From Parcubacteria group bacterium (lineage in GTDB: Bacteria > Patescibacteriota > Minisyncoccia > Moranbacterales > UBA11712), in the NCBI GenBank assembly GCA_041659685.1, contig JBAZXV010000007.1, positions 6,348 to 70,347 on the forward strand: 64,000 bases of DNA, read 5' to 3'. A model generated the notes under the pieces. The model did not search any database. It saw nothing but the letters and a program-made list of their open reading frames with translations, and had not been told where the DNA came from. This document shows, in pieces, positions 1-64,000 of the stretch. Position numbers and translations under genes: made by a program. How positions within the stretch are numbered: position 1 is the first letter of the stretch; each line of letters starts with the position of its first letter.

Positions 1-143
1 AAAGACATGCTGGACGTCGTTTTAAGAGAGGAAATAAATAGCGGCTTCATAGATGAGCTCCTGAAAAAATATGATAAATTTGGCAACTCATTCTATCCGG
101 TCGCTCCGCCCTACACCGCTCTTCAGTAATTAAGCTTCGAACG

Positions 144-812
144 ATGCTGCTAAATATTTTCAAGGACTATCATGGCGCCATTATCCAGGGGCTTGGTACA
201 ACTCTCGTTATCTCGGGTTGTGCCTGGTTTATCGGGATCACAGGTGGAGTGATTTTTGGATATTTCGCGCAAAAAAGCGAATCTTTTTCCAAAGTTCTGT
301 CTGTGAGTTCGTTTCTGCTGATGAGTATCCCTGTTTTGGTTTTGCTATTTTGGCTCCATTATCCGGCGCAAGCGATTATGGGAATCGTCATAAATCCCTT
401 AATTACAACAATTGTAACATTATCAATCGTGAATATCGTGCTTACTGGAGAAATCATAAAAAAAACTTTGGATGATTTCCCGTTTCAATATGTTTCCGTC
501 GCCAGAGTTTGCGGAATTCCGGAGAAAAAAATATTTTTGAAAATCAAACTTCCAATTATTTTCAGACAAGTTCTGCCAAGCATTATTGTCCTGCAAATTT
601 CAATAATGCAAATGTCTTTGTTTGGAAGTTTAATTTCAGTAGAAGAGATATTCCGAATTGCGCAACAAATAAATTCACAGATTTATAGGCCGGTGGAAAT
701 ATATACGGCGTTGGCGCTTCTCTTTGTTGCAGTTGCTTTACCATTAAATATCCTCGCTCATTATCTTCGCGGGAAATATACAAGGAACTTGTCCGAAGAA
801 AAAAATGATTGA
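144..812 (+). CDS. ABC transporter permease, polar amino-acid type (HisM/GlnP-like)
   Basis: 222 aa, multi-TM; the EEIFRIAQQ-type conserved permease loop; translationally coupled to the downstream ABC ATPase (8-nt overlap). Confidence 0.75.
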   Translation: MLLNIFKDYHGAIIQGLGTTLVISGCAWFIGITGGVIFGYFAQKSESFSKVLSVSSFLLMSIPVLVLLFWLHYPAQAIMGIVINPLITTIVTLSIVNIVLTGEIIKKTLDDFPFQYVSVARVCGIPEKKIFLKIKLPIIFRQVLPSIIVLQISIMQMSLFGSLISVEEIFRIAQQINSQIYRPVEIYTALALLFVAVALPLNILAHYLRGKYTRNLSEEKND

Positions 813-1527
813 ACTAAAAAATATATCGCAAAAATTAAATGACAGAGATATTCTGAATGATATTAATTTGAACTTGAAGACTGGGGAAGTGCTTTCACTG
901 ATAGGTCCGAGTGGCGGCGGCAAAACGACTCTGCTGAAGATATGCGCGCTGCTCGACGCGCCAGCCGGCGGCGATGTTGTCATTGATGGAAAGGACTGTG
1001 TAAAAAATGGAAAATTAGTCGTTGATCCTCACTTAGTTTGGCCCAAAATCACCCTCATTTTTCAGCATTTGTATTTATGGCCGCATTTGACTGCCAGGGA
1101 AAATATCGTATTGCCCCATGGCGATTTTATCGAACAAGAAAAAAGATTAAGCGAATTGTCTGAATTATTCGACCTAGCTTCCCATATGAATAAATATCCC
1201 AATGAACTGTCGGCCGGTCAAAAACAGCGAGTCGCCATTTTGAGGGCGCTCCTCCTGAATCCAAAATATATACTCATGGATGAAATAACCGCGTCTCTTG
1301 ATGTGGAGCAGGCATACAATATCTTGGAAATCGTAGCTGAATTGAAAAATGAGCACGTCGGAATCATTATGGTGACCCACCATTTGGAATTTGCCAAATG
1401 CGTAAGTGACAGAATAGCTTTTTTGGAAAAAGGACATCTTGTGGACATAGGCGGAAAAGAAATGATAGATAATCCCAAAAACGAAAGAGTTGCTGTCTTT
1501 GTAAATAAATTAAAAACGATCAAATAA
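805..1527 (+). CDS. ABC transporter ATP-binding protein (amino-acid type)
   Basis: Walker A GPSGGGKTT, ABC signature LSAGQKQRVAILRAL, Walker B ILMDEITASLD. Confidence 0.9.
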   Translation: MIELKNISQKLNDRDILNDINLNLKTGEVLSLIGPSGGGKTTLLKICALLDAPAGGDVVIDGKDCVKNGKLVVDPHLVWPKITLIFQHLYLWPHLTARENIVLPHGDFIEQEKRLSELSELFDLASHMNKYPNELSAGQKQRVAILRALLLNPKYILMDEITASLDVEQAYNILEIVAELKNEHVGIIMVTHHLEFAKCVSDRIAFLEKGHLVDIGGKEMIDNPKNERVAVFVNKLKTIK

Positions 1528-1583
1528 ATCATTATTAATATCAAGGCTTTATTGCTTTAAAATCAAGCAGACAGTTTATGTCC

Positions 1584-1611
1584 TTGACAATCGTATATAA
1601 TCGTATATAAT
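1584..1611 (+). promoter_or_regulatory. near-consensus sigma70-like promoter (TTGACA-16-TATAAT) inside a tandem aatcgtatat repeat, upstream of the fic gene
   Basis: TTGACA at 1584-1589, TATAAT at 1606-1611, 32 nt before the ATG at 1643. Confidence 0.5.
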
Positions 1612-1642
1612 TGGATATAGTTAAATATATACGATAAAAAAT

Positions 1643-2695
1643 ATGGAAAATAGGTTCGAAAAAAGAGTAAAATTAAGCAAAGAAATACTTCAAAAAATAA
1701 GTCGCATAGACGAGTTCAAGGGCCTGTGGAAAGGCAGCTTGAGATTGAGTCCCCAAACGCTGGGACGGCTCAAGAGAAGCGTTCTCATAACCTCGACGGG
1801 GGCTTCCACCCGCATCGAGGGCTCAAAGATGTCCGACGACGAAGTAGCCAGGCTCATTCAGGGGCTCAAGTCAACGCCGCCCAAGGGAAGGGACGCTCAA
1901 GAAGTTGCGGGATATGCCGACCTGCTGGGAAGGATTTTTGATAATTGGAAAACTCTCAAAATAACCGAGGGTCAGATTTTGCATTTTCACAAAATCCTTC
2001 TCAACTTTTCGGAAAAGGACAAAGCTCACGAGGGCAAATACAAAACATCGGACAACAAGGTGGTTATGCGAAAAGAGGACGGCGAAGAAATTGTCATCTT
2101 CAATCCCACGCCGCCATATCTCACCAAAAAGGAAATGGATGACGCGTTGCATTGGCTGAACGAGGAAATGGAAAAGAAAGAAACGCACCCGCTCATTCTC
2201 ATCGCCAATTTCATCTTCGAGTTTTTGGCTATTCATCCGTTCCGCGATGGAAACGGAAGGCTCTCAAGAGCGTTGACTACATTATTGCTTCTCAAGGCTG
2301 GTTATACCTATGTGCCGTATGTTTCATTGGACGAAATAATTGAAGAGAAAAAAATTGACTATTATTTGGCTCTTCGAAAAACCCAGTCCAAGCACAAGAC
2401 GAAAAACGAAGACATCACGTCCTGGCTCAATTTCCTGCTGGATGCCCTTATCGAACAAATCAGAAGGGCGAACGAAATTATGGAAGAAGACCAGCCCGAA
2501 AAACTTCTTTCAGAAAAACAGCTGGCGATTTATCAGTTGTTTCAAGCCGATACATTGAGCGTTTCGGAAATCGACAAACTTCTCAAAAATTCAATTCCTT
2601 TGGCTACGATAAAACAGGCACTGTCCCGCTTGGTTGATTTGAAGTTGATTGAAAGAGTAGGGATGGGAAGGGGAGCGAGATACAAGAAACTGTAG
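1643..2695 (+). CDS. Fic/DOC family protein with C-terminal winged-helix domain
   Basis: Canonical Fic motif HPFRDGNGRLSRAL (HxFx(D/E)GNGRxxR); 350 aa. Confidence 0.85.
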   Translation: MENRFEKRVKLSKEILQKISRIDEFKGLWKGSLRLSPQTLGRLKRSVLITSTGASTRIEGSKMSDDEVARLIQGLKSTPPKGRDAQEVAGYADLLGRIFDNWKTLKITEGQILHFHKILLNFSEKDKAHEGKYKTSDNKVVMRKEDGEEIVIFNPTPPYLTKKEMDDALHWLNEEMEKKETHPLILIANFIFEFLAIHPFRDGNGRLSRALTTLLLLKAGYTYVPYVSLDEIIEEKKIDYYLALRKTQSKHKTKNEDITSWLNFLLDALIEQIRRANEIMEEDQPEKLLSEKQLAIYQLFQADTLSVSEIDKLLKNSIPLATIKQALSRLVDLKLIERVGMGRGARYKKL

Positions 2696-2717
2696 GTAGT
2701 TTTTTCTGCTATCAAAA

Positions 2718-2750
2718 AACAAGAGAGTATAATACTCTCTTGTTTTGTTT
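2718..2750. terminator. bidirectional rho-independent terminator between convergent fic and kinase genes
   Basis: Perfect palindrome aacaagagagtat-a-atactctcttgtt followed by TTTGTTT, with an A-run on the other side. Confidence 0.6.
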
Positions 2751-2942
2751 ACTAAACCGGAACAGACCGAATTTTCTCCTTTTGGATTGCGGGCTGTAAT
2801 CAGTCGCTCGTAGTGAGGCGGGGGCAGCTTTATCGTGAAGGAAAAAGGTATTGTTTTTTCAAAACTATCGCTTGCAGAATGTCTGATTGTGTTCGCTCCG
2901 TGCCGACTTTTAGCGACATAGGGCATTAATTTATTGATTTGA

Positions 2943-3899
2943 TTATATCCTGTGCTCCAGGATCTTTCTGATAAAATGATCTTTCAATTCTTCGCCAGTT
3001 CCCGCGCACAATTGAATTGTGCCTTTTTGGAGCTTGTGCGTCAATTTTCTCGTTAGCATTTTAAAATATATGAACAATTCTATCATTTTGAACTCCCTAT
3101 GCAACTTTTCCGAATCCCCGCTGTATTTTTCCAAATAGGATTTTATCAGATTGTTATGCCACTCAGTCACGCCATATTGATCCGTGAGGGTGCTGACGTG
3201 GGCGAACTCAAATGCGATGGGGGCGATCAGGGATCTGTCCCAGTCGATCAGCGCCTTAATTTTGTTTTCAGAAACAAGGACATTTTTGAAATTTACGTCT
3301 CCGTGCAGAAAACAATGCGGAGAATAATTCTTGAAATATTCATATATTTCCGGCAAGTCGTTGAAGCGCTCTTCCAGTTTTTCAAAAATATTATCAGACT
3401 CCAAAGTACTCTTTATTCTTTTGTGGTATGCAGAGAAGTATTCATAAAGGTCTCTTTTTCCGTTCGGAAACATATCGGAAAAATTTTTCTGTTTGAGGCT
3501 GTGAAGATTGATTAAAAAACCGGAGAGTTCGTTCAGGTTAAATTCACTGCCCGCTACCGCATTGAATTCCTCGGGTTCCAAGATTTCTCCTTCAATGAAT
3601 TCCAAAAAAGTTACATAACCCGGAAAACCGGGGCAAGAATTCAGGCATTTCACGAGTTTCGGGGATTTATCCGGCCCAAGAATATCATTTGCCGTTCTAA
3701 TGGCGGTTTTTTCTTTGAGTCCCTTCCCTCTCTTGAGATCCCATTCGTCAAATCCGATCTTTGCCACAAGTTTTCTGCCGCTTTTAAAATTTATTTTATA
3801 AGCGACGGTCGTTAAAGCGAGCGGAAAAACCGAAAGCTTTTCCAGAATTTCATCCGGGAATTCTTTTTTGATTAGTTTTTTTAACTCGGCTTGGAACAT
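2943..3899 (-). CDS. phosphotransferase-family kinase (aminoglycoside/choline-kinase-like APH fold)
   Basis: Catalytic HGDVNFKNVLV and DWDRS motifs typical of APH/ChoK-like kinases. Confidence 0.7.
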   Translation of the reverse strand: MFQAELKKLIKKEFPDEILEKLSVFPLALTTVAYKINFKSGRKLVAKIGFDEWDLKRGKGLKEKTAIRTANDILGPDKSPKLVKCLNSCPGFPGYVTFLEFIEGEILEPEEFNAVAGSEFNLNELSGFLINLHSLKQKNFSDMFPNGKRDLYEYFSAYHKRIKSTLESDNIFEKLEERFNDLPEIYEYFKNYSPHCFLHGDVNFKNVLVSENKIKALIDWDRSLIAPIAFEFAHVSTLTDQYGVTEWHNNLIKSYLEKYSGDSEKLHREFKMIELFIYFKMLTRKLTHKLQKGTIQLCAGTGEELKDHFIRKILEHRI

Positions 3900-4193
3900 A
3901 ATGAATTATAAATTTATCCAGTTTGTCGTTTCATGTTGACGGTTTCGGGTTTTTTTAACTCAACACCGAAAATATCTGCGAAGAAAATTGTATTAGCGCT
4001 CTAAATCGATCTTTGATTATATATCGATTCTGGAAATAATTTTCCCGAACTATTAATATAATTAAGCAGATTTATATATTTTTAGCCAGTTAATCAGATT
4101 CCGGAATTAAATTTTTCCGGTAAGGATTATTTTTTTGAAAGGGCGGACCATTGATCCGCCCTGACTATTATCTCTCTCGTACTCAATTCCGAT

Positions 4194-5111
4194 TTAGTTT
4201 CCGGGAACAATCAAATCAAACTTTTCTTTTTTGCCATATGCCTTTGGCCCGTAGTCTCGGCAGTAGGCTTCAATATTTTTTTTGAAATAAGGCGGCTTAG
4301 ACTCCTGAATTTTTCCGACAAGATAATAAGTAAGGCAAAGCATAAGACCAAAACTCGCTGAAGTTGGAAGGGCTATATTCCATCGGTGTTTGGGGTGTCC
4401 GAAATATTTGTTTTTTATTCCGATGCCTATAACCAATTCTTTTTCCGACGGGACGACGAATTTGGCATGCCGGGCGTGCCCTTCCGGGAAAGCTCTCAGC
4501 GACAGATGCGATCCAAAGAGCTCGCTTTTTTTGATATCGAGCATTGGGCAGATATTCCCAAATCGATCCGGCAAAACGAAAGTGTAGCTTTGATAAGCGG
4601 AAAAATTTTTCGGAAGCCTCAGTCTTTTTATGAAACTTTTTATTTTCTTTGGATTTTCTCCAGTCGCGGAAAGTATCATTCCAAGGTAAGTTGATACATT
4701 ATATGTATATGGTTCAGCGATTTTACGATAGGCGAATGCCTTGTCTGCGATCTTGGCGGCGGACGATTCGGCGCTGCAAGTCAGAAGCGTGGTTTTCAGT
4801 CTGTACTTTTTAGCAAGCTCTGCTTCCCAGACAGAATCTTTTTCTCCCGAGGCGGAGATGACGATTGCGTCTTTGATCAGCCTTTTTTTGATAATCGGAT
4901 GATAGGAATTAATAATATTTTTGAAATTGCTTTCGTCGGCAAAAATGGCGGCCTTATCAGAAAACAAAATGAGTCCGGTATTATATGCATTGCCGCTGCC
5001 GATCACGAACGGGAGGCTGAATTTTTTCAGATCGAGTCTTGGCGGCTTGTTCTCGGAAAAAAAGTCCAAGGCTTTTACTGTGCTCTCGTTAAGACTGTCG
5101 ATTTTAATCAT
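4194..5111 (-). CDS. SIS-domain protein, possible bifunctional phosphoglucose/phosphomannose isomerase
   Basis: VISASGEKDS...LKTTLLTCSAESSAAKIADKA matches the SIS sugar-isomerase pattern; sits beside GDP-mannose genes; assignment is inferential. Confidence 0.4.
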   Translation of the reverse strand: MIKIDSLNESTVKALDFFSENKPPRLDLKKFSLPFVIGSGNAYNTGLILFSDKAAIFADESNFKNIINSYHPIIKKRLIKDAIVISASGEKDSVWEAELAKKYRLKTTLLTCSAESSAAKIADKAFAYRKIAEPYTYNVSTYLGMILSATGENPKKIKSFIKRLRLPKNFSAYQSYTFVLPDRFGNICPMLDIKKSELFGSHLSLRAFPEGHARHAKFVVPSEKELVIGIGIKNKYFGHPKHRWNIALPTSASFGLMLCLTYYLVGKIQESKPPYFKKNIEAYCRDYGPKAYGKKEKFDLIVPGN

Positions 5112-5551
5112 GAAGATGTTTTAAGGTTTATGCTTTAATTGTAATATAGAAAACGGATTTTTCCAAAGTTGGGCAATTTTATTTTCCAGGAATTTGGCTG
5201 GCGGAGGCTGATATTTTGGATTGCCTGGCGCGGGTATTCAGCTTAAAAACAATAGGGGGTCCGAAACGGCCATTGCAAATGTAGCGATTGTTGCGGCCTC
5301 TCCTGATGCTTTTCGCCGCATGATAAGAAAATTATTTTCGCCGATTAATCAGGCTCCGGACGAAGCAGTCAATAATCGCGTTTCGGACAGGTGTGATTTT
5401 CCGACAAGGATCAGGGCGGGCTTTTTCCTGGCTAGGCGCCAAACGCAGATATTCCCGCTGAAGACAGGACTGCGTCCAGGGGAATTTACGAGAAATCAAA
5501 AAATATGCATTCGTAATTTATGGCTTATAAATAGGATAATAATACATGGGG

Positions 5552-5579
5552 TTGACACCTGTTTTTCATGCGTTATCAT
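5552..5579 (+). promoter_or_regulatory. sigma70-like promoter (TTGACA-16-TATCAT) for the RHH-nucleotidyltransferase gene
   Basis: TTGACA at 5552-5557 and TATCAT at 5574-5579, about 50 nt upstream of the ATG at 5632. Confidence 0.45.
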
Positions 5580-5631
5580 AAGGTAGTGATTCGTATGATG
5601 ATATCATAATTTTAATTTTTAAATAAAAAAA

Positions 5632-6462
5632 ATGCTTCGCCAAAGGCTAACGATAACGCTGGACGATCAACTCTTGTCAAAAATAGACAAACGGGTTGAC
5701 GGGCATAAAATCCGGAATCGGTCCCATGCCATCGAATCGATTCTGAATGAAAAACTTCAAAGCAAGATTCTCAAAAAAGCAATTGTGCTTGGCGGCGGGA
5801 AGGGAATTGAATTCGAAGGCAAGACGATTTCCAAACTGCTCCTTCCCATAAACGGTAAATCGCTTATTGAAAAAAACATCGAAATTTTGAAAGAGCACGG
5901 AATCACTGATTTGATTTTATCTTTAGGGGGGCTGGGCGATCAGATACGGGAAAAACTTGGAGACGGATCCAAATATGGCATAAAAGTATTATATTTTGAA
6001 CGGGATCGGGGCACGGCGGGCGTTTTGAGGCAGGCCAAAAGCATTTTGGATGAGACGTTTTTAATGATGAACGGCGACATATACCTTGAGAATATTGATC
6101 TTTTGGATATGTATGATTTTCACAAAAATCGCAAAGCTAAATCAACAATTTTATTGACTACCATAGACGATCCTTCTCTTTTTGGTTCAGTATTGCTAAA
6201 GGGTGATATCATTAAAAAGTTTTCCGAAAAACCGCGTCCGCAGGAATCTTATTCTCACTTAATTAACGGCGGAGTCTATCTTTTTGAGCCCGAAGTTTGC
6301 TCCATGGTTTCCCCGGAAACCATTTCTCTCGAAGGCGATATCTTTCCAAAGCTGGCTGAAGATCATAAGCTTTACGGATATTTCCTTGATAACCGATGGA
6401 TCCATCTTCACAACAAGGAAAAGTACTCCGAATATATTAATTTGATAAGGGAACAAAAATAA
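5632..6462 (+). CDS. ribbon-helix-helix (CopG-like) domain fused to a sugar-phosphate nucleotidyltransferase fold with a degenerate catalytic motif
   Basis: N-terminal RLTITLDDQLLSKIDKRV...RSHAIESILNE (RHH); then LGGGKGIEFEGK where GxGTRL is expected (TRL lost); NTP_transferase-like remainder. Confidence 0.65.
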   Translation: MLRQRLTITLDDQLLSKIDKRVDGHKIRNRSHAIESILNEKLQSKILKKAIVLGGGKGIEFEGKTISKLLLPINGKSLIEKNIEILKEHGITDLILSLGGLGDQIREKLGDGSKYGIKVLYFERDRGTAGVLRQAKSILDETFLMMNGDIYLENIDLLDMYDFHKNRKAKSTILLTTIDDPSLFGSVLLKGDIIKKFSEKPRPQESYSHLINGGVYLFEPEVCSMVSPETISLEGDIFPKLAEDHKLYGYFLDNRWIHLHNKEKYSEYINLIREQK

Positions 6463-7535
6463 TGAAGTGTGTTATCATGGCAGGCGGAAAAGGGACGAGG
6501 CTTTGGCCGATCAGCCGCAAAGAAAGGCCAAAACAATTCCAGTGTCTCTTTTCGGAAAAAACAATGCTGCAGGAAACATTTTTGCGGCTTCGCAAGAAAT
6601 TCGATCTTAAAGATATTTATGTTTCAACCAACGAAGAATATGTCAGTGAAGTAGAGAGGGAGGTTCTTGAACTGCCCAAGGGAAATATTATAGGGGAGCC
6701 GGCATCCCGCGGGTCGGCGGCAAGCATTGCCTTAACAGCGGCTGTTTTATCCAAGCGTGATGGTGACGAATCGGTGGCATTTTTCCCCGCGGATCACTAT
6801 ATCAAAAACCCAGAGGTGCTGATCGATGCCTTAGGCGCGGCAGATCGATTCCTGGAAAAAAATCCGGACAGCATAATGACTTTTGCGATTAACCCGACTT
6901 CCCCCGAAACGGGCTTTGGCTACATAGAAAAAGGAGATATATTGGAAAAGGAGAATGAATTTGAGGTATTTAAAACCAAAAGGTTCGTGGAAAAACCGGA
7001 TATGGCGACGGCGCAGAAATATCTTGATTCCGGAAATTTTTTCTGGAGCAGCGGTATGTATGTGATGAAAATGAAATCGGTAATCAAGAAATTTGAAAAA
7101 TACATTCCCGATACCTATAACAGGCTGATAAGCATAAAAGAATCGGTAGACACTGAAAAATATCAAGATGTCCTGCTGGAAGAATATCCGGAAATGGACA
7201 AGATAGATTTCGCGTTCAGTATTGTGGAGAACGACGATCAGGTGGTGGTGATGCCCCTCGCGCTTGAGTGGAGCGACGTGGGCTCCTGGGCATCTCTCAA
7301 GGACACGCTGATCAAAAACGGAAGCGACCATTTTGTGAAAGGGGAACATATTGATTTTGAAAGCGAAAACCTGCTGGTTTACGGCGCAAAAAAACTTATT
7401 ACTACCATTGGTGTTAAGGATCTGATTATCGTGGACGGGGAAGATTCAATATTGATTTGTGACCGCAACAAAGCGCGCCTTGTTTCCGACGTGGTAAAAA
7501 AACTTGAAGAATCTGGAAAAATTTCTCTGTTGTAA
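6462..7535 (+). CDS. manC: mannose-1-phosphate guanylyltransferase (GDP-mannose pyrophosphorylase)
   Basis: MAGGKGTRLWPISRKERPKQF N-terminal signature; 357 aa; ATGA overlap with the upstream gene. Confidence 0.85.
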   Translation: MKCVIMAGGKGTRLWPISRKERPKQFQCLFSEKTMLQETFLRLRKKFDLKDIYVSTNEEYVSEVEREVLELPKGNIIGEPASRGSAASIALTAAVLSKRDGDESVAFFPADHYIKNPEVLIDALGAADRFLEKNPDSIMTFAINPTSPETGFGYIEKGDILEKENEFEVFKTKRFVEKPDMATAQKYLDSGNFFWSSGMYVMKMKSVIKKFEKYIPDTYNRLISIKESVDTEKYQDVLLEEYPEMDKIDFAFSIVENDDQVVVMPLALEWSDVGSWASLKDTLIKNGSDHFVKGEHIDFESENLLVYGAKKLITTIGVKDLIIVDGEDSILICDRNKARLVSDVVKKLEESGKISLL

Positions 7536-7553
7536 ATATTCATATTTAAAATA

Positions 7554-8558
7554 ATGGAAAAACCAAAAGTATTAGTAACTGGCGGAGCCGGTTTTATCGG
7601 ATCGAATTTCAGCAATATCAACAAAGATAAATACGACATTGTTGTTCTCGATAATTTATTGATGGGCGATCCGGATAATATAGAGGATAAGGAAAAGATA
7701 AAATATATTAAGGGCGATGCGTGCGAGATCGAAGATCTTCAAAAATGCGGAAACAGTTTTGATTACGTCATACATCTTGCCGGCACCTCGACAGCCCCCC
7801 TTTTTATGGACAAAGGTTTCGTTGACGGCTATGTGAATTCGGTAAAGAGTTTCGTGCGGGCCCTGGAGTATGCCCGCGAGTCGGGAGCGAAAAAATTTCT
7901 TTACGCCTCGACTTCATCGCTTTATGGAAATAATCCGGTTCCGCTGACTGAAGATCAGCATGTGGTTCCGCCCAATCATTATTCTGTCACGAAACAGCTT
8001 TATGAAAATTGTTCGGCTTGCTACCAAAAGGTGTATTCGGAAATGGACATAATCGGCTTTCGTTTTATGTCTGTGTATGGACCAAACGAGGAGGCGAAGG
8101 GGCCTTTTGCGAACATTATCTCTCAGTTTATTTGGGATATTGTCCGAGGCCGTTCGCCGATAATTTATGGTGACGGATCGCAATACCGGGATTTTACCAA
8201 TGTTCGCGATGTTGTGCAGGGTTTGACACTTGCCATTGAAACGAAAGAGCCTCTGGGGAATGAAGTCTTTAATATCGGGACGGGAGAGTATGCTTCGCTC
8301 AAAGAGATAGCAGAAATGATTAACATCGAAGCGCGAAAGCATGGTATCGAAAAACTGGAACCGGAACATATTCCAAATCCTGTAAAGGAAGGTTATGTAA
8401 AATCACAATGCGCGGATATTTCCAAGATCAGCCGGCGGTTGGGATATAATCCCAACGTGAAGCTGAAAGAAGGAATTTCAGAACAAGTGGCCAATGTGAA
8501 GAAAGATAAAATTCGAAAAACAAGTTCGGATCTTCTTCGAGAAAAAAAAGGTTCTTAA
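7554..8558 (+). CDS. NAD-dependent epimerase/dehydratase family protein
   Basis: Rossmann VTGGAGFIGSNF; catalytic S..YxxxK (STSSLYG ... HYSVTKQLYE). Confidence 0.85.
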   Translation: MEKPKVLVTGGAGFIGSNFSNINKDKYDIVVLDNLLMGDPDNIEDKEKIKYIKGDACEIEDLQKCGNSFDYVIHLAGTSTAPLFMDKGFVDGYVNSVKSFVRALEYARESGAKKFLYASTSSLYGNNPVPLTEDQHVVPPNHYSVTKQLYENCSACYQKVYSEMDIIGFRFMSVYGPNEEAKGPFANIISQFIWDIVRGRSPIIYGDGSQYRDFTNVRDVVQGLTLAIETKEPLGNEVFNIGTGEYASLKEIAEMINIEARKHGIEKLEPEHIPNPVKEGYVKSQCADISKISRRLGYNPNVKLKEGISEQVANVKKDKIRKTSSDLLREKKGS

Positions 8559-8640
8559 GGCTTTGAAAATAAAATTTGCTGGTGCAAATTTAATCACTGA
8601 GAAATCAGGGTGAAAATAAGTATTAATTAATAAAAAAATC

Positions 8641-10005
8641 ATGGAAACAAAAAAATCGGACAGCTTGAACGAAAAAATTTTCAAAGCCTATGACATTCGG
8701 GGGGTTTATCCCGATGAAATTAATGAAGATGCGGCGTATCTGATCGGAAAAGCATTTGTTGAATTTTTGGGCTGCAAATCTGTTGTAGTCGGGCGTGATA
8801 TGAGAAAATCTTCGCCCAGCCTTTTCGAATCGCTTGTGAAGGGGATCACCGAGCAGGGAGCGGATGTGATTGATATAGGAATGGTTGCGACGCCAATGCT
8901 CAGCTTTGCTGTCATGCAGTGGAACAGCGAGGCCGGAATCATGGTGAGTGCGTCCCATAATCCGGCGCAGTACAACGCTTTCAAACTAATCCAAAACAAG
9001 AACGGTCTTGCTCTTCAAATATACGGAGGCGGCGGCATAGATGAAATAAAAAAAATATGCATTGCGTCAGAGTTCAGGAAATCAGAGAAAAGGGGGACAG
9101 TTGAAAAAAAATCGATAAATGAAGATTACAAAAGCCGTCTGCTGTCGGTCGCTCAGGGCATAAAAGATCTGAAGATAGTCTGTGACTATGGAAACGGCGT
9201 CGGTTCAATTTCTGCCATGCCCGCACTGGATGTGCTTCCAATAAAAGTTACGCATATGTTTGCCGAACCCGACGGTGACTTCCCAAATCACGCTCCGAAT
9301 CCTCACGATATTGAAAACTTGATTTTTCTCCAGAAAAAAGTTGTCGAAGAAAAAGCTGATCTTGGAATTTTTTTCGACGGAGACGCTGATCGGAGCCAGT
9401 TGGTAAACGAAAAAGGAGAAATTATCTTTCCAGATATGGCGCTGGGCATTTTAGCGCTTGAAGAGCTGGCCAATAAGGGGAAAGGCAAGGTTTTTCACGA
9501 CCTTAGATTTACCAAGGCTGTTTCAGAGAGCATAGGGGAGCACGGGGGCGAAGCGGTGATGATGAGGGTTGGGAACCCTTTTTACAAGGAAGCTCTGAAT
9601 GACGAACAAGGACTGCTCGCAGGAGAGTTTTCGGGGCACATAATGTTCCGCGAATTTTATGGCATTGATGACGGTCTGTATTCCGCCCTTAAATTCATGA
9701 GTATAATGTGCAAGCAAGGAAAAAAAGCCAGCGAACTCGCAATTCCCTTTCAGAAATATTTTCAAACTGAAGAGATAAATATGAAAGTTTCGGACGCAGA
9801 TGCGGCAATGGACAAGGTTAAAGAAAAATATTCAGGCGGGAAACTTATTGCGATTGACGGGATCCTGATCGATTCCGGAGATTGGTGGCTGTCGCTTCGA
9901 AAATCAAACACTGAACCGCTGGTGAGGCTTCGGATCGAGGCAGAAAAAAAAGAGATACTGGACGAGAAGCGCAAGGAAGTGCTTTCCGTGATAGAGTCGG
10001 CCTAA
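8641..10005 (+). CDS. phosphomannomutase/phosphoglucomutase (alpha-D-phosphohexomutase)
   Basis: Active-site SASHNPAQYNAFK, metal-binding FDGDADR loop; 454 aa. Confidence 0.85.
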   Translation: METKKSDSLNEKIFKAYDIRGVYPDEINEDAAYLIGKAFVEFLGCKSVVVGRDMRKSSPSLFESLVKGITEQGADVIDIGMVATPMLSFAVMQWNSEAGIMVSASHNPAQYNAFKLIQNKNGLALQIYGGGGIDEIKKICIASEFRKSEKRGTVEKKSINEDYKSRLLSVAQGIKDLKIVCDYGNGVGSISAMPALDVLPIKVTHMFAEPDGDFPNHAPNPHDIENLIFLQKKVVEEKADLGIFFDGDADRSQLVNEKGEIIFPDMALGILALEELANKGKGKVFHDLRFTKAVSESIGEHGGEAVMMRVGNPFYKEALNDEQGLLAGEFSGHIMFREFYGIDDGLYSALKFMSIMCKQGKKASELAIPFQKYFQTEEINMKVSDADAAMDKVKEKYSGGKLIAIDGILIDSGDWWLSLRKSNTEPLVRLRIEAEKKEILDEKRKEVLSVIESA

Positions 10006-10208
10006 GAGCCTGTTTCAAAAGTCCGTATTCTGCTGCCATCCCTTCGGGAGATCACCCGCGGGGTGACAATTTCACAATTTCGGCTGCAAACAATTCACCG
10101 CTCGTCGGCATATACGCTGTATATTCCTCATCACGCTTCATTGTTTTCGCTCGAAATTTTGAAATTTCGCGACGGAAGAGACTTTCAAAACAGGCTTTAA
10201 GTTAAACG

Positions 10209-10246
10209 AAAAAAACAGCCCGTTGCAAGAAAGGGCTGTTTTTTGT
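10209..10246. terminator. bidirectional rho-independent terminator between manB-like and trpS
   Basis: aacagccc-gttgcaagaaa-gggctgtt hairpin flanked by an A-run and a T-run. Confidence 0.6.
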
Positions 10247-10269
10247 GTTTTAAAATGCGCTCTGAAAAT

Positions 10270-11247
10270 TTACAGCAGGCCTATTTTTTCTCTCACTTCT
10301 TTCATTTTTTCCGTTGCCAGCTTTTTGGCTTTTTCTTTTCCTTCTTCCAATATTCTCAAGACTTCTCTGTCCTCAATTTCATTGTATCTTTTCTGAAAAG
10401 GCTCCAGAAAGCTGATGATAACTTCGGCCAGATCTTTTTTGAATTCCGCATATCCTTTTCCCTGGTAGGAAGCGGCAATTTCTTTCGGCGTGGCATTGTC
10501 GAGAAGGGCATAAATATTCAAAAGATTTTTTATGGCCGGCTTGCCGTCCAAATATTTGATTTCTTTTCCGCTGTCGGTGACGGCCCGCTTTATTTTTTCG
10601 CGAATTTCTTCAGGCGAATCGGTGAGGGCGATATAATTATATTCCGATGTGGCGGATTTAGACATTTTTTTCGTCGGATCATCGAGTCCCATGATTCGCA
10701 TTCCTTCCTTTACAATGTCAGGCTCGGGAACAGAAAATGTTTCCCCGAAAGTATTATTGAATCGGCGGGCAAGGTTTCTGGCGATTTCAACGTGTTGAAG
10801 CTGGTCTTCGCCTACGGGCACAAGGTTCGTGTCATAAAGCAATATGTCGGCGGCCATCAGGACAGGATAGTTGAACAGTCCCGCGTTAATGATCTGTTTG
10901 TGCTCCTTGGATTTGTCCTTGAATTGGGTCATTCGCTCAAGCTCCGGGATTTTCGTGATCGTATTCAAAATCCAGGCCAGTTCCGCGTGTTCGGAAACCT
11001 GAGACTGGACGAAAATCGTCGATTTTTCCGGATCAATTCCGGCGGCCAGATAGATTTTGGCGACCTCAAGCGTTTTTTTCCTAAGCTCTTCAGGTTTTTG
11101 GGGAACGGTGATGGCATGAAGATCCACTACGCAGAAAATTGGTTCGTATTTGTTCTGAAGTTCCACCCAGTTTTTGATGGCTCCGAGATAGTTTCCCAAA
11201 TGGAGCGTTCCGGATGGCTGTATTCCGGAGAAAATTATTTTTGGCAT
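10270..11247 (-). CDS. trpS: tryptophan--tRNA ligase
   Basis: Class I HIGH-type motif TLHLGNY and KMSKS motif; 325 aa. Confidence 0.9.
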   Translation of the reverse strand: MPKIIFSGIQPSGTLHLGNYLGAIKNWVELQNKYEPIFCVVDLHAITVPQKPEELRKKTLEVAKIYLAAGIDPEKSTIFVQSQVSEHAELAWILNTITKIPELERMTQFKDKSKEHKQIINAGLFNYPVLMAADILLYDTNLVPVGEDQLQHVEIARNLARRFNNTFGETFSVPEPDIVKEGMRIMGLDDPTKKMSKSATSEYNYIALTDSPEEIREKIKRAVTDSGKEIKYLDGKPAIKNLLNIYALLDNATPKEIAASYQGKGYAEFKKDLAEVIISFLEPFQKRYNEIEDREVLRILEEGKEKAKKLATEKMKEVREKIGLL

Positions 11248-11417
11248 AAAACTTGTAAAATAATGTTAGCTGGAGTTATAATGTAATTAAATAGTAATCG
11301 GAAACCGGTAATTAGTAAAGAGGGTTGAGGCATCCTCCAAATATGGATGAGGCGCGGAAATGATCTTCTTGACTGCCGGTATATTACCTGTTAACATACT
11401 TCGAGCTTTCTTTATTT

Positions 11418-11768
11418 ATGATGAGACTCATTATTCATATCCTTTCCAATGCTCTTGGCATCTGGGCGGCGGCGCGGCTGGTTGCCGGAATCCATTTCTA
11501 TGGAAATTGGAAATGGCTGATCTTGGCCGGAGCAGTGCTGGGTTTCGTCAATTTTTTTATCAAGCCAATCGTCAAAATAATTTCAACTCCGCTTATTTGG
11601 ATAACATTGGGGCTGTTTACCGTAGTAATCAATGTTCTGATGCTTAATTTGGCGGCCAAAATCGTGGGAGCGCTCGTAATTGACACATGGATGGCGGCAT
11701 TCTGGACGGTGATAATAATAAGCGCGATTAATTATCTGGCTTCGTCTCTCGCGAACGGCGACAACTAA
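11418..11768 (+). CDS. YvlD/DUF360 membrane protein (phage holin 4 superfamily)
   Basis: 116 aa, 4 TM, VINVLMLNLAAKI pattern resembling B. subtilis YvlD-type proteins. Confidence 0.55.
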   Translation: MMRLIIHILSNALGIWAAARLVAGIHFYGNWKWLILAGAVLGFVNFFIKPIVKIISTPLIWITLGLFTVVINVLMLNLAAKIVGALVIDTWMAAFWTVIIISAINYLASSLANGDN

Positions 11769-11808
11769 GAAGATTATAATCAATTTATCGAATAACCAGT
11801 CCTAACGA

Positions 11809-12039
11809 ATGGAAAAAATATTAACAATCATCCAAATAGCCGTTTCGATTCTGCTAACGGTCGCAATCTTGCTCCAAAACCGCGGGGCGGGCCTTGGGTC
11901 TACTTTTGGCGGAGATTTTGGAGGCTACTACACAAAGAGAGGCTTTGAGAAATTTCTTTTTTCCGCCACTATCTTTCTGGGGGCGATCTTTCTGGGGGTT
12001 GCAGTTGCCTTGATCTATATAACCTCAAGGGCTGTTTAA
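11809..12039 (+). CDS. secG: preprotein translocase subunit SecG
   Basis: 76 aa, two TM; hallmark LLQNRGAGLGSTFGG motif. Confidence 0.7.
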   Translation: MEKILTIIQIAVSILLTVAILLQNRGAGLGSTFGGDFGGYYTKRGFEKFLFSATIFLGAIFLGVAVALIYITSRAV

Positions 12040-12097
12040 TTGCTCTTCTGGAAAAACCTTTTGTTCCTTGAATTACTTTTGATTACGAAAATTATAA

Positions 12098-13771
12098 ATG
12101 CGCAGTTGGCAAAAAATTTCTAAAACTTTTTCCGATAAGGAGCGTATAATGGTTGGCTGGCTCATCCTGATTGCGGCGGTGTCACTCATTGTCACGGTCG
12201 GGGCTTTCTACTACCACTATACAAGGGCCGTTCCTGTCATTGGCGGCGAATACAAAGAAGGGATAGTGGGGCAGCCGCTGTATGTAAATCCGATTTTGGC
12301 CGCCGGCAATGATGCTGACGCGGATCTTTGCGCGCTTGTTTATTCCGGGCTTTTCAAATATGACAGCGAGGGAAAAATCGTTCCGGATCTCGCCGAAAGC
12401 TATGAAATTTCCGATGATAAATTAACATATACCCTTCATCTTAAAAAAGATATAAAGTGGCAAGACGATGAGCCTTTTACTGCCAACGACGTTCTCTTTA
12501 CCATCCAGGCGATTCAGGATCCGGCTTTCAAAAGTCCGCTTCGCCAGAACTGGCAGGGAGTTGGGATTGAAGTCGTGGACGACAATACGGTCCGTTTCAT
12601 ACTTCAGAATCCTTATGCCTTTTTCCTTAATAATTTATCACTCGGAATTCTTCCGATGCATATCTGGGGGGCAGTCGCTCCCGGCAATTTTCCGCTGGCT
12701 GAATATAATCTCCGTCCGGTGGGGACCGGTCCCTACAGATTCGTGAATTTTGAAAAAGACGACGAAGGGAATCTTCTCTCTTATGATCTCGAGGCCAGTG
12801 AAAACTATTACGCCCAGAAGCCTTATATAACCAATTTGAATTTTCAGTTCTATTACGACGAAGATTCGATGATAGAAGCTTATAACAACAAGCAAATTTT
12901 CGGAATGAGCTATATTTCTCCTTCAAAGGTGGCCGATATCAAAAGCAAAAAAAGCAATGACATCCATGCCATAAATATCCCGCGCTATTTTGCCGTTTTT
13001 TTCAATCAGCAAAAAAGCAAGGTGCTGGCAGACCGCGAAGTGAGAAAAGCATTGTCTTTGGCTATCGACAGACAGGCCATTATAAACGAAGTTCTGGCCG
13101 GAGAAGGGAAGGAAATATATACTCCCATTCCCCCGGGAACATTCGGCTCCACGGAAGACGTGAAAAAGTTTTCCTTCGATATTGAAAAGGCGAACAAAAC
13201 GCTCGACGACGACGGTTGGAAGCGGGGAGACGACGGCATCAGGAAAAAAGACAATCAGACTCTTGAATTCAATCTGACAACCACCGATTGGCCGGATCTC
13301 GTGCAAACAGCGGAGCTTCTCAAGAAAGAATGGGAGGCAATCGGGGTGAAGGTTGAATATGAAACTCTTCCGGTGGCTGATATTCAGCAAAACTACATCA
13401 GGCCCCGGGAGTACGAAGCTCTTCTTTTCGGGCAAATGCTCGGAATCGATCCTGATCCGTTTGCTTTCTGGCATTCTTCCCAAACTCACGATCCGGGAAT
13501 GAATTTGGCGCTTTATTCCAACACCGAAGTTGATAAGATTTTGGAAAAAACCCGCCAAGAAACAAACGCCGATGATCGGTTGAAGGACTATGAAAAATTT
13601 CAGCAAGATGTGGCCGATGACGTGCCGGTATCCTTTCTGTATAGCCCGAACTATCTTTATATAACCAACAAGATGGTAAAAGGGGTTGATATAACTTCCG
13701 TGGCTACTCCCGATAAAAGATTTGCAAACATTGCCGAGTGGTATATGAAAACGAAAAGAATAAAAAAATAA
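12098..13771 (+). CDS. ABC transporter substrate-binding protein, family 5 (peptide/nickel, OppA/DppA-like)
   Basis: 557 aa, N-terminal TM anchor, SBP_bac_5-like architecture. Confidence 0.75.
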   Translation: MRSWQKISKTFSDKERIMVGWLILIAAVSLIVTVGAFYYHYTRAVPVIGGEYKEGIVGQPLYVNPILAAGNDADADLCALVYSGLFKYDSEGKIVPDLAESYEISDDKLTYTLHLKKDIKWQDDEPFTANDVLFTIQAIQDPAFKSPLRQNWQGVGIEVVDDNTVRFILQNPYAFFLNNLSLGILPMHIWGAVAPGNFPLAEYNLRPVGTGPYRFVNFEKDDEGNLLSYDLEASENYYAQKPYITNLNFQFYYDEDSMIEAYNNKQIFGMSYISPSKVADIKSKKSNDIHAINIPRYFAVFFNQQKSKVLADREVRKALSLAIDRQAIINEVLAGEGKEIYTPIPPGTFGSTEDVKKFSFDIEKANKTLDDDGWKRGDDGIRKKDNQTLEFNLTTTDWPDLVQTAELLKKEWEAIGVKVEYETLPVADIQQNYIRPREYEALLFGQMLGIDPDPFAFWHSSQTHDPGMNLALYSNTEVDKILEKTRQETNADDRLKDYEKFQQDVADDVPVSFLYSPNYLYITNKMVKGVDITSVATPDKRFANIAEWYMKTKRIKK

Positions 13772-14025
13772 TCGATACCTGAAAGATTAAGGAGCCGGTC
13801 CGGGTATCAAAGGAATACAGATTGCAATCAAAACAGTTAACGAGCCAAAATGTTGTTGGCTTGAAGATTATTAAAGATTCTCTTTTCGGCGGCTATTCAA
13901 GAACTGAAAGAAAACAGCCGCTTTCTGGGATTTATTGCCGATCGGAGCGAGTGGAAGGCCCCGCTTTGGCGGGCTCTGGGTAAATGGCAATTTATTTTGG
14001 AATTACCGAAAGAATCAGGGTCGAC

Positions 14026-14054
14026 TTGACAAAATGGCAGGATAGTGATATTAT
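14026..14054 (+). promoter_or_regulatory. consensus-like sigma70 promoter TTGACA-17-TATTAT upstream of the HIT gene
   Basis: TTGACA at 14026-14031, 17-nt spacer, TATTAT at 14049-14054. Confidence 0.5.
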
Positions 14055-14128
14055 TACACAATTACTTGCCCTTGCATAAAAAATACTTTATATAAGACAT
14101 TACTAAGAAAAGCCTCGAATTTAGATAT

Positions 14129-14650
14129 ATGCATAATCATGCAGAGCCGGGTTATCAATGCCCAATTTGTCTTGGTGTTAGAAAAATAGAAAATAAAGAC
14201 ACCTTAATAAAAAAAAGCGATATTGTCTTCCAAAACAAATTGGTTACCGCTTTTGTCGCCTCTTTTTTCGTTGGCAGAAATGCCGGGCACCTGATAATTG
14301 TGCCAAACCGGCATTTCGAGAATATATATGACCTGCCTGAAGAATACGGAAAAGAAATATTCAGGATGTCCAAAAAATTGGCTCTTGCGGCAAAAAAAGC
14401 TTATTTGTGCGACGGAATAACAATCATGCAGAATAATGAGCCAGGCGGCGACCAGCACGCATTTCATTATCATCTTCATATTTTTCCGAGGTATGAAAAA
14501 GATGATTTTTCGAGTAATATGAACAATAAAAAATTAACGGATTTTAGGGTCAGAAGATCCTATGCCGAAAAAATAAAGAGGAAATTAAAAATAAATTTAC
14601 AGGCCGAAGTGGCGGAATCGGCAGATTCACTCCGTACTAATTTCAGTTAA
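14129..14650 (+). CDS. HIT-family hydrolase with N-terminal CxxC
   Basis: Histidine triad HYHLHIFPR; N-terminal CPIC. Confidence 0.75.
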   Translation: MHNHAEPGYQCPICLGVRKIENKDTLIKKSDIVFQNKLVTAFVASFFVGRNAGHLIIVPNRHFENIYDLPEEYGKEIFRMSKKLALAAKKAYLCDGITIMQNNEPGGDQHAFHYHLHIFPRYEKDDFSSNMNNKKLTDFRVRRSYAEKIKRKLKINLQAEVAESADSLRTNFS

Positions 14651-14654
14651 ATCT

Positions 14655-14739
14655 TGGGGATGTGGCGGAACTGGCAGACGCGCTAGCTTCAGGAGCTAGT
14701 AGTAGCAATACTGTGAGAGTTCGAATCTCTCCATCCCCA
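14655..14739 (+). tRNA. tRNA-Leu (anticodon CAG), long variable arm
   Basis: GGGGATGTGGCGGAACTGGCAGACGCGCTAGCTTCAGGAGCTAG... is near-identical in the D/anticodon region to E. coli tRNA-Leu(CAG); T-arm GAGAGTTCGAATCTCTC; acceptor GGGGATG/CATCCCC. Confidence 0.9.
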
Positions 14740-14756
14740 CAAATGAAAAATATTAA

Positions 14757-14808
14757 GCCGAAATTGGTACGGGGCAAGCTCGTGAGAGTTCAAATCTCTC
14801 CTTCGGCA
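14757..14808 (+). repeat. tRNA-like minihelix: partial duplicate of the tRNA-Leu T-arm with its own acceptor-like stem
   Basis: gtgagagttcaaatctctcc matches the tRNA-Leu T-arm (1 mismatch); flanked by GCCGAAA ... CTTCGGC-A; only 52 nt, no D or anticodon arm. Confidence 0.4.
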
Positions 14809-14878
14809 CAATTTAATCAATCCTTTAAAGAACAAAAGCACTGATCATGGATCATTGTTCTCTGTTCACTGAAAAAAA

Positions 14879-16582
14879 ATGATTGCAACAAGAGCGCGCC
14901 GTCCGCAAAGGAGCGGCGTCAGAAATAATTTAAGAGTGATCCCTCTCGGGGGTCTCGAAGAAGTCGGTCGAAACATGACTCTTTTTGAGTACGGAAAAGA
15001 CATTATTTTGGTCGATATGGGTCTTCAATTTCCCGAAGAGGATATGCCGGGAATCGATTACATCATTCCCAACACGGAATATCTTCGCGGAAAAGAAAAG
15101 AACATCCGGGGAGTGATTATCACTCACGGCCATTACGACCATATTGGCGCAATACCTCATCTGATTCCGAAACTTGGAAATCCGACTATCTACGCGACGG
15201 AATTGACGCGGGGCATAATCATGAAGCGTCAGGAGGAATATCACGTTCCCATCAATATAAAGACCGTGAAGAAGATCGACCGGCTGACATTGGGAGCCTT
15301 TAATATTGAGTTTTTCCATGTAAATCATACGATTCCTGACGCAGTGGGTCTTGCCATTACGACTCCGGTGGGAACGATTGTTCATACAGGCGATTTCAAG
15401 TTTGATCACAGTCCGGTAGCGGACGCGCCGGCGGATATCGCGAAAATTGCCCGAATTGGGGGAGAAGGGGTGCTTGCCCTTATGTCGGACAGCACTGACA
15501 GCAATACGCCGGGATATTCGATTTCCGAGTCGGTGATCAGAAAAACTCTCGACGAGCTTTTCAAAGACACCGGCGGCAGGATTATCGCGGCGACATTTGC
15601 CGCCCTTATCAGCCGCATCCAGCAAATCATCGAGCTTTCGGAGAAATACGGCCGGAAAGTCGCCATTGACGGTTATTCAATGAAGACTAATGTGGAAATT
15701 GCCCGCACTCTCGGTTATCTGCAGGTCAGAAAAAATACCATTATTCCCATCAGTGAAGCGAATAATTATCCCGATGATAAAGTGACGATTGTCTGTACCG
15801 GCGCCCAGGGCGAGGGAAAGGCCGTGCTCATGCGTATCGTTAACGGAGAGCATCGGTTTGTAAAAGTTCACAAGAACGACACCGTGATTTTTTCTTCGTC
15901 AGTTGTTCCGGGAAATGAAAGAACAGTTCAGGGACTCAAGGACGGGCTTTATCGGAAGGGCGCAAAAGTGATTCATAACGATATGCTTGATGTTCACGCC
16001 GGAGGGCATGCCCGCCAGGAGGATCTCAAAATGATGATCAATCTTCTCCGGCCGAAATATTTGATTCCTATCCACGGGCACTATTATATGCGCAAAGTCC
16101 ATGGCGAGCTTGCCGAGCAAGTCGGCATGAGTCCGGAAAATGTTCATATCGGTGACAATGGCCAGGTGATTGAATTTGATTATCGGGGCAACGGAAAATT
16201 AATGGAAGAAAAGGTGCCCTCGAGTTATATCATGGTTGACGGGCTTGGAGTCGGCGACATCGGACAGGTTGTCCTTCGCGACCGGCAGGTGCTGGCGCGA
16301 GACGGGATGTTTACTATTGTGACTATTATTGATTCGAAAACAAAGCGGGTTATCGGAGAGCCGCAGGTAACCTCGCGAGGATTCATTTACGTCAAAGAAA
16401 ATTTCGATCTTGTGAACGCGACCAAAAAGAAAGTGAAGGAAGTGGTCCAGCATGCGACTTCGAAAAATGAATCCGTGAACTGGTCTTACGTTAAAGACAA
16501 TATCCGCGATACGGTGGGCCAATTCCTTTATTCCAAGACTCAGCGCCGTCCGATGGTCCTTCCGGTGGTGATTGAGGTATAG
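14879..16582 (+). CDS. rnj: ribonuclease J
   Basis: Metallo-beta-lactamase HGHYDHIG motif, beta-CASP and C-terminal domain; 567 aa. Confidence 0.9.
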   Translation: MIATRARRPQRSGVRNNLRVIPLGGLEEVGRNMTLFEYGKDIILVDMGLQFPEEDMPGIDYIIPNTEYLRGKEKNIRGVIITHGHYDHIGAIPHLIPKLGNPTIYATELTRGIIMKRQEEYHVPINIKTVKKIDRLTLGAFNIEFFHVNHTIPDAVGLAITTPVGTIVHTGDFKFDHSPVADAPADIAKIARIGGEGVLALMSDSTDSNTPGYSISESVIRKTLDELFKDTGGRIIAATFAALISRIQQIIELSEKYGRKVAIDGYSMKTNVEIARTLGYLQVRKNTIIPISEANNYPDDKVTIVCTGAQGEGKAVLMRIVNGEHRFVKVHKNDTVIFSSSVVPGNERTVQGLKDGLYRKGAKVIHNDMLDVHAGGHARQEDLKMMINLLRPKYLIPIHGHYYMRKVHGELAEQVGMSPENVHIGDNGQVIEFDYRGNGKLMEEKVPSSYIMVDGLGVGDIGQVVLRDRQVLARDGMFTIVTIIDSKTKRVIGEPQVTSRGFIYVKENFDLVNATKKKVKEVVQHATSKNESVNWSYVKDNIRDTVGQFLYSKTQRRPMVLPVVIEV

Positions 16583-16620
16583 GTAAATTCAAATCGGCAA
16601 GAAAAAGGAACCATTACGAA

Positions 16621-16658
16621 AGTAAAGAGTCGCTTCAGGGCGACTCTTTACTTTTTTC
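16621..16658 (+). terminator. rho-independent terminator after rnj
   Basis: agtaaagagtcgc-ttcag-ggcgactctttact followed by TTTTTT. Confidence 0.65.
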
Positions 16659-16706
16659 GATTCTTGCTTTACAATTCATAATTAGCTTTTTAACCGGCCC
16701 ATTATA

Positions 16707-19529
16707 ATGAAAAAAACGCATCTCATCATAAAAGGAGCTCGGGTAAACAACTTAAAAAACGTCAGTGTTGAAATTCCCCGCGACAAGATGGTTGTCATAA
16801 CCGGTCTTTCCGGATCAGGAAAATCTTCGCTGGCTTTTGATACGATTTTTGCCGAAGGGCACCGCAGATATGTGGAAAACTTATCGGCCTACGCGCGCCA
16901 ATTCTTAAATGTGGCTAAGAAACCGGAAGTCGATAAAATCGAGAACCTGGCGCCGGTTATCGCCATAGATCAAACTAATATCAACAGGAGTCCCCGCTCG
17001 ACCGTTGGGACAATGACGGAGATTTACGATTATCTCCGTATTTTGTTCTCCAAAATCGGCGAGGCTCATTGTCCAAAATGCGGAAAGCTCCTCACTAAGA
17101 AACAATCAAACGAAGTCGCAAATGAAGTCATAGAAAGCGCAGAAGGGAAAAGCGTTCAGATGATTGTTATGGCGAGGCCTTCTGAAAAGAGAAAAAGCAT
17201 CCGGGAAACGCTTTTGGAATTCGGACAGCTGGGATACGCCCGCGCCAGAATAGGCGGAAAGGTAATGGCCATTAAGGATGCGATCAGACAGCCGGAAATT
17301 ACAAGCAGCGCTCTGTCTGCCGATCTTGTGATCGATCGAATCATAATAAACAGCAAATTTCAGGACAGGGAGAGGCTCATTGATTCAATCGAAACAGCCA
17401 TGAAGCTTGGAAAAGGAGAGGTAATTATCAGATTCGAAGACGAAGAAGAAGACAGGAAATATAACCGGTATATGATCTGTCCGGATTGCAATTTCGTGCT
17501 GGAGGAAATTACTCCGCGCCTTTTTTCTTTTAACAGCCCCGAAGGAGCCTGTCCTTCCTGTTTTGGGCTTGGAACAAAACTTGAAGTTGATGTCGACCAG
17601 GTTATTCCCAATAGAAATTTAAGCCTCAACGAAGGGGCGATTCGGCCGTGGAAAAACATGGGATCCCGCGGATTGAACCAGAACGGATATTTGAAGAGTC
17701 TGGAGAGGATTGCCAAAAAATATCGTTTTTCTCTTGATCAGCCGGTGAAGAAAATAAGTTCTGAGGCTCTAAAGGTGATACTTTTTGGCGAAAACGGAGA
17801 AAGCGGCATTGGAGAAAAAAGCAATTTTTCGGAGTACGAGGGCGTTGTTCCGATGATGCAGCGCAAATATAAAGGAGCAAATTCCGAATATATAAGGAGC
17901 GAAATTGAAAAATACATGATTGTTAAAATCTGTCCCGAATGCGCCGGGAAGAGACTGAGCGAAAAATCGCTTTCGGTTTTAGTGGACGGAATGTCGATTC
18001 ATGATTTTTCCGAAGTCAGCCTGGCCAATTTCAAGGAAAAATTTCTGGCCGTTGAAAAGAAAGACAGTATTTCGGAAGGCGACAGAAGGATTGTGAATGA
18101 AATATTCAGGGAAATTGATAAAACCATCATGAATTTGTGTGAAGCGGGACTGGGATACCTCAAGCTTTCCCGAAACGCCAATTCTCTTTCCGGCGGGGAA
18201 GCGCAGAGGGTGCGTCTCGCCACTCAAATCGGATCGGGACTCACGGGAATTCTTTATATTCTGGACGAGCCGTCTGTCGGTCTTCACGAAAGGGATACGG
18301 AAAGACTCATAGAAGTAATGAAAAAACTCAACAATGAAGGAAACAGCGTTATTGTGGTTGAACACGATCCTCAGATAATGAAGGCTGCCGATTGGATAAT
18401 TGACATGGGTCCGGGAGCGGGGGAGGAAGGCGGAAAAATTATTTTTTCAGGTACGTACAAAAAGATTTTCTCTTCCCAAACCGTAACCGGCCGATATCTC
18501 AGCGGCAAGAAAAAAGTTTTCAATAAAAAATCTTACCGCAAGGGAAAAGGAAAGGAGCTTGTGATTTTGGGCGCGGAAGAAAACAATCTGAAAAATATTG
18601 ACGTGGCAGTTCCTCTTGGGAAACTGGTTGTAATAGCAGGCGTTTCCGGCTCGGGAAAAAGTTCTCTTATGCAGGATATTTTAGGGAAGGCTCTGAGCCG
18701 TCATTTCTACGGGAGTAATAAGCTTCCCGGGAAGCACAAAAGGATAGCGGGAATCGAGCATGTTTCAAAGGTGATCAGTATCGACCAGTCGCCGATTGGG
18801 CGGACGCCCCGCTCGAACGCGGCGACCTATACGGGCGTATTTTCCCATATCAGGGACATATTTTCCGAAACTTCCGAAGCGGAAGCGCGCGGTTATACCC
18901 CTTCCCGGTTCAGCTTTAATATGAAAGGCGGGCGATGCGAGGTTTGCCAGGGAGAAGGGCAGAAAAAAATCGAAATGCATCTTCTTCCCGATATTTATAC
19001 TCCCTGTGAGGCTTGCCGGGGAACAAGATATAACCAAAAAACACTTGAGATTGAGTTTCGCGGAGTAAACATTGCCGAGGTGCTGGACATGAGCGTCAGT
19101 TATGCCCTTTCATTTTTTTCGAATTATTCGCTGGTTGCCGACAAACTCCAAACTCTTTGCGACGTCGGGCTGGGATATCTGAAACTTGGACAGTCCGCCA
19201 TGAATCTTTCAGGAGGGGAGGCTCAAAGGATAAAGCTGGCGACGGAACTGGCGCGCCGTACGGACGGGAAAGCGCTTTATATTTTGGACGAGCCCACTGT
19301 CGGACTTCATTTTGAAGACGTCGCAAAGCTTCTTCGAATTCTGGACGAGCTGGTTGAAAAAGGAAATACTGTTTTGGTCGTTGAACACAATCCGGACGTT
19401 ATTTCAAGCGCGGATTGGGTGATTGAGCTTGGTCCTGAGGGAGGAGAAGAGGGAGGAATGATAGTTTTTGAAGGGACGCCGAAGGAGCTCAAAAAAGCGA
19501 AAACCTGGACTGCTAAATATATGAAATAA
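16707..19529 (+). CDS. uvrA: excinuclease ABC subunit A
   Basis: 940 aa; two ABC ATPase modules ([22 protein letters not shown]), zinc-finger CxxC pairs, two LSGGEAQR signatures. Confidence 0.95.
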
Positions 19530-19585
19530 TTTTCAATTATCAATTATATCGTTTAAAATTGATCATTGGAAATTGAAAACTGGCC

Positions 19586-20566
19586 GTGGACGATGTTGAA
19601 AATATCAGAAAGAATATACTTTCAACGCTTATTTATTACAATATCCTTGATTTTCCTCTCACTTCTTTTGAAATCTGGAAATATCTAACCGCTGCGAAAG
19701 GAGATGCAGGCGAAAAAAAGAAAGTTTCACTGGGGGATATATATGGGGTTCTGGAGAGCGGGAAACTTGGAAATCGCATTGAAGAATATCGCGGTTTTTA
19801 TTTTCTGCGCGGGCGGAAAAAATTAGTCGGGATCAGGATTCAAAACGATAAGAATTCCATTGAAAAGCTGAAAATTTCTGAAAAAGTTGCCTGGTGGCTG
19901 AGATTCGCGCCTTTTGTCCGGATGGTGGCGGTCACCGGAACGCTTGCGATGAAAAATACCGAACCGGAAAGCGACATTGATTATTTCATTATTTTGAAAA
20001 AAGGCAGAATTTTTACGGGAAGATTATTAGTGACGGCAATGGCGCATATTCTGGGGCGGAGAAGGCATGGAAGAAAAATAAAAAACCGGATCTGCCTTAA
20101 TTATTATATTGCGGACAATAGTCTTGAGATTAAGCGCCAGGATCTTTTTGCGGCTAACGAATATACCTTTGTCTTTCCCCTTTACGGATTTTATTTATTC
20201 CGAAAATTTTTGGCAGAGAATGCCGGATGGATAAGAAAATATAAGCCGAATTGGGAAATACCTGAAATTGCGCCGGCGAGATATTATGTCGGAAAATCCA
20301 GTTCGAGCCGATTGCTTCAAAAAGCCGGAGAAACCTTGATAAATTCCCTTGGAGGCGATAGAATAGAAGCCTGGCTGAAAAGAAAACAGATTAATCGGAT
20401 AGAGGGCAATATACTCACAAAAAAAGAAGGGGCATATGTCGAAGCGGACGATTATAATTTGATTTTTTTGCCTGAACCGCAGGGGCCAAGAATAGAAGAG
20501 AAATATGAGACCGTTGCGGGAGAAATATATTCAGAGAATATCTCTTACGACGAATCATTCGGCTGA
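19586..20566 (+). CDS. hypothetical protein with Pol-beta-superfamily nucleotidyltransferase core
   Basis: VAVTGTLAMKNTEPESDIDYFII fits the G[ST]x9-13DxD minimal nucleotidyltransferase motif; rest unassigned. Confidence 0.4.
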   Translation: MDDVENIRKNILSTLIYYNILDFPLTSFEIWKYLTAAKGDAGEKKKVSLGDIYGVLESGKLGNRIEEYRGFYFLRGRKKLVGIRIQNDKNSIEKLKISEKVAWWLRFAPFVRMVAVTGTLAMKNTEPESDIDYFIILKKGRIFTGRLLVTAMAHILGRRRHGRKIKNRICLNYYIADNSLEIKRQDLFAANEYTFVFPLYGFYLFRKFLAENAGWIRKYKPNWEIPEIAPARYYVGKSSSSRLLQKAGETLINSLGGDRIEAWLKRKQINRIEGNILTKKEGAYVEADDYNLIFLPEPQGPRIEEKYETVAGEIYSENISYDESFG

Positions 20567-20608
20567 AAAGTTGACAGAAAAAATATTTTTTCTATAATAA
20601 TCATTGGA

Positions 20609-20635
20609 TTGGCAGTCTCTGTCTTCGAGTGCCAA
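20609..20635 (+). promoter_or_regulatory. CIRCE-like HrcA operator upstream of groEL
   Basis: TTGGCAGTC-N9-GAGTGCCAA vs consensus TTAGCACTC-N9-GAGTGCTAA; TATAAT-like box just upstream at 20594-20599. Confidence 0.55.
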
Positions 20636-20694
20636 TGCAATAGGATTTACGAATTATGGTTTATGATTTATGAATTTTTTCTCATAAATCGTAA

Positions 20695-22476
<1,782 letters not shown>

Positions 22477-22517
22477 GCCGGCAAACAATAAGTAATTTAG
22501 TCCGGCGGGATATATCA

Positions 22518-22550
22518 AACAGGGACTGCGAGAGCAGTCTCTGTTTTTTT
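22518..22550 (+). terminator. rho-independent terminator after groEL
   Basis: aacagggactgc-gaga-gcagtctctgtt followed by a T7 run. Confidence 0.6.
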
Positions 22551-22673
22551 GGAAATATTTTTTGTCTTTGCGGTGTATAAATTATGAAACGGCTTTTTAT
22601 TATTAATTTAATTTTTTGAATCCAGGCTTAACGATATTTATTCAATTAAGCCGCGTTCAGGAGAGCAACGCAT

Positions 22674-23048
22674 ATGCCAAGAATTATACATTTTGAAATT
22701 CCAGCCAGTGATCCCGAAAAGACAGCCAAATTTTATACGGACACGTTCGGTTGGGAGATTAAGAAGTGGGACGGGCCGATGGATTATTGGCTTGTGATGA
22801 CGGGTGACAAGGCGAAGCCCGGAATCGACGGGGGAATTTATAAAAGAGACGAGAAGATGAGGGAAGTCGTGAACACGCTCGATGTGCCGGATATTAAGGA
22901 GTATGTCGAAAAAGTGAAGCAAAGCGGCGGAACTGTGACGGGAGAAATTCAAGAAATTCCGGGAGTGGGAATGTTTGTATATGCCATGGATCCTGAAGGG
23001 AACAAATTTGGCATGATGCAGTCTTTTCCGGATGCGAAGATGGCCTAG
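22674..23048 (+). CDS. VOC-family protein (glyoxalase/bleomycin-resistance fold)
   Basis: 124 aa; N-terminal IIHFEIPASDPEKTAKFYTDTFGWEI typical of glyoxalase-like proteins. Confidence 0.7.
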   Translation: MPRIIHFEIPASDPEKTAKFYTDTFGWEIKKWDGPMDYWLVMTGDKAKPGIDGGIYKRDEKMREVVNTLDVPDIKEYVEKVKQSGGTVTGEIQEIPGVGMFVYAMDPEGNKFGMMQSFPDAKMA

Positions 23049-23163
23049 GGAAGTATTTTTTGTATAAGTTTAAAAAAGTCTGCAGGCAAATTATGACCGG
23101 CGGGCTTTTGTTTTTATCAGAAAATCTGTATATTGAAAATATAATCGTCTAAGGAGCATTATT

Positions 23164-24771
23164 ATGAAAAAAACGGCGTTGATCTCGGTTTACGAGAAAG
23201 AAGACGTAGAAAAATTTGCGAAAGACTTGGTGGAAATGGGATGGGAAATCATTTCTTCGGGGGGGACGGCGAAATATTTGGCGGAACACGGGGTAAAGAC
23301 GAGGAATACTTCTGAAATTTCTGGGGGGGAAGCGATATTGGGGCACAGGGTGGTTACTTTGTCGCGCGAAATCCATGCCGGACTTTTGGCAAGACCCGAT
23401 GTTTCCGAAGATATGACGGAACTTGAAAAACTTAAAATCCCGTTTATTGATTTGGTTTGCGTCGATTTATATCCTCTCGAAGATGCAATTTCAAAAACCG
23501 ACGCCAGTTACGAATCTGTGATTGAACTTACTGATATCGGAGGGCCGACTCTTCTCCGCTCCGGGGCAAAAGGCGGAAGAATTGTCATCTGCGATCCGGA
23601 AGATCGGGAAAAAGCCATAGCAAAACTGAAAACCGAAGAGGGAATCAGCAAAGAGGAAAGGATCGAACTCGCGGCGAAAGCCGAACATATCATATCCGAG
23701 TACTGTCTTCATTCGGCGAAATTTCATTCGAAGGAAAAATATTCCGGATTCGCCGGAAGACAAATTTTGGAAACTTTATACGGAGAAAATCCCCAGCAAA
23801 TGCCGGGAAAACTGTACGCGACGGAGAATAAAGATCCGCTGGCGCTGGATAAATTTCAGATTCTTACCGAAATGGCGCCGAGCTTCAATAATACCTGCGA
23901 CATTGACCGGATGCTCCAGGCCATGACGCATATCGCGGCGGCGTTCGACACAAACAATATCTCTGCCAAATATTTCGGCGTTGCCGTGAAACACGGCAAT
24001 TGCTGCGGCGCGGCTTATGGCGACGACAAAATTAATGTCATCAAAAAAGTCGTCGAAGGCGATCCCCGGGCTATTTTTGGAGGTCTTGCAATGTTTAATT
24101 TTGATTTAGATGAGGAAGAGGCGGAAACGCTTCTGACGCATCTCATGGAAGAAGGGCGCAGGAGATTGCTGGACGGAGTCGCGGCGGCCGGTTTTTCGGA
24201 AAAGGCTTTGGAAATCGCCAGGCGGAAAAAAGACAAGTGCCGCTTTATCGTTAATCAGGCGCTTTCCCATTTAGGCAGAAACAGCCTTGATGCGTCTGCA
24301 AGATTCCGTTATGTCCGCGGAGGATTTCTCTGTCAGCCTAATTATACTTTTGTCCTGGATTTATCAAATCCGGAAATTAAAATATACGGAAATCTGGAAG
24401 ATTCGATGAAGAGCGATCTTTTGCTGGCCTGGGCCGTTTCAAGCACCTCTAATTCGAATACAATCACTTTGGCGAAAGATGGCGGACTGATCGGCAATGG
24501 CGTCGGACAGCAGGATCGCGTGGGATGCGCCGAGCTGGCAATAAAACGGGCCAGAGACGCAAAGCATGAAATTCAGGGGTCTGCGGCGGCAAGCGACAGC
24601 TTCTTTCCATTTTCTGATGCGCCCGAGGCCCTGGTGAATGCCGGCGTAAAAGCGATATTTTCGACCTCAGGATCAGTCGGAGACGAGAAAGTTCGAAAGG
24701 CGCTTCTTGGCAGAGAAATTGCCATCATTCAGTTCCCCGACAGGCTTTCCAGAGGTTTTTTCGGGCACTAG
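23164..24771 (+). CDS. purH: bifunctional AICAR formyltransferase / IMP cyclohydrolase
   Basis: N-terminal MGS-like domain (ALISVYEKEDV...GWEIISSGGTAKYL), C-terminal AICARFT domain; 535 aa. Confidence 0.85.
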   Translation: MKKTALISVYEKEDVEKFAKDLVEMGWEIISSGGTAKYLAEHGVKTRNTSEISGGEAILGHRVVTLSREIHAGLLARPDVSEDMTELEKLKIPFIDLVCVDLYPLEDAISKTDASYESVIELTDIGGPTLLRSGAKGGRIVICDPEDREKAIAKLKTEEGISKEERIELAAKAEHIISEYCLHSAKFHSKEKYSGFAGRQILETLYGENPQQMPGKLYATENKDPLALDKFQILTEMAPSFNNTCDIDRMLQAMTHIAAAFDTNNISAKYFGVAVKHGNCCGAAYGDDKINVIKKVVEGDPRAIFGGLAMFNFDLDEEEAETLLTHLMEEGRRRLLDGVAAAGFSEKALEIARRKKDKCRFIVNQALSHLGRNSLDASARFRYVRGGFLCQPNYTFVLDLSNPEIKIYGNLEDSMKSDLLLAWAVSSTSNSNTITLAKDGGLIGNGVGQQDRVGCAELAIKRARDAKHEIQGSAAASDSFFPFSDAPEALVNAGVKAIFSTSGSVGDEKVRKALLGREIAIIQFPDRLSRGFFGH

Positions 24772-24851
24772 GAACGGAAACCGGATAATCCTTCAGTATA
24801 ATTGCGTTCTGTGGTATAATAAGGGCATAAATATTAAAATAAAAATGAAAA

Positions 24852-25808
24852 ATGTATTGGAAGATCTTAGATGATTTCAACTTTATTTCGCGGTGCAAGA
24901 AGTATCGGATAGGTCTCTGGCAATGCCCTAATTTTCTTTTTATAGTAATGGCCGTGATCACTATTGCGGCTATGCTCGGCACAAATTATATCTCCAAGTT
25001 TTATGATGACGAAACCGTGACCATCCTGAGTGTCAGCGGAGTCGCGATTTTAATATTGGTGATCGGAAATTTTATTATTCGCGGAGTCGAAAAAATCGCG
25101 GAAGCCAATATTATGAAAAGCGAATTTATTTCAATAATATCGCATCAGCTTTGCAGCCCCCTGTCGGCGATAAAATGGAATCTCGAGGTATTGGAAACGG
25201 AAAAGGAGGGAGAAGAAATCAAAATGACGCCAAAGCAGCTGCTGTTTCTGGGAAACATCAAAAAATCAAATGAAAAGATGCTGAAACTAGTCAATGATCT
25301 TCTGGAAGTAATAAGGATCGACCAAGGACGTTCAGTTTTCGCCAAAGAAAATGTCAGCCTTGCCCAATTGGTAAAAGAAGTAATCATTGATCTGGAATAT
25401 CTGTGGGGAATCAAAGGCGTGAAAATTAATCTGGAGAATAATTCTTCTCTTCCGAGAGTTTTCGTTGATCCCAAAAAGATGAAAATAGTAATGGAAAATC
25501 TTATGGGGAACGCTATAAAATATTCAAATGATGACAGCGAAATTAATGTAATTCTTAAATCTGACGGGAAAAAGGTAATGTTTATCGTTGAGGATCATGG
25601 AGCGGGAATTCCGCATTATCAGCATGACAAGGTTTTTGAGAAATTCTTTCGTTCCAATAATTCCTCCAAATATAGGACTGAGGGAGTGGGCCTGGGACTT
25701 TATCTCGTCAAGGCGATTCTTAAAAATTTTGAGGGAGAGGTCTGGTTTGAAAGCGAACTGAACAAAGGATCGACGTTTTATGTCAGTTTGCCTGTAACGC
25801 GCGGTTGA
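24852..25808 (+). CDS. sensor histidine kinase (2 TM, HisKA + HATPase_c)
   Basis: H-box SIISHQLCSPLSAI; N/G boxes (NLMGNAIKYS, DHGAGIP, GVGLGLYL). Confidence 0.8.
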   Translation: MYWKILDDFNFISRCKKYRIGLWQCPNFLFIVMAVITIAAMLGTNYISKFYDDETVTILSVSGVAILILVIGNFIIRGVEKIAEANIMKSEFISIISHQLCSPLSAIKWNLEVLETEKEGEEIKMTPKQLLFLGNIKKSNEKMLKLVNDLLEVIRIDQGRSVFAKENVSLAQLVKEVIIDLEYLWGIKGVKINLENNSSLPRVFVDPKKMKIVMENLMGNAIKYSNDDSEINVILKSDGKKVMFIVEDHGAGIPHYQHDKVFEKFFRSNNSSKYRTEGVGLGLYLVKAILKNFEGEVWFESELNKGSTFYVSLPVTRG

Positions 25809-25861
25809 TTAGCCGATGTTTCGAATTAAGTTTAAAAAGATAAAAAGTAAATTATAAAGGT

Positions 25862-26242
25862 ATGGACGAGCAAGCTTCAAAAAAAATCCTCATCGTCGAA
25901 GACGACCGGTCTCTCCAGAATGCTCTGTCGGAAATGCTTAACCAGGAAGGATATGAAATAGTTTGCGCCTTTGACGGAGAAGAGGCGCTTGAGAAGATAA
26001 AGGAAGAAAATTTTGATCTTGTTCTTCTTGATATCATACTTCCCAAAAAGGACGGTTATGAGGTGCTGGCTGAAATAAAAAAGAGCGAGAAAAAGGATGT
26101 TCCCGTCCTGATTCTCACCAATCTTGAGGAAGTTGATAATGTCCAGAAAGCTCTTTCTTTGGGAGCAACGACTTTTATGGTAAAATCGGATTTCAGCCTC
26201 AAGGATGTTTTGGAAAAAATAAAAGAAAACTTAAAGCAATAA
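25862..26242 (+). CDS. single-domain response regulator (CheY-like receiver)
   Basis: ILIVEDD...LVLLDIILP...TFMVKS receiver signature; no output domain. Confidence 0.85.
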   Translation: MDEQASKKILIVEDDRSLQNALSEMLNQEGYEIVCAFDGEEALEKIKEENFDLVLLDIILPKKDGYEVLAEIKKSEKKDVPVLILTNLEEVDNVQKALSLGATTFMVKSDFSLKDVLEKIKENLKQ

Positions 26243-26321
26243 CGGTTGGAAAAATTTGAGATGAAAATAATTTGTCTTCGGCTGAGCTCTTGCTTTAACG
26301 CGAATTTCGACAAAAAACAAA

Positions 26322-28061
26322 ATGAGAGTCGATAACGAAAGATTAAAAATTTTTATCCTGGACGCAGGGCTTCTTAAGGAGGAGGCTGTCGACCAGGCCA
26401 TCGAAGAAGGGAAAAATTCCGGGAAACGCCTCGGCGATATTTTGGTTGAGAAAAAACTTCTTGATCAAAACCAATTGCGTCAGCTATATTCCTATATTCT
26501 TGGCATTCCTTTTGTGAATTTGGAAAAAGAGATAATTCCAAAAGAGATTCTCCAGATTATCCCTGAGCCGATTGCAAAAAAATATCAGATCGTGGCTTTC
26601 AAGAAAACAGGTACGGAGCTCAAAGTTGCCATGCTCAACCCGGAGGATCTTCAGACGATTGATTTTATCAGAAAAAAAACGGGCCTTAAAATTTCTCCGT
26701 GCATTACGACTGAGGAGGGGATAGGCAACGCCCTTAAGCAATATGAGCAGAGCCTAAAAGCGGAATTCGGGGACATAATCGACAAGAACTCCCAGGAAGT
26801 TTCGAAAGAAGGGTCCCTTGAAAAGGTCGCCCAGGATCTTCCGGTGATTCGAATTGTCGATACGCTCCTTAAGCACGCAATTATTCAAGAGGCGAGCGAC
26901 ATCCACATCGAGCCTGACGAAAAGGAAGTCCGGGTTCGTTACCGGATAGACGGAATATTGCATGACGCCATGACCCTTCCCAGGGCGGTTATTGACGGGA
27001 TTGTGGCCAGAATTAAAATTCTTTCCAACTTGAAGCTTGATGAACGGCGTCTGCCGCAGGACGGGCGGTTTAAGATTGAGCAGGACGGGCGAAGGATAGC
27101 CTTTCGTGTCTCGATTCTGCCGGTTTATTCGGGCGAAAAGGTGGTGATGAGGCTTTTGGACGAATCTTCGAAGGGTCTCACTCTTGAGGGGATGGGGCTC
27201 TGGGGAAACTCGCTGGAGATTATTCATCAAGCGATAAAAAAACCCAACGGAATGCTTCTCGTGACCGGCCCGACAGGATCAGGAAAAACAACCACTCTCT
27301 ATACCGTGATGGACATCCTCAACACGCCCCAGGTCAATATTTCTACCGTGGAAGACCCGATTGAATATAAGATGTTTCGCATTAACCAAACTCAGGTCAG
27401 CCCCTCTATCGGACTGACTTTTTCCCAGGGTCTCCGGGCTCTTCTCCGGCAGGACCCTGACATCATTATGGTCGGGGAAATTCGGGATAAGGAAACAATG
27501 GAAATTGCCATCCATTCGGCTATGACCGGACATCTGGTGCTTTCGACGCTTCATACGAATAGCGCTGCAGGTACGATTCCGAGGCTTCTCGATATGGGGG
27601 CGGAGCCTTTTCTTATCGCTTCGACTATAAATGTCGTAATGGCACAACGGCTCGTAAGGAAGCTTTGTCCGGATTGCCGGCAGCCCTATAATCTTGACGC
27701 TGAACTGATAAACTCGCTCAAAAACCAGCTGGATCTCGAAAGAATTTTCAATTTGGCTGCAAAAAACAATATGCTCGATAAAAACTTACTTGAGCAAAAA
27801 GACTGGTCCCGGATCACTTTTTATCGTCCGGGAGGATGTGCAAGATGCCGGCAGGAAGGATATAAGGGTAGAATTGGAATTTTTGAGGTTATCGAAATCG
27901 ATGAAAATATTTCACAAATGATCGCCAAGATGGCCAGCAGCGAAGATATTGAGAAAAAAGCCCAGGAAAAGGGAATGATAAGGATGATCGAGGACGGAAT
28001 AATAAAAACAATTCAGGGCACCACTTCGATTGAAGAAATATTGAGAGTGACGAAAGATTAA
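26322..28061 (+). CDS. pilB: type IV pilus assembly ATPase PilB (GspE family) with N-terminal GSPII_E_N domain
   Basis: Walker A GPTGSGKTTT, Asp/His boxes, tetracysteine CPDC...CARC; 579 aa. Confidence 0.9.
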   Translation: MRVDNERLKIFILDAGLLKEEAVDQAIEEGKNSGKRLGDILVEKKLLDQNQLRQLYSYILGIPFVNLEKEIIPKEILQIIPEPIAKKYQIVAFKKTGTELKVAMLNPEDLQTIDFIRKKTGLKISPCITTEEGIGNALKQYEQSLKAEFGDIIDKNSQEVSKEGSLEKVAQDLPVIRIVDTLLKHAIIQEASDIHIEPDEKEVRVRYRIDGILHDAMTLPRAVIDGIVARIKILSNLKLDERRLPQDGRFKIEQDGRRIAFRVSILPVYSGEKVVMRLLDESSKGLTLEGMGLWGNSLEIIHQAIKKPNGMLLVTGPTGSGKTTTLYTVMDILNTPQVNISTVEDPIEYKMFRINQTQVSPSIGLTFSQGLRALLRQDPDIIMVGEIRDKETMEIAIHSAMTGHLVLSTLHTNSAAGTIPRLLDMGAEPFLIASTINVVMAQRLVRKLCPDCRQPYNLDAELINSLKNQLDLERIFNLAAKNNMLDKNLLEQKDWSRITFYRPGGCARCRQEGYKGRIGIFEVIEIDENISQMIAKMASSEDIEKKAQEKGMIRMIEDGIIKTIQGTTSIEEILRVTKD

Positions 28062-28072
28062 TTTTTATAATT

Positions 28073-29299
28073 TTGAATTATCTTATGCCCCAATTCACCT
28101 TCATAGCCAAAAACAGCAAGGGGGAAATAAAGAACGGGGAAATAGAAGGAAGGGACAAAAGATCCATTGTGGAAAATCTGCGATCGGAAGGTTTTTTCGT
28201 AACTGCTATCGAGGAAAAAGACAAAATAGGAAAGGATGATAAAAAAACAAGGGGCGGGTTTTTCTCGGGAGTGTCGCTCAAGGATAAAATGATGTTTGCG
28301 CGGCATCTCGGAGTGATGCTCGCTTCCGGCCTTTCTCTTCCGAAAGCGCTCAAAGTCATCAGCAACCAAACAGGAAATAAAAAATTCCGCCGGATCCTTT
28401 CGGAGCTCGAAAATGACATCAAGACCGGAAACAGTTTGGCAAACAGTCTGGAAAAATACCCGGTTTTTGACGAACTCTCAGTCAATATGATAAGAGTCGG
28501 GGAGGCGGGCGGAAATATGGAAGAGGTGCTCGGCCTCTTGGCCGACCAATTGGAAAAAGAACACAATCTTCTGAGCAAAGTCAGGGGCGCCATGTACTAT
28601 CCTTCCGTGATTCTCTTGGTGATGATCGGTGTCGGGATCGCAATGATGATTTATGTGGTTCCGAAGCTGACAACGGTTTTTTCCGATATTTCCAGCAGTT
28701 TGCCGCTCTCTACCCGGATGATAATCGCATCAAGCAACTACATGGCGAGCCATCAGCTGATAGTAATTTCCGGGATCGTGCTGCTGGCTGCAGTTTTGGT
28801 TGCTTTCTTCAAAACATCAACAGGAAAAAAAATATCAAGCCTAATTTTTTTTAAGGCTCCGGTAATAAAAAATGTAGTTATTAAAGTCAACAACGCCCGA
28901 TTTGCAAGGATATACAGTTCATTGACGAAGAGCGGAGTGCCGGTTGTTGAATCTCTAAAAATAATATCACGCACTTTGACAAACAATGCCTACCAGAAAG
29001 CTTTTCGGGATATAAGTGAAGATGTTCAAAGAGGAAAACCGCTTCATGAGGAGCTGGCAAGATATCCCAAACTTTTTCCGATTCTTGTCATGCAAATGGT
29101 TGAGGTGGGTGAAGAAACGGGAAAAACCGTCGAAGTCCTTACGAATCTCGCCCATTTTTATGAAGATGAAGTCGATCAGCTTACAAAAAACCTCTCTTCC
29201 ATCATTGAGCCGGTATTAATGGTTATTATCGGATCGGCAGTTGGTTTTTTTGCCATCTCGATGATTATGCCAATGTATTCGGTGATGGAAAATATGTAG
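28073..29299 (+). CDS. pilC: type IV pilus platform protein PilC (GspF family)
   Basis: 408 aa, two T2SSF repeats, 3 TM. Confidence 0.9.
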   Translation: MNYLMPQFTFIAKNSKGEIKNGEIEGRDKRSIVENLRSEGFFVTAIEEKDKIGKDDKKTRGGFFSGVSLKDKMMFARHLGVMLASGLSLPKALKVISNQTGNKKFRRILSELENDIKTGNSLANSLEKYPVFDELSVNMIRVGEAGGNMEEVLGLLADQLEKEHNLLSKVRGAMYYPSVILLVMIGVGIAMMIYVVPKLTTVFSDISSSLPLSTRMIIASSNYMASHQLIVISGIVLLAAVLVAFFKTSTGKKISSLIFFKAPVIKNVVIKVNNARFARIYSSLTKSGVPVVESLKIISRTLTNNAYQKAFRDISEDVQRGKPLHEELARYPKLFPILVMQMVEVGEETGKTVEVLTNLAHFYEDEVDQLTKNLSSIIEPVLMVIIGSAVGFFAISMIMPMYSVMENM

Positions 29300-29485
29300 G
29301 CATATTGTGAATTTTTTCACGATATCAAGTTTCTGGTTTCTAATAATCAACTTCCAAATGAGTTCCAATGACCAAAATTAAAATCGCCGAAAATTTCGGG
29401 TTTTGGCAATTGAATATTTAAACTTAGTTGATATTTAGTTTCCGATAATTGGAGTTTTAAAGGGATTCATGTTCACAGAAATATA

Positions 29486-30850
29486 ATGATAAAAAGAAAA
29501 ATAGAAAATAAGGAGAAAGGCTTTAGTATATTGGAGGTTGTGGCGGCAATTTTTATTTTCTCCATAGTCACAATTACAATATACGGTTCTTTCAGCGCCG
29601 GGCTCAATTCGGTGGCTCAATCAAAGCACCGCGTTTCGGCGACGGAGCTTGCGAACGAGAAAATGGAAATAATCCGCAATATGTCATACGCGGACATCGG
29701 AACGGAAGGAGGCGTTCCCGGCGGAATCTTGCCGCAGGAAGAAACGGTGTGGAAGAGTAACCAGAAATTCAGTGTTCGAACGGCGGTAATTTATGTCGAT
29801 GACGCTCTTGACGGCGTGGCAGGAGGAGATCCTAATGATGAAATCACAAAAGATTATAAAGAAGCGCGCGTGGAGGTGATCTGGGCGGGAATCAGCTGGG
29901 GCAAAGGCGTCACCCTGGTTTCCCGTTTTGTTCCAAATGGCGTTGAGAGTGAAAGCGGGGGAGGAACCTTCGTTCTGAATGTAATTGACAGCACCGGTCA
30001 AGGAATATCGGGTGTCGAGGCTCATATTGTGAATAACGAAGCCAATCCGCAAGTGAATATCACAACTCAAACCGACTCATCAGGGAGCATTCTGATGGCC
30101 GGTATGCCGGCGGGCGACCGAAATTACGAAATAGGTATTTCCAAAGATGCATACGAAAGCGTCTCCACTTTACCTCCTTATCCTGATACGGCCTATGACC
30201 CGACGGATACTCACGGATCAGTGGAAGAAGGCGGTTTAAGCAGTAAAACGATAATTTCCGACCAGACCGGGACGATAACCATCACTTCCGAAGATCTTAA
30301 CAGCAATCTGATTCCAAATATGGATTTTCATCTTGCAGGAGGAAGGATCATCGGGACGACAAGAGAGACTCCCGTACAATCTGTTTTCAGCTATAATCAA
30401 GACACGGCGACCGATGGGAACGGAACCCTGACTTTGGATGATATGTCTCCCGGAAACTACACAGTCAATTTCACGGAAGCGGGATATACTCTTATCGGAA
30501 CCGAAGCGCCTCTTCTTCATTTTTCGCTGGCGCCGGGCCAAATTCTCAGTGTAACTTTACTCGTCGTGAATAATGGCATCAATTCGCTGATCACGAGTGT
30601 CACAAATCCGATTACCAAGGAGCCGGTAAGCGGAGCCAGCGTTCGCGTGTTTGATGGAGCCGGATTTGACCAAACGCTCATCACGGGAGACTCAGGCAGA
30701 GTTTATTTTCCGCCGAATTTGGATCTGCCGGTTACGATGAATTCCGGACCCTACAGTATTGAAGTGACTGCCGGCGGATATACCAGCTATTCCGGTTCGA
30801 TCGAAGTCAGCCAGCTTACGCAAACTGCAATTGAACTGAATCCTTTATAA
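29486..30850 (+). CDS. large prepilin-type (N-terminal methylation motif) pseudopilin with repeated beta-sandwich domains
   Basis: KGFSILEVVAAIFIFSIV class-III signal-like N-terminus; 454 aa. Confidence 0.6.
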   Translation: MIKRKIENKEKGFSILEVVAAIFIFSIVTITIYGSFSAGLNSVAQSKHRVSATELANEKMEIIRNMSYADIGTEGGVPGGILPQEETVWKSNQKFSVRTAVIYVDDALDGVAGGDPNDEITKDYKEARVEVIWAGISWGKGVTLVSRFVPNGVESESGGGTFVLNVIDSTGQGISGVEAHIVNNEANPQVNITTQTDSSGSILMAGMPAGDRNYEIGISKDAYESVSTLPPYPDTAYDPTDTHGSVEEGGLSSKTIISDQTGTITITSEDLNSNLIPNMDFHLAGGRIIGTTRETPVQSVFSYNQDTATDGNGTLTLDDMSPGNYTVNFTEAGYTLIGTEAPLLHFSLAPGQILSVTLLVVNNGINSLITSVTNPITKEPVSGASVRVFDGAGFDQTLITGDSGRVYFPPNLDLPVTMNSGPYSIEVTAGGYTSYSGSIEVSQLTQTAIELNPL

Positions 30851-30870
30851 TTTGTGAGCGCGAATCGGCA

Positions 30871-31506
30871 GTGAAAAAAATGAAAAAAATTTTACATGAA
30901 GAAAAAGGAATGACGCTTGTCGAGATGCTCATCGCAATGTTTATATTCATCATAATGATGTTCGGGTCCGTCTACCTTCTGAGTCAGATATACAAACGTT
31001 ACGGATTTGCCATGGAGCAGGGAATGTCGACTCATGCGGTGCAGCACAGCCTTAAAATAGTGCTCGAAGAGTTGCGGGGAATCCGGCAGTCTGATGCGGG
31101 ATCATATCCGATTGAAGAAGCTGAGAACTTCAGTTTTACCGCTTTCTCTGATGCTGACAAAGATGGAACAACAGAAAGGATTCATTATTTTTTTGAAGAC
31201 GGAAAAATCAAGAAAGGGATAACCGAGCCTGGCGGAACGCCGCCGTCTTATCCGGAAGGTGATCAGTCGGTTTCCATTATAGCCGAGCATGTGGTCAATA
31301 CCGCGGAGCAGCCGCTATTTTACTATTTCGACGGGAATTATCCGGTTGATCAGGAAAACAATCCGCTTAGCACGCCCGTGTCTCCGATAAGCGGTATCCG
31401 GATGGTGAAAATCGATATTTTCTATAACCTTAATCCTTTTCGGTCTCCGGACAATGTTCGTTTGGAGTCCTATGTGGAGCTAAGAAACCTGAAGGATAAC
31501 TGGTAG
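30871..31506 (+). CDS. prepilin-type minor pilin/pseudopilin
   Basis: KGMTLVEMLIAMFIFIIMMFG N-terminal methylation motif; 211 aa. Confidence 0.6.
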   Translation: MKKMKKILHEEKGMTLVEMLIAMFIFIIMMFGSVYLLSQIYKRYGFAMEQGMSTHAVQHSLKIVLEELRGIRQSDAGSYPIEEAENFSFTAFSDADKDGTTERIHYFFEDGKIKKGITEPGGTPPSYPEGDQSVSIIAEHVVNTAEQPLFYYFDGNYPVDQENNPLSTPVSPISGIRMVKIDIFYNLNPFRSPDNVRLESYVELRNLKDNW

Positions 31507-31533
31507 AAGAAAATTAAAAATTAAAAATGAGAA

Positions 31534-33075
31534 ATGAAAAATTGCGGCGTTCCGCTTTGCGTGACGGACATTTTAAGGAATAGAAAAAACAATGGATCCG
31601 TTCTGATATTCATTGTCATTATTGCCGCTATGGGAGCGACAATTCTTTTGGGCCTGACCGTCTTTGTGGCATCCCAGGACAAAAATAGCCGGAGAACGGC
31701 TGCTCAGGAACAGTCCTTTGGGGCGGCAGAAGAAGGAATATATTGGTATCGCTGGTATCTGGCCCCTAAGATCGAAGGAAAAACAGCTCGCGAAGTAGAC
31801 GAGTTTTGGGCGAGCGGAAATCCAGTCGGGGTGGCAGAGCCGTATGAATCCGAGGTGAAAGATCCTTCGGGGGCGGCGCTGGGGAAATATAAGCTGGAAA
31901 TAACTCCTCCGCCGACCGGATCGTCAATAATCATTGCGAAATCAACCGGCTGGACGTATAAATCTCCAAACGTAAAGAGAGTTATTCAAGTGCGTTTCAG
32001 GAAACCGGCCTGGTGTGAATATGTAGTTTTAGGAAACAGCGACATAAGGTTTGGAGAGGGTACGGATGTTTACGGCATGGTTCATTCAAACGGAGGCGTG
32101 CAATTTGACGGCGTGGCCCATCACCTCGTAACGGCTCTTCCTGAAGAATATTGGAGCGAGGACAATGACGTGCGAGGCTGGCACGATGGCGTCTGGACGA
32201 ATAATCCCCCTGAATCAGAAAGGTTTCTTGCCGGAAAGGAATATCCCGCTCCGGAAAAAAGCTTCAATTCCGTGATTGCCAATCTTAATCTGGCAAAGGA
32301 TTATTCCGATCCGGAAGAAGGCGGACTTTATCTGGGCCAGGACAAAGTTGACCAGCAATATTGCGACTGGGTGACTCACGGGAGGAGGAGAGTCTGGGAA
32401 TGCCAAACGGTACATAAAAAAGTGAATGGTTATCATATCAAATTTAATCCCGTTCCCGGAGAAGGAAATGATACGATGTCGATTTCGATGGTGATTTCCT
32501 ATGGCTCCAATAGCTACAAGATTGAAGAAGAAACTTCGGCGGTGACCTATAATGTTTCCGAAAACGGTCTGATTTTTGTTGAAAATCATGTATGGGTGGA
32601 AGGGACGATAAATAATGAGCATCTTACTGTTGTAGCAGCCGATCTGATGGAAGTTCCCGGCGATCCCGAGCCTCCGGGACACGACAAGGATATTTATATC
32701 AATAACGATGTGTTGTATACTAATAAAGACGGCCGCGATATTCTGGGACTCTTGGCTCAGGATAATGTGACAGTCGGGCTTTACAGTGAGAATAATCTTG
32801 AGATCGATGCGGCTCTGCTGGCCCGCCGCGGAAGAGTGGGAAGGGATTATTACAGCAGCAGCGAGCCGACATACTATAAAAGAAGCACAATAACTGTTTA
32901 TGGGGCGATTGTTACCAATGAGCGTTACGGGTTTTCCTGGATAGACGGAATCGGAAGGTGGACATCGGGATATGATAACCGCAATATAATTTTTGACAAC
33001 AACCTTCTGTATTATCCGCCTCCGTTTTTTCCGACCGGAGACAAATATCAGATTGATTTGTGGGAAGAGTTGTAA
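31534..33075 (+). CDS. PilX-N-like minor pilin / pilus-associated protein
   Basis: N-terminal NGSVLIFIVIIAAMGATILLGL resembles the PilX N-terminal domain; 513 aa. Confidence 0.4.
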   Translation: MKNCGVPLCVTDILRNRKNNGSVLIFIVIIAAMGATILLGLTVFVASQDKNSRRTAAQEQSFGAAEEGIYWYRWYLAPKIEGKTAREVDEFWASGNPVGVAEPYESEVKDPSGAALGKYKLEITPPPTGSSIIIAKSTGWTYKSPNVKRVIQVRFRKPAWCEYVVLGNSDIRFGEGTDVYGMVHSNGGVQFDGVAHHLVTALPEEYWSEDNDVRGWHDGVWTNNPPESERFLAGKEYPAPEKSFNSVIANLNLAKDYSDPEEGGLYLGQDKVDQQYCDWVTHGRRRVWECQTVHKKVNGYHIKFNPVPGEGNDTMSISMVISYGSNSYKIEEETSAVTYNVSENGLIFVENHVWVEGTINNEHLTVVAADLMEVPGDPEPPGHDKDIYINNDVLYTNKDGRDILGLLAQDNVTVGLYSENNLEIDAALLARRGRVGRDYYSSSEPTYYKRSTITVYGAIVTNERYGFSWIDGIGRWTSGYDNRNIIFDNNLLYYPPPFFPTGDKYQIDLWEEL

Positions 33076-33151
33076 TCTTCGGCGATTAATGAGCAGGGAG
33101 CGGATGGAATATTCATTGCAATTTTTTTTATTCTTTATTATCGCGAACGGA

Positions 33152-34225
33152 ATGGGACCCTTATTTTACAATTTGCTCGGAGTGAAGCCTAGCGGATTTG
33201 GCCTTGAAATCGAGGAGAGCTCCGTCAAGGCTTTTATGCTGGGAAAAGACAAAAAAGATCTCTCAAAAGCTATTTTTGGCCTTCGTTCCTTGAAAAAAGG
33301 AATCGTTCAGGAAGGGCAAGTCGTCCAAGCCGAAGAGTTGGCGAAAGAAATAAAGGAAGTTATGAAAACTGCCCGGCCGAAATCAATCAAAGAAAAATTC
33401 GTTGTCTTTTCTATTCCGGAAACCAAGGCTTTTGTCAGAACCATCCAAATTCCAAAAATGACGCGCCAAGAAGCTTCGGAGGCGGTAAAATGGGAAACCG
33501 AAGCCAATATTCCCGTTTCACTGGATAAAGTATATTTGGACTGGCAGATAATCGGGACATCTGAAAACGGCGATGAAGTTTTGGTCGCCGCCGTTCCCAA
33601 GGAAATCGTCGACGGATACTGCAAAGCAATAACCCTTTCCGGCCTTATTCCTCTCGCCGGAGAAGTGGATGTCATTGCCACGATCAGAAGCCTTACTTCG
33701 GAAAAAAATAATGCAAAACCGATCCTCATTGCCGACATTGGAGCCGACAAGACAAGCCTTGTCATATGCAAGAATCAAGTCCCTTACTTTTCTTCAAGCA
33801 TTCCGCTTTGCGGAAAAACTTTTACCGATGCGCTCCAGAAAGGGTTGGGAGTCAGTCTTGAAAAAGCCGAAGAAATCAAAGCAAAATACGGTCTCGGCAA
33901 AATGAAAAAGGACGATATGCTTTATAATATCTACAACCCGTTGGTTGGAAATTTGGCGGTTGAAATTGACCGTTCGCTAAATTTTTATTCCGAATCCATT
34001 TGTTCCCAGGAAAAAGTTGAACAAGTATTGCTTTCGGGCGGCGGCTCTCTCCTTCGCGAGCTGGCGGACTATCTTTCTTTGCGGCTCAAAAAAACGATAA
34101 CAGTCGGCAATCCGGCAGTGGGTCTCGGTCTGGACGGGGAAATATCGGAGAGCGTCGCCAAAGATTTATCTCCCTTTGCCACTTCAATTGGACTTGCACT
34201 AAGAGGATCTGAATATGAAAGTTAA
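33152..34225 (+). CDS. pilM: type IV pilus assembly protein PilM (actin-like ATPase); start uncertain (ORF track 32993; other in-frame ATGs 33089, 33104)
   Basis: MGPLFYNLLGVKPSGFGLEIEESSVKAFML aligns with the second PilM N-terminus (MFNLFGSKNRCLGLDIGTTGVKSVEL). Confidence 0.75.
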   Translation: MGPLFYNLLGVKPSGFGLEIEESSVKAFMLGKDKKDLSKAIFGLRSLKKGIVQEGQVVQAEELAKEIKEVMKTARPKSIKEKFVVFSIPETKAFVRTIQIPKMTRQEASEAVKWETEANIPVSLDKVYLDWQIIGTSENGDEVLVAAVPKEIVDGYCKAITLSGLIPLAGEVDVIATIRSLTSEKNNAKPILIADIGADKTSLVICKNQVPYFSSSIPLCGKTFTDALQKGLGVSLEKAEEIKAKYGLGKMKKDDMLYNIYNPLVGNLAVEIDRSLNFYSESICSQEKVEQVLLSGGGSLLRELADYLSLRLKKTITVGNPAVGLGLDGEISESVAKDLSPFATSIGLALRGSEYES

Positions 34226-34763
34226 TGTGAACATTCTGCCGGACGAGCAGAAAGAAAAAAAAGAAATAGAAAAAAAGATCGGAAAAATAGGCCGCTTCGG
34301 ATTTTCCATAGTTTTTGTATTTATTATTTTTTTGGCGATTCTTTTTTCCGCCAAATTCGTTTTGGAAATAGACTACAAATCGGTTCAGGAAACCTTCAGA
34401 GGGGGATCGGAAAAATCCAACAGCGATATAAAACAAACGGAAGATTTCCTCAGCGATATCAACAGCACCGCTAAAAAGATCAACAAAATGTCATCCGAGA
34501 CGCCTCGATGGTCAAAAGTTTTGAAGAAGATTTCGGAAATATCCTCCCCGGATCTGCGCATTACTCTCATTCATGCGGAAGGAGTGCACGTTATAATCGG
34601 CGGTTTTTCTAAAACGAGGGAAGCCTTCCTGGATTTTCAAGAAAAATTGGAAAAAGAAGGATATAAAAAAATCAATTCCCCCATTTCAAATCTTGTTTCT
34701 CCAAAAGATTTTAATTTTGAAATTGAGATGGATATAGACGCAGAATACCTAAACCGGGATTAA
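34215..34763 (+). CDS. PilN-like bitopic pilus assembly protein
   Basis: 182 aa, single N-terminal TM, follows pilM with 11-nt overlap. Confidence 0.5.
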   Translation: MKVNVNILPDEQKEKKEIEKKIGKIGRFGFSIVFVFIIFLAILFSAKFVLEIDYKSVQETFRGGSEKSNSDIKQTEDFLSDINSTAKKINKMSSETPRWSKVLKKISEISSPDLRITLIHAEGVHVIIGGFSKTREAFLDFQEKLEKEGYKKINSPISNLVSPKDFNFEIEMDIDAEYLNRD

Positions 34764-34773
34764 TATTATTCTC

Positions 34774-35502
34774 ATGGCAAAAAAGACTGACAAAAGAATA
34801 ATCTTAGCGAGTTCCATTACATTTTTAATTGTGGCTTTTTTCGGCTGGTTCTCTTTTTTCCATGAAACAAACAAGGTAAAGGAAATCACCGAAACTATTG
34901 AGGAAAAAAAGCTGGAATCGACTGTCGCTCAAGAAAAAAGGGATAAAATCATAGTCCTGAAAAAGGAGCTTTCTGATATGGAGCTTTACAATAATGAAAT
35001 GAAAAAGATGTTGATGAATAAAAACGATGCCGTGCCTTTTCTGCGCTCGCTTGAAAAAATAGCTGCTGATACTTCAAATTCGATAAAGATTGAAGCGACT
35101 GATTTAAGCAAACTCAAGATAAAACAGGGAAAAGGCAGTGAACTTGATGAAGACGAAACGGGAAAAGTGTTGACGAAAGAGGAGCAGGTGGCGGCGGATG
35201 TGGCGGCCGAAAAAGCGAAAGAAGAGGGAGCCGGAAACATGAAAAACAGCCTGGGGTTTACGCTTGAATTGGCCGGGACATTTCCAGCCACGGTCGATTT
35301 TATCGATAAGATGGAAAATTTGCCTTATTTTATCGGAATTTACAATATGGATATTTCCAGCACTGTCAAAGAAAAAAAGATGGCAGCTTCGGGAGGAGTT
35401 TTAGCGGCAGGCGGTCCGATTACGAACCCCGAAGATTCCCAGGGAAACAAAAACGTAAAAATGACGATGATAATAATTGTTGGCACAAACGATGGAAATT
35501 AA
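34774..35502 (+). CDS. PilO-like bitopic pilus assembly protein
   Basis: 242 aa, single TM plus coiled coil. Confidence 0.45.
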   Translation: MAKKTDKRIILASSITFLIVAFFGWFSFFHETNKVKEITETIEEKKLESTVAQEKRDKIIVLKKELSDMELYNNEMKKMLMNKNDAVPFLRSLEKIAADTSNSIKIEATDLSKLKIKQGKGSELDEDETGKVLTKEEQVAADVAAEKAKEEGAGNMKNSLGFTLELAGTFPATVDFIDKMENLPYFIGIYNMDISSTVKEKKMAASGGVLAAGGPITNPEDSQGNKNVKMTMIIIVGTNDGN

Positions 35503-35809
35503 AGAATCGGCAAAGATCGGCAAAGGAAAATATTATTTGCGCAAAGCAAACGGTTTTTTCTTTCGTTGGTTTCGCCTCGCTTTGTTTTTGGCGGTCGCCG
35601 CTTATTCAGTCTGGATATGGGATAAATACGTTTATCGTCCTGACTGGAGCGAAGAAAAAAAACAGGAATATATTAAAGAACAGTCCGTCTTTTCTTTCGA
35701 TCGGGACAACTATGAGAAAGCCATCAATCAGGTCAGATCAAAAAAAGAAAGGCTCGAGAGCAGCTATAGATTTTCAGGAAGGGATATATTTTTCCCTGAG
35801 GGATTTTAA
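35477..35809 (+). CDS. small hypothetical membrane protein (start possibly 35492)
   Basis: 110 aa with one TM; last gene of T4P block 1. Confidence 0.35.
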   Translation: MLAQTMEIKESAKIGKGKYYLRKANGFFFRWFRLALFLAVAAYSVWIWDKYVYRPDWSEEKKQEYIKEQSVFSFDRDNYEKAINQVRSKKERLESSYRFSGRDIFFPEGF

Positions 35810-35941
35810 ATTCAGCGCATAGTCTTTGATGTCGGTATGTTTTCCATTAAACGCGTAAAAATGCCGTCTGCCGGATATTGTCTGCAAAATGATAAAATTA
35901 TTGACCGCTCGGTCTTTTTTTGTTAGGTTATTGAAGTGTTT

Positions 35942-36015
35942 GCCCCGGTAGCTCAATTGGATAGAGTGTCTGGCTTCGGACCAGAAGGTTAGAGGTTCGA
36001 CTCCTCTCCGGGGCA
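35942..36015 (+). tRNA. tRNA-Arg (anticodon TCG)
   Basis: GCCCCGG/CCGGGGC acceptor, D-arm GCTCAATTGGATAGAGT, anticodon loop CTTCGGA, T-arm GAGGTTCGACTCCTC. Confidence 0.85.
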
Positions 36016-36132
36016 CAAATATAACAAAATCGGCGCGGAATGAATTTTTCGGACTGCGCGCCAAGAAATCAGACAAAACAAAGATAAGCTTTGGGAATTT
36101 CCTAAAGCTTATCTTTGTTATAGAATGGAAAT

Positions 36133-38217
36133 ATGAATAATATCGACATTTCAATCCGAAATATTTCCTTTATTGAAAACAAATACATAAAGAAACTAGA
36201 GGGACTTGGCATCAGGACTGCGCGCGATTTTTTGTATTTTTTTCCGCACCGTTATGACGATTTTTCCGAAATAACCAGAATATCCGGGATTAGGCAGGGC
36301 GAAGTCGCGACAGTAGAGGGGAAAATAACAGAAATTAAAAATATCCGAATCTGGAAAAAAAGAATGGCGATTACGGAAGCCGTCGTTCAGGACAAAAGCG
36401 GATCCGTTCGGGTTGTTTGGTTTAATCAGCCCTATATCATCCAGAATTTGAAAAAGGATTCTCTTGTGAGGCTCAGCGGAAAAGTAGGTTTGGACAAAAA
36501 AGGGTTCCATGTTTCAAGCCCCGCTTATGAGAATGCAAAGCGCAGTCCGACTAACACCGGACGAATTGTTCCCGTCTATCCCGAAACGCGGGGGATAACT
36601 TCAAAATGGCTTCGCTGGAAAATAACCCAGATTCTTAAGGGATACCTGGATGAAATCGAGGATATTGTTCCGAATGCGATTTTAAAAAGGCAAAAGTTAA
36701 TGGGAATCCGGGATGCCATTCAGGAGCTGCATTTCCCTTCGAGTTTCGAAAAACTAAGGGGCGCTCAAAAGAGAATGGCTTTTGAAGAAATGTTTGTTAT
36801 TCAACTTATCTCAACGCGTGCGAGGAAAGATTGGGAAAAAAGCCGGGCGATACCGATCAAGTTCGATGAAAAACTGGTAAAGGATTTCGTGAACTCTCTT
36901 TCTTTCAGACTTACTGATGCGCAGAGGAAATCGACTTATCAAATTTTACGGGACATTGAGAAGCCTCACCCGATGAACCGGCTCCTTGAGGGCGATGTGG
37001 GATCCGGGAAGACGGTTGTTGCGGCAATAGCGGCGCTTGAGGCAATGATGGCGGGGTATCAGACGGCTATTATGGCGCCGACTGAGGTTTTGGCTCAGCA
37101 GCATTTCGAGACTTTCAGGAAAGTCTTTAAGAAATTTTCCCAGAAAGTCGGAATTTTGACCAACGGCCAATGCCGGACAGTCTGGAAAAAAAATACCCGA
37201 AAGAATTTTTTGGGGAAAATTAAAAGAGGGGAAATAAAGATTCTTATCGGCACGCACGCGCTCATTCAAAAAAGCGTTGAGTTCAAAAATTTGGCGCTTG
37301 CGATAGTCGATGAGCAGCACCGTTTCGGAGTCGAGCAGCGCGCCCGCCTTCAAAAAGCGGCGGCTGGAATCAAAGACGGAGTGAAGAATGCCGTTCCCCA
37401 TCTTCTGTCCATGACGGCGACACCGATTCCAAGGACCTTGGCCCTGGCCTTTTACGGCAATCTGGATCTCTCGATTCTGGATGAGCTTCCGAAAGGAAGA
37501 AAAAAAATAATTACCGAAATAATTGCTCCCGCGGGCCGCGAAAATGTATACAATTTCATTCAAAATGAAATAATGTCCGGCCGGCAAGCCTTTTTCATTT
37601 TTCCTCTCATTGATGAATCCGATAAGATCTCAGGGAAAGCGGCGACCGCCGAGCACGAAAGACTCTCAAAGGAAGTGTTTTCTGATTTTCGCGTCGGACT
37701 TTTGCATGGCCGGATGAAGCCGAAAGAAAAAGAAGACGTGATGCAGAAATTCAAAGACAAAGAATATGACATTCTGGTTTCAACATCTGTGATTGAAGTC
37801 GGCGTGGATGTTCCGAATGCGACTGTTATGGTTATCGAAGGATCGGAACGGTTCGGTTTGGCGCAGCTTCATCAATTCCGCGGCCGCGTTGGCCGCAGCG
37901 AGCATCAATCCTATTGTTTCCTCTTTACGGAATCAGCGTCGGCGGCGACCAATAAGCGCCTCAAGGCGCTCATTGAATCCGAAGACGGTTTCAAGCTGGC
38001 CGAAAAAGATCTCGAAATCCGAGGTCCGGGGCAGTTCATAGGAACCCGCCAGTCCGGAATTGCCGATGCGGCGATGAAGCATTTTTCGGACGTAAAACTT
38101 ATCCAAGAGGCGAGAATCGAGGCTCAAAGTCTTTTTGAATTCGATTCAAAACTTGAAAATTTTCCAATTTTGAAGCAAACTTTAGACAGGTATGACAAGG
38201 ATATTCACTTGGAATAA
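36133..38217 (+). CDS. recG: ATP-dependent DNA helicase RecG
   Basis: 694 aa; N-terminal wedge/OB, helicase motifs GDVGSGKT, DEQHRFG, C-terminal helicase domain. Confidence 0.9.
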   Translation: MNNIDISIRNISFIENKYIKKLEGLGIRTARDFLYFFPHRYDDFSEITRISGIRQGEVATVEGKITEIKNIRIWKKRMAITEAVVQDKSGSVRVVWFNQPYIIQNLKKDSLVRLSGKVGLDKKGFHVSSPAYENAKRSPTNTGRIVPVYPETRGITSKWLRWKITQILKGYLDEIEDIVPNAILKRQKLMGIRDAIQELHFPSSFEKLRGAQKRMAFEEMFVIQLISTRARKDWEKSRAIPIKFDEKLVKDFVNSLSFRLTDAQRKSTYQILRDIEKPHPMNRLLEGDVGSGKTVVAAIAALEAMMAGYQTAIMAPTEVLAQQHFETFRKVFKKFSQKVGILTNGQCRTVWKKNTRKNFLGKIKRGEIKILIGTHALIQKSVEFKNLALAIVDEQHRFGVEQRARLQKAAAGIKDGVKNAVPHLLSMTATPIPRTLALAFYGNLDLSILDELPKGRKKIITEIIAPAGRENVYNFIQNEIMSGRQAFFIFPLIDESDKISGKAATAEHERLSKEVFSDFRVGLLHGRMKPKEKEDVMQKFKDKEYDILVSTSVIEVGVDVPNATVMVIEGSERFGLAQLHQFRGRVGRSEHQSYCFLFTESASAATNKRLKALIESEDGFKLAEKDLEIRGPGQFIGTRQSGIADAAMKHFSDVKLIQEARIEAQSLFEFDSKLENFPILKQTLDRYDKDIHLE

Positions 38218-38239
38218 TATCCATAAGGAGGAGAAAAAG

Positions 38240-38440
38240 ATGTCTTTCAGGGAGTGCTGGAGAAAAATATTTCCCCGCCGGTTGCGGGGACTCCAAAGGA
38301 TCCAACGGATAGAAGAAGACTTGTCGGCCTTGAAAAGTTACGCCGAAAGCCTTCCGGAGGAAGGGGATCTGGATGTTGTCGGAAAGCTTGCCAGCTTGGC
38401 AAAGCCCTTGCTCAAAAAAATCGACCTCAAAAAACCGTAA
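38240..38440 (+). CDS. small hypothetical protein (66 aa)
   Basis: Strong SD AAGGAGGAG 6 nt before the ATG at 38240; followed by a hairpin terminator; no recognisable domain. Confidence 0.4.
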   Translation: MSFRECWRKIFPRRLRGLQRIQRIEEDLSALKSYAESLPEEGDLDVVGKLASLAKPLLKKIDLKKP

Positions 38441-38473
38441 GCCCATGGACTCCATGGGCTTCGCCATTTTTTG
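38440..38473 (+). terminator. hairpin terminator after recG / small ORF
   Basis: gcccatgg-act-ccatgggc then ttcgccaTTTTTT. Confidence 0.5.
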
Positions 38474-38626
38474 CCGCAAAAAAACAGCTCCAATATAATG
38501 CCGGAACTGTTTTCGTTCCCCCATCTGAGCTCGTTAGCCACGATAACGCAACTAACGAACTCGGATGGGGGGCGGAGTCAGTTGTGACCTCCGCCCGGAG
38601 CGCTCGTAGGTGTTGCCTGCGAAGCC

Positions 38627-39433
38627 CTATTTTTTCTTTGCGAGTTTCGGCCTAAGGTAATCTCCGGTTTCTTTCCAATCGTCATGATAATCAAAATCTA
38701 TCATGATGTTCCCCGGCCACCGGAGCGCATCACTCCAGTTTTCAATACCATGGGTTCCAACGGGGATCTCCTCTTCTCTCTCGAATCTCCCCGACTGACC
38801 TACTTTTTTGATCCAGATAGTACCCCCTTGTCCTTTTTTGTCGATGTGCCACTTGGTTATTTTCCAGGTCGCCTTTTCTTTGGAAATATCTTTGGCCTGA
38901 CTTCTCGAAAATTTGGCATTCTCCAGGGAACGCCTCCTTTCTTCTTCCCGTTCCAGCCGGTCCTCGATCCGTTTGCAGTACTGGGCGGATTCTTGGAGGA
39001 TTTTCTTTAGAGGAGCGACTTGTAGGAAATATGTTGCTCCCCAAACCATGCTGCCGAAGCAGATGAATACCAGGGCCCAGATCAGCACCAAATTTCTTGT
39101 TTTGTGCTTCTGCCGGAGTTCTTCCTTTTTAGGTTCTTCTTCGGGCTTAAATTGCTCTGGAGCAGGCTTCTCATTCTCTTTTAGCGCAATCTTTTCGCCG
39201 CATTGGGAACAAAAATCCTCTGCCTCGCCCATTTTGTGCCCGTTTGGACAACGGGGGTCGTTGTAGGACTTCACGGGCTGGCCGCAGGTTTTGCAGAACT
39301 TACTGGCCGTTGCTTGCCAGTGCCCGTTTGCGCAAATAAAGCCAGGCCGCGTAAATACTTCCCAAATAAGACGAGCCGCACCTAATATAACAACCACCAT
39401 CACCACGATGAAAAGCAAAATAAAACCTGGCAT
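38627..39433 (-). CDS. membrane protein with double zinc-ribbon (TM-ZnR-TM-C-terminal domain)
   Basis: N-terminal TM, CxxGHW..CKTCGQ / CPNGH..CSQCGEK zinc ribbons, second TM; SD AGGAG 8 nt before the start. Confidence 0.5.
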   Translation of the reverse strand: MPGFILLFIVVMVVVILGAARLIWEVFTRPGFICANGHWQATASKFCKTCGQPVKSYNDPRCPNGHKMGEAEDFCSQCGEKIALKENEKPAPEQFKPEEEPKKEELRQKHKTRNLVLIWALVFICFGSMVWGATYFLQVAPLKKILQESAQYCKRIEDRLEREEERRRSLENAKFSRSQAKDISKEKATWKITKWHIDKKGQGGTIWIKKVGQSGRFEREEEIPVGTHGIENWSDALRWPGNIMIDFDYHDDWKETGDYLRPKLAKKK

Positions 39434-39500
39434 GTCAAATCTCCTTTACCTCGTACTAGATTTCTTGACCAAGCCGAAAGGCTGGTATTTTCTCAACTGC

Positions 39501-39609
39501 CTAGAAATGAAAACTAGAAGATAATTTATACATTTTGGCAGTTGATATTTTTTCAAAGAACAGTCCTTTTCTGAATTTGCTATCATCGATTACGTGATAA
39601 CGAACTCGG
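39501..39609 (-). promoter_or_regulatory. conserved ~100-bp promoter/leader module, copy 1 (upstream of gene 38627..39433)
   Basis: ~90% identity to 40108..40208; contains TTGAAA-18-TGTATAAAT (extended -10) on the minus strand. Confidence 0.5.
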
Positions 39610-39670
39610 TTGAGGGGGTAGAGACACGAATAATACCGTGATCTCTGCCCCGTGATTTACTCCACTCGCC

Positions 39671-40045
39671 TTATTTGCAAGACTGCGAAGGGCCGAACTC
39701 GACTGTTTCCATACGAATGATCGCATCCGGCAATTTGATGTCCAGTTGCTCAACCAGGCGGCCATTCTCTTGATGTCTGGTGACTTTTCTATCGGGACTG
39801 ATTGCATATATCCTGCGGCCTGTAAAGTCAAGAGCTACCGAACCCTTTGCAATATCCCGCTTGCCCTCTTGGCATGGATAAGCACCTAAAAATTGTCCCG
39901 TGGTCTGAACGCGTTCCACGGTATAAAGTGCTAATTTATACTGCTCCAACTCGTTACTGGCAGGAAGATATCCGAAATACAGGACGGCCAACACGCCAAG
40001 AAATGCACCCAAAACCACACCAATCCAAAACGGATACTTTTTCAT
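39671..40045 (-). CDS. small membrane-anchored hypothetical protein (124 aa)
   Basis: N-terminal TM; SD GGGAGA before the start; no recognisable domain. Confidence 0.45.
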   Translation of the reverse strand: MKKYPFWIGVVLGAFLGVLAVLYFGYLPASNELEQYKLALYTVERVQTTGQFLGAYPCQEGKRDIAKGSVALDFTGRRIYAISPDRKVTRHQENGRLVEQLDIKLPDAIIRMETVEFGPSQSCK

Positions 40046-40107
40046 TTCCGATCTCCCTTAGAATTATTTACCAGGAATCTAGGATTCCGGCATATTTCCA
40101 ACAAATG

Positions 40108-40208
40108 CTAAAAATGAAAACTAAAAATAATTTTCACATTTTGGCAGTCGATATTTCTCAAAGAACAGTCTTTTTCTGAAACCGCTAAACGAAAATTAAC
40201 GATCTCGG
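40108..40208 (-). promoter_or_regulatory. conserved promoter/leader module, copy 2 (upstream of gene 39671..40045)
   Basis: Direct repeat of 39501..39609. Confidence 0.5.
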
Positions 40209-40262
40209 AAAAAAAGAGGAGAGCGTCGCATAGCGTAGCCGCGAGCCCTCACCCGCATCCAA

Positions 40263-40460
40263 CTAGCGGATGCTTCCCAGATATTCCGGGTTTAGGCTGA
40301 AACAGAATTCTGCCTTGGCCTTCTCAGCTTCCTGTTCGCCAGGGTAAGAACCGTGGTGTTCCCATCCCAGAGGCAATTCCTCTTCGTTAAAAGGCAGAGG
40401 AACGACCATAGCGCCAACCAGGCTATAGCAACAATATACCGCGTGGGTGTGCTCTTGCAT
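40263..40460 (-). CDS. small hypothetical protein (65 aa)
   Basis: Strong SD GGAGGAG 4 nt upstream of the ATG; no known domain. Confidence 0.4.
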   Translation of the reverse strand: MQEHTHAVYCCYSLVGAMVVPLPFNEEELPLGWEHHGSYPGEQEAEKAKAEFCFSLNPEYLGSIR

Positions 40461-40840
40461 ACTCTCCTCCGTATTTGGCGATTTCGCCTTTTTAATTTTC
40501 CCTTCTTATGAAGAGAATGATGAACCCCGTCCCAAAGTGACTTATTCTTCAATAGGAAATTCAGTTTACAGTCAGGCTTTGCAGCGGGGCAAGGAAAAGC
40601 TTTGAAGGCTAAGATATTTAAGGCTGTATTATTATGTAATAACTAATAACCTAATATCTTTCTCCTTACTGCTTTTTCCCCTCCATCATTCTCTCCATAA
40701 AAACTCTCGATTTTAAGACTAACTATGTATTTTATCATATTTAAAACAGTTTGTCAATCTTAGGCAAAATGTGTGAAGAAATGTTTATATATACTTTATA
40801 TAAGGCATAAAAAGACTAAGTCTTAGGAGCTTCCCAAGAC

Positions 40841-41422
40841 TTAGTCTTGACAGTTGATGCTAAACCGCCATAAATATTCCCGACAGTGCTTAGCATAATC
40901 AATTCCGATTCTTTTGGACTTTTCTATTTTTGGAAGCTTGATTTTCGGATTGCGAGCTTCCAGCCATAATTTTTCTCCTCTCGTAAGATCCCATTCGTTG
41001 AGTTTTCGGTCAATACGGAGAAATTTGCAGAGTTTTCCCGGCCCATTGAGCTCCCTTTCCTCGAGACCCCTCCCTTGTCCTCCCCTTGATGAAGGGAGGG
41101 AATTTGAAGTTACTCTCGCTCCTCTTATCAGTACTGCCGCAGGGAAATCATTTCTCTCGGTGACAACATTGAGGCAATGATGCATTCCATAAATCATATA
41201 GACGTAGGCGCGCCCCTCCTTGCCGTACATCACTTCCGTTCTCGGAGTCCGGCCGCGGGAGGCATGGCAGGCAAGATCATTTTCTCCGACATAAGCTTCG
41301 GTTTCATTAATCATCGCGCGGATGATTTTTCCGCGATGCTTGCGGATCAAAAAACAACCCAAAAGGTTTTGGGCGACTTCGAGAGTCGGACGGGAATAAA
41401 AGTTGCGGGGAATAATTTTCAT
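40841..41422 (-). CDS. mpg: DNA-3-methyladenine glycosylase (Mpg/AAG family)
   Basis: FYSRPTLEVAQNLLGCFLIRK...ETEAYVGENDLACHASRG..YVYMIYGMHHCLNVV matches the Pfam AAG/Mpg fold. Confidence 0.8.
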   Translation of the reverse strand: MKIIPRNFYSRPTLEVAQNLLGCFLIRKHRGKIIRAMINETEAYVGENDLACHASRGRTPRTEVMYGKEGRAYVYMIYGMHHCLNVVTERNDFPAAVLIRGARVTSNSLPSSRGGQGRGLEERELNGPGKLCKFLRIDRKLNEWDLTRGEKLWLEARNPKIKLPKIEKSKRIGIDYAKHCREYLWRFSINCQD

Positions 41423-41444
41423 CGAATATTATTTCTTGGCGTTT

Positions 41445-42596
41445 TTATTTTGCGCTTATCGCATTGCTATAAACTTCCAGCATTTTTTTTGCGCAAACCG
41501 AAGAGGTATACTTTTCCTTTGCCGCTCTCTTTGCTGTTTCTCCTAAAATTTTTCGCAAATTATCATCGTCGATAAGCTCCTGAACCGCTTTGCCGAATTC
41601 TTCCTTTTCTTCCGCGACAAGAAACCCGGTTTTTCCGCTCTCGATCAAATCTTTTACACCCGCTGCCCGCACGGCGACAATCGGAAGGCCGGAATACATC
41701 GCTTCAGTGATAACCATTCCCTGTGTTTCCGATTTTGAAGCGTAAACGAAAATGTCTCCTGCGGCATAGTAATCTTTCTTTTCCTGTCCCTGCACCATGC
41801 CGGCGGAAATCAGTTTATCCGTCACCCCTTTCTTTTTCGCGATTATCATCATCTTTTCTCTTAAGTCGCCGTCTCCGCAAATCATGAATTTTGCCTTGGT
41901 ATTATTTTTGACAATCTCGGAGACTGCCTCGGCCAGAAACAGCACGTTTTTTTCAGCAGTCAGCCTTGAAATCAAGATCAGGAGAATGTCATCAGCCTTG
42001 ATTTCGTATTTTTTCCGCACTGTCTCCCGATTTGGATTTGCGAACTGCGTTTCCTCAACGCCGGTGGGAACGGAAACAATATTTTTATTGGTTACGCCCC
42101 AATTTTTGATAATCTCAATAACTGACGGAGTGGGGACTACCACGGTGTCGCATCGGTTGGCGTAATTTTTCGCATTTCGGATTGTCCACCAGGCTGCCAG
42201 TTTTCTCGGAACGAAAGGAAAATAATGAGCGTATTGGTCGAAGAGCGTATGCCAAGTGAAAACAAGAGGAATATTTTTTTTCTTTGCCCAGTGCATGGCT
42301 GCGCTTCCGAGAAGGTTCGGGTGCTGGGAATGGATGATATCGAGGTTGAGGTCCCTGAGTATTTTGTGAATTTCCTGGGAATATGGAATTGCCAATGGAA
42401 ATTTTATTTTTGTTCTCGTCTCGATCGAGGGATAGCGAAAAACCCTCGGATTATTGTCTTTATAACCTTTCCATTCCGCGGCAAAGATGAAAACTTCATG
42501 TCCCAATCTTTCGAATTCTTTTCGAAAACTTTCAACTGATCCGGAAACGCCGTAGGGATTGGGAAGATAGTTGTTTGTAAAAAATGCTATTCGCAT
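41445..42596 (-). CDS. glycosyltransferase family 4 (GT-B, group 1)
   Basis: 383 aa; N-terminal GT4 domain and C-terminal Glycos_transf_1 with the EX7E-like region. Confidence 0.85.
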   Translation of the reverse strand: MRIAFFTNNYLPNPYGVSGSVESFRKEFERLGHEVFIFAAEWKGYKDNNPRVFRYPSIETRTKIKFPLAIPYSQEIHKILRDLNLDIIHSQHPNLLGSAAMHWAKKKNIPLVFTWHTLFDQYAHYFPFVPRKLAAWWTIRNAKNYANRCDTVVVPTPSVIEIIKNWGVTNKNIVSVPTGVEETQFANPNRETVRKKYEIKADDILLILISRLTAEKNVLFLAEAVSEIVKNNTKAKFMICGDGDLREKMMIIAKKKGVTDKLISAGMVQGQEKKDYYAAGDIFVYASKSETQGMVITEAMYSGLPIVAVRAAGVKDLIESGKTGFLVAEEKEEFGKAVQELIDDDNLRKILGETAKRAAKEKYTSSVCAKKMLEVYSNAISAK

Positions 42597-42708
42597 AATA
42601 TCAAATCCTAAATCCTAACATCTAAATTCTAAATAATACCAAAATTTAAAAAATAAAAACACAAAACTTTTTAAATTTTTATTTTGGTCATTTGATATTG
42701 TTTAGAAC

Positions 42709-43464
42709 TTAGGATTTAGCGCTTAGGATTTCTTGGATAAAATCCCCTATTTTCTCCCATACTTCTTTCTTTTGCGCAAACACATGGTATGCGTTTTTGA
42801 TCCAAAAGATTTCTTTCTTTTTTGATTCCGTATCATCAAAAATTATTTGCGGGGATTCCTTTGAGACCATATGGTCTGATGTTGACTGCATGATGAGAAT
42901 CGGTTTTATGACGCGGGGAAGAAATTTTCGCGTCGCTTCGGACAAACGCACAACCTCTTTCGCGCTCTCGATAGGGTAATACATATACACTTTCCGGTCG
43001 CCCATTTCTTTCCGGACCCACGGCGGATAATATTTTCTGCGGTATTTTTTCGTGAGTCCCATAAAAAAAAGAGCCAGCTTGGCAAGATAATGCAGCCGGT
43101 ATTTAACTGCCGCTCCCATGGTAATGACACCGGCGACTGACTCGTCACGGGACAAGAGAAGGGCTAAGTCTCCCCCCATCGATATTCCTCCGATAAAAAC
43201 TTTTTCGGAATGGCGCTTAAGCTTCTCGAGCTCCTGCCTGCCCTGGGAAAGCCAATCTTTCCATTTGACGTGCTGGAGATCTTCCGGCCGGGATCCGTGG
43301 CCCAAAAGAAGCGGACCAGACACGGAGTAGCCGGAAGAATTAAGATATTTTGCTAGCGGCAAAAGTTCGTCGGGAGGGGATGTCCATCCATGAAGCAGAA
43401 GCACTCCGACGCCGTTTGTCCCTTGCAGAAAAAATGCTTTTCCGATATGTTCGTTCTTTTCCAT
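42709..43464 (-). CDS. alpha/beta hydrolase (carboxylesterase-like)
   Basis: HGWTS oxyanion region, nucleophile elbow GISMGG, distal DH and H motifs. Confidence 0.75.
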   Translation of the reverse strand: MEKNEHIGKAFFLQGTNGVGVLLLHGWTSPPDELLPLAKYLNSSGYSVSGPLLLGHGSRPEDLQHVKWKDWLSQGRQELEKLKRHSEKVFIGGISMGGDLALLLSRDESVAGVITMGAAVKYRLHYLAKLALFFMGLTKKYRRKYYPPWVRKEMGDRKVYMYYPIESAKEVVRLSEATRKFLPRVIKPILIMQSTSDHMVSKESPQIIFDDTESKKKEIFWIKNAYHVFAQKKEVWEKIGDFIQEILSAKS

Positions 43465-43524
43465 TCAATGGAATATTCCAGCATTCTTAAAATTAAGATC
43501 TTAAGAAATATGAAAATATAATGG

Positions 43525-45309
43525 TTAAAATAATTCCCCCCAAAGCACCCGTTCGCTTTTTTTGATTCCTTTTTTTGCGTTTTTTTCAGTTTCTGATTCT
43601 ATCTTAGGTTCCTTAAGACTTTCTTTTTCGCTGTTTTTTGGCTGATCCGGCTTGAGCCTGAGTTCCTGAACAGCTAACTTATCGAATGTCTCGTTGTAAA
43701 CCAGATCAAACTTAGGCTGATAGTGTTTGGGCAGGGATTCAAAGTTTCCGCCGTCTGTCGTGATGGAAAAATACCGGCCGGAAAAATCGCGCGTCTTATA
43801 AGAAAAATATTCATAATCAATTTGAGGATTATTGGTTTCGAGCAGATAAAGGGGCGGGTTGCGGAGCTCAAGATTTCCGTAAAAATAAAGTTTTGCAGGA
43901 GCTTCCTTCCATTTCTTTTCCAGATAGTCTGCTATTTCCTCAAAATCCGCAAGAGTTACCGCCTTTGGATATTGTATGAAAGACAGGCGGTTTCCCAAAA
44001 CATTAAATTTCCCTCCATTTTTCAGCTTGTTAAACCAGGCCCCTGTTGCTTCAAGATTGAGGCCAATGACGGAAAGGGCGAGGATAATCGCGGCCGCGGA
44101 TACAAAGTTTCGGTATTTTTCACCTTTCATCATCCATTCGATTCCCATGCCGACAAAAATAAAGGGGATGAAAATTTCAAAAAACAGAAAGCGCGGTTTT
44201 ATCTGAAAGGCAAAGGGAATGAGAATTAAGAAGGAAACTCCGGCCCAAACAAAAATGAGCTTTAAGAAATTTTTTCGTTTCTCATTCTCTTCTTTTCGGA
44301 TTCCATGTATGAGATACCCCGCTCCGAAAATGGACAGGACAATTCCGGCGAGAAGAGAGGCTTTTCCAGTGGGGCTGATATAGGTTGTTAAGATCACTGT
44401 GTAATAATTGGCGCGCGAGGTTATGCTGGCTTTTATATTTTCGAAAAGGCCGTGCTGCTGGGGCTTATACTCGAAAGCCCATATGAATTGTTTTATGTTA
44501 TCACCTTGCATCTTTATGTCGCTCAAGATGACCGGTAAAAAAAGAATTATGATTGTCGAAGCGAAAAAAACAATTTCTTTCCAGGAGTAATTGCGCCATT
44601 TGCCCGTCCACAAAAGAAAAAAGAAGAAAACCGCCGGAATAGCCGCCAATACCACAAAATGGAGTTGTCCGGCGATAGCCCAGCCAATAGCGGCCGCGGA
44701 GAGCCAAATGTATTTTTTCTTTTTCTGGTTTTCATCGATTGATTTCAAAAGAGCAAAGAAAGTAAGCAGCGTCCAAAAGGGGACAGAGTTTGGATTCCAG
44801 GCGAATCGCGAAAACTGGATCATTACGAAATTGAAAGCATACAAAGAAGCGACAAGGAGCGCAGTCCCTTTACTGAAAAAATAACGGAGAAAAAGAAAAA
44901 AGAGAGGGATCGTGAGGATGGAGAAAAGAAGATCCGGGTAGGCAAAGACGGGCGGAGCGACCGAATGGAAAATTTCAGCGGAAAGATATTGGAAATAATA
45001 GAAGATGGGGCCGAGCCGGACAAAAGTTCCGCCGGCTCTTGGTCCGAGAAGGGGAAGGTGGGAAGGTCCTTCCTTTACGGCTTCCGAAACGAGATAGGCA
45101 TCCCTTGTCTGGTCCATTCCAAAATGAAGCCAGCTGTCGAATTTATAAACTCTCAGAAAAATCGCGAGCGCCACAATTAAAATCAAAGCTGGGTATTCCC
45201 AGTTTTTTTTGATCCAATCGATTGTCCCTGGCCCATTTTCTTTTCGCATATTAAATCGGGATAATCTTATATCAGCTCGTCCCTTTTTTTCCGCAAGAAG
45301 CCGGCCCAT
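43525..45309 (-). CDS. GT-C fold membrane glycosyltransferase (ArnT/PMT GT39/GT83-like)
   Basis: 594 aa, ~10 N-terminal TM with an early DQTRD-type loop after TM1, large C-terminal extracytoplasmic domain. Confidence 0.55.
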   Translation of the reverse strand: MGRLLAEKKGRADIRLSRFNMRKENGPGTIDWIKKNWEYPALILIVALAIFLRVYKFDSWLHFGMDQTRDAYLVSEAVKEGPSHLPLLGPRAGGTFVRLGPIFYYFQYLSAEIFHSVAPPVFAYPDLLFSILTIPLFFLFLRYFFSKGTALLVASLYAFNFVMIQFSRFAWNPNSVPFWTLLTFFALLKSIDENQKKKKYIWLSAAAIGWAIAGQLHFVVLAAIPAVFFFFLLWTGKWRNYSWKEIVFFASTIIILFLPVILSDIKMQGDNIKQFIWAFEYKPQQHGLFENIKASITSRANYYTVILTTYISPTGKASLLAGIVLSIFGAGYLIHGIRKEENEKRKNFLKLIFVWAGVSFLILIPFAFQIKPRFLFFEIFIPFIFVGMGIEWMMKGEKYRNFVSAAAIILALSVIGLNLEATGAWFNKLKNGGKFNVLGNRLSFIQYPKAVTLADFEEIADYLEKKWKEAPAKLYFYGNLELRNPPLYLLETNNPQIDYEYFSYKTRDFSGRYFSITTDGGNFESLPKHYQPKFDLVYNETFDKLAVQELRLKPDQPKNSEKESLKEPKIESETEKNAKKGIKKSERVLWGELF

Positions 45310-46883
45310 TGCTGGATAAATCGAACCACGACTTTAAAAGGAGCCTCAACGATAACATCGAAAAAAAGGATCAGAATGTTAACTCTTGAGAAGTTGATGG
45401 ACATCCATTTTCCGAGACGGACGAAAGGAAGAGACAAGGTGTCGATTATTACTCCGGTAATACCCTCCCTTTCTTTGGCCACTAGAAGTTCTCTTATGGG
45501 TTGGCGAACCAAAGCGTTAAAGAAGCTTACCACACTGAACAGAAAAAGGAATATCAGAATTCCGACCCAGTTGAAATGAAGTATATCCAGTATCCACAGA
45601 GCCAAACCGAATGAAATTGCGTAGGTAACGATAAAAAACCCATTCACTGCCCAATCGGAGGCGTTTTTGAGTTCATTCAGGTTAATTGCGGCAATAGGCT
45701 CTTCCTTTTTTTCATACACAATTTCTTCGGCCCCTTTTGCGATCAATTTCGAATTTTCCTGGCTGGGCCTTCGGATTGTCGCCGACATGAGAACCAGATA
45801 GAGGGGCGGAAAGATTAGGTTTATGTAAATTGGCAGGAAAGTGGTCTCTCCGGCGACATATGCATCGTACGGGTATTCAACGGCGACCGCCAGAATAATC
45901 TTCGTTATAATAAGGAATATTAAGCTTCTTTTCACCCTCTTTCTGAATCTTTTCATCTCCCGGCTGTAAACATCATCGGCTGACATCTGCACTGTAAATT
46001 TCAGGGATTCCGGGTTGGCCAGTATTTTGTCGATTTTTCCGATGTTGGCGAGGGCCGCCTCATAGAAAATATTGAAATAGACGGAATATTTTCGAATGGC
46101 AAATCCAATTTTGGTGGAAAGGGGATTCTCAAGTTTATCCCGAAGCGCTTTTTCTATTTGGGGAAGTTCGGCTGCGCTTTTTTCAATTTCATTTTCAGAA
46201 ATATCCTCTTTGAACCAATCGGGCAGATAAATCTTAAGAAGGGAGTAGTTCAGGGTTGCGTTATCAAGCTTTGAAAGGGATCTCAGGACTGCCAGGAAGA
46301 TCTGAATATCTTTGTCTCCCTCGCGCAATTTTCCGCCATTTTTTACGACGATTCTTTCTTTCACTGTCTGATACATTGCTCGTGAAAGGGCGTATCTGGA
46401 TGGGTTTGGGAATATGATTTCTTCGATTTCGCAGGAAGCCATGGCCGTGAGCCACTTTTTCATTTGATAGTTTCTTATTCTTTTGACAGCTATTTGATAT
46501 TTGGCGACGGTGTTTTTGATTCGATCCCTCAATTTTTTGTCTGCACTTTCCTTCCGGAGATATCCAGCCATCACGATTTCGTTTAAAAAGGTGTCGGAAA
46601 AATTTTGCTGGCGAAGTTCAATGATCAGGTTTCTCTTGAGAATGCGCTCTATGGCGGTTCTTTTTATGAGATGGTCGTCCTTATATTCGATAAGATTTCG
46701 CACTTTTTCATATACTTTCGCCATGCTTTCTCCCGCCTCTTCGATCTCGCTTTCCTTTTCCGCCTCTTCTTTGCGATCTTCCTCCTTCTTTTCTTCGGCA
46801 ATCAGGTTTGTTTTCAGTTCAGCAATAAAATCAGCTATTGGCTGATTGATTTCCGCTCGCGATTTATTTTTTTCCTCACTCAT
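45267..46883 (-). CDS. hypothetical membrane protein (acidic coiled-coil N-terminus, 4-5 C-terminal TM)
   Basis: 538 aa, no recognisable catalytic motif. Confidence 0.45.
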   Translation of the reverse strand: MSEEKNKSRAEINQPIADFIAELKTNLIAEEKKEEDRKEEAEKESEIEEAGESMAKVYEKVRNLIEYKDDHLIKRTAIERILKRNLIIELRQQNFSDTFLNEIVMAGYLRKESADKKLRDRIKNTVAKYQIAVKRIRNYQMKKWLTAMASCEIEEIIFPNPSRYALSRAMYQTVKERIVVKNGGKLREGDKDIQIFLAVLRSLSKLDNATLNYSLLKIYLPDWFKEDISENEIEKSAAELPQIEKALRDKLENPLSTKIGFAIRKYSVYFNIFYEAALANIGKIDKILANPESLKFTVQMSADDVYSREMKRFRKRVKRSLIFLIITKIILAVAVEYPYDAYVAGETTFLPIYINLIFPPLYLVLMSATIRRPSQENSKLIAKGAEEIVYEKKEEPIAAINLNELKNASDWAVNGFFIVTYAISFGLALWILDILHFNWVGILIFLFLFSVVSFFNALVRQPIRELLVAKEREGITGVIIDTLSLPFVRLGKWMSINFSRVNILILFFDVIVEAPFKVVVRFIQQWAGFLRKKRDELI

Positions 46884-47092
46884 ATTGTTTGTTTGGATTA
46901 GCGAATAAATTGTAGCATTTTAAGGGGCGAAATGTAAATATCCGCTGAAACCTTATTGACTAACCTGTCTTTTTCCGATAGAATAACCCTTGTAACTTGG
47001 ATTTCAGACCGATTAACTGCTGATTTTGCAGGAGCCGGGCGATCATCAGGGAACGGCTCAAGAACGGAGATTAGTCAAAAAACAAGAACCAT

Positions 47093-47169
47093 GGCCCTAT
47101 CGTCTAGTGGTTAGGACAGCGGGTTTTTGACCCTGCGGGTCATCACCCGCAGGGTGACAATCCGTTAAC
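47093..47169 (+). pseudogene. truncated 5' copy of tRNA-Glu (first 47 tRNA nt) disrupted by a 30-nt hairpin in the anticodon; lacks T-arm and acceptor 3' strand
   Basis: Identical to nt 1-35 and 36-47 of the tRNA-Glu at 47424; insert tgaccctgcgggtcatcacccgcagggtga between anticodon positions 35 and 36. Confidence 0.55.
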
Positions 47170-47173
47170 ATAT

Positions 47174-47416
47174 ATGAATTACGTTTACATTTTGAAAAGC
47201 ATGGCAGAAAATTGGGCTTATATCGGATGTTGTGACGATTTAAGAAAAAGATTTTTACAACACAATTGCGGTAAAGTAAGATCGACAAAAGCGCGCCGTC
47301 CATATAAACTGGCTTATTATGAAGCTTACGGTGATTTAAGCTTAGCGCGGAAAAGAGAATTTGAACTGAAAAATAACAATAGCAAGAAGGAAGAACTGTT
47401 TGGAAGAATATTTTGA
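47174..47416 (+). CDS. GIY-YIG nuclease superfamily protein (UPF0213/Slx1-like small endonuclease)
   Basis: YVYILKS...WAYIGCCDDLRKRFLQHNCGK...STKARRPYKLAYYEAY matches the GIY-YIG catalytic module; 80 aa. Confidence 0.75.
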   Translation: MNYVYILKSMAENWAYIGCCDDLRKRFLQHNCGKVRSTKARRPYKLAYYEAYGDLSLARKREFELKNNNSKKEELFGRIF

Positions 47417-47423
47417 GAGACAT

Positions 47424-47495
47424 GGCCCTATCGTCTAGTGGTTAGGACAGCGGGTTTTCAATCCGTTAACCGGGGTTCGATTCCCCGTAGGGCTA
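47424..47495 (+). tRNA. tRNA-Glu (anticodon TTC)
   Basis: Acceptor GGCCCTA/TAGGGCT, D-arm GTCTAGTGGTTAGGAC, anticodon loop TTTTCAA, T-arm CGGGGTTCGATTCCCCG. Confidence 0.85.
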
Positions 47496-47505
47496 CGCAC
47501 AAAAA

Positions 47506-47529
47506 TGAGGCTTATGAAAGCCTTTTTTT
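47506..47529 (+). terminator. rho-independent terminator after tRNA-Glu
   Basis: aggctt-atga-aagcct followed by a T7 run. Confidence 0.55.
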
Positions 47530-47570
47530 ATATATAAGGCCTACAAAAATTAATAATAGTTCTCTTGAAC

Positions 47571-47619
47571 ATGCGTAGGTATGCATAGGTTTGCATAGGT
47601 TGTAATACTGTGCTATACT
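47571..47619 (+). promoter_or_regulatory. three tandem 10-bp repeats (ATGCRTAGGT) overlapping a TTGCAT-17-TATACT promoter
   Basis: atgcgtaggt atgcataggt ttgcataggt at 47571-47600; -10 TATACT at 47614-47619. Confidence 0.5.
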
Positions 47620-47642
47620 GGAAACAGCTAAATAATGATTTT

Positions 47643-48386
47643 ATGGAACAAAAACCATTAATTTCAATCGGAGAGGCTGCCAAAAAAATGCATATTTCGA
47701 TAGATACCTTAAGGCGTTGGGACAATGAAGGACGTTTTCCGGCTGTCCGGTTAAGCGGAAAACGCTTCTATAGAGCGAGTGACATTGAAAAATATTTGGC
47801 AAAATTAACCATAGCAGAGGTGGATATTTTTGAAGCAGCGAAAAAATGGGCTTCGAACAACTCGGCGACCGAGCCCGATCAGTTGTTTTATTGTAAAGAT
47901 AGTTCAGTTTTTCAATATCGGCTGCACAAATTAGAAAATGCTCTCAGCGGTATCGCTAAAATAAGAGATTCATTTCCCTTGCTTACATCTATAACCGGTG
48001 AAATAGGCAACAATTCTTTCGATCACAATATTGGACAATGGCCGGACATACCTGGAATATTTTTCGGTTATGACATAGAGAGAAGAGAGATTGTATTAGC
48101 TGACAGAGGACAGGGAATTCTAGCTACTTTAAAAAGAGTAAAAAAAGAGTTGTCGTCGGATGCAGAAGCTTTGCGAGTCGCGTTTACGGAAATAATTTCT
48201 GGACGTTCCCCTGAAGCAAGAGGCAATGGATTGAAGTATGTGAAGGAAGTTGTCATGGAAAACGATATTTACCTTTTTTTTCAAACTGGCAATGCTGGGT
48301 TAGAATTAGAGAAAGGCGATCAAGCTCTTAATATTATAAAAGTAGACAACCACATTCGTGGTTGCATAGCTTTAATAAAATTTTAA
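47643..48386 (+). CDS. MerR/excisionase-type HTH fused to GHKL (anti-sigma-kinase RsbW/SpoIIAB-like) ATPase; the ORF track begins at 47610 but the promoter -10 box (47614-19) sits inside that extension
   Basis: HTH ISIGEAAKKMHISIDTLRRWDNEGRFPAV; GHKL N-box GEIGNNSFDHN, G1 ADRGQGI, G2 ARGNGLKYV. Confidence 0.65.
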   Translation: MEQKPLISIGEAAKKMHISIDTLRRWDNEGRFPAVRLSGKRFYRASDIEKYLAKLTIAEVDIFEAAKKWASNNSATEPDQLFYCKDSSVFQYRLHKLENALSGIAKIRDSFPLLTSITGEIGNNSFDHNIGQWPDIPGIFFGYDIERREIVLADRGQGILATLKRVKKELSSDAEALRVAFTEIISGRSPEARGNGLKYVKEVVMENDIYLFFQTGNAGLELEKGDQALNIIKVDNHIRGCIALIKF

Positions 48387-48394
48387 GTTAAAAT

Positions 48395-48688
48395 ATGAAT
48401 ATTGAACTAAAAAAATTTGGAACTACGCTTACTTCCAGACAATCTGGCAAAGAAGCTTTGGCGGCTATTCAACCCAGTTTTAAATCAGTCTCGGAGAAAG
48501 AGGATATCATGGTTGATTTCGCTGGGGTCGTTACCTTTTCCCCTTCATGGGGAGATGAATTTATAACCCCTCTTTATGAAAGATATGGGGATAGATTAAT
48601 TCTTAAGAATACTGCTAACTCTTCCGTGCAAGCAACGCTGCGTTTACTCGGAGGCATAATAAAGACTCAATTCAGGGAGATTGACTAA
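48395..48688 (+). CDS. STAS-like (DUF4325-type) small protein, putative GHKL partner
   Basis: 97 aa; size and spacing of an anti-sigma-antagonist-like partner directly after a GHKL gene; assignment by pattern only. Confidence 0.45.
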   Translation: MNIELKKFGTTLTSRQSGKEALAAIQPSFKSVSEKEDIMVDFAGVVTFSPSWGDEFITPLYERYGDRLILKNTANSSVQATLRLLGGIIKTQFREID

Positions 48689-48706
48689 TCGGTTTACTAA
48701 AAAATT

Positions 48707-49357
48707 ATGGAAAGAAAAGAACAAAAGAATATAATCAAGCCGGAGATTATTGCTAATCATATAACAACTTTTGCTGAACAAATAGTTTCTTTAGCGCAAA
48801 AAAAGGGAAAGGTGACAGCGGAGTTTAATGATATTATGCTCACCGCCGACAGGGAATCGAGTGTGCAGAACATCATTGATGATTACAGAAGAAAAGTTGA
48901 TGAGGGTGACGAACAATACTATAATTCGCCCAAAGGGAAGCGTGCGGCTCTTGAGATTGAAAAACTGAAAGAAAAAGAAAAACAAGAGAAGGAGCGCAGA
49001 GTCCTTGAGAGTGAAAAACGGACAGAGGAAGTGCAACGGAAACACGATGAATTGATGCAACAATTGCCCAATTTGGATTTTGCCAACTATTCTTCGGTTC
49101 TGAATTGGCTCTGCGAATTTCAAGATCCCAGCAGACAAATCGGAGTTGTGAAGCGTCAAAGCGAAGTTCTGGACATATTCGCGAAGCATGGCTATCAGCC
49201 TCTTAGTGAAGCGGCTGATAACGAGTCTTCCGATGCCGAAAGCCGAGCTCGATATATCATTAGTCGAGCGCTCGATGATTTAAAGAGCGTCGCGGGCGCT
49301 ATTCACCCAGCTATTCACAAGTTCGCTAAAGATTGGAAGAAGCAGTTTAAAGCTTAA
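48707..49357 (+). CDS. hypothetical protein with central charged coiled-coil (216 aa)
   Basis: KE-rich coiled-coil region; no identifiable catalytic motif. Confidence 0.4.
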   Translation: MERKEQKNIIKPEIIANHITTFAEQIVSLAQKKGKVTAEFNDIMLTADRESSVQNIIDDYRRKVDEGDEQYYNSPKGKRAALEIEKLKEKEKQEKERRVLESEKRTEEVQRKHDELMQQLPNLDFANYSSVLNWLCEFQDPSRQIGVVKRQSEVLDIFAKHGYQPLSEAADNESSDAESRARYIISRALDDLKSVAGAIHPAIHKFAKDWKKQFKA

Positions 49358-49498
49358 TGGCTGCGCATCTTTAATTCCTCGATAACTTGGTTCCAACTAT
49401 TGAGTAGGTAGTCTGCCAGTTTCATACTTCCAGGATATTTTTAACTTTCTCTTCGGAGATTTTCAAAAATTACAGTTGTTTTTACATCACTATTTTCT

Positions 49499-50104
49499 AT
49501 GGCGAAAAATTTTATTATTGAAGACTTCAAAAAAATATTGGTGTTGTATAAGTTAAAGGAAGTTTATCGCTCCTGCCATGTTTTGGACAGAAACGAAAGT
49601 TCGGCGGAGCATAGCTGGGGCTCGATGATTCTCGCCGATTATTTTCTGAGCAGAATGAAAACGAAGCTAAACAGGGAAAGGGTTATGGATATCTTACTCT
49701 ATCATGATTTGGTGGAAATCGAAGCGGGGGATACATATGTCCACGACAAAGAAGCGGCAAAAACCAAGAAGCAGAGAGAAAAGAAGGGGTTGGCCAGGCT
49801 TAAAAGAAGAATTCCTAAAGAACTGGTGAAAAAGTATGCCGGACTTTTTAAAGAATTTCAGGACCGCCAGACTGCTGAGGCTAAATTTGCTAATGCAATC
49901 GATAAACTTGATCCGATTATCCATTCTTTGGAAAACAGCCGCTCTTGGATCGAATGGGATCTGAGCGAGGAAGATATAAGGGAAGTAAAGGAAAAATATC
50001 TGGTATTTTCCAGGGAATTTATGAAAATATTAGATGAACTTCTCAAATATTTGAGGAAAAGCAATCTAATAAAAGGCAGCGGGGGAAAACAGAAAAGAAA
50101 GTAG
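49499..50104 (+). CDS. HD-domain phosphohydrolase (YfbR-like 5'-deoxynucleotidase fold)
   Basis: H..H ... HDLVEIEAGD metal-binding motifs. Confidence 0.7.
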   Translation: MAKNFIIEDFKKILVLYKLKEVYRSCHVLDRNESSAEHSWGSMILADYFLSRMKTKLNRERVMDILLYHDLVEIEAGDTYVHDKEAAKTKKQREKKGLARLKRRIPKELVKKYAGLFKEFQDRQTAEAKFANAIDKLDPIIHSLENSRSWIEWDLSEEDIREVKEKYLVFSREFMKILDELLKYLRKSNLIKGSGGKQKRK

Positions 50105-50205
50105 GGTGTTGACTCGAAATTTGCCGGATATTGCTTATTTTTCAGGGACTGTGCTATTATTCCCTAAGATTTCAGGGGGATTAATAAACTTTAATAAGAA
50201 ACCAC

Positions 50206-50475
50206 ATGAAAAAGAAAGAGCTCGTGGATGCGATTGTTGAGAAGACTCAACTCGCCAAAAAAGACGTAGTTGCGGTTATCGAGACAATGGCCGAAGTAGT
50301 AAAGGCAAATGTCGTTAAAGAGCCGGTTGAAATTCCGGGTCTTGTAAAGGTTGAGAAGAAGCATCGAGCCGCCAGAATGGGAAGAAACCCAATGACTGGG
50401 GAGAGCATCAGCATTCCTGCCAAGACTGTTCTTAAGGCCCGCGTTCTCAAGAAACTTAAAGACGCTGTAATGTAA
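50206..50475 (+). CDS. DNA-binding protein HU (HU/IHF family)
   Basis: 89 aa; MKKKELVDAIVEKT...GRNPMTGESISIPAK arm motif. Confidence 0.85.
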   Translation: MKKKELVDAIVEKTQLAKKDVVAVIETMAEVVKANVVKEPVEIPGLVKVEKKHRAARMGRNPMTGESISIPAKTVLKARVLKKLKDAVM

Positions 50476-50501
50476 TTTCAGAAATTCATTTCTGGAACTT
50501 C

Positions 50502-50534
50502 AAAAAATCCCGCATTCAGGCGGGATTTTTTTTC
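50502..50534 (+). terminator. rho-independent terminator after HU gene
   Basis: atcccgc-attcag-gcgggat followed by a T8 run. Confidence 0.65.
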
Positions 50535-50601
50535 GCAAAACATTCAATGTTGGGCAAATTCCAATATTGAATATTGCAACTGTATGCTTTATACTTAATC
50601 C

Positions 50602-51684
50602 ATGAATATTCTAGCCATAGAAACATCCTGTGACGATACAGCCGTTGCCCTTGTAAGAACCGAGAAGGGGAGCCTTTTTGTCACTGACAGTCTTATCTCT
50701 TCTCAGATAAAGGTTCATGCTCCTTTCGGAGGGGTCGTTCCGGATCTGACTGCCCGGGAGCATCTAAAAAATTTGCCCCGCCTTCTCAGAAAGATTTTTG
50801 ATAGGAACAAAATAACCGCCAAAGATATAGATTTGATTTCCGTCACTCAGGGACCGGGTCTGATTCCTGCGCTATTGATTGGGACTAATGCGGCAAAAGC
50901 CCTGGCTTATTCCTGGCGAAAGCCCCTGGTGGGGGTAAATCATGTTGCCGGACATATTTACGCCAATTTTATCGGGCTGAAAAATAAAATAAAAAAAGAT
51001 ATCAAGTTTCCGATATTGGCGCTGGTTGTTTCGGGAGGGCACACGGAGCTCATTGTTATGAAAAAGCATATGGATTTTAAAATCGTCGGACAGACGCTCG
51101 ATGATGCGGCAGGCGAGGCTTTTGACAAGGTGGCTAAAATTTTGGGTCTGGGATATCCAGGAGGGCCGAAAATCGCGGCTTACGCGGCGAAGCACGGAAC
51201 GTGTAACGCAGGGCGCAGAACGAAAGATAATAGTTATGCGCTTCCGCGGCCGATGATAAAAGCTGATAATCTTAATTTCTCTTTTTCCGGGCTCAAGACG
51301 GCTGTTCTCTATACCGTTCGGGATAATCCAAAAATTTTGAAAGACAAAAAACTCAGCCGGGAGCTTTGCGCGGAATTCCAACAGGCGGTGATCGATGTTC
51401 TTGTCCATAAAACCCTTAAAGCCGCCAGAAAATACAAGCCAAAAACGGTTATTCTCGGCGGCGGCGTGTCGGCCAATAAGGAACTTCGCAAACAACTCGG
51501 AAAAGCGATAAAGGATGCTCTTCCAAAAACCAAATATCAAATGCCGGATGCCGGGTACTCTCTTGATAACGCGGCCATGATCGCAACTTTGGGATATTAT
51601 AAATTCAATCTGGCAAAAAACAGAAAAATATTTGAAAGCAGCTGGAGAAAAATGGAAGCTGACGCCAATTTAAAATATAAATAA
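50602..51684 (+). CDS. tsaD: tRNA N6-adenosine threonylcarbamoyltransferase TsaD (Kae1/Gcp)
   Basis: MNILAIETSCDDTAVALV N-terminus; HxxGH (VNHVAGH) metal motif; 360 aa. Confidence 0.9.
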   Translation: MNILAIETSCDDTAVALVRTEKGSLFVTDSLISSQIKVHAPFGGVVPDLTAREHLKNLPRLLRKIFDRNKITAKDIDLISVTQGPGLIPALLIGTNAAKALAYSWRKPLVGVNHVAGHIYANFIGLKNKIKKDIKFPILALVVSGGHTELIVMKKHMDFKIVGQTLDDAAGEAFDKVAKILGLGYPGGPKIAAYAAKHGTCNAGRRTKDNSYALPRPMIKADNLNFSFSGLKTAVLYTVRDNPKILKDKKLSRELCAEFQQAVIDVLVHKTLKAARKYKPKTVILGGGVSANKELRKQLGKAIKDALPKTKYQMPDAGYSLDNAAMIATLGYYKFNLAKNRKIFESSWRKMEADANLKYK

Positions 51685-51687
51685 GCG

Positions 51688-52293
51688 ATGGGTATTTTTT
51701 TCGGAGTTCCAATCGTCGGAGTATTGATCGCTCTCGGGGCAGTTGTCGCCGAGCAGCTTTTAGCCGTCATTGCGGCCGTGTTATTTCAAAAAGAAATAAT
51801 GCTGGACGTCTATAACCACCTTGGTTTTTTTATAGTTGCGGCGGCAGTCATAGAAGAAGCTTTTAAATATATTGCCGTAAGCCAAATTCTTCGAAAAATT
51901 TTTGATCTTCGGGGCATGAAATTAATTTTTTCCGCCATTATGGCGGGATTATTTTTTGGGTTAACCGAAGTGTTTTTAGTTCTTGTCTCGAACGGAAAGA
52001 ATATAACGGATATCAAAAACCTCGGCAACGACACTCTCTTTTCTCTTTTAACCGTTATTTTAGTTCATATCCTGACAATCTTCATGATTTCTGTTTTGGT
52101 CGCGGTTCGCAGAGAAGATAAAATATTCAACGCATTCAAAATAATAATACCTCCGACCCTTGTCCATCTTCTCTATAATTTCCTCGTAATTCAAAAAGGC
52201 GAATATACAATCTGGCTGGTGAGCGTGACCCTGGCGGTAGTTTTCTTAGTGGACCTGTTTATTTTGTTTTTTAGTTTTCGGGATATTAATTGA
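51688..52293 (+). CDS. PrsW-like / CPBP-like intramembrane protease family membrane protein
   Basis: 201 aa, ~6 TM; EExxK-like (VIEEAFKY) and HxxxN (HLLYN) motifs. Confidence 0.45.
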   Translation: MGIFFGVPIVGVLIALGAVVAEQLLAVIAAVLFQKEIMLDVYNHLGFFIVAAAVIEEAFKYIAVSQILRKIFDLRGMKLIFSAIMAGLFFGLTEVFLVLVSNGKNITDIKNLGNDTLFSLLTVILVHILTIFMISVLVAVRREDKIFNAFKIIIPPTLVHLLYNFLVIQKGEYTIWLVSVTLAVVFLVDLFILFFSFRDIN

Positions 52294-52425
52294 CTTTTGC
52301 AACGGAAAAATAAAGCTCCTAATCGCATTACTGACAGCCTGACAGCCGACTTGATTAAATAGTGAAAAGAAATTATACTTATAATCAGCAAGGAATCACT
52401 TCTTTTAATTCGTATTTAGAATTCC

Positions 52426-52977
52426 ATGAAAGAAAAAAAATCATTTTTTGAGAGAATTACGGGCGCCAGCAGAGCGGATGGCGGCAACCAAGGGCAAAGC
52501 CCGTCCTATAACTACCCCCCTCCCCAGCCTTCTTACGGGGGAGGCCACTCCATTCAGACTCAAGCCAGTCCCCAAGATGACTATGCAGTCGAGCCAACCA
52601 CTCAGAACGTTCCTGCGGAACAGGATGAAAGCTGGGCTGGTGATTCAGAGGGACAGCTCACGATTGATGTTTACCAGACCGATAACGATATAGTAATAAA
52701 ATCAACCATCGCCGGAGTTAAGCCCGAGGATCTCGATGTTTCCATAAATAACGACATGGTGACCATTCGCGGTGACAGAAAGAACGAGGAGAAAGTCGAG
52801 GGAGAGAATTATTACTATCAGGAATGCTACTGGGGAACTTTTTCCCGGTCGGTTATTCTTCCGGTGGAAGTGATTGCCGACAAGGCCGAGGCTACGATGA
52901 AAAACGGAATCCTGACCATCCGTCTTCCGAAAGCGGACACAACCAAAACTAAGAGGATACAGGTCAGAGGTTTTTAG
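52426..52977 (+). CDS. Hsp20/alpha-crystallin family small heat-shock protein
   Basis: alpha-crystallin core LTIDVYQTDNDIVIKSTIAGVKPEDLDVSINNDMVTIRG; Q/G/P-rich N-terminus; -35/-10 TTGATT-17-TATACT upstream. Confidence 0.85.
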   Translation: MKEKKSFFERITGASRADGGNQGQSPSYNYPPPQPSYGGGHSIQTQASPQDDYAVEPTTQNVPAEQDESWAGDSEGQLTIDVYQTDNDIVIKSTIAGVKPEDLDVSINNDMVTIRGDRKNEEKVEGENYYYQECYWGTFSRSVILPVEVIADKAEATMKNGILTIRLPKADTTKTKRIQVRGF

Positions 52978-53044
52978 TAATTTTGGACTTAAAGAAGCTT
53001 TTGGAAACAGGTTTTCGTTTGAAAATCTGTTTTCTTTTCGGCCG

Positions 53045-54409
53045 GTGTCGGTGGGCAGTATCGCATCGTCTTGTAAGATGGGCAATTTTTCGCTATTCTT
53101 AATGCAGATGCAGAAAAATTATTTATTCATTTTAATAGCATTTTTTATTTTTCCGATTATTGCTCAAGCGGAGGAGATTAACTTGGGAAATTTCGATGTT
53201 AATGAGGTGCGAAGGATCACGGATACCCCGATATTTCTCCATGTGGGAGACAAGAAAATTCCGGTCGATAAAAAAAGCCTTCTTAGCTGGATGAAAATTC
53301 GCCCTTCGCTTAATATTAACCCGGCCTATAATTCTGAAGCAGAGAATATCAATTTTTTTCCGACAGACGATCCGGGAATGGAAATCTATTTCCGTTTTCT
53401 GAGCCGCAACCAAGATAAATATCACGCAAAAATTTCAACCAGCCTGTCGATTGACGAGGATGGATTAAGAAAATATCTCGACGGCGCAAAGAGCGAAACG
53501 CGCGTTGAGCCTGAAAATGCGCGGTTGGCTTTTTCAGACGGAAGGGCTTCCGCCTTCTCCCTCAGCAAAGAAGGCTATGAAATTAACACAGAGAAAAGCC
53601 TTCAAAAAATTATTGAAGCTCTGAAGCAGGATTCTTATGCGAAAGACATCAGTGTTGAATCGGATACGCTGGTCCCTGACGTTTCAAGCAGTAATCTCGA
53701 TAAGTACGGCATCAAGGAACTTGTCGGACAGGGGGTTTCCAACTTTCGGGGCTCTCCCAAAAATAGAATTCATAACATCGATACCGGGGCGTCAAAATTT
53801 AACGGCGTTCTCATCAAGCCGGGCGAGGAATTTTCGTTTATCAAAACTCTTGGCCCTGTTGACGCTTCAACGGGATATCTTCCCGAACTTGTCATAAAAG
53901 TGGATAAGACTATCCCTGAATACGGAGGGGGAATGTGCCAGGTTTCCACCACTGCCTTTCGAGCGGCTCTTAATGCAGGTCTTAAGATAACCGCCCGGAC
54001 CAATCACGCTTATCCGGTGCAGTACTATGCCCCTCAGGGAACGGATGCCACCGTATACATACCGAATCCTGATCTTAAATTCATTAATGACACGCCCGGA
54101 TATATTCTTATGCAAACCCATATTGAAGGAACTCAGCTCACATTTGATTTTTACGGCACCAGCGACGGGCGGCAGGCAAAACTTGTCGGTCCCACCGTTA
54201 CGTCGCGCGGAGAAGGCGGAGCTATGAAAACGGTACTCTATCAGGAAGTTTACGACGCAAGCGGAAATCTTCTCAGAAAGTCCGAATTCAAGAGCAGTTA
54301 CGACTCTCCGAGTAAGTATCCTCATCCGGGTGAAGAAAAGCTGACCGAAAAACCGGCCGACTGGTCAAGCAAAGAATGGAAAGCATATAAAAAAGCGAAT
54401 GGCATGTAA
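53045..54409 (+). CDS. VanW-family protein (secreted; likely start 53102 with signal peptide MQMQKNYLFILIAFFIFPIIAQA)
   Basis: VanW core GGGMCQVSTTAFRAALNAGL. Confidence 0.75.
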   Translation: MSVGSIASSCKMGNFSLFLMQMQKNYLFILIAFFIFPIIAQAEEINLGNFDVNEVRRITDTPIFLHVGDKKIPVDKKSLLSWMKIRPSLNINPAYNSEAENINFFPTDDPGMEIYFRFLSRNQDKYHAKISTSLSIDEDGLRKYLDGAKSETRVEPENARLAFSDGRASAFSLSKEGYEINTEKSLQKIIEALKQDSYAKDISVESDTLVPDVSSSNLDKYGIKELVGQGVSNFRGSPKNRIHNIDTGASKFNGVLIKPGEEFSFIKTLGPVDASTGYLPELVIKVDKTIPEYGGGMCQVSTTAFRAALNAGLKITARTNHAYPVQYYAPQGTDATVYIPNPDLKFINDTPGYILMQTHIEGTQLTFDFYGTSDGRQAKLVGPTVTSRGEGGAMKTVLYQEVYDASGNLLRKSEFKSSYDSPSKYPHPGEEKLTEKPADWSSKEWKAYKKANGM

Positions 54410-54484
54410 ATTTATTGACTTTAGCCGATAAATTGTTTATACTCTTCGAGTGTATTTTTATCATGCGAATAGCCGGATATTGAT

Positions 54485-54556
54485 GTCCTTGTAGTTCAAT
54501 GGATAGAACACCAGCCTTCTAAGCTGGTTATGCAGGTTCGATTCCTGCCGAGGACA
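54485..54556 (+). tRNA. tRNA-Arg (anticodon TCT)
   Basis: GTCCTTG/CGAGGAC acceptor, anticodon loop CTTCTAA, T-arm GCAGGTTCGATTCCTGC. Confidence 0.8.
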
Positions 54557-54559
54557 CAT
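54542..54559 (+). repeat. 18-nt direct repeat, copy 1 (3' end of tRNA-Arg, ttcctgccgaggacacat)
   Basis: Exact second copy at 54661..54678, about 100 bp downstream. Confidence 0.6.
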
Positions 54560-54660
54560 CGAACGGGAAAGGGGTCGGGAAAGCGGGAGTTTTCCCGGGG
54601 TGGAAGAATTGAAACCGCAGGGTTTCAAGGAGCTCCGCCAGCCGGCAGAGCGACGTTCGC

Positions 54661-54678
54661 TTCCTGCCGAGGACACAT
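54661..54678 (+). repeat. 18-nt direct repeat, copy 2 (duplicate of the tRNA-Arg 3' end)
   Basis: ttcctgccgaggacacat identical to 54542..54559; no tRNA body precedes it. Confidence 0.6.
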
Positions 54679-54698
54679 AATAGGCATAAAAATATTTT

Positions 54699-54771
54699 GC
54701 GTCGTTAGCTCAGTTGGTAGAGCAGGGGACTCTTAATCCCAAGGTCGCAGGTTCGATCCCTGCACGACGCA
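54699..54771 (+). tRNA. tRNA-Lys (anticodon CTT)
   Basis: GCGTCGTTAGCTCAGTTGGTAGAGC... close to the E. coli tRNA-Lys scaffold; anticodon loop CTCTTAA. Confidence 0.85.
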
Positions 54772-54822
54772 CAGAAATGATTCCCAAAATATTCACAATT
54801 TATATTTTAGATGTGAATTTAT

Positions 54823-54894
54823 GGCGGCCATCGTTCAATGGCAGGACATTGGGTTGTGGTCCCAAGAACCTGGGTTCGATTCCCAGTGGCCGCC
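54823..54894 (+). tRNA. tRNA-His (anticodon GTG) with encoded G-1
   Basis: Extra 5' G pairing with discriminator C; anticodon loop TTGTGGT; T-arm CTGGGTTCGATTCCCAG. Confidence 0.85.
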
Positions 54895-54906
54895 CAAGAA
54901 ACAAAA

Positions 54907-54931
54907 AACATTCCCTTGGGAATGTTTTTTG
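54907..54931 (+). terminator. rho-independent terminator after the tRNA cluster
   Basis: aacattccc-ttg-ggaatgtt followed by TTTT. Confidence 0.65.
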
Positions 54932-54954
54932 CTGCCTGAATGTCGAAGTTGATA

Positions 54955-55026
54955 TCTGAGATTGTGTCCCCGCGAGGAATCGAACCTCGATTTCAGGCTC
55001 CGCAAGCCTACGCTCTATCCGTTGAG
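54955..55026 (-). tRNA. tRNA-Arg (anticodon GCG, provisional)
   Basis: Minus-strand GTCCCCGTAGCTCAACGGATAGAGCGTAGGCTTGCGGAGCCTG...CGAGGTTCGATTCCTCGCGGGGACA; loop TTGCGGA with G37. Confidence 0.65.
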
Positions 55027-55099
55027 CTACGGGGACGTATATTCTTTGCCTGTATGCCAAAAATCTTAAAGCCTGTGGAAAATACAAGACAGACTATAA

Positions 55100-55669
55100 T
55101 CACAATCCGATTATTCTCTCAAGTCTGTCGATTATTGTCAATTCCTGCCTGATTTCGGGCAAGTATTGAACGAGGACTTCCCGAATTAAAATCGGATTGG
55201 CGGTTCCAATCGGTACGTGAATATGAGGAAGGAAATTTTTTTTACTGTGAAGGCTCAGAATCTTTATATTTTCTTCTGTCTCATAAAATATCCAGAAACT
55301 CTTGAGATCTTCAAACCGGTAAAAATAATTGTCGACCCGCACTCCGTCAGGGCTTATATCCATTTGAATATTCCGCGGTTCCCGTTCGGCGTAAACGTAG
55401 CCCAGGGTGCCGATTAGTATGAAAGTTATGGCCATTAGAATACTGTTTGTCACCAGCGCATAAACGATCACGGCGAGGAGTATTCCGCCCATTGTGAGAT
55501 ACCAGCGGGGATGCTTTTCTTCATGGTCGTATTCAGGCGCTTCCCAGGAAAACGACGGTTCGTCTTCTTCGATATTTTGAATATCCGCTTCCTGATTTTT
55601 TCCTGGATGCGAAGACTGGGCATAAGGCCTTCTGACGGCTTGGCGATTTTTATTTTTTGAAACTTCCAT
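55100..55669 (-). CDS. hypothetical membrane protein (2 TM, charged N-terminus)
   Basis: 189 aa; no recognisable catalytic motif. Confidence 0.4.
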   Translation of the reverse strand: MEVSKNKNRQAVRRPYAQSSHPGKNQEADIQNIEEDEPSFSWEAPEYDHEEKHPRWYLTMGGILLAVIVYALVTNSILMAITFILIGTLGYVYAEREPRNIQMDISPDGVRVDNYFYRFEDLKSFWIFYETEENIKILSLHSKKNFLPHIHVPIGTANPILIREVLVQYLPEIRQELTIIDRLERIIGL

Positions 55670-55705
55670 TGATATTGATATTCGGATTATTTATTTTTTC
55701 GTAAT

Positions 55706-55795
55706 TGGCGGAGGAGGAGGGATTTGAACCCCCGGTACCTTTTCAGGTACTCCGGTTTTCAAGACCGGTCCATTCAGCCGCTCTGGCACTCCTCC
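55706..55795 (-). tRNA. tRNA-Ser (anticodon TGA), CCA encoded
   Basis: Minus-strand GGAGGAGTGCCAGAGCGGCTGAATGG...CTTGAAA loop, long variable arm, T-arm GGGGGTTCAAATCCCTC, 3' GCCA. Confidence 0.85.
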
Positions 55796-55814
55796 ATGAG
55801 GGAATATACTCATT

Positions 55815-55905
55815 CGGAAGGGGAGGGATTCGAACCCTCGATACGGTTTTAACGCCGTATAACAGGTTAGCAACCTATCGCTTTCAGCCTCTCAGCCACC
55901 CTTCC
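55815..55905 (-). tRNA. tRNA-Ser (anticodon GCT)
   Basis: Minus-strand GGAAGGGTGGCTGAGAGGCTGAAAGC...TTGCTAA loop, long variable arm, T-arm GAGGGTTCGAATCCCTC, discriminator G. Confidence 0.85.
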
Positions 55906-55911
55906 AGATAT

Positions 55912-56922
55912 TTATTTTAAAAATAGCTTTTTTAGGTGTTTTTTGTTGCTTGATCCCACGATTTCGAAATATTTCCGGACATTTCGCGTGTTTTCAATCT
56001 TTATTTCCTTATTCCTATGTATTCTAGGCTTTAATCCAATATTTTTCAAGATCCCGAAAACCGTAAGGAGAAGCGGCGGGGATAAACTGCAGAAAGATAA
56101 TTTATGATAACAGTAAAACTTATTATTAATGATGTATTTATGTTTGTAGACAGACCCGTCAGTGTCAACAAGCCCTCGCAAGCAGGCTATCTCATATTTC
56201 TTGTTTTGTCTTATCCATCTTGGAATATCGATTTTTTGTTTAATCTTATTGCCGATTTTTAATCCTATTTTTTGCGTGAGAAAAGCCACTAGTTCCGTGC
56301 GAGATATCACAATTGTATCCGCTTTGCTTTTAGGATCCGAATATAAACCAGGAGAAACGCCGAACAAGTCCGTGATCGTTTTTTTTACAAACCGAATATA
56401 GTCTCGATCAGTTTCACGGTTCAATGAAATTGAAACTTGTCTCTTGCTTATGCCTCCGTCTCCCAGGACTATGCCGACAAATTCCGCTAGCTTAGTGGAA
56501 AATGACGGTTTCTTTATTGAGAGTCGCTTATTGATGATGGGATGTTTCTTAAATCTCCCTTCCTTTTCCCACCATTCCCGCCATTTTTTTATTCTTGTTT
56601 TAGGATTGCCGCCAATAATCTTATATTTTTTCAGTACGGCGAGTCCGCCTTTTCGAGCGCCCTTATTGGCGTACCAATAGGGTGAAAGTAATTTAACATT
56701 TTCGGGAATATTGAGAGTCGCTTTTTTTCGGATGATTTTTGCGGCGCTTAAAGGCAAAGTAATTTTTTCCCGTTTCCAGTCTGAAAGAGTTCTTTCGCTT
56801 ATCTTCAATAGTTTGGCGAATTCACGCCAATCCATACCAAGCTTGTTTTTTGCGGCAAAAAGAAAATCCCTCTGCTTTTCCTTTGGGAATTTGACTCTTT
56901 TGGATTTATACCTCTCAGCCAT
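55912..56922 (-). CDS. LAGLIDADG-family homing-endonuclease-like protein (two motifs) with N-terminal HTH-like region
   Basis: LAEFVGIVLGDGGIS and LRGLVDTDGSVYK are the two LAGLIDADG catalytic motifs; 336 aa; stop 7 nt from tRNA-Ser. Confidence 0.75.
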   Translation of the reverse strand: MAERYKSKRVKFPKEKQRDFLFAAKNKLGMDWREFAKLLKISERTLSDWKREKITLPLSAAKIIRKKATLNIPENVKLLSPYWYANKGARKGGLAVLKKYKIIGGNPKTRIKKWREWWEKEGRFKKHPIINKRLSIKKPSFSTKLAEFVGIVLGDGGISKRQVSISLNRETDRDYIRFVKKTITDLFGVSPGLYSDPKSKADTIVISRTELVAFLTQKIGLKIGNKIKQKIDIPRWIRQNKKYEIACLRGLVDTDGSVYKHKYIINNKFYCYHKLSFCSLSPPLLLTVFGILKNIGLKPRIHRNKEIKIENTRNVRKYFEIVGSSNKKHLKKLFLK

Positions 56923-56960
56923 GCTTCCATAATGATCTATCTCGTATCTCCGGTCAATGT

Positions 56961-57749
56961 TTATTTTTTAAACGTTTGCCGCGAGATTACCGCTGCGGAG
57001 ACCTTTTTCGCCCCGTTTTGTTTGAGAATCTTGGCGCATTCCTGCAAAGTGGCTCCGGTGGTGGCAATATCATCGACAAGAAGCACTGACTTTTTTTTCA
57101 AGATATTTTCTCCGAAATCAGTTTTAATCGAAAATATCCCTTTGACATTTCTTAGTCTTTCCTGAAAACGGCTTATTTTCATTTGAGCTTTGCTGTTCCT
57201 ATCCCTTTGCAATATTTCAATAACTTTAATTTCCATGGAAGGGGCAAGATTCAGTGATATTTTTTTTGCCAAAAGGAAACTTTGGTTGAATCCCCGCCAT
57301 CGCAATCGTCTCGGATGCAGAGGAACCGGGACTATGAAATCAGGAAGTAAAATGTCGTTTTTTATCAATGCTCTTGTCATAATATCAGAAAGGGGAACCG
57401 AGGAATCAGCCACGAACCGATACTTTAAATTATGAACCAGTCTTCGAATAATTTCACTGTCATATGAAGCGGCGGCTATCAATGAGTCCAGGTATGATCC
57501 CTTTAATTTTTTGCACCGGGGGCATAAAGCGCCCTTTTCAGAAATAAACTTTTCACAATCCGGACAAAGCTGGTAATCAAGCGGATTTATCGCAGGCAAG
57601 CATTCAGGGCAAAGCCAAAATTTCTCTTTTCCGCATCTTAGGCAAGTTATGGGAAAAAGAGTGTCAAGAATGTTCTTTCTTATTAATTTTGAATAGTTTG
57701 GCATAAAAATAGAAAATTTTTTGCGAAAAGGCCTGAGTTGATTATACAT
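56961..57749 (-). CDS. comF: ComF family protein (competence; zinc-ribbon plus phosphoribosyltransferase domain)
   Basis: Double CxxC zinc ribbons (CLRCG..CPEC, CPDC..CPRC) and PRTase motif VLLVDDIATTGATL. Confidence 0.75.
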   Translation of the reverse strand: MYNQLRPFRKKFSIFMPNYSKLIRKNILDTLFPITCLRCGKEKFWLCPECLPAINPLDYQLCPDCEKFISEKGALCPRCKKLKGSYLDSLIAAASYDSEIIRRLVHNLKYRFVADSSVPLSDIMTRALIKNDILLPDFIVPVPLHPRRLRWRGFNQSFLLAKKISLNLAPSMEIKVIEILQRDRNSKAQMKISRFQERLRNVKGIFSIKTDFGENILKKKSVLLVDDIATTGATLQECAKILKQNGAKKVSAAVISRQTFKK

Positions 57750-58102
57750 GACAAAAAACGAAACGGAACAGGGGAATAGGCGCGTTGCGGCTTTAATGAC
57801 GCGTTCTCAGAAAATTTGCCCTTTGCGGGTTGCTGTCTTTTCTAAAATATGCTAAAATTAACGATATAAGGGAAAAGACATGTGCGTTTAATCTATGGAA
57901 GAAAATGGAGTAATTTAGATTTGGTCTTCATGGGGCGTTGATCGCATTTGATCTCAAAGAATTAGCTATATAAAAACAAAAATGGTTTGCCGTGTCTTGA
58001 AAGCAGAATATTTTAATATTTTTTTATCTAAACAAGCCCAAGCGGATTTTGAGCGGCTTGTTTTTATTTGAATTCTGGCTCTAAAAGTAACAATCAATCT
58101 TA

Positions 58103-59185
58103 ATGTTCAATTTGTTCGGTTCAAAAAATAGATGTCTGGGATTGGATATCGGGACAACCGGCGTCAAATCAGTAGAATTGAAAAAAGAAGGGAATATGCC
58201 GGTGCTTGTTAATTATGCCATATCTTATGATTCGGGATCCCTTCTGCAGTCCAGCGATCTCGAGATACTGGACGGGCAGACAAAAGAAATAGTGCTGGGA
58301 ATAGTAAAAAAAGCGGGATTTAAGGGAAATCGCGTGGTAGTCGGAATTCCGGGTTTTTTGGCCCTGATATCTTTTATGGAAATCCCTGAAATGCCGAAGA
58401 ATGAAATCGACCAAGCCGTGCGATTTGAAGCGAATAAATATATCCCCACGCCCATTGAAGAAGTAAGTCTCGGATGGGATATTATCGGGAGCTACCAGGA
58501 GAAACCTCTTGAAGGCGGCCAGGTCACCAAACAGAAGCAAAAACTTCAAATAATGGTTGTGACTGTTCCCAACAACGCAGTGGCAAAATTAACCACTATT
58601 GCGAAGGAATCCGGACTGTCTCCGATTGCGATGGAAGTGGAAAACTTTGCGACCGTCCGGTGTCTTGTGGGCAACGACAAGGGGACATTTATGATCGTAA
58701 ACATGGGAGCCAAGGCGACCGATCTCACGATTGTCAGTGACGGGATAGTGCGAGTGACAAGGAGCATCGACGTGGGAGGAGCGGAGATTTCGAGGTCTCT
58801 TGCCAGTGGGCTCGGGATAGACCTGGAACGGGCAGACAAACTCAAGAAGTCTTCTCAAATAGACTTGACCAATCCGAATGACAAATTATCCGGCCTTGTG
58901 GGGCCGGTGATTGGAATGGTTATCGACGAAGTAAAGAGGCTCAGGGAGATTTATCATAAAAAAAATCCCATAAAGAAAATCGAAAAGCTGATTTTTACAG
59001 GAGGAACTTCGAAATTGTCCAGCCTTCTGGACTATTTTGCCAGTGAATTATCCATCGAATGTCAAATGGGGAATTCGCTTGCCAGAGTCGCGGTTGATAA
59101 AAAATACCAGGAAGTAACGGAAAATGTGGCTCCGGAGCTGACAGTGGCTATCGGTTTGGCATTGAGGGGTATTGAGAGCACCTGA
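58103..59185 (+). CDS. pilM: type IV pilus assembly protein PilM (second copy)
   Basis: CLGLDIGTTGVKSVEL actin-like N-terminus; 360 aa. Confidence 0.85.
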   Translation: MFNLFGSKNRCLGLDIGTTGVKSVELKKEGNMPVLVNYAISYDSGSLLQSSDLEILDGQTKEIVLGIVKKAGFKGNRVVVGIPGFLALISFMEIPEMPKNEIDQAVRFEANKYIPTPIEEVSLGWDIIGSYQEKPLEGGQVTKQKQKLQIMVVTVPNNAVAKLTTIAKESGLSPIAMEVENFATVRCLVGNDKGTFMIVNMGAKATDLTIVSDGIVRVTRSIDVGGAEISRSLASGLGIDLERADKLKKSSQIDLTNPNDKLSGLVGPVIGMVIDEVKRLREIYHKKNPIKKIEKLIFTGGTSKLSSLLDYFASELSIECQMGNSLARVAVDKKYQEVTENVAPELTVAIGLALRGIEST

Positions 59186-59262
59186 GCAATATTAGTTTGA
59201 TAAAAGAGCCGCTTACTGGTAAAATTCAGCCAAGATCAATAAGTTTTAAATAAAAATAAAAA

Positions 59263-59817
59263 ATGGTTACAAATATTAATCTGGTTGCGCCGGAATCTGA
59301 AAATAAGTCTCCGCTAACCGGAAAATCAGCCTTAACATTTTCTATTTTATTAATAGTCGTTGTTTTTCTTGCCTATGGGGCGATTCTTTATTTTGGGAAT
59401 AGCTATTCAAAGCAGAATAGCGAAGTGCAAAGATCAATAACTCAGGAAAAAGCAAAAATGGCCGGTCAAACTTATTCCGATCTTTATGATTTTCAGGAAA
59501 GGCTTATTCTTTTGGATAAAGTTACAAATGATCACGCTTACTGGGACCGTTTCTTCAGAGACTTTAGCCGGTATTTTATTCCCGAGGTTCGTTTGACGGA
59601 TTTTTCGTTTGATGAAAAAGAAGGAATTTTAGATGTTAAGGGAATTGCCGCTAATTTTGAAATGCTGTCCCGCGAGGTCATACTTCTTAAAAGCTATCCC
59701 GGATCGGAAAGCGTTGAATTCAAGAACTCTTCCGAAAAAACATCCGGCGAAAACGGGCAAGGAGGCGTTGAATTCGATGTTACTGTGAAATTAAACGACT
59801 CTGTTTTAAAAAAATAA
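59263..59817 (+). CDS. PilN-like bitopic protein
   Basis: 184 aa, single TM, position after pilM. Confidence 0.5.
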   Translation: MVTNINLVAPESENKSPLTGKSALTFSILLIVVVFLAYGAILYFGNSYSKQNSEVQRSITQEKAKMAGQTYSDLYDFQERLILLDKVTNDHAYWDRFFRDFSRYFIPEVRLTDFSFDEKEGILDVKGIAANFEMLSREVILLKSYPGSESVEFKNSSEKTSGENGQGGVEFDVTVKLNDSVLKK

Positions 59818-59826
59818 TAAAAAAAA

Positions 59827-60657
59827 ATGGTTAATAAAATAACCGGAATAAAGGTATTGATTGTTCCTGTAACAGTCGGCATATCTCTGCTCGTGAGTAT
59901 TTTGTTTGTAAAACCGGCCTTTGACGATATGCAGACACAAAGAAAAAAGAGGTCAGAAATCGAAAAGCAACTCACCGATCTTGAAGGGCAAAATAAAAAA
60001 TTGTCTGAGCTAAAGGCAAAATGGGACTCGATGGCCGATGACAAATCATTGGTGGAAGGCGCATTGCCTAATGATGCGAGCATGGACAGCTATATATACG
60101 AACTCAATGAGCGCGCCAGCAGAAGCGGCATATTGATTAACAGCGTATCCGCGAAGGAAAAAACCTCCGGCCTGGAAGATTATTTTTGCGGGAAGGAAAA
60201 GGGGGCTATAGTTTCTTCCGCAAACAGCTCGTCTGATGATGAATCTTCGGGAAACGGCGCCGGTTCGGGTTCTAAGGCGGTAGGCGGCATACAGCCTTCC
60301 TCTTCCTGCGTAAAAGGTTATTCTCTTGACCTGGTGGTAACGGGAAACTGGGAGCAAATAGTTAATTTTTTCAAATACCTGGAGGATACGAATCGAATGG
60401 CGAATATAAGCTCCATTGCCATTAAAAGCAATCCGTCAGGCCAGCCAGGCGAAAGCAATGACTTATTGTCGACGACAATAGGGTTGTCCGTATTTTACAG
60501 AGCAAAGAGCGAAGTCAGCAACTCCAGCATTATCAGCAGCTTGGCAAGCGGCGAAGGTTTTGAAGAAAACGTCATTAAAAAACTAAACAATATCGTATTC
60601 TCTCCGTATGTCGCTCCTTCAATTTCTGAATCGGGAGAGAGAAATATTTTTAAATAA
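59827..60657 (+). CDS. PilO-like bitopic protein
   Basis: 276 aa, single TM plus coiled coil, position. Confidence 0.45.
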   Translation: MVNKITGIKVLIVPVTVGISLLVSILFVKPAFDDMQTQRKKRSEIEKQLTDLEGQNKKLSELKAKWDSMADDKSLVEGALPNDASMDSYIYELNERASRSGILINSVSAKEKTSGLEDYFCGKEKGAIVSSANSSSDDESSGNGAGSGSKAVGGIQPSSSCVKGYSLDLVVTGNWEQIVNFFKYLEDTNRMANISSIAIKSNPSGQPGESNDLLSTTIGLSVFYRAKSEVSNSSIISSLASGEGFEENVIKKLNNIVFSPYVAPSISESGERNIFK

Positions 60658-60765
60658 TACTTACCCGCTCATTTTTCCTTAGCTGCGAGATATTGGCAAT
60701 TGAATTTTATTTTTGCCGCGCGAAAATAAAAGAATGAGGAAAGAGGGGGCAGGAAGAAAACGGAA

Positions 60766-62373
60766 ATGGCAGAAGAAAAAAAGGACGGAAAAGATTCATT
60801 GGAGGAAATAGATTGGGCAAGCCTGAAGGTTACGCCTGATATCATAAATCTAGTTCCCTATGAGGCGGCTAAGAAATATAAGTTTGTTCCTCTGGAAAAA
60901 GACGGAAAGGCTCTAAGGGTCGGCGTAGTGGATATAGATGACATTGAAGTTCAAAATGCTCTCCAGTTTTTAGCTGAAAAAAACAGGCTAAGCGTGGAAT
61001 TAATTAAGATTTCCGAGAAGGACTTTAAGACGGCGCTCGAAGCATATACCAGTCCAACCTTCACCATTTCTCAGGCGTTGGAGTCAATCAGCAAAGAAGA
61101 GAAAGCCCAAAAAATAGGGAAAGAAGAGGTTTTTGGGATATCGCAGGAAGAGATATTGAGGGATGCTCCGGTGGCGAAAATCGTCGAAGTGATATTGAGA
61201 AATGCAATCGAAGGACTAGCTTCCGATATACACATCGAACCGCTTGAAGATAATGTGAGAGTGCGGTATAGGCAGGATGGAATACTGCATAATTCCCTGG
61301 TTCTTCCCAAAAAAATAGGCCCGGCAATTGTTTCCCGAATAAAAATTCTTTCCAACCTGAAAATTGACGAAAAAAGAAAACCTCAGGATGGGCGATTCAG
61401 GGTCATCGAAAAGGGAAAACAAATTGATCTCAGGGTTTCATCCCTTCCCGTATCGATGGGCGAGAAAGTGGTAATGCGCGTTCTCGACAAAGAAAAAGGG
61501 CTTATCGACCTTGAAGATCTCGGGGTGCGGGGTAGAAACTATGAAATCATAAAGGGCAGTATTTTTGAGCCTTACGGAATGATCCTCATTACGGGCCCGA
61601 CCGGTTCCGGAAAATCAACGACTCTCTATTCTATCCTCAAGATACTGAACAGGGAGGGCGTGAATATCGTTACGCTTGAAGACCCGGTGGAGTACGCGAT
61701 TGAAGGAGTTAATCAAAGCCAGGTCAAGCCGGAAATCGGATATACTTTTGCCGCCGGACTGAGATCAATTCTCCGCCAGGACCCGGATATCATAATGGTC
61801 GGGGAAATCCGGGATAAGGAAACGGCGGAGCTTGCAGTACATGCGGCGCTTACGGGGCACGTTGTTCTTTCCACTCTTCACACGAATGATTCCATAGGCG
61901 CTATTCCGCGGCTGATCGACATGGGTGTTGAGGCATTTCTGATTTCTTCTGCTCTGCGAACGATTGTCGCCCAGAGGCTGGTAAGGAGAATTTGTCCTTT
62001 TTGCAAAGAAGAGATGAAAGTCAGCGAAGCGATGAAAGTCACAATGGAAAATGCTTTGGCGCAAATTCCTGAAGAAGATAAAAAGGATCTCGATTTGTCC
62101 GGAGGGGTGAAAGCATATAAAGGCAAGGGGTGCCCCAAGTGTGGAGGATCCGGAACAAAAGGAAGACTCGGGATATTTGAAGTGTTTTATGTTGACAGCG
62201 AGGTGGCGAATCTGATGGGGGAAAGGGTTGAAGAGGATGATCTGCGGGAAATAGCAAAAAAACAAAAAATGATCTCAATGAAACAAGACGGAGTTTTAAA
62301 GGCAATCAGAGGGGAGACAACCATGGAAGAGGTGGAAAGAGTGACTGAAGAAGGATTTCTCGAAGTTGATTAA
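60766..62373 (+). CDS. pilB: GspE/PilB-family T4P assembly ATPase (second paralog)
   Basis: Walker A GPTGSGKSTT, tetracysteine CPFC...CPKCGG; 535 aa. Confidence 0.9.
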   Translation: MAEEKKDGKDSLEEIDWASLKVTPDIINLVPYEAAKKYKFVPLEKDGKALRVGVVDIDDIEVQNALQFLAEKNRLSVELIKISEKDFKTALEAYTSPTFTISQALESISKEEKAQKIGKEEVFGISQEEILRDAPVAKIVEVILRNAIEGLASDIHIEPLEDNVRVRYRQDGILHNSLVLPKKIGPAIVSRIKILSNLKIDEKRKPQDGRFRVIEKGKQIDLRVSSLPVSMGEKVVMRVLDKEKGLIDLEDLGVRGRNYEIIKGSIFEPYGMILITGPTGSGKSTTLYSILKILNREGVNIVTLEDPVEYAIEGVNQSQVKPEIGYTFAAGLRSILRQDPDIIMVGEIRDKETAELAVHAALTGHVVLSTLHTNDSIGAIPRLIDMGVEAFLISSALRTIVAQRLVRRICPFCKEEMKVSEAMKVTMENALAQIPEEDKKDLDLSGGVKAYKGKGCPKCGGSGTKGRLGIFEVFYVDSEVANLMGERVEEDDLREIAKKQKMISMKQDGVLKAIRGETTMEEVERVTEEGFLEVD

Positions 62374-62396
62374 TTTATATTTAATATTCAACCATC

Positions 62397-62771
62397 ATGA
62401 ATAAAAAAAGAATATTGATAGTTGAAGACGACAATTTTGTGGCGGAAGTATATTCCACCAAACTTTTGGAAATGGGCCATGATGTGACCATTGCCCAGAA
62501 TGGGGAAGAGGGCCTGAGCGCAATTGGAAATAGCGTTCCTGACTTGATTCTTCTCGACATCATAATGCCGGTTATGGGAGGAATAGAAATGCTTGAAGAG
62601 CTGAAAAAAAACGAAGAATGGAAAAAAATTCCGGTGATCCTGCTCACAAATGTCGGAGAGAAAGAAAGCATTCAAAAAGTGCAAAGTCTTGGCGTGCAGG
62701 ACTATCTAATAAAATCCCACTTCACTCCTGCGGAAGTAATTGAGAAAATAGAAGCACTTCTGGGAAAATAA
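62397..62771 (+). CDS. CheY-like single-domain response regulator (PilH/PilG-like)
   Basis: ILIVEDD..LILLDIIMP..DYLIKS receiver motifs; 124 aa. Confidence 0.85.
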   Translation: MNKKRILIVEDDNFVAEVYSTKLLEMGHDVTIAQNGEEGLSAIGNSVPDLILLDIIMPVMGGIEMLEELKKNEEWKKIPVILLTNVGEKESIQKVQSLGVQDYLIKSHFTPAEVIEKIEALLGK

Positions 62772-62798
62772 TGCATTCAGATAAAATAAATTCGATTT

Positions 62799-63875
62799 AT
62801 GGAAAATAAAACCCAAACAGAAGCAAAATTCAACAGCTATCTGGAGATGGTCGCTCAGCAGGGAGCTTCGGACTTGCACTTGAGCGTAGGCCGTCCTCCC
62901 GTCGTGCGAATAGATGGAAAGCTTTATCCTGTCTCGGGAGAAGGGAAGCTCTCCGAACAAGTAATGATTAATATTGCGGATACGATTTTAAACGAGGAGC
63001 AAAGAGATAAATTAAAAAAAGAAAGGCAGGTTGACTTTTCGGTCAGTCTTGGGGACAAGGCTCGTTTTCGCGCCAATTTATATTATCAAAAAGGCTTTAT
63101 AAGCGCTGCTTTTCGCATGATTCCGACAAAAATAAGGACTCTTGAAGAGCTGGGCATGCCTCCTTTGCTTTACGAACTTACAAAAAAATCCCAGGGATTT
63201 GTCCTTATCACCGGACCGTGCGGGCATGGAAAATCAACGACATTGGCAGCCCTTGTCGACAATATCAATCACAGCCGTCAAGACCACATCATAACAATTG
63301 AAGACCCGATAGAATATCTTTTCGAGCCCGATATGTGCATAATCGATCAAAGGGAAGTGTTTCAGGATGCGGCTAGTTTTCATACGGCGCTCAGAGCGGT
63401 ATTTCGGGAAGACGCCGACGTGGTAATGGTCGGGGAAATGCGTGACATGGAAACCATCAGTACGGCAATTACGGCGGCTGAAACAGGTCATCTTATTTTT
63501 GCAACGCTTCACACAAACGATGCCGCTCAAACAATAGACAGAATCGTCGATGTATTTCCGGCTCATCAGCAAAATCAAATAAGGCTCCAACTTGCGCAGA
63601 CTCTTTTGGGAATAGTTTCGCAAAGATTGGTGAACAGGGTTGACGGAGGAAGGATTCCGGCGGTGGAAATATTATATAATACGAATGCGGTGGCTAATCT
63701 GATCAGAGAGGGTAAAACTCATCAAATTAATCTGGTAATCCAAACTTCCAGGGAAAAGGGGATGGTTCCTCTCAATCACTCTTTGGCTGATCTCGTAAAA
63801 ATGGGTGTAATTTCACTGGAGGAAGCGGAGACTTATTCCACAAACAAGGAAGAACTAAAAATTCTCTTAAGATAG
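62799..63875 (+). CDS. pilT: twitching motility ATPase PilT
   Basis: 358 aa; Walker A GPCGHGKSTT; PilT-type HTNDAAQTIDRI motif. Confidence 0.9.
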   Translation: MENKTQTEAKFNSYLEMVAQQGASDLHLSVGRPPVVRIDGKLYPVSGEGKLSEQVMINIADTILNEEQRDKLKKERQVDFSVSLGDKARFRANLYYQKGFISAAFRMIPTKIRTLEELGMPPLLYELTKKSQGFVLITGPCGHGKSTTLAALVDNINHSRQDHIITIEDPIEYLFEPDMCIIDQREVFQDAASFHTALRAVFREDADVVMVGEMRDMETISTAITAAETGHLIFATLHTNDAAQTIDRIVDVFPAHQQNQIRLQLAQTLLGIVSQRLVNRVDGGRIPAVEILYNTNAVANLIREGKTHQINLVIQTSREKGMVPLNHSLADLVKMGVISLEEAETYSTNKEELKILLR

Positions 63876-63881
63876 GTTTTT

Positions 63882-64000
63882 ATGAAATACAAATACAAAG
63901 CCAGGAATCAGGCCGGCGGAATCCAGGAAGGAATCGTGGAGGCTACTACCATGAGCAACGCGACAGCCGTCCTTCAGCAGCATAATTTGGTGGTGGTCCT
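63882..64000 (+). CDS. pilC: type IV pilus platform protein PilC/GspF, N-terminal fragment (runs off window)
   Basis: MKYKYKARNQAGGIQEGIVEATTMSNATAVLQQHNL matches the GspF N-terminus. Confidence 0.6.
   Translation, partial: MKYKYKARNQAGGIQEGIVEATTMSNATAVLQQHNLVVV

Follow-up and report, generated by a model that had tools for sequence, protein, structure and literature searches.

A NikR-type DNA-binding head on a degenerate nucleotidyltransferase fold: a putative autoregulated repressor of a GDP-mannose operon in Parcubacteria

The window analysed here, a stretch of 64,000 nucleotides from an uncultivated Parcubacteria bacterium, carries on its forward strand, at 5632..6462, an ATG-initiated open reading frame for a 276-residue protein that joins a NikR-type ribbon-helix-helix (RHH) DNA-binding domain (residues 1-48, 5632..5775) to a sugar-1-phosphate nucleotidyltransferase (NTase)-fold domain (residues 49-276, 5776..6459). 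The latter, assigned from Pfam, NCBIfam and PDB matches and from residue mapping, is of the short form without a C-terminal beta-helix, and we propose that it serves as a ligand sensor and oligomerisation module. The last A of this gene's stop codon (TAA, 6460-6462) is also the first base of the ATG that opens the next reading frame (TAATG) and, as the first-pass annotation had stated, the overlapped gene is a canonical manC. Its product (6462..7535, forward strand; N-terminus MKCVIMAGGKGTRLWP) is a mannose-1-phosphate guanylyltransferase of the ManC type without a PMI domain, matching Pfam NTP_transferase (3.5e-41), ManC_GMP_beta-helix (1.2e-16) and NCBIfam TIGR01479 (292 bits). Two further forward-strand genes make up the third and fourth members of a putative operon, an NAD-dependent sugar-nucleotide epimerase/dehydratase (7554..8558; Pfam Epimerase and GDP_Man_Dehyd, with all NCBIfam matches below cut-off) and a phosphomannomutase/phosphoglucomutase (8641..10005; four PGM_PMM domains), and no convincing internal promoter or terminator was found between 6462 and 10005. 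The epimerase/dehydratase gene holds the equivalent position at the related loci L001, L010 and L037, and the gene order through phosphomannomutase matches in L010/L037. A divergent SIS-like neighbour (4194-5111), considered as a bifunctional PGI/PMI, could not be assigned to that family, having no PDB sequence match and only weak SIS and HxlAB matches, and being unlike the bact-PGI_C protein of L003.

The N-terminus had been called an RHH in the first-pass annotation, and profile comparisons bear this out. Pfam RHH_1 aligned with residues 5-42 at 19.2 bits (E 1.1e-3), slightly missing its gathering score of 20.5, and NCBIfam NikR models matched residues 4-48 at E about 1e-6, with scores that fall far short of the cut-off. 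A profile built from 23 family N-termini matched RHH proteins only in the PDB, among them E. coli NikR (7.5e-7), CopG (2.4e-3), P. horikoshii NikR (0.013) and the RHH antitoxin Rv0298, and RHH_1 was detected at E <= 0.01 in 39 of 88 family members. As a query, the RHH fragment alone returned four short matches (word index), and an exhaustive HMMER search served instead. In the AF2 model of the fusion protein, helices 12-21 and 30-43 lie behind an extended N-terminal segment (R5-L-T7-I-T9-L), a strand that pairs only in a dimer; the fold thus has the beta-strand, the two helices and the polar and basic strand residues of an RHH. R5 and T9 do not vary across family N-termini and T7 hardly does, and these positions align with the NikR strand R-x-T-x-T. 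By sequence, the closest solved relative of this domain is E. coli NikR. The protein itself is no NikR, though its DNA-binding module is NikR-like: the C-terminal ACT-like tetramerisation domain with its His/Cys nickel site is absent, and residues 49-276 adopt the NTP_transferase fold instead. An RHH antitoxin of a toxin-antitoxin pair was likewise rejected, as we saw no toxin-like neighbour and the RHH is NikR-like and joined to a 228-residue domain.

The NTP_transferase fold proposed for the remainder of the protein is equally clear. Pfam NTP_transferase (PF00483) spans residues 49-257 (E 8.7e-25), all NCBIfam scores being far under the curated cut-offs, and the AF2 model (pLDDT 90.2) found its best Foldseek matches in tlr0611 (8x7s), the GDP-mannose pyrophosphorylases VTC1 and GMPPB, and RmlA, with a probability of 1.0 against VTC1, GMPPB and RmlA and a query-normalised TM-score of about 0.7. 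The domain thus has the GT-A/Rossmann-like fold of NTases. Residues were mapped onto Arabidopsis VTC1, with functional residues as listed in PMC9168903, where T12 and R13 are the Thr and Arg of the signature loop and have roles at the PPi site; as catalytic we took seven residues, the PPi-site T12, R13 and K23 and four termed catalytically critical in that source. Four of the seven are replaced in the fusion protein, whereas the ligand-contact residues are retained. At 5791..5814 (forward strand, residues 54-61) the loop GGGKGIEF stands in place of GGxGTRLRP, so that the G-x-G-T-R-x-x-P signature, whose Thr and Arg bind NTP phosphates or PPi, is missing: in GGGKGIEFEG, T12 corresponds to I59, R13 to E60, Arg15 to Glu62 and Pro16 to Gly63, while K23 is kept as K68. 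The first-pass annotation had read this loop as loss of the phosphate-binding Arg; the alignment to VTC1 agrees and adds three further catalytic losses, the Thr of the same loop, the Lys at K196 (now Gly235) and the Mg-site Asp D219 (now His258). This last change falls in WIHLH (6397..6411, forward strand, residues 256-260), which takes the place of the metal-site motif W-x-D-x-G and in which the Gly has also become His260. The two metal-site/catalytic Asp and the Glu-Lys pair (E195-K196) are therefore incomplete, D111 (D149) and E195 (E234) being kept. The ligand contacts G85, G146 and N173 are all present as G127, G185 and N212, and K200 (the Lys of EKP) is retained together with D149, K68 and E234.

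These replacements are shared by a whole clade, here called clade B and represented by 68 non-redundant sequences. The signature Arg is found in 0/68 and the Thr position is Ile, Val or Met in 63/68, whereas G85, D111, G146, E162, K163, N173, E195 and W217 (VTC1 numbering) are kept in 66-68 of the 68 and K23 in 63. The second His of WIHLH replaces Gly in 62/68; His at the Asp position is the defining trait of the clade and hence gives no independent count. Canonical members of the family (n=52), in contrast, have every catalytic residue except the variable K196. Judging from these residues, the domain is most likely a pseudoenzyme sensor, and the residue statistics over the 68 members, the manC linkage and the operator at its own promoter (see below) would place the protein among pseudoenzyme-sensor transcription factors, a functional class and not a homologous family.

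Might the protein nevertheless still make a sugar nucleotide, perhaps using a different substrate or a metal site formed by His, and bind its own promoter as well, as BirA and PutA do? D149, K200, K68, E234, N212 and the GTAG loop are conserved, His258 and His260 are invariant or almost so and could in principle form a metal site supporting residual or altered catalysis, and the canonical relatives, with their full catalytic set, are probably enzyme-repressors, as far as residues tell. We nonetheless consider such a bifunctional enzyme-repressor unlikely, for the signature Arg is Glu here and nowhere Arg in the clade, and Thr12, Arg15, Pro16 and K196 are lost too, positions at which the 52 canonical members show little or no variation (K196 being the variable one). 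Other relatives lack the GD and EKP motifs, which indicates that the lineage tolerates catalytic loss.

A database search for RHH-NTase fusions, which the first-pass annotation had suggested alongside the alignment of catalytic residues, revealed a large family, with at least several hundred members in metagenomes of CPR bacteria and DPANN archaea. The architecture had been called non-standard; it is indeed unannotated, but it is not rare. A single-protein search of genome contigs yielded two true family loci (L009 and L010) besides ordinary NTases, and scanning metagenomes with an alignment recovered far more. The retention of a fusion of about 275 residues in hundreds of independent assemblies excludes a gene-call or frameshift artefact in which a small RHH gene was merged with an NTase. 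The family ranges from fully canonical members through forms in which the signature Arg is Lys to the degenerate clade of the window, and on to remnants of about 210 residues that keep the RHH but no trace of the signature, GD and EKP motifs (hhalign 99.2%). In a rooted neighbour-joining tree, which is crude and carries no support values, canonical members are basal, followed by the forms with Lys or another residue for Arg and then by a pure clade of 79 that unites B and C. The sensor domain would accordingly have its origin in an older lineage of NTases that were already fused to an RHH and apparently active. A literature search for this architecture found no description of it; subscription journals were thinly covered, and absence is not proof.

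We found a manC gene immediately downstream and co-directional at 11 non-redundant loci of clades B and C, namely the window, L001, L009, L010, L036, L038, L116, L117 and L118 (clade B) and L005 and L119 (clade C); at L003 there are two ManC-PMI genes, in convergent orientation. This linkage bears on the enzyme-repressor alternative, since a complete, translationally coupled ManC downstream would make a second guanylyltransferase redundant, and in the clade of the window catalysis appears to have been handed over to the separate ManC. The first-pass annotation had suggested that the protein derives from the very enzyme that it regulates. A DNA-binding regulator of the GDP-mannose operon with a degenerate NTase effector domain is supported computationally by the NikR-type RHH, the four replaced residues, the operator and the manC linkage, but derivation from ManC is not: the two proteins are 26% identical over 113 residues and belong to separate NCBIfam lineages, one Rv3264c/GMPPB-like and the other of the TIGR01479 ManC type, which rules out a recent duplicate of the adjacent gene. 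The fusion protein matches neither TIGR01479 nor PF22640 and lacks the beta-helix domain, all features that its neighbour has. At the clade-B locus L040 a PfkB kinase gene lies downstream instead of manC, and family members with Lys for Arg adjoin glycolytic genes; the ligand therefore may not be GDP-mannose family-wide, or even here.

Tight translational coupling to manC across clades would also suit a non-catalytic ManC subunit that is bound by GDP-mannose and inhibits ManC through protein contact, with DNA binding secondary or absent. The precedent is GMPPA, an inactive NTase paralogue of GMPPB which, according to PMC11228364, senses GDP-mannose and exerts feedback on its synthesis, and structures of GMPPA/GMPPB are among the fold matches. 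The GMPPA-GMPPB assembly, however, is formed mainly via C-terminal beta-helix domains (PMC9168903), of which the fusion protein has none; its RHH and a matching operator are strongly conserved, needlessly so for a purely allosteric subunit; and the ManC genes of L003 are on the opposite strand. We thus regard this account as quite improbable, although it is compatible with repression and the two can coexist.

The region upstream of the gene contains a predicted sigma-70-type operon promoter on the forward strand (5552..5579), with TTGACA (5552-5557), a 16-nt spacer and TATCAT (5574-5579), which is a consensus match only, at 11 of 12 positions; L009 and L036, aligned with the window, have TTGACA and the -10 region unchanged. 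Between this promoter and the ATG, 23-39 nt upstream of the latter, lies the main operator candidate, GTATGA-N5-TCATAA (5593..5609, forward strand), an inverted repeat of the NikR-type half-site. A candidate auxiliary half-site, TCATAA (5576..5581, forward strand), within cgTTATCATAAg, overlaps the -10 box, the direct repeat TATCATAA occurs at 5574-5581 and 5602-5609, and CGTTATCATAA is identical in L009 and L036. In clade-B promoters GTATGA-N5-TCATA[AC] is conserved and the spacer bases vary, as seen in L009, L036, L010/L037, L001/L002, L038 and L118, the candidate operator of L118 being perfect (ccGTATGAtactaTCATACgg). The region upstream of L119 has two copies each of ATCATAC and TATGAT, and many members with Lys for Arg have tandem TATGAT repeats at intervals of 10-11 nt. 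The family half-site equals that of E. coli NikR, whose operator is GTATGA-N16-TCATAC (PMC7055735). A scan of the 64-kb window revealed no second operator-grade site beside 5593-5609, and a search of the window for further regulon members at up to two mismatches gave none beyond weak intragenic matches. We also considered, and rejected, that the long spacer upstream contains an RNA element: Rfam gave nothing better than a chance-level match, the folding z-score was 0.13 and related loci do not conserve the stretch.

Paired half-sites were present in 25 of 79 family upstream regions versus 3 of 157 strictly intergenic controls (p about 1e-10), the upstream motif being 24-fold enriched relative to other intergenic upstream regions; with a broader control, such pairs occurred upstream of 28/79 family genes and in 10/311 control regions (p 5e-14). 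Among canonical archaeal members, 0 of 21 had paired sites of the tested geometry, and therefore autoregulation may not be universal in the family, or the geometry differs there. Part of the upstream enrichment could reflect promoters and not operators, as TATGAT resembles the -10 hexamer; the paired, fixed-spacing layout and the intergenic control count against a promoter-only account without removing it. The same resemblance would suit an ordinary active nucleotidyltransferase with an N-terminal extension for dimerisation or stability only and TATGAT motifs that are mere promoter elements, a view in line with the public annotation (sugar phosphate nucleotidyltransferase or NDP-sugar pyrophosphorylase) and with the narrowly missed RHH_1 gathering score. 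To us this is barely credible, given that the N-terminal profile matches RHH DNA-binding proteins only, with NikR the best, that the DNA-contact strand R-x-T-x-T is conserved, that the enriched upstream motif is palindromic, paired at fixed spacing and equal to the NikR half-site, and that the catalytic residues are replaced.

The domain identities, the substitutions and their clade-wide conservation, the manC linkage and the conservation of the operator motif are observations. What we infer is that the protein binds DNA, represses its operon and has lost its activity, as well as which ligand it senses and whether that ligand strengthens or relieves repression. We consider it probable that the protein senses a ligand through a dead NTase domain and represses the regulator-manC-epimerase-PMM operon, its own gene included. 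GMPPA, as an inactive NTase paralogue that responds to GDP-mannose, is a precedent for such a sensor. As a one-component transcription factor, it would bind GTATGA/TCATAC half-sites at its own promoter through the NikR-type RHH head; the half-site at 5576-5581 and the palindrome at 5593-5609 lie across the -10 box and the start region, such that occupancy would repress all four genes, and with the N5 spacing two RHH dimers would sit a single helical turn from each other. The C-terminal 228 residues, having presumably given up catalysis with the pyrophosphate-loop Thr and Arg, the catalytic Lys and the metal-site Asp while keeping the residues that hold a nucleotide sugar, would bind a pathway metabolite, either a sugar nucleotide or a sugar phosphate, and tune DNA affinity as an effector-sensing, oligomerising module. 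GDP-mannose is the ligand that we favour, and as co-repressor it would provide end-product feedback. The ancestors would have been RHH-fused, catalytically intact NTases, possibly enzyme-repressors like BirA or PutA.

The genomes of CPR bacteria and DPANN archaea are tiny, and hardly any of their transcription factors has, to our knowledge, been characterised. More tentatively, at somewhat less than even confidence, RHH-NTase proteins may be transcription factors that respond to carbohydrates and form a major family, hitherto unrecognised, in CPR/Patescibacteria and DPANN, with a NikR-type head on GTATGA boxes and every stage from enzyme to sensor preserved. With the same reserve, the stages might run from active enzyme-repressors (the canonical archaeal members, beside PMM) through the Arg-to-Lys forms beside GAPDH, PGK, ROK and PfkB kinases to the dead repressor of the GDP-mannose operon and, finally, the 210-residue remnants with a partial fold. 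Intact, half-degenerate, dead and vestigial versions on one DNA-binding head would constitute a natural series for the change from enzyme to sensor. A family-wide regulator with a predicted operator and a candidate class of effectors would make regulation in CPR/DPANN testable in vitro without cultivation, candidate targets being GDP-mannose synthesis in this organism and, in relatives, genes of glycolysis. Regulators probably account for hundreds of the database entries now named 'sugar phosphate nucleotidyltransferase' or 'mannose-1-phosphate guanylyltransferase', which bears on metabolic reconstructions of these organisms.

Among known systems, NikR (PDB 1q5v, 2hzv) shares with this protein the beta-strand R-x-T-I-T-L, the NRSxAI helix, the GTATGA/TCATAC half-site and an N-terminal RHH followed by a C-terminal ligand-binding oligomerisation domain, with repression at a promoter that is predicted in our case. 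It differs in its C-terminus, an ACT-like nickel-binding domain of roughly 80 residues as opposed to a GT-A/Rossmann-like NTase fold of roughly 228, in its operator spacing (N16, versus N5 or tandem sites at 10-11 nt in this family), and in its target and effector, which are nickel uptake and a metal rather than a sugar-nucleotide operon and presumably a sugar nucleotide. GMPPA (PDB 7d72) is a pseudoenzyme with the NTase fold and belongs to the same structural lineage, but it is eukaryotic, acts allosterically in a hetero-oligomer through beta-helix domains and has no DNA-binding domain, whereas the protein described here has the RHH, lacks the beta-helix and would act on transcription. The short NTases (the catalytic domain of Rv3264c/GMPPB, tlr0611 8x7s, RmlA, MurU and HddC) share the fold and most substrate-pocket residues, and the best sequence and structure matches among them are 25-29% identical; by comparison, the fusion protein has the GxGTRxxP loop, K196 and the Asp of W-x-D-x-G replaced and an N-terminal RHH added. 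A DNA-binding domain coupled to an enzyme or ex-enzyme fold that reports pathway status is familiar from PutA, which uses an RHH domain, and from BirA, the ROK-family repressors (Mlc/NagC) and NrtR; we know of none among these with a sugar-1-phosphate nucleotidyltransferase fold, and their sensor domains are not homologous to the one described here. The canonical members of the family resemble the bifunctional enzyme-repressors among such systems, and the clade of the window resembles the pseudoenzyme cases.

The ORF at 5632-6462 on the + strand opens with an ATG, encodes 276 aa and ends in a TAA stop that shares one base (TAATG) with the ATG of the next gene, so that the gene call and the overlap proposed in the first-pass annotation both stand. 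The downstream gene (6462-7535, +; N-terminal sequence MKCVIMAGGKGTRLWP) likewise encodes a genuine mannose-1-phosphate guanylyltransferase of the ManC type that lacks a PMI domain, with Pfam matches to NTP_transferase (3.5e-41) and ManC_GMP_beta-helix (1.2e-16) and a TIGR01479 score of 292 bits. It is followed by genes for an NAD-dependent sugar-nucleotide epimerase/dehydratase (7554-8558) and a phosphomannomutase (PMM; 8641-10005), and a scan of 6462-10005 returned no convincing internal promoter or terminator. We infer a four-gene operon comprising the regulator, manC, epimerase and PMM genes.

At its N-terminus the regulator narrowly misses the Pfam RHH_1 cut-off (19.2 versus 20.5 bits), and its residues 4-48 are matched by NCBIfam NikR models at about 1e-6. 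A profile built from 23 family N-termini matched only ribbon-helix-helix (RHH) proteins in the PDB, namely E. coli NikR (7.5e-7), CopG (2.4e-3), P. horikoshii NikR (0.013) and an RHH antitoxin, bearing out the suspected RHH domain; RHH_1 itself was detected at E ≤ 0.01 in 39 of 88 relatives. The nearest solved relative, E. coli NikR, has the strand R-x-T-I-T-L in common with the regulator, and across the family R5 and T9 of this strand are invariant and T7 nearly so. NikR contacts bases through Arg3, Thr5 and Thr7, whose equivalents we take to be R5, T7 and T9.

Upstream of the gene lies a predicted, near-consensus promoter (11/12 matches; TTGACA at 5552, a 16-nt spacer, TATCAT at 5574-5579), followed closely by a candidate operator, GTATGA-TGATA-TCATAA (5593-5609), with a further half-site, TCATAA (5576-5581), overlapping the -10 box. 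Apart from the palindrome, the 64-kb window has no operator-grade site. A 7-1-7 palindrome, TATGATR-N-YATCATA, recurs 25-45 nt upstream of the start codon at other loci encoding relatives (L009, L036, L010/L037, L001/L002, L038 and L118, where it is perfect: ccGTATGAtactaTCATACgg), with half-sites kept and central bases varying; aligning the window with L009 and L036 leaves nothing invariant other than the -35 box, CGTTATCATAA and the palindrome. Other arrangements also occur: at L119 a pair of ATCATAC is followed by a pair of TATGAT (10 nt apart within each pair), L003 carries two copies of GTATCATAC 10 nt apart, and many genes of the family's D-type group have a tandem TATGAT-N4/5-TATGAT. 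Paired half-sites were found in 28/79 non-redundant family upstream regions, compared to 10/311 upstream regions of other ORFs from the same loci (Fisher p 5e-14); when the controls were limited to upstream regions that are strictly intergenic and apart from the family gene, the counts were 25/79 and 3/157 (odds ratio 24, p about 1e-10). The N5 spacer places half-site centres 11 bp apart, which is the geometry of two adjacent RHH dimers in Arc- and CopG-type repressors. The half-site is the same as that of the E. coli NikR operator, GTATGA-N16-TCATAC (PMC7055735).

The remainder of the protein matches PF00483 (residues 49-257, E 8.7e-25), in agreement with the fold first assigned to it, and a confident AlphaFold2 model (pLDDT 90.2, pTM 0.83; input alignment of 88 sequences) is closest to tlr0611 (8x7s), VTC1 (7x8j/7x8k), GMPPB (7d72) and RmlA enzymes, VTC1 and GMPPB being GDP-mannose pyrophosphorylases. 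In VTC1, pyrophosphate is contacted by G9, T12, R13 and K23, GDP-mannose by G85, G146 and N173, and D111, E195-K196 and D219 are catalytically critical (PMC9168903). We mapped these residues through a HMMER alignment and a MAFFT alignment of 195 sequences. The signature loop is GGGKGIEF, as originally described (residues 54-61, nt 5791-5814), with G9 kept as G56, T12 replaced by I59 and the Arg (R13) by E60; K23 corresponds to K68, D111 to D149, E195 to E234, K196 to G235 and D219 to H258. Thus, four of the seven positions counted as catalytic (T12, R13, K23 and the four critical residues) are replaced, confirming the predicted loss, and all three ligand contacts are unchanged (G127, G185 and N212, respectively). 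The degeneracy is clade-wide rather than peculiar to one sequence, because among 68 non-redundant members of the window's clade (B) none has Arg at the signature position (Glu 31, Thr 8, Lys 8, Asn 7, Asp 6, others), 63 have Ile, Val or Met for the signature Thr and 62 have His for the Gly two positions past the lost Asp, where W-I-H-L-H (nt 6397-6411) forms a new conserved motif. G85, D111, G146, E162, K163, N173, E195 and W217 are kept in 66-68 of the 68, and K23 in 63. A pocket seemingly under selection from which the chemistry residues are gone is the pattern expected of a ligand-binding pseudoenzyme. An identical protein from a Parcubacteria MAG is labelled 'sugar phosphate nucleotidyltransferase', but a plain enzyme, as this annotation has it, is contradicted by the RHH domain, the candidate operator and the lost residues alike. 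A bifunctional enzyme-repressor with residual or altered catalysis is possible, given that D149, K200 and E234 are still present and that the regulator's two His residues might coordinate a metal.

The fusion had been called non-standard, and we found it to be far from rare: relatives number in the hundreds, at about 275 aa and with the same RHH at every N-terminus (at least 561 confirmed in a metagenome scan; 149 cluster representatives at 50% identity when HMMER was run exhaustively with just the RHH). Canonical members (group A; named sources Altiarchaeota, Woesearchaeota, Nanoarchaeota and Aenigmarchaeota) carry GGKGTRxRPxTYExPKP, GTAG, NGD, EKP and WxDTG and keep every catalytic residue in 52/52, K196 being variable; their best model is an Rv3264c-type mannose-1-phosphate guanylyltransferase, with a score under the cut-off. 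Group D retains the Asp residues, with Lys (31) or some other residue (19) in place of the signature Arg; in group C, GD has become GH and W-x-D has become W-x-R. A further set of 201-223 aa, exemplified by P0170, P0172, P0182, P0221, P0175 and P0190 from the RHH search, has the same RHH and a fold remnant that lacks the signature, GD and EKP motifs and retains GTGAAL and SLEExTFP; Pfam detects only the RHH, yet hhalign still finds homology to the family (99.2%, E 1.4e-19), and these proteins look like the end point of enzyme-to-sensor decay. In a neighbour-joining tree of the nucleotidyltransferase columns rooted on VTC1, which is crude and without support values, group A is basal, followed by a ladder of D-type groups and a pure B+C clade of 79, an order that fits stepwise release from catalytic constraint inside an ancestrally RHH-fused lineage. 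The regulator and the adjoining ManC share just 26% identity over 113 residues; the sensor domain is therefore not a duplicate of the adjacent gene, and the idea that it derives from the enzyme it regulates falls.

Clade-B and -C loci with enough sequence have a ManC-type gene directly downstream on the same strand (B: window, L001, L009, L010, L036, L038, L116, L117, L118; C: L005, L119), usually followed by an epimerase and in some by PMM; at L116 the gene encodes a ManC-PMI-epimerase fusion. The exceptions are L003/L004, with two convergent ManC-PMI genes, and clade-B L040, where a PfkB sugar kinase comes next. Altiarchaeota-type canonical members have PMM directly downstream and no second guanylyltransferase adjoining (6 loci), as would be expected if they are themselves the enzyme of the pathway. 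They lack N5 or tandem half-site pairs. They have in common a conserved upstream element, ATCATATAATGTACCACGCTGTATGAG (L006:6880-7000, L055:367-468, L051:3860-3979), whose TCATA ... TATGA pair, about 16 nt apart, may be an operator with a different spacing, nearer to that of NikR. D-type members precede GAPDH, PGK, ROK kinase or APH-like kinase genes. Many of the family members beside these central carbohydrate-metabolism genes and the PfkB gene of L040 (L066:1733-2737, L052:4833-6050, L060:2261-3178, L087:2677-3687, where an APH-like gene follows the family member, and L040:885-1922) have tandem TATGAT boxes upstream, which suggests that the family controls more than GDP-mannose synthesis.

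Several other features were noted in the surroundings. Near the operon, 2943-3899 (-) encodes an APH-family phosphotransferase (Pfam APH 8.3e-15). Anomeric sugar kinases of the APH fold, AmgK among them, pair with nucleotidyltransferases such as MurU, and by analogy this protein could be a sugar-1-kinase supplying the pathway. A 305-aa protein (4194-5111, -) shows only a weak hint of a SIS domain (Pfam E 0.036) and has no relative among PDB sequences. It is kept as the regulator's divergent upstream neighbour (86% identity at L010/L037, 68% at L038), and it could be an isomerase acting on sugar phosphates in the same pathway and could share the regulatory region with the regulator. The spacer between the two genes (5112-5551) is unusually long (520 bp), with a GC-richer core (about 5180-5490; 50% G+C versus 43% for the window). 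No ORF in the spacer has a credible family match, Rfam finds nothing there, the folding z-score is 0.13 and related loci do not conserve the stretch, the L010/L037 equivalent being only about 165 bp; a decayed gene or the remnant of an insertion is possible. Elsewhere, six tRNA genes (Rfam gathering hits) lie on both strands within 1.5 kb (54485-55905), and on the 204-kb Parcubacteria contig L001, a bAvd and reverse-transcriptase pair (1777-3177), the hallmark of a diversity-generating retroelement unrelated to the regulator, precedes the regulator gene by a few kb.

Judging from sequence analysis, on which all conclusions about the regulator rest, we propose that it would occupy its own promoter as a dimer of dimers, at the sites that overlap the -10 box and the start region, and would thereby repress the regulator-manC-epimerase-PMM operon. 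The nucleotidyltransferase-derived domain would mediate oligomerisation and, by taking up a metabolite of the pathway in its pocket, would adjust how tightly the protein binds DNA. We favour GDP-mannose as co-repressor, because the kept pocket residues are those that hold the nucleotide-sugar, because the conserved partner gene product makes GDP-mannose and because GMPPA, an inactive paralogue, is a GDP-mannose sensor built on the same fold (PMC11228364). Ligand identity and response direction are the weakest links, and mannose-1-phosphate or GTP as inducer would fit the sequence data equally well. The regulator could also act on ManC through protein-protein contact in the manner of GMPPA, which would be compatible with repression, but it lacks the beta-helix domain that forms the GMPPA/GMPPB assembly interface (PMC9168903). 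The proposed sensing regulator of the GDP-mannose operon is largely supported in silico, and it offers a testable hypothesis of transcription factor, operator and effector for unculturable organisms, within a family that forms a natural series of enzyme-to-sensor intermediates.

A full-text literature search, whose coverage left out most subscription-journal papers, found no description of an RHH-nucleotidyltransferase fusion; the principle is familiar, and the module combination, family, operator and phyletic niche appear undescribed. In its DNA-binding head, its half-site and its general architecture the regulator resembles NikR, whose defining C-terminal nickel domain it lacks. Like GMPPA it would be a pseudo-nucleotidyltransferase sensor, although one without the beta-helix and with an added DNA-binding head. 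More generally, it takes its place among the regulators that have an enzyme fold as their basis, to which PutA, BirA, ROK repressors and NrtR belong.

Follow-up and report, generated by a model that had tools for sequence, protein, structure and literature searches.

Introduction

SegB is a GIY-YIG protein of about 200 aa that includes a DNA-binding part. [quoted passage not shown] Similar to SegB, the locus described here, which lies in a window of 64 kb (the whole stretch of 64,000 nucleotides that was analysed) from a Parcubacteria group bacterium, comprises a GIY-YIG gene embedded among tRNA sequence. Unlike the phage protein, its product has 80 aa and is cellular, being encoded on CPR chromosomes, with no PHROG family match at E<=1e-3 and no relatives found on viral contigs (IMG/VR, with the patterns used), and the hairpin-disrupted half-tRNA and the double-hairpin repeat that are both present at the CPR loci are lacking at SegB loci. 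A phage origin was not supported by the PHROG and IMG/VR comparisons, in which a single solo hairpin was found on one viral contig.

At the atp6 gene of Allomyces, the original gene end has been displaced as a pseudogene fragment. Free-standing homing endonuclease genes of fungal mitochondria bring a replacement gene end with them and push the original end aside as a pseudogene fragment, and partial duplications of atp6 and cob are described (PMC6279837). The CPR arrangement is alike in that an intact gene and its partial duplicate flank the nuclease gene, and in that the replacement piece keeps the gene functional. In the mitochondrial cases organelle protein genes are concerned, the 3' end is duplicated and a differing replacement gives immunity, whereas the CPR unit has a tRNA as its target, usually duplicates the 5' part, and regenerates a tRNA identical to that of the empty allele.

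Two further comparisons concern the repeat. Mobilisation of REPs depends on a nuclease gene of their own, which the repeats flank and whose product, RAYT, is an HUH transposase; Rickettsia palindromic elements (RPE) are about 100-150 bp long. RPE are mentioned in PMC3767692, and double-hairpin elements (DHEs) and repetitive hairpin elements are known from mitochondria of fungi and sponges (PMC10085805; PMC2800124; Paquin et al. 2000, as cited therein) as short, G+C-rich sequences of two adjacent stem-loops with mainly stem conservation, which are dispersed in intergenic DNA and RNA genes and whose mobility, by some unknown means, is suspected. Compared by description, the 30-bp double-hairpin palindrome (HP) of the CPR loci resembles the DHEs in having two stem-loops and in being dispersed; it differs from these mitochondrial elements in its fixed length, its loop-inclusive dyad symmetry, and its occurrence in the loops of tRNA fragments and in frame in proteins. 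With 30 bp it is also shorter than the RPE. The gene found at the CPR repeats is of the GIY-YIG and not of the HUH (RAYT) type, and a link between the GIY-YIG gene and the hairpin is putative.

In Patescibacteria, group I introns occur in the anticodon loops of tRNAs, with position 35/36 used in tRNA-Asn, and some carry homing endonuclease genes (PMC13011429). The CPR unit shares host phylum and position with these introns; it is without a ribozyme (Rfam), and it keeps the tRNA functional at the DNA level by means of a spare 5' half, whereas the introns do so by RNA splicing. The best match to the encoded protein, both in sequence and in fold, is the UPF0213/Slx1-YhbQ-YazA group, which has the same single-domain size (1ZG2, 1YWL). 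For the bacterial UPF0213 members there is no established link to tRNA-gene duplications or palindromic repeats, and Slx1 has in addition a zinc-finger domain and requires its partner Slx4 (PMC7017083). The arrangement was not found described in the literature on GIY-YIG proteins and tRNAs in CPR, on palindromic elements of Patescibacteria, or on UPF0213/YhbQ; the cassette design, which by genome comparison is met again at the tRNA genes of many other ultra-small bacteria of the CPR, thus appears to be previously undescribed.

Organization of the locus

A sigma-70-like promoter (TTGACT-17-TAGAAT, 10/12 matches in the promoter scan) is located at 46956..46984 on the forward strand, and likely drives transcription of the orphan tRNA portion (copy A), the ORF and the tRNA. 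In relatives, the promoter of the solitary tRNA-Glu occupies the same position (TTGACC-17-TATCAT in L162 and L164, TTGACT-17-TAAGAT in L163). The 108-nt leader that follows (46985..47092, forward strand) is absent from the empty-site relatives, where about 10-25 nt are found, and is possibly the decayed remnant of an older orphan copy. In the window the similarity of this leader to copy A plus hairpin was not significant (p~0.13), and comparison of 46985-47092 with other loci gave no similarity; older decayed orphan copies were found upstream in L001, where the similarity of the leader to copy A plus hairpin is significant (p<0.003), and marginally in L164 (p~0.02).

Copy A starts with nt 1-35 of an orphan tRNA-Glu (47093..47127, forward strand), which are 35/35 identical to 47424-47458 (E=3.7e-15), comprise the acceptor 5' strand, the D arm, the 5' strand of the anticodon stem and the loop through U35, and align with nt 1-35 of the solitary tRNA of the empty allele, after the native promoter and leader. 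The 30-bp HP (47128..47157, no strand assigned) falls precisely at the boundary of anticodon positions 35 and 36 and consists of TGACCCTGCGGGTCA followed by TCACCCGCAGGGTGA, which reads as TGACCC-TGC-GGGTCA and then TCACCC-GCA-GGGTGA. The tRNA is resumed with nt 36-47 (47158..47169, forward strand; 12/12 identical to 47459-47470), spanning C36 to the variable loop, after which neither a T arm nor a 3' acceptor strand is present. The original prediction, made from this DNA alone, had claimed that nt 1-47 of tRNA-Glu occur twice and that the upstream copy is split by a 30-nt insertion at precisely this point, and both statements hold; the palindromic nature of the insertion also stands, with the refinement that the form common to its family is that of two tandem 15-nt mini-hairpins.

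The GIY-YIG ORF of the UPF0213/Slx1-YhbQ type (47174..47416 including the stop codon, forward strand; 80 aa) begins 4 nt past copy A, with no Shine-Dalgarno sequence visible before it. It is followed by a 7-nt spacer, GAGACAT (47417..47423, forward strand), which is identical in L164, and by copy B, an intact tRNA-Glu(UUC) (47424..47496, forward strand; ARAGORN; Rfam tRNA, 64.4 bits), which is presumably functional. The predicted order of a GIY-YIG ORF directly after copy A and a complete tRNA 7 nt beyond it is therefore what was found. The unit ends with an intrinsic-terminator-like hairpin and T run (47507..47524, forward strand), orthologous to the sequence of L162 that lies 3' of the tRNA 3' fragment. 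An antisense ORF of 108 aa (47097-47423) was taken as spurious. Just downstream, at 47610-49357, is a three-gene island (MerR-like, DUF4325, 216 aa) that is absent from relatives.

The GIY-YIG protein

The assignment of the ORF, already made in the original prediction, passed the profile searches: residues 1-71 match Pfam GIY-YIG (PF01541) with 45.6 bits (cut-off 22.6; E=9e-12), and among PDB profiles 1ZG2, a UPF0213 protein, and 1YWL were matched at E=4.7e-9 and E=3.8e-4, respectively. The profile match, together with a length of 80 aa at the lower end of the single-domain range of about 80-105 aa, places the protein in UPF0213 (YhbQ/BH0048-like). The fold agrees: the AlphaFold model (pLDDT 80) has the topology beta-beta-alpha-alpha-beta-alpha-alpha, and the top PDB folds are 1ZG2 (UPF0213), the catalytic domain of I-TevI (1LN0/1MK0) and Slx1 (4XM5/7CQ3). 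Y5 (VYI), Y16-I-G18, R26, H30, E62/E64 and N68 are invariant among seven homologues of 65-81% identity, and we take these residues, by their position and by analogy with I-TevI, to have catalytic roles. Judged by profiles and modelled fold, the ORF encodes a member of the GIY-YIG superfamily, for which Mg2+-dependent nuclease activity is predicted.

The 80-aa protein is comprised of the catalytic domain only and has no DNA-recognition module to read a long homing target. It scored 16.3 bits against the NCBIfam model grpIintron_endo, of which the cut-off is 56, and gave no match with PADLOC, a role in a defence system being unsupported. The database copy of the protein, P0001, is called nine residues shorter, so that a search for the exact 80-aa sequence gave no match.

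Occupied and empty sites

Alignment of an occupied relative (L164) with an empty one (L162) delimits an inserted unit of 331 bp, written at position 35/36 (47128..47458, forward strand), which is composed of the HP (30 bp), tRNA nt 36-47 (12 bp), 4 bp, the ORF (243 bp), 7 bp and tRNA nt 1-35 (35 bp). It can equally be written as 47093-47423, its placement being ambiguous across a 38-nt repeat. The length of 331 bp is found in three genomes (the window, L164 and L012), and in L012 the unit is doubled in tandem with 100% identity.

The unit shows a presence/absence polymorphism at one genomic site, which is occupied in the window, in the syntenic relative L164 and in L001-L003, and empty in L162 and L163. 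At the syntenic site of the latter two, neither copy A nor hairpin nor ORF is present, and an uninterrupted solitary tRNA-Glu is found that is 73/73 identical to copy B; by this alignment it is the empty site of the unit. The flanks of L162 and L164 are 85% identical, with the native promoter and leader aligning up to copy A. The three closest syntenic contigs (P0009, P0010 and P0013) were compared from gene tables, and on P0010 no GIY-YIG gene is called within a gap of 365 nt. The contig of L164 terminates within the repeat, and its apparent second hairpin-bearing copy may therefore be an assembly ambiguity. Sister genomes with an uninterrupted tRNA-Glu, a comparison suggested with the original prediction, thus exist; the partial tRNA, which as a stable feature of orthologous loci was to have counted against a mobile element, is seen in some relatives and missing in others, so that its distribution is patchy and the feature is not fixed. 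The hairpin interrupts copy A, but copy B does not differ from the tRNA of the empty site, and the occupied allele therefore lacks the sequence immunity that is typical of classical homing elements.

Divergence of the ORF was compared with that of its surroundings. Between the window and L164, synonymous differences at codons for identical amino acids amount to 12/65 in the ORF versus 68/140 in the adjacent host gene (Fisher p=3e-5); the sample for this test is small, with 80 codons, and constraints at the nucleotide level could bias it. Of the four-fold sites, 1/11 differ in the ORF versus 18/27 in the flanking host gene. This synonymous divergence, far below that of the flanking gene, indicates horizontal transfer. 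For the window and L001, ORF and flank have equal synonymous divergence, and that pair carries no transfer signal.

A proposed tRNA-borne selfish cassette

We propose that the locus is probably, though by no means certainly, a selfish and horizontally mobile cassette of 331 bp residing inside a partial tandem duplication of tRNA-Glu, with the tRNA serving as portable homology. The mobile or homing-type element that had been predicted is in this respect upheld by the profile matches of the ORF, the empty sites, the unit in L164 and the synonymous deficit; classical homing is only putative, the protein being a bare catalytic domain and the retained tRNA being identical to that of the empty allele. 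Upon insertion, nt 1-35 of the incoming tRNA would join nt 36-76 of the resident tRNA, so that the fresh 5' half and the resident remainder would always regenerate an intact tRNA-Glu (copy B), and the original 5' half would stay upstream as the orphan, hairpin-broken copy A. The unit would probably be transcribed from the tRNA promoter, and the 3' end of its mRNA would probably be set by RNase P cleavage at copy B. Spread would most likely occur via homologous recombination or double-strand-break repair, the homology arms being the conserved tRNA (nt 1-35 of copy A on the left, copy B on the right), and the nuclease, a bare catalytic domain of the structure-selective type, would probably make the first break, located in the anticodon region of the tRNA or in the palindrome. 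SegB, which is tRNA-associated and amplifies segments via tRNA microhomology, provides a precedent.

As each insertion restores its own target, further rounds would lead to tandem arrays and to decayed orphans upstream, and recombination between copies A and B would remove the unit cleanly, which would explain its patchy distribution. Patchiness could also reflect vertical descent with frequent loss, and the equal divergence of window and L001 stands on that side. As for the hairpin, it may be a cis-acting site of the nuclease, a plug that slows deletion by splitting the A/B repeat, or both; it may also be an independent passenger, since 90 of the 120 copies listed are unlinked to a GIY-YIG gene or tRNA. 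With a cassette of this kind, a selfish nuclease gene could occupy an essential and highly conserved gene with neither intron nor intein, because the spare tRNA half rebuilds the gene at the DNA level. Its homology arms, being conserved tRNA, would be usable in any related genome, and such portable arms would explain transfer of the cassette between CPR lineages, whose streamlined genomes have few classical mobile elements.

Recurrence among CPR bacteria

The arrangement of copy A, ORF and copy B was found in about 30 species-level CPR genomes and at no fewer than seven tRNA types (Glu, Ser, Pro, Val, Cys, Asn and Tyr); it is present in dozens of genomes assembled independently, contigs of 294-360 kb among them. 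In a survey of 32 loci with close homologues of the ORF, an intact tRNA on the same strand is located <=250 nt from the ORF in 27 loci, in 25 of them at a distance of 3-57 nt from the stop codon. The fragment upstream of the ORF is a partial copy of the same tRNA as found downstream. A double hairpin is present <=60 nt upstream of the ATG in 27/32 loci, with a distance from hairpin to start codon of 7-44 nt in most loci. The HP is inserted at exactly 35/36 in every insert-bearing Glu locus, and the 3' end of the second part of copy A differs by locus, at about nt 39-48. Clades of the ORF match tRNA identity. The layout, which the original prediction had called not a standard one, is indeed non-standard and yet not unique; on the strength of these genome comparisons it is old and recurrent over CPR bacteria and several tRNA types, and not a recent singular event.

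The acceptor stem of copy B differs from the orphan pieces in several loci (L001, L003, L009, L026 and L030), two of which (L003 and L009) have a 5' orphan that pairs with the 3' orphan. For these loci, insertion of the ORF together with a whole tRNA into a hairpin-bearing tRNA fits better than simple insertion at 35/36.

The double-hairpin repeat family

The HP at 47128 is the sole perfect double hairpin in the 64 kb (shuffles expect 0), and as single-stranded DNA it folds with -14.4 kcal/mol (z=-6.2). Across the family the geometry is fixed at 30 bp with 6-bp stems and 3-nt loops, and a structure of two mini-hairpins pairs 99.0% of cells, versus 80.8% for a single long hairpin, which was rejected as the family structure. 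The copy of the window can form either fold, its best fold being the long form. Compensatory double changes were found at 9/12 pairs (48 cells), a result equalled in 0/500 shuffles, and slid alignments used as controls were 24-46% paired. Among 492 stem pairs, those that are not Watson-Crick are six G-U, three A-C and four other mismatches. The two loops are mutually complementary and the dyad symmetry is readable from both strands; together with the near-pure Watson-Crick stems this points to a DNA palindrome and not to a one-strand RNA structure, and by this pattern of substitution the hairpins are conserved at the DNA level.

The family is dispersed over at least 120 metagenome stretches and one viral contig. 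Copies occur in orphan tRNA fragments, where the D loop, the anticodon loop or the T loop holds the insert, as well as in intergenic DNA and, in frame, within proteins. Among the 120 sites listed, 90 (75%) lie outside tRNA fragments and away from any GIY-YIG gene; 17 of the sites listed are in frame within long ORFs, where the insert adds about 10 residues of the QPxADQPxA type. In metagenome-assembled genomes, the family is thus of consequence when genes are called, tRNAs annotated and protein families aligned. Among the sites listed, which were sampled independently of the ORF, 16% are <=600 nt from a GIY-YIG gene and 22% are inside tRNA fragments, corresponding to a roughly 50-fold enrichment based on estimated genome fractions. 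Solo and tRNA-linked copies have T at -2 in 86% and 69%, and A at +2 in 60% and 66% of cases, respectively. Flanking direct repeats of 6-8 nt accompany 7/91 solo sites, so target-site duplications are not general. Hairpins resemble each other within a genome, as seen for L002 and L080, and for 47128 and a degenerate copy at 10037, the only other copy in the window.

A REPtron-like interpretation, which we regard as possible but rather unlikely, gives the hairpin a larger part: the GIY-YIG protein would mobilise the 30-bp repeats, with the tRNA-embedded unit as autonomous master copy and the solo hairpins between genes, in tRNA loops and in coding regions as its non-autonomous derivatives, inserted at TTY|VA sites. 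In its favour are the enrichment just described, the flank preference common to solo and tRNA-linked hairpins, their likeness within genomes, and the position of the hairpin, which abuts the unit junction in all insert-bearing Glu loci; moreover, compensatory changes keep the hairpin perfectly paired in ORF lineages that share only about 50% identity, L039, a relative from the Bacteroidota, carries a hairpin, TCCGCC-AATT-GGCGGA, in a tRNA-Met fragment beside the ORF, and the fold neighbours of the protein include the structure-selective nuclease Slx1 (PMC7017083). Against it, 75% of the hairpin sites listed have no GIY-YIG gene nearby, just one or two hairpins occur in the 64-kb window, and the enrichment could result from a shared niche, orphan tRNA loops being both preferred targets and neutral ground. 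To our knowledge, no GIY-YIG transposase is known. That the GIY-YIG gene and the double hairpin form a new two-part mobile system, in which the predicted nuclease would act on cruciforms or hairpins and thereby spread solo copies over the genome, is thus advanced only tentatively. If true, it would be a GIY-YIG counterpart of REP/RAYT, with an autonomous unit surviving by tRNA regeneration and solo hairpins spreading to TTY|VA sites in tRNA loops and, in frame, in protein-coding genes of CPR bacteria.

Relic, RNA and integration-site explanations

The locus might also be a passive relic, in which copy A is a decaying remnant of an ordinary tandem duplication, the hairpin is an unrelated miniature palindrome in neutral DNA, the ORF encodes a housekeeping UPF0213 nuclease that happens to share a transcription unit with the tRNA, and nothing is now mobile. 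UPF0213 proteins are widespread on chromosomes (1ZG2 and 1YWL are from Bacillus and Enterococcus), most of the hairpin sites listed have no link with the ORF, and the window and L001 have diverged equally in ORF and flank; in addition, the ORF of the window and that of L164 differ by many amino-acid changes and few synonymous ones, which suggests relaxed constraint. We nevertheless consider this explanation improbable, as the ORF is missing from syntenic close relatives, has a synonymous deficit against the host gene, lies between an intact tRNA (27/32 loci) and a hairpin-bearing fragment of the same tRNA, and recurs in this layout at no fewer than seven tRNA identities, its clades following the type of tRNA. 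Neither the exact tandem doubling in L012 nor hairpins with 99% Watson-Crick pairs are expected of a neutral relic.

Still less probable is a device acting at the RNA level, be it a tRNA, split or with an intron, that undergoes splicing, or a leader that mimics a tRNA and regulates or stabilises the nuclease mRNA. The inserts are in D, anticodon and T loops, where a cloverleaf could tolerate them, position 35/36 is also used by the group I introns of Patescibacteria tRNA-Asn (PMC13011429), and in most loci the hairpin precedes (by 7-44 nt) a start codon without visible Shine-Dalgarno sequence. Copy A, however, is without a T arm and a 3' acceptor strand (nt 48-76 are missing), and the 30-mer is found in frame in proteins and in intergenic DNA as well. 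A tRNA intron was rejected, as deletion of the hairpin restores a complete tRNA in just 1/192 cases; a group I intron, or any known ribozyme or ncRNA, was rejected as Rfam matched tRNAs only, both at the locus (by E-value) and over the whole window (at the gathering threshold). The downstream "exon" is moreover a complete tRNA, which does not suit a group I intron.

An integrase-type island with the tRNA repeat as its att site, or a mis-assembled repeat, is very improbable: tRNA genes are classical integration sites with partial tRNA repeats and the three-gene island at 47610-49357 adjoins downstream, but this island is outside the repeat, no integrase or recombinase is found within or beside the 331-bp unit, the duplicated portion is the 5' and not the 3' part of the tRNA and flanks 296 bp only, and the arrangement is present in many independently assembled genomes, long contigs included.

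Relatives outside CPR bacteria

The association with tRNA genes and palindromic DNA provides the UPF0213/YhbQ-type GIY-YIG family, which is large and functionally obscure, with a testable context. In Bacteroidota and Acidobacteriota, relatives of the ORF adjoin tRNA-Met, which hints that this context is wider than CPR.

The tRNA-Glu locus and its GIY-YIG gene

The intact tRNA-Glu(UUC) gene of the window (copy B, 47424-47496; Rfam tRNA 64.4 bits) is preceded by an orphan 5' part of the same tRNA (copy A), and the original prediction for this locus was correct at every base. As it had claimed, nt 1-47 of the tRNA occur twice, copy A being composed of nt 1-35 (47093-47127; 35/35 identical, E=3.7e-15) and nt 36-47 (47158-47169; 12/12), with a 30-nt palindrome (TGACCCTGCGGGTCA|TCACCCGCAGGGTGA, 47128-47157) inserted exactly between anticodon positions 35 and 36. 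The predicted 80-aa ORF (47174-47416) begins 4 nt past copy A, and the intact tRNA follows 7 nt past its stop codon. The whole locus is bracketed by a promoter-like site upstream (46956-46984) and a terminator-like hairpin downstream (47507-47524). The 30-nt insert is the sole perfect double hairpin of the 64-kb window, where none is expected by chance, and the window holds only one copy of such an ORF. An antisense ORF of 108 aa (47097-47423, minus strand), which covers the entire unit, was treated as a chance ORF in AT-rich sequence.

The assignment of the ORF to the GIY-YIG family was upheld by profile searches: it matches the Pfam GIY-YIG model with 45.6 bits (cut-off 22.6), and a profile built from the ORF and six homologues retrieved the UPF0213 structures 1ZG2 (E=4.7e-9) and 1YWL. 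The folds nearest to its AlphaFold model (pLDDT 80) are 1ZG2, the catalytic domain of I-TevI and Slx1, and residues Y5, Y16, G18, R26, H30, E62 and N68 are invariant across the homologues. The protein is a catalytic domain alone; no match was found to PHROG (phage) or PADLOC (defence) families.

Recurrence of the cassette at other tRNA genes

A scan of one genome per species yielded 37 loci, nearly all from CPR/Patescibacteria MAGs, to which exact protein look-ups added three; every sequence compared is a metagenome assembly. The cassette is recurrent: its bare GIY-YIG gene always has an intact tRNA on one side and partial copies of that tRNA, broken by hairpins, on the other. At 27 of the 32 close-homologue loci an intact tRNA is located on the same strand within 250 nt, starting 3-57 nt past the ORF stop in 25 cases and preceding the ORF in two. 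The partner is tRNA-Glu(UUC) at most loci and Glu(CUC), Ser(GGA), Cys or Asn elsewhere, more distant ORFs from a metagenome sample are paired with Pro, Val, Tyr, Ser(GCU/CGA) or Arg, and tRNA identity is matched by the ORF clades. A 5' fragment of the partner tRNA lies upstream of the ORF at almost all loci, and a double hairpin precedes the ATG by at most 60 nt in 27/32, its position being 35|36 in every Glu locus that has one. Many loci (listed: L003, L005, L009, L013, L027 and L030) also possess a 3' tRNA fragment past the intact tRNA, with the same hairpin in its anticodon loop and, at some loci, a second one in its T loop; the 5' fragments of L003, L021, L024 and L029 carry additional D-loop hairpins. 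Locus L013 (1501-2100) displays two GIY-YIG ORFs in series about tRNA-Ser(GGA), the second beginning directly after a hairpin-bearing 3' fragment from another tRNA-Ser lineage than the intact gene.

Distant relatives of the ORF outside the CPR were found in a Bryobacteraceae (L036, 1388-1716) and a Draconibacterium (L039, 1372-1810), both 37-55 nt downstream of tRNA-Met. The Draconibacterium ORF, seemingly interrupted by an in-frame stop, is followed by a tRNA-Met 3' fragment bearing a TCCGCC-AATT-GGCGGA hairpin. In this fragment two segments are swapped for hairpin-like inserts, one of which is TCCGCCAATTGGCGGA.

Empty sites, unit boundaries and a signal of horizontal transfer

The gene order of the window (538-aa protein, tRNA-Glu module, three-gene island, YfbR-type HD, HU, TsaD, PrsW, HSP20) is kept in relatives located via the 538-aa protein, and the predicted insertion into, or partial duplication of, a tRNA gene is matched by the presence and absence of the cassette among these close relatives. 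In L163 and L162 (64% and 76% aa identity of the 538-aa protein) the site is empty, with a solitary tRNA-Glu that is 73/73 identical to copy B and lacks copy A, hairpin and ORF, while L164 (76%) is occupied at the corresponding position, its contig terminating within the repeat. The contig encoding protein P0010 (80%) has a 365-nt gap at the site, with no GIY-YIG gene among its called genes. The flanks of L164 and L162 are 85% identical, and promoter (TTGACC-17-TATCAT) and leader can be aligned as far as copy A, which defines the insert as a 331-bp unit at 35|36: hairpin (30), nt 36-47 (12), 4 nt, ORF (243), 7 nt and nt 1-35 (35). Placing copy A through the ORF immediately upstream of the tRNA is equivalent, the two placements being indistinguishable because of a 38-nt repeat.

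The unit is 331 bp long in the window, in L164 and in L012, a 360-kb Moranbacteria contig where it is exactly doubled: two 100% identical tandem units of half-tRNA, hairpin and GIY-YIG ORF (1420-2156) stand ahead of an intact tRNA-Glu. A decayed older orphan copy lies upstream of copy A in L001 (p<0.003) and L164 (p~0.02); the similarity of the window's 108-nt leader to such a copy is not significant.

The cassette also carries a signal of horizontal transfer. The window and L164 share 87% identity in the unit and 74% in the adjacent host gene. Of the codons that encode identical amino acids, 12/65 differ in the ORF and 68/140 in that gene (Fisher p=3e-5); at four-fold sites the differences are 1/11 and 18/27 (p=0.003). 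The far fewer synonymous differences in the ORF indicate, on this small sample, that the element is more recent than the divergence of its two hosts and so has moved horizontally. No such difference between ORF and host gene was found for the window and L001, a result that long residence at this tRNA could account for.

The 30-bp double hairpin

The 26 distinct ORF-linked inserts fit two tandem hairpins, each with a 6-bp stem and a 3-nt loop. Pairing holds in 99.0% of cells, compensatory changes are seen at 9 of the 12 pairs, and none of the shuffles fits equally well. A single long hairpin describes the family less well (80.8% paired). The outer loop positions of hairpins 1 and 2 are complementary in 100% and 85%, so that the dyad symmetry of the 30-mer extends to the loops, and non-Watson-Crick pairs (six G-U, three A-C and four other mismatches in 492) are rare and unbiased. 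Together these properties point to a DNA palindrome read on both strands, on which selection acts at the DNA level; an RNA structure is disfavoured by the symmetric loops and the unbiased non-Watson-Crick pairs.

Searching for the hairpin pattern without reference to the ORF gave more than 120 metagenome sites among the matches listed, and one viral contig. Among these listed matches, 27 of 120 distinct sites fall within fragments of tRNA genes (T loop GGTTC|GAATCC, D loop or anticodon loop), 19/120 have a GIY-YIG gene no more than 600 nt away, and 90/120 are neither in a tRNA fragment nor near such a gene. The sites share a preference for T at -2 and A at +2. Deletion of the hairpin regained a whole tRNA in 1/192 cases, indicating that the hairpins reside in tRNA fragments rather than in working tRNA genes. 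Among the matches listed, 17 of 91 non-tRNA sites fall within long ORFs that extend for 60 or more codons to either side (L044, L048, L055, L062, L063, L069, L079, L080, L098, L102, L129, L137, L138, L150, L151 and others), and are always read in the sole stop-free frame, as QPKADQPLA or HPxGGHPxGE-type decapeptides. Rickettsia palindromic elements (RPE) are in-frame palindromes, and elements resembling them appear not to have been described yet in CPR bacteria.

The window contains a degenerate second double hairpin at 10037-10066 (cATCCCTTCGGGAgA|TCACCCGCGGGGTGA, then CAAT), whose second hairpin is 14/15 identical to its counterpart in copy A. The host intergenic region (10006-10242) is bracketed by the imperfect inverted repeats gcctgtttcaaaagtc and gactttcaaaacaggc.

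Putative mechanism and relation to known systems

On the sequence comparisons, we consider it reasonably probable that the cassette is a selfish element of the homing type. The nuclease would make the initiating break, the conserved tRNA sequence would serve as portable homology arms, and the interrupted tRNA would be rebuilt via the spare 5' half borne by the cassette. Because the target is regenerated, repeated rounds could leave arrays and old orphan relics, while recombination between copies A and B would cleanly delete the unit. Three points weaken this reading: the protein lacks a recognition domain; with copy B identical to the empty allele, the occupied site would have no immunity; and in L003 and L009 the 5' and 3' orphans share matching acceptor strands, whereas the intact tRNA between them differs from both. 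At such loci the ORF seems to have come with a whole tRNA.

One candidate role of the hairpin is that of a cis-site on which a structure-selective nuclease would act, an idea based on the Slx1-like fold (PMC7017083). It may instead be a plug that slows deletion by dividing the 47-bp A/B repeat into stretches of 35 and 12, or an independent passenger that favours tRNA-loop-like TTY|VA sites and persists only in neutral fragments. A less probable reading is that the hairpins are mobilised by the nuclease, in a GIY-YIG counterpart to the REP/RAYT system.

A direct precedent for the proposed mechanism is phage SegB, a free-standing GIY-YIG endonuclease likewise associated with tRNAs, whose double-strand breaks lead to recombination of the tRNA 5' region with the segB end and to segmental amplification (PMC13096335; PMC2330249). 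Endonuclease genes of fungal mitochondria similarly bring a replacement gene end and leave the displaced fragment (PMC6279837), and mitochondrial DHEs are also double-hairpin repeats (PMC10085805; PMC2800124). The individual parts are of known kinds, but our literature search found no account of their combination, in which cellular CPR genomes carry an 80-aa UPF0213-type nuclease, a regenerated tRNA and an orphan half-tRNA with a 30-bp double hairpin as a plug at 35|36, next to tRNA genes of many types. Nor is it mentioned in a recent survey of tRNA introns in Patescibacteria (PMC13011429).

Other tRNA-linked features of the window

Immediately downstream of tRNA-Glu lies a three-gene island (47610-49357) that may be defence-related. 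It encodes a MerR/HTH_17 protein with a PADLOC mad1 match (E=7e-12), a STAS-like protein with DUF4325 and a protein of 216 aa. The island is missing from the syntenic relatives L163 and the P0010 contig, which suggests that the tRNA-Glu flank is an integration hot spot as well.

Behind tRNA-Arg(TCT) (54485-54557) come a hairpin-rich spacer of 97 nt and then 22 nt that repeat the 3' end of this tRNA (nt 52-73, 95%; region 54558-54676). The spacer is homologous to a ~110-nt element after tRNA-Glu in L162 (2625-2750, minus strand) and in L017-L019 (about 1830-2010). This element opens with the T-loop region in inverted orientation ((GGGGAA)TCGAAC...) and extends to a directly oriented copy of the tRNA 3' end. 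Such elements form a second family associated with tRNA 3' ends, which is non-coding and for which Rfam gave no match. Finally, tRNA-Leu(CAG) (14656-14740) is followed at 14758-14813 by a tRNA-like mini-helix (GCCGAA...GTGAGAGTTCAAATCTCTCCTTCGGCACA), the T arm of which copies nt 58-77 of this tRNA (95%).

Follow-up and report, generated by a model that had tools for sequence, protein, structure and literature searches.

A kinase-STAS gene pair of CPR bacteria as a probable autoregulated, minimal relative of the CapK/CapS regulators

The window, by which we mean the whole 64-kb stretch of Parcubacteria DNA that was analysed, carries four open reading frames on its plus strand, at 47643-48386, 48395-48688, 48707-49357 and 49499-50104, downstream of a GIY-YIG reading frame (47174-47416) and of a tRNA-Glu gene (47424-47496) that occupies the region directly upstream. 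All four are real, as an initial annotation of this DNA had proposed, and the first, which begins with ATG, is identical to an NCBI protein. In order, they encode a kinase-like regulator of 247 aa; a STAS-like partner of 97 aa, of the DUF4325 type, whose gene begins 8 bp after that of the kinase; a charged, coiled-coil orphan of 216 aa, 18 bp downstream of the pair; and an HD protein (HD_3, E 1e-34 in the Pfam profile search). The present annotation of the first two genes is 'MerR family regulator' and 'DUF4325'. An Rfam scan of 46800-50700 gave nothing above threshold except the tRNA, and a terminator scan predicted none between the pair and the 216-aa ORF and none before the downstream gene for HU.

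The four genes had been read as a self-contained unit ending at HU, in which a partner switch is wired to a nucleotide-hydrolysing HD effector, and it is this reading that gene neighbourhoods contradict. The HTH-GHKL and DUF4325/STAS-like genes lie side by side in 79 of 80 related genomes, but the coiled-coil ORF, HD, HU and TsaD are linked to the pair in none of those 80, the coiled-coil ORF and HD are linked to it in none of the 99 loci of a larger set, and no third gene recurs beside the pair across the 80 neighbourhoods. On a sister contig, a 538-aa gene, HD, HU, TsaD, a 202-aa gene, Hsp20 and VanW follow one another in that order and the pair is absent. Since HD-HU-TsaD is kept where relatives have no copy of the pair at this site, HD, together with HU and TsaD, is a housekeeping block unrelated to the pair. 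The pair, the orphan ORF and the GIY-YIG gene are a variable insert, with a GC content only ~4-5 points below that of its flanks and with no convincing direct repeats or att-like sites flanking it. The neighbours of the pair, which in the window are GIY-YIG, tRNA-Glu, the orphan ORF and HD, differ even at 80% protein identity. The 216-aa ORF is a singleton cluster named 'hypothetical protein', without a Pfam, PADLOC, PHROG or PDB match and without a homologue in 206 loci, 99 of them carrying the pair; it is probably co-transcribed with the pair as passenger or cargo and not as a conserved member.

The description of the locus as a tRNA-linked islet holds in part. The insert does lie beside the tRNA/GIY-YIG junction, but tRNA linkage was rejected for the family, since only 3 of 60 loci have a tRNA directly before the pair, and these tRNAs differ. 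An association with GIY-YIG was likewise rejected: it is seen at a few loci only, which does not exceed the (estimated) expectation for an abundant CPR gene. A housekeeping RsbW/RsbV-sigma module had been raised as the counter-case to a conflict module, and in the neighbourhoods examined neither a sigma factor gene nor a PP2C phosphatase gene was found near the pair.

The 247-aa protein joins an N-terminal MerR/BldC-type HTH (aa 7-54), through a helical linker, to a SpoIIAB-like GHKL (Bergerat) domain (aa ~75-247) that has no transducer domain. Its HTH passes Pfam thresholds (MerR/HTH_17) and has BldC as its nearest solved structure, in agreement with the proposed fusion of a MerR/excisionase-type HTH to a SpoIIAB/RsbW-like GHKL domain. 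Only ~20 residues separate the HTH from the start of the GHKL domain, with only helices there in the structure model, and the linker carries the invariant residues W69, Y83, C84 and F90. Within the GHKL domain, E120 and N124 of the N-box are invariant among homologues, and the short lid has the E-x-R-G-x-G-L motif that is also seen in CapK, the kinase of the CapK/CapS system (Chambers et al., EMBO J 2026; PMC13373217). An hhalign comparison of the kinase domain with CapK gave a probability of 75%, E 2.6e-5 and 33% identity over 105 columns, versus E 0.32, which is no detectable sequence similarity, in the control against SpoIIAB. Profile searches, which the initial annotation had called for, matched HTH_17, DUF4325 and HD_3, but the Pfam HATPase models matched 0 of 28 family members at E<=1. 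In structural comparisons, the top matches of the GHKL domain are all partner-switch Ser kinases, and SpoIIAB/SpoIIAA and RsbW/RsbV are the best matches for the kinase and STAS proteins. The GHKL part is also matched by phrog_3364. Among PADLOC-DB v2 profiles, the sole match to the kinase is the generic mad1 HTH (6.7e-12), mad1 being an accessory 'widespread regulator' in MADS; with this generic HTH as the only match, membership in MADS was rejected.

The 97-aa partner is a single STAS-like domain, an assignment borne out by a DUF4325 score of 26.5 bits against a Pfam cut-off of 23, and the only PDB sequence matched by its STAS profile is VapS. Helix 50-67 has an invariant P50-S51-W52 at its N-terminus. 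Ser51 of this motif (codon 48545-48547) is invariant in alignments of 73 and 31 sequences and is aligned with Ser54 of CapS, the proven phospho-acceptor (PMC13373217). The STAS, coiled-coil and HD proteins had no match in PADLOC. A coupling between PIN.4 VapC and DUF4325 genes was noted in an earlier survey (PMC5499597); a VapC/PIN gene is present neither at the window locus nor in the 80 related loci.

The predicted operator consists of three tandem 10-bp direct repeats on the plus strand at 47572-47601 (TGCGTAGGTa, TGCATAGGTt and TGCATAGGTt; TRF period 10, 3.0 copies, 90% matches). The third copy overlaps the -35 hexamer, as had been noticed from the outset, of a sigma-70-like promoter recognised by consensus match at 47590-47619, also on the plus strand, with TTGCAT at 47591-47596 and an extended -10, TGcTATACT, at 47611-47619 (spacing 17-18 nt, with the -35 read as TTTGCA or TTGCAT). 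Single 9-mer copies are no more frequent in the window than chance predicts (9 with at most one mismatch vs 10.75 expected) and the triplet is unique within the 64 kb; it is significant because it is conserved upstream of homologous operons. There, the motif TGYATAGRTTT occurs at 6.9 per kb, compared with 0.032 per kb per strand elsewhere, an enrichment of more than 200-fold that supports an operator at the promoter. The sites are overwhelmingly in one orientation (109 forward vs 5 reverse), with spacings that peak at 10, 21, 43 and 53 bp; a looser core occurs at least twice at 71 of 76 loci; 20 loci have sites fused with the -35, and the median distance from the end of the last site to the ATG is 23 nt. 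Conservation of the operator extends across the CPR. Furthermore, residue 21 of the HTH varies with base 3 of the operator, D pairing with C at all 41 of its loci and Q with T at 28 of 29. These are raw locus counts that ignore kinship, and D and Q may simply mark two clades. BldC reportedly binds direct repeats head-to-tail. With strong comparative support, the repeats TGCATAGGT, with the C/T alternative TGTATAGAT, are candidate operator forms for the HTH. Besides those of the pair's own operon, a PWM scan of ~990 kb yielded only two paired operator sites (L039:2900 and L073:706), suggesting that regulation is mainly local, and further paired sites are absent from the rest of the window. When metagenome contigs were searched for a regulon with the exact tandem operator, the pair lay downstream in 10 of 81 matches; this search was set aside as uninformative because the remaining matches were mostly non-CPR or microsatellite-like chance matches.

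At least 575 species-level genomes, from many lineages of the CPR, carry the pair, which is essentially confined to CPR/Patescibacteria MAGs, with no relatives, in phages or plasmids, in IMG/VR or PLSDB. Its proteins are 50-80% identical throughout, exceed the shared genes nearby by a median of 19 points of identity, and are more conserved than co-located genes in 31 of 34 comparisons. The closest relatives of the window among the matches listed are Moranbacteria; hence, similarity tracks taxonomy. Two divergent copies are present in some single MAGs, at 68% and 84% identity.

Taken together, these observations make it probable that 47572-48688 is a self-contained, autoregulated two-gene operon of an anti-sigma-like kinase and its STAS partner, a minimal, CPR-wide relative of CapK/CapS. 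It is worth considering what else the pair might be. One alternative, which we regard as rather unlikely, is that it works as a CapK/CapS-like controller of adjacent pathways or as a TA-like element, that is, as a mobile sensor of stress or infection that turns on variable cargo downstream, or as a kinase toxin with a STAS antitoxin. At one locus (L076) the pair is followed, after 3 bp, by a complete CBASS operon of cyclase (7e-100) and 2TM effector (9e-64), with a type IV REase adjoining; AbiEi lies downstream of the pair in L078 and AbiEii in L025. Relatives that lack the HTH, in which the kinase gene is likewise immediately followed by a STAS gene, have DUF4325 partners and adjoin Rep and primase, HARE-HTH genes or a tRNA. 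The match to phrog_3364, the shifting location of the pair between close relatives and the divergent double copies point the same way, and VapKSC has been proven to act as a TA defence system (PMC13373217). However, most relatives of the pair are not next to defence genes: downstream of it lie mostly housekeeping genes (YchF, RadC, NUDIX, S6, ThiI and others), and a downstream-specific enrichment was not supported, PADLOC families numbering 28 in upstream controls vs 17 downstream. Immune operons follow CapKS in 348 of 443 cases (79%; PMC13373217), as against a small minority of loci here. The lack of IMG/VR and PLSDB copies counts against this alternative, as does a conservation above that of co-located genes, which is atypical for defence or TA genes.

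We consider improbable a housekeeping role, in which the pair would be a CPR transcription factor that senses energy or stress, governs a regulon dispersed elsewhere in the genome and is inherited vertically under strong purifying selection. Its breadth and identity across CPR lineages, the tracking of taxonomy and the CPR-wide operator would all suit such a role, as would the fact that RsbW and SpoIIAB are ATP/ADP-sensitive switches. The scarcity of paired operators away from the pair's own operon does not suit it; nor do the lack of conserved synteny and the close relative that lacks the pair at the syntenic site. That the GHKL protein is an ATPase, an ATP-dependent clamp or a pseudo-kinase, and the STAS-like protein a binding partner that is not phosphorylated, is very improbable in view of the uniformly Ser-kinase structural matches, the missing transducer domain, the CapK-like lid and the invariant Ser at the acceptor position. 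The original idea of a conflict or abortive-infection module of four genes, with the pair controlling the coiled-coil protein and a YfbR-like HD effector in a tRNA islet, is hardly credible: the genes are co-oriented and closely spaced without a predicted terminator before HU, the insert adjoins the tRNA/GIY-YIG junction and CBASS or AbiEi can lie downstream of relatives of the pair, but the model is largely refuted by the synteny described above, PADLOC finds nothing in the three proteins after the kinase, and HD_3 is a general family here.

For the autoregulated two-gene operon, we propose the following mechanism. The MerR/BldC-type HTH would bind the TGYATAGRT direct repeats, as comparison strongly suggests, and, the repeats lying on one helix face across the -35/-10 region, would thereby repress the operon's own promoter. 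Judging by fold, motifs and the alignment to CapS Ser54, the GHKL domain would bind ATP and the 97-aa partner in the manner of SpoIIAB:SpoIIAA and would phosphorylate the partner on Ser51. More speculatively, binding or phosphorylation of the partner could shift the oligomeric state or the DNA affinity of the HTH-kinase, de-repressing the operon and any gene co-transcribed downstream, here presumably the 216-aa ORF. Such control of downstream cargo cannot be general, since the gene downstream of the pair is on the opposite strand in 20 of 72 loci. By analogy, the input could be ssDNA or DNA damage, as for CapK, or the ATP/ADP balance, as for SpoIIAB and RsbW. On a bolder reading, which we would rate at somewhat less than an even chance, the promoter-bound repressor would itself be a CapK-like Ser kinase that sits with a BldC-like HTH on phased direct repeats, with its STAS substrate as co-repressor or anti-repressor: a sigma-independent, single-operon sensor of stress (ssDNA or energy) that occasionally gates CBASS or Abi and would be among the most conserved regulators of the CPR/Patescibacteria.

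Recognisable regulators are very few in CPR bacteria, and experimental genetics is almost absent; a compact two-gene switch present in hundreds of their species is of interest for that reason. The code of Asp21 with C and Gln21 with T, together with a readable operator, makes the predicted DNA specificity directly testable. The pair also extends the kinase-STAS family of CapK/CapS and VapKSC to a form with a predicted DNA-binding domain on the kinase, which bears on the unexplained role of the CapK HTH.

The initial annotation had found no named system of this composition. The two-gene core is now matched by the kinase and STAS pairs of CapK/CapS and VapK/VapS/VapC (PMC13373217), and it is probably a previously undescribed minimal relative of the CapK/CapS regulators published in 2026. 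The pair and CapK/CapS are both two-gene operons in which the STAS gene directly follows that of the kinase; both kinases combine an N-terminal HTH with an anti-sigma-like GHKL domain that can be aligned, and the acceptor Ser is aligned as well; and CapK/CapS is autoregulated at its own promoter, as the pair is predicted to be from its operator sequence. At least one relative of the pair lies directly upstream of CBASS. The differences are nonetheless considerable. CapK is an HTH-STAS-GHKL protein of 368 aa with an internal STAS domain of ~100 residues, which is its ssDNA-binding site (PMC13373217), whereas the 247-aa protein has no internal STAS domain, and the N-box accordingly lies at residue 218 in CapK and at residue 124 here. 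The HTH is of the MerR/BldC type here and of another type in CapK. CapS carries a wHTH and represses at palindromes, whereas the STAS protein here lacks a DNA-binding domain and the operator consists of direct repeats; in CapK/CapS the HTH of CapK is dispensable and CapS, not CapK, is the repressor (PMC13373217), such that the kinase as DNA-binder, as proposed here, is without experimental precedent. VapK/VapS/VapC shares the small STAS partner of DUF4325 type, but VapK is a STAS-GHKL protein without an HTH, and the STAS protein here has no C-terminal inhibitory tail. BldC, a small MerR-like developmental regulator of Streptomyces, stands alone at ~68 aa, with neither kinase nor STAS partner. 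SpoIIAB/SpoIIAA and RsbW/RsbV share the minimal kinase fold and the Ser at the N-terminus of the STAS helix; where those kinases sequester a sigma factor, the output here would be a DNA-binding domain joined covalently to the kinase.

The conserved unit in this part of the window consists of two genes rather than the four proposed in the initial annotation, which had grouped an HTH-GHKL gene, a STAS-like gene, a coiled-coil gene and an HD hydrolase gene into one module. The individual parts of that observation are real. The first ORF (47643–48386, + strand, 247 aa) is kinase-like, its ATG start agrees with the NCBI protein, and Pfam assigns it a MerR/HTH_17 domain; the second (48395–48688, +, 97 aa) matches DUF4325 and is STAS-like; the third (48707–49357, +) encodes 216 aa; and the fourth (49499–50104, +, 201 aa) is an HD_3/YfbR-like protein. 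With one genome scanned per species, at least 575 relatives came up. Those among the matches listed are, by record title, nearly all CPR/Patescibacteria MAGs, with a few under other labels, and they include Moran-, Magasanik-, Portnoy-, Yanofsky-, Roizman-, Gottesman-, Doudna-, Falkow-, Peregrini- and Saccharibacteria, among others. In the best 80 of these at least 575 relatives, the DUF4325 gene lies directly after the kinase gene in 79 loci, the exception being cut off by the end of its contig; none of the 80 contains a homologue of the 216-aa ORF, HD, HU or TsaD, and clustering all neighbouring ORFs revealed no third recurrent gene. A relative with an 80% identical protein has wholly different neighbours.

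The HD gene belongs instead to a conserved housekeeping block, because the order of that block is kept in relatives that lack the kinase–STAS pair at this site. The closest HD orthologue (78%) lies on a contig with the order 575 aa (−), 538 aa (−), 366 bp, HD, HU, TsaD, 202 aa, Hsp20, ..., VanW, which is the gene order of the window (HU at 50206–50475 and TsaD at 50602–51684, both +) minus the GIY-YIG ORF, the pair and the 216-aa ORF; HD-TsaD...Hsp20-VanW is also kept in a more distant Moranbacteria genome. Judged by this gene order, window positions 46884–49498 hold insertions. Among homologues P0273–P0343 of the HD_3 protein, the nearest non-Moranbacteria ones (40–48% identity) bear the names of DPANN archaea (Woesearchaeota, Nanoarchaeota), a hint that HD_3 genes are shared between two groups of ultra-small organisms, CPR and DPANN. 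The 216-aa ORF is an orphan, forming a singleton cluster with no match in Pfam, PADLOC, PHROGs, PDB or 206 fetched loci; given that it starts 18 bp past the pair and no terminator is predicted in the gap, it is probably co-transcribed with the pair.

Upstream of the pair lie the GIY-YIG ORF (47174–47416, +), tRNA-Glu (47424–47496, +) and, after the latter, a terminator-like hairpin (47507–47524). The 5′ two-thirds of tRNA-Glu is duplicated on either side of the GIY-YIG ORF, as 43-nt copies at 47085–47127 and 47416–47458 (95% identical) and again as 47149–47169 and 47450–47470, and the upstream partial copy has a hairpin with 19-nt arms (47122–47163) inserted at the anticodon position. The arrangement at 47085–47496 has the look of a GIY-YIG gene that entered the tRNA gene or landed beside it, the complete tRNA having been rebuilt downstream.

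The three tandem 10-bp repeats at 47572–47601 (+), also noted initially, hold up well: TGYATAGRTTT direct repeats are kept upstream of homologous operons and, on comparative grounds, are a conserved operator. In 79 upstream regions of 200 bp, the strict core has 109 forward and 5 reverse occurrences, a density of 6.9/kb compared with 0.032/kb/strand in the remaining 925 kb. Site spacings peak at 10, 21, 43 and 53 bp, so the sites would share one helix face. Once the core is relaxed, two or more sites appear in 71 of 76 loci; a site is fused to a TTGACA-like −35 in 20 loci, and the end of the last site precedes the start codon by a median of 23 nt. When loci are counted with kinship ignored, Asp at recognition-helix residue 21 accompanies C at operator base 3 in 41 of 41 cases and Gln accompanies T in 28 of 29; with Asn or Met the base is T. 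There is strong comparative support for DNA binding by the HTH of the kinase, and the simplest reading is that this protein would repress its own promoter. In the mechanism favoured here, the STAS partner would be bound and phosphorylated on Ser51 by the kinase, toggling repression; that the protein acts as a kinase, which way the switch turns and what signal it answers to are inferred.

Outside these promoters, paired operator sites occur only twice in ~990 kb, both strong, in the loci of two relatives (L039:2900, spanning 2900–2935, and L073:706, spanning 706–740). A DUF4143-type AAA ATPase gene follows one of them at ~200 bp, and the other lies upstream of a nucleotidyltransferase/HEPN-like gene pair preceding the kinase operon. 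The window holds no further tandem site, and an exact-pattern scan of metagenome contigs was no help in delimiting a regulon. A fourth operator-like copy, TTGCATAGCTT (48362–48372), falls within the kinase gene at its 3′ end, 23 bp before the STAS start codon. It overlaps the conserved codons for G-C-I-A, and position 7 of the motif is a disfavoured C, so it is probably a coding coincidence.

It is worth considering what the pair may control. It may act locally, controlling the genes beside it, or have a role in conflict: in a complete Candidatus Peregrinibacteria chromosome (OY970195.1; locus L076, 7995–12355) a CBASS oligonucleotide cyclase gene (PADLOC 7e-100) begins 3 bp past it, then come a 2TM effector (PADLOC 9e-64) and, on the other strand, a type IV methyl-directed restriction enzyme. 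The arrangement in this CPR genome is CapKS-like, and AbiEi lies downstream of the pair in one other CPR locus. The pair may instead be a housekeeping stress or energy sensor. Its downstream genes are mostly housekeeping and in 20 of 72 loci lie on the opposite strand; the 106 downstream genes draw PADLOC matches no more often than do 108 upstream control genes; and IMG/VR and PLSDB hold no copies. Both proteins exceed co-located shared genes in conservation in 31 of 34 comparisons (median 19 points). For the four proteins described here, the sole PADLOC match is the generic mad1 HTH, an accessory ‘widespread regulator’ in the MADS preprint. Two MAGs each contain two divergent copies of the pair (L019/L047 and L023/L025; 68% and 84% identical, operators similar), possibly true paralogues with potential cross-talk or else bin chimerism, and in locus L050 a second divergent DUF4325 paralogue (9031–9285, 85 aa, Pfam 3e-11) sits 11 bp downstream of a canonical pair.

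The GHKL family is tight, as an exhaustive phmmer search with the domain found only 302 representatives among 1.84 billion. It includes HTH-less forms of ~190–200 aa and, rarely, proteins whose GHKL core has a different N-terminal fusion (P0382 and P0395), one to a cytidylyltransferase-like domain (Pfam 2.6e-12) and the other to a ~100-aa extension with no Pfam match and a winged-helix look. The HTH-less relatives (L207, L208, L209 and L210; proteins P0383, P0419, P0393 and P0385) have non-CPR, mobile-element-like surroundings, with Rep, Toprim primase and RHH at a GC of 0.66, a HARE-HTH protein upstream, or a position directly after a tRNA 3′ end. They too precede DUF4325 genes (L207, L209), and their own upstream regions carry direct repeats unrelated to the operator. 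The GHKL domain is also matched by phrog_3364, a phage family with no assigned function.

It is informative to compare the pair with published kinase–STAS systems. CapK is an HTH-STAS-GHKL protein, activated by ssDNA, that phosphorylates Ser54 of CapS; CapS (STAS-wHTH) represses its own promoter and the adjacent immune operon, and VapS is a STAS antitoxin to the VapC nuclease (PMC13373217). Against sequences from the source data of that paper, the kinase family profile matches the CapK GHKL domain (E 2.6e-5, 33% identity, 105 columns), whereas a SpoIIAB sequence entered by hand yielded nothing in the same test (E 0.32). The STAS profile aligns weakly with CapS, placing Ser51 opposite CapS Ser54, and VapS is the sole PDB sequence it touches (E 0.1). 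Unlike CapK, the kinase described here lacks an internal STAS domain and carries a MerR/BldC-type HTH; its partner lacks the DNA-binding domain of CapS and the tail of VapS. CPR forms are not mentioned in PMC13373217 or elsewhere in the literature searched. Within the CapK/CapS family the pair represents a new architecture, which is widespread and strongly conserved among CPR bacteria.
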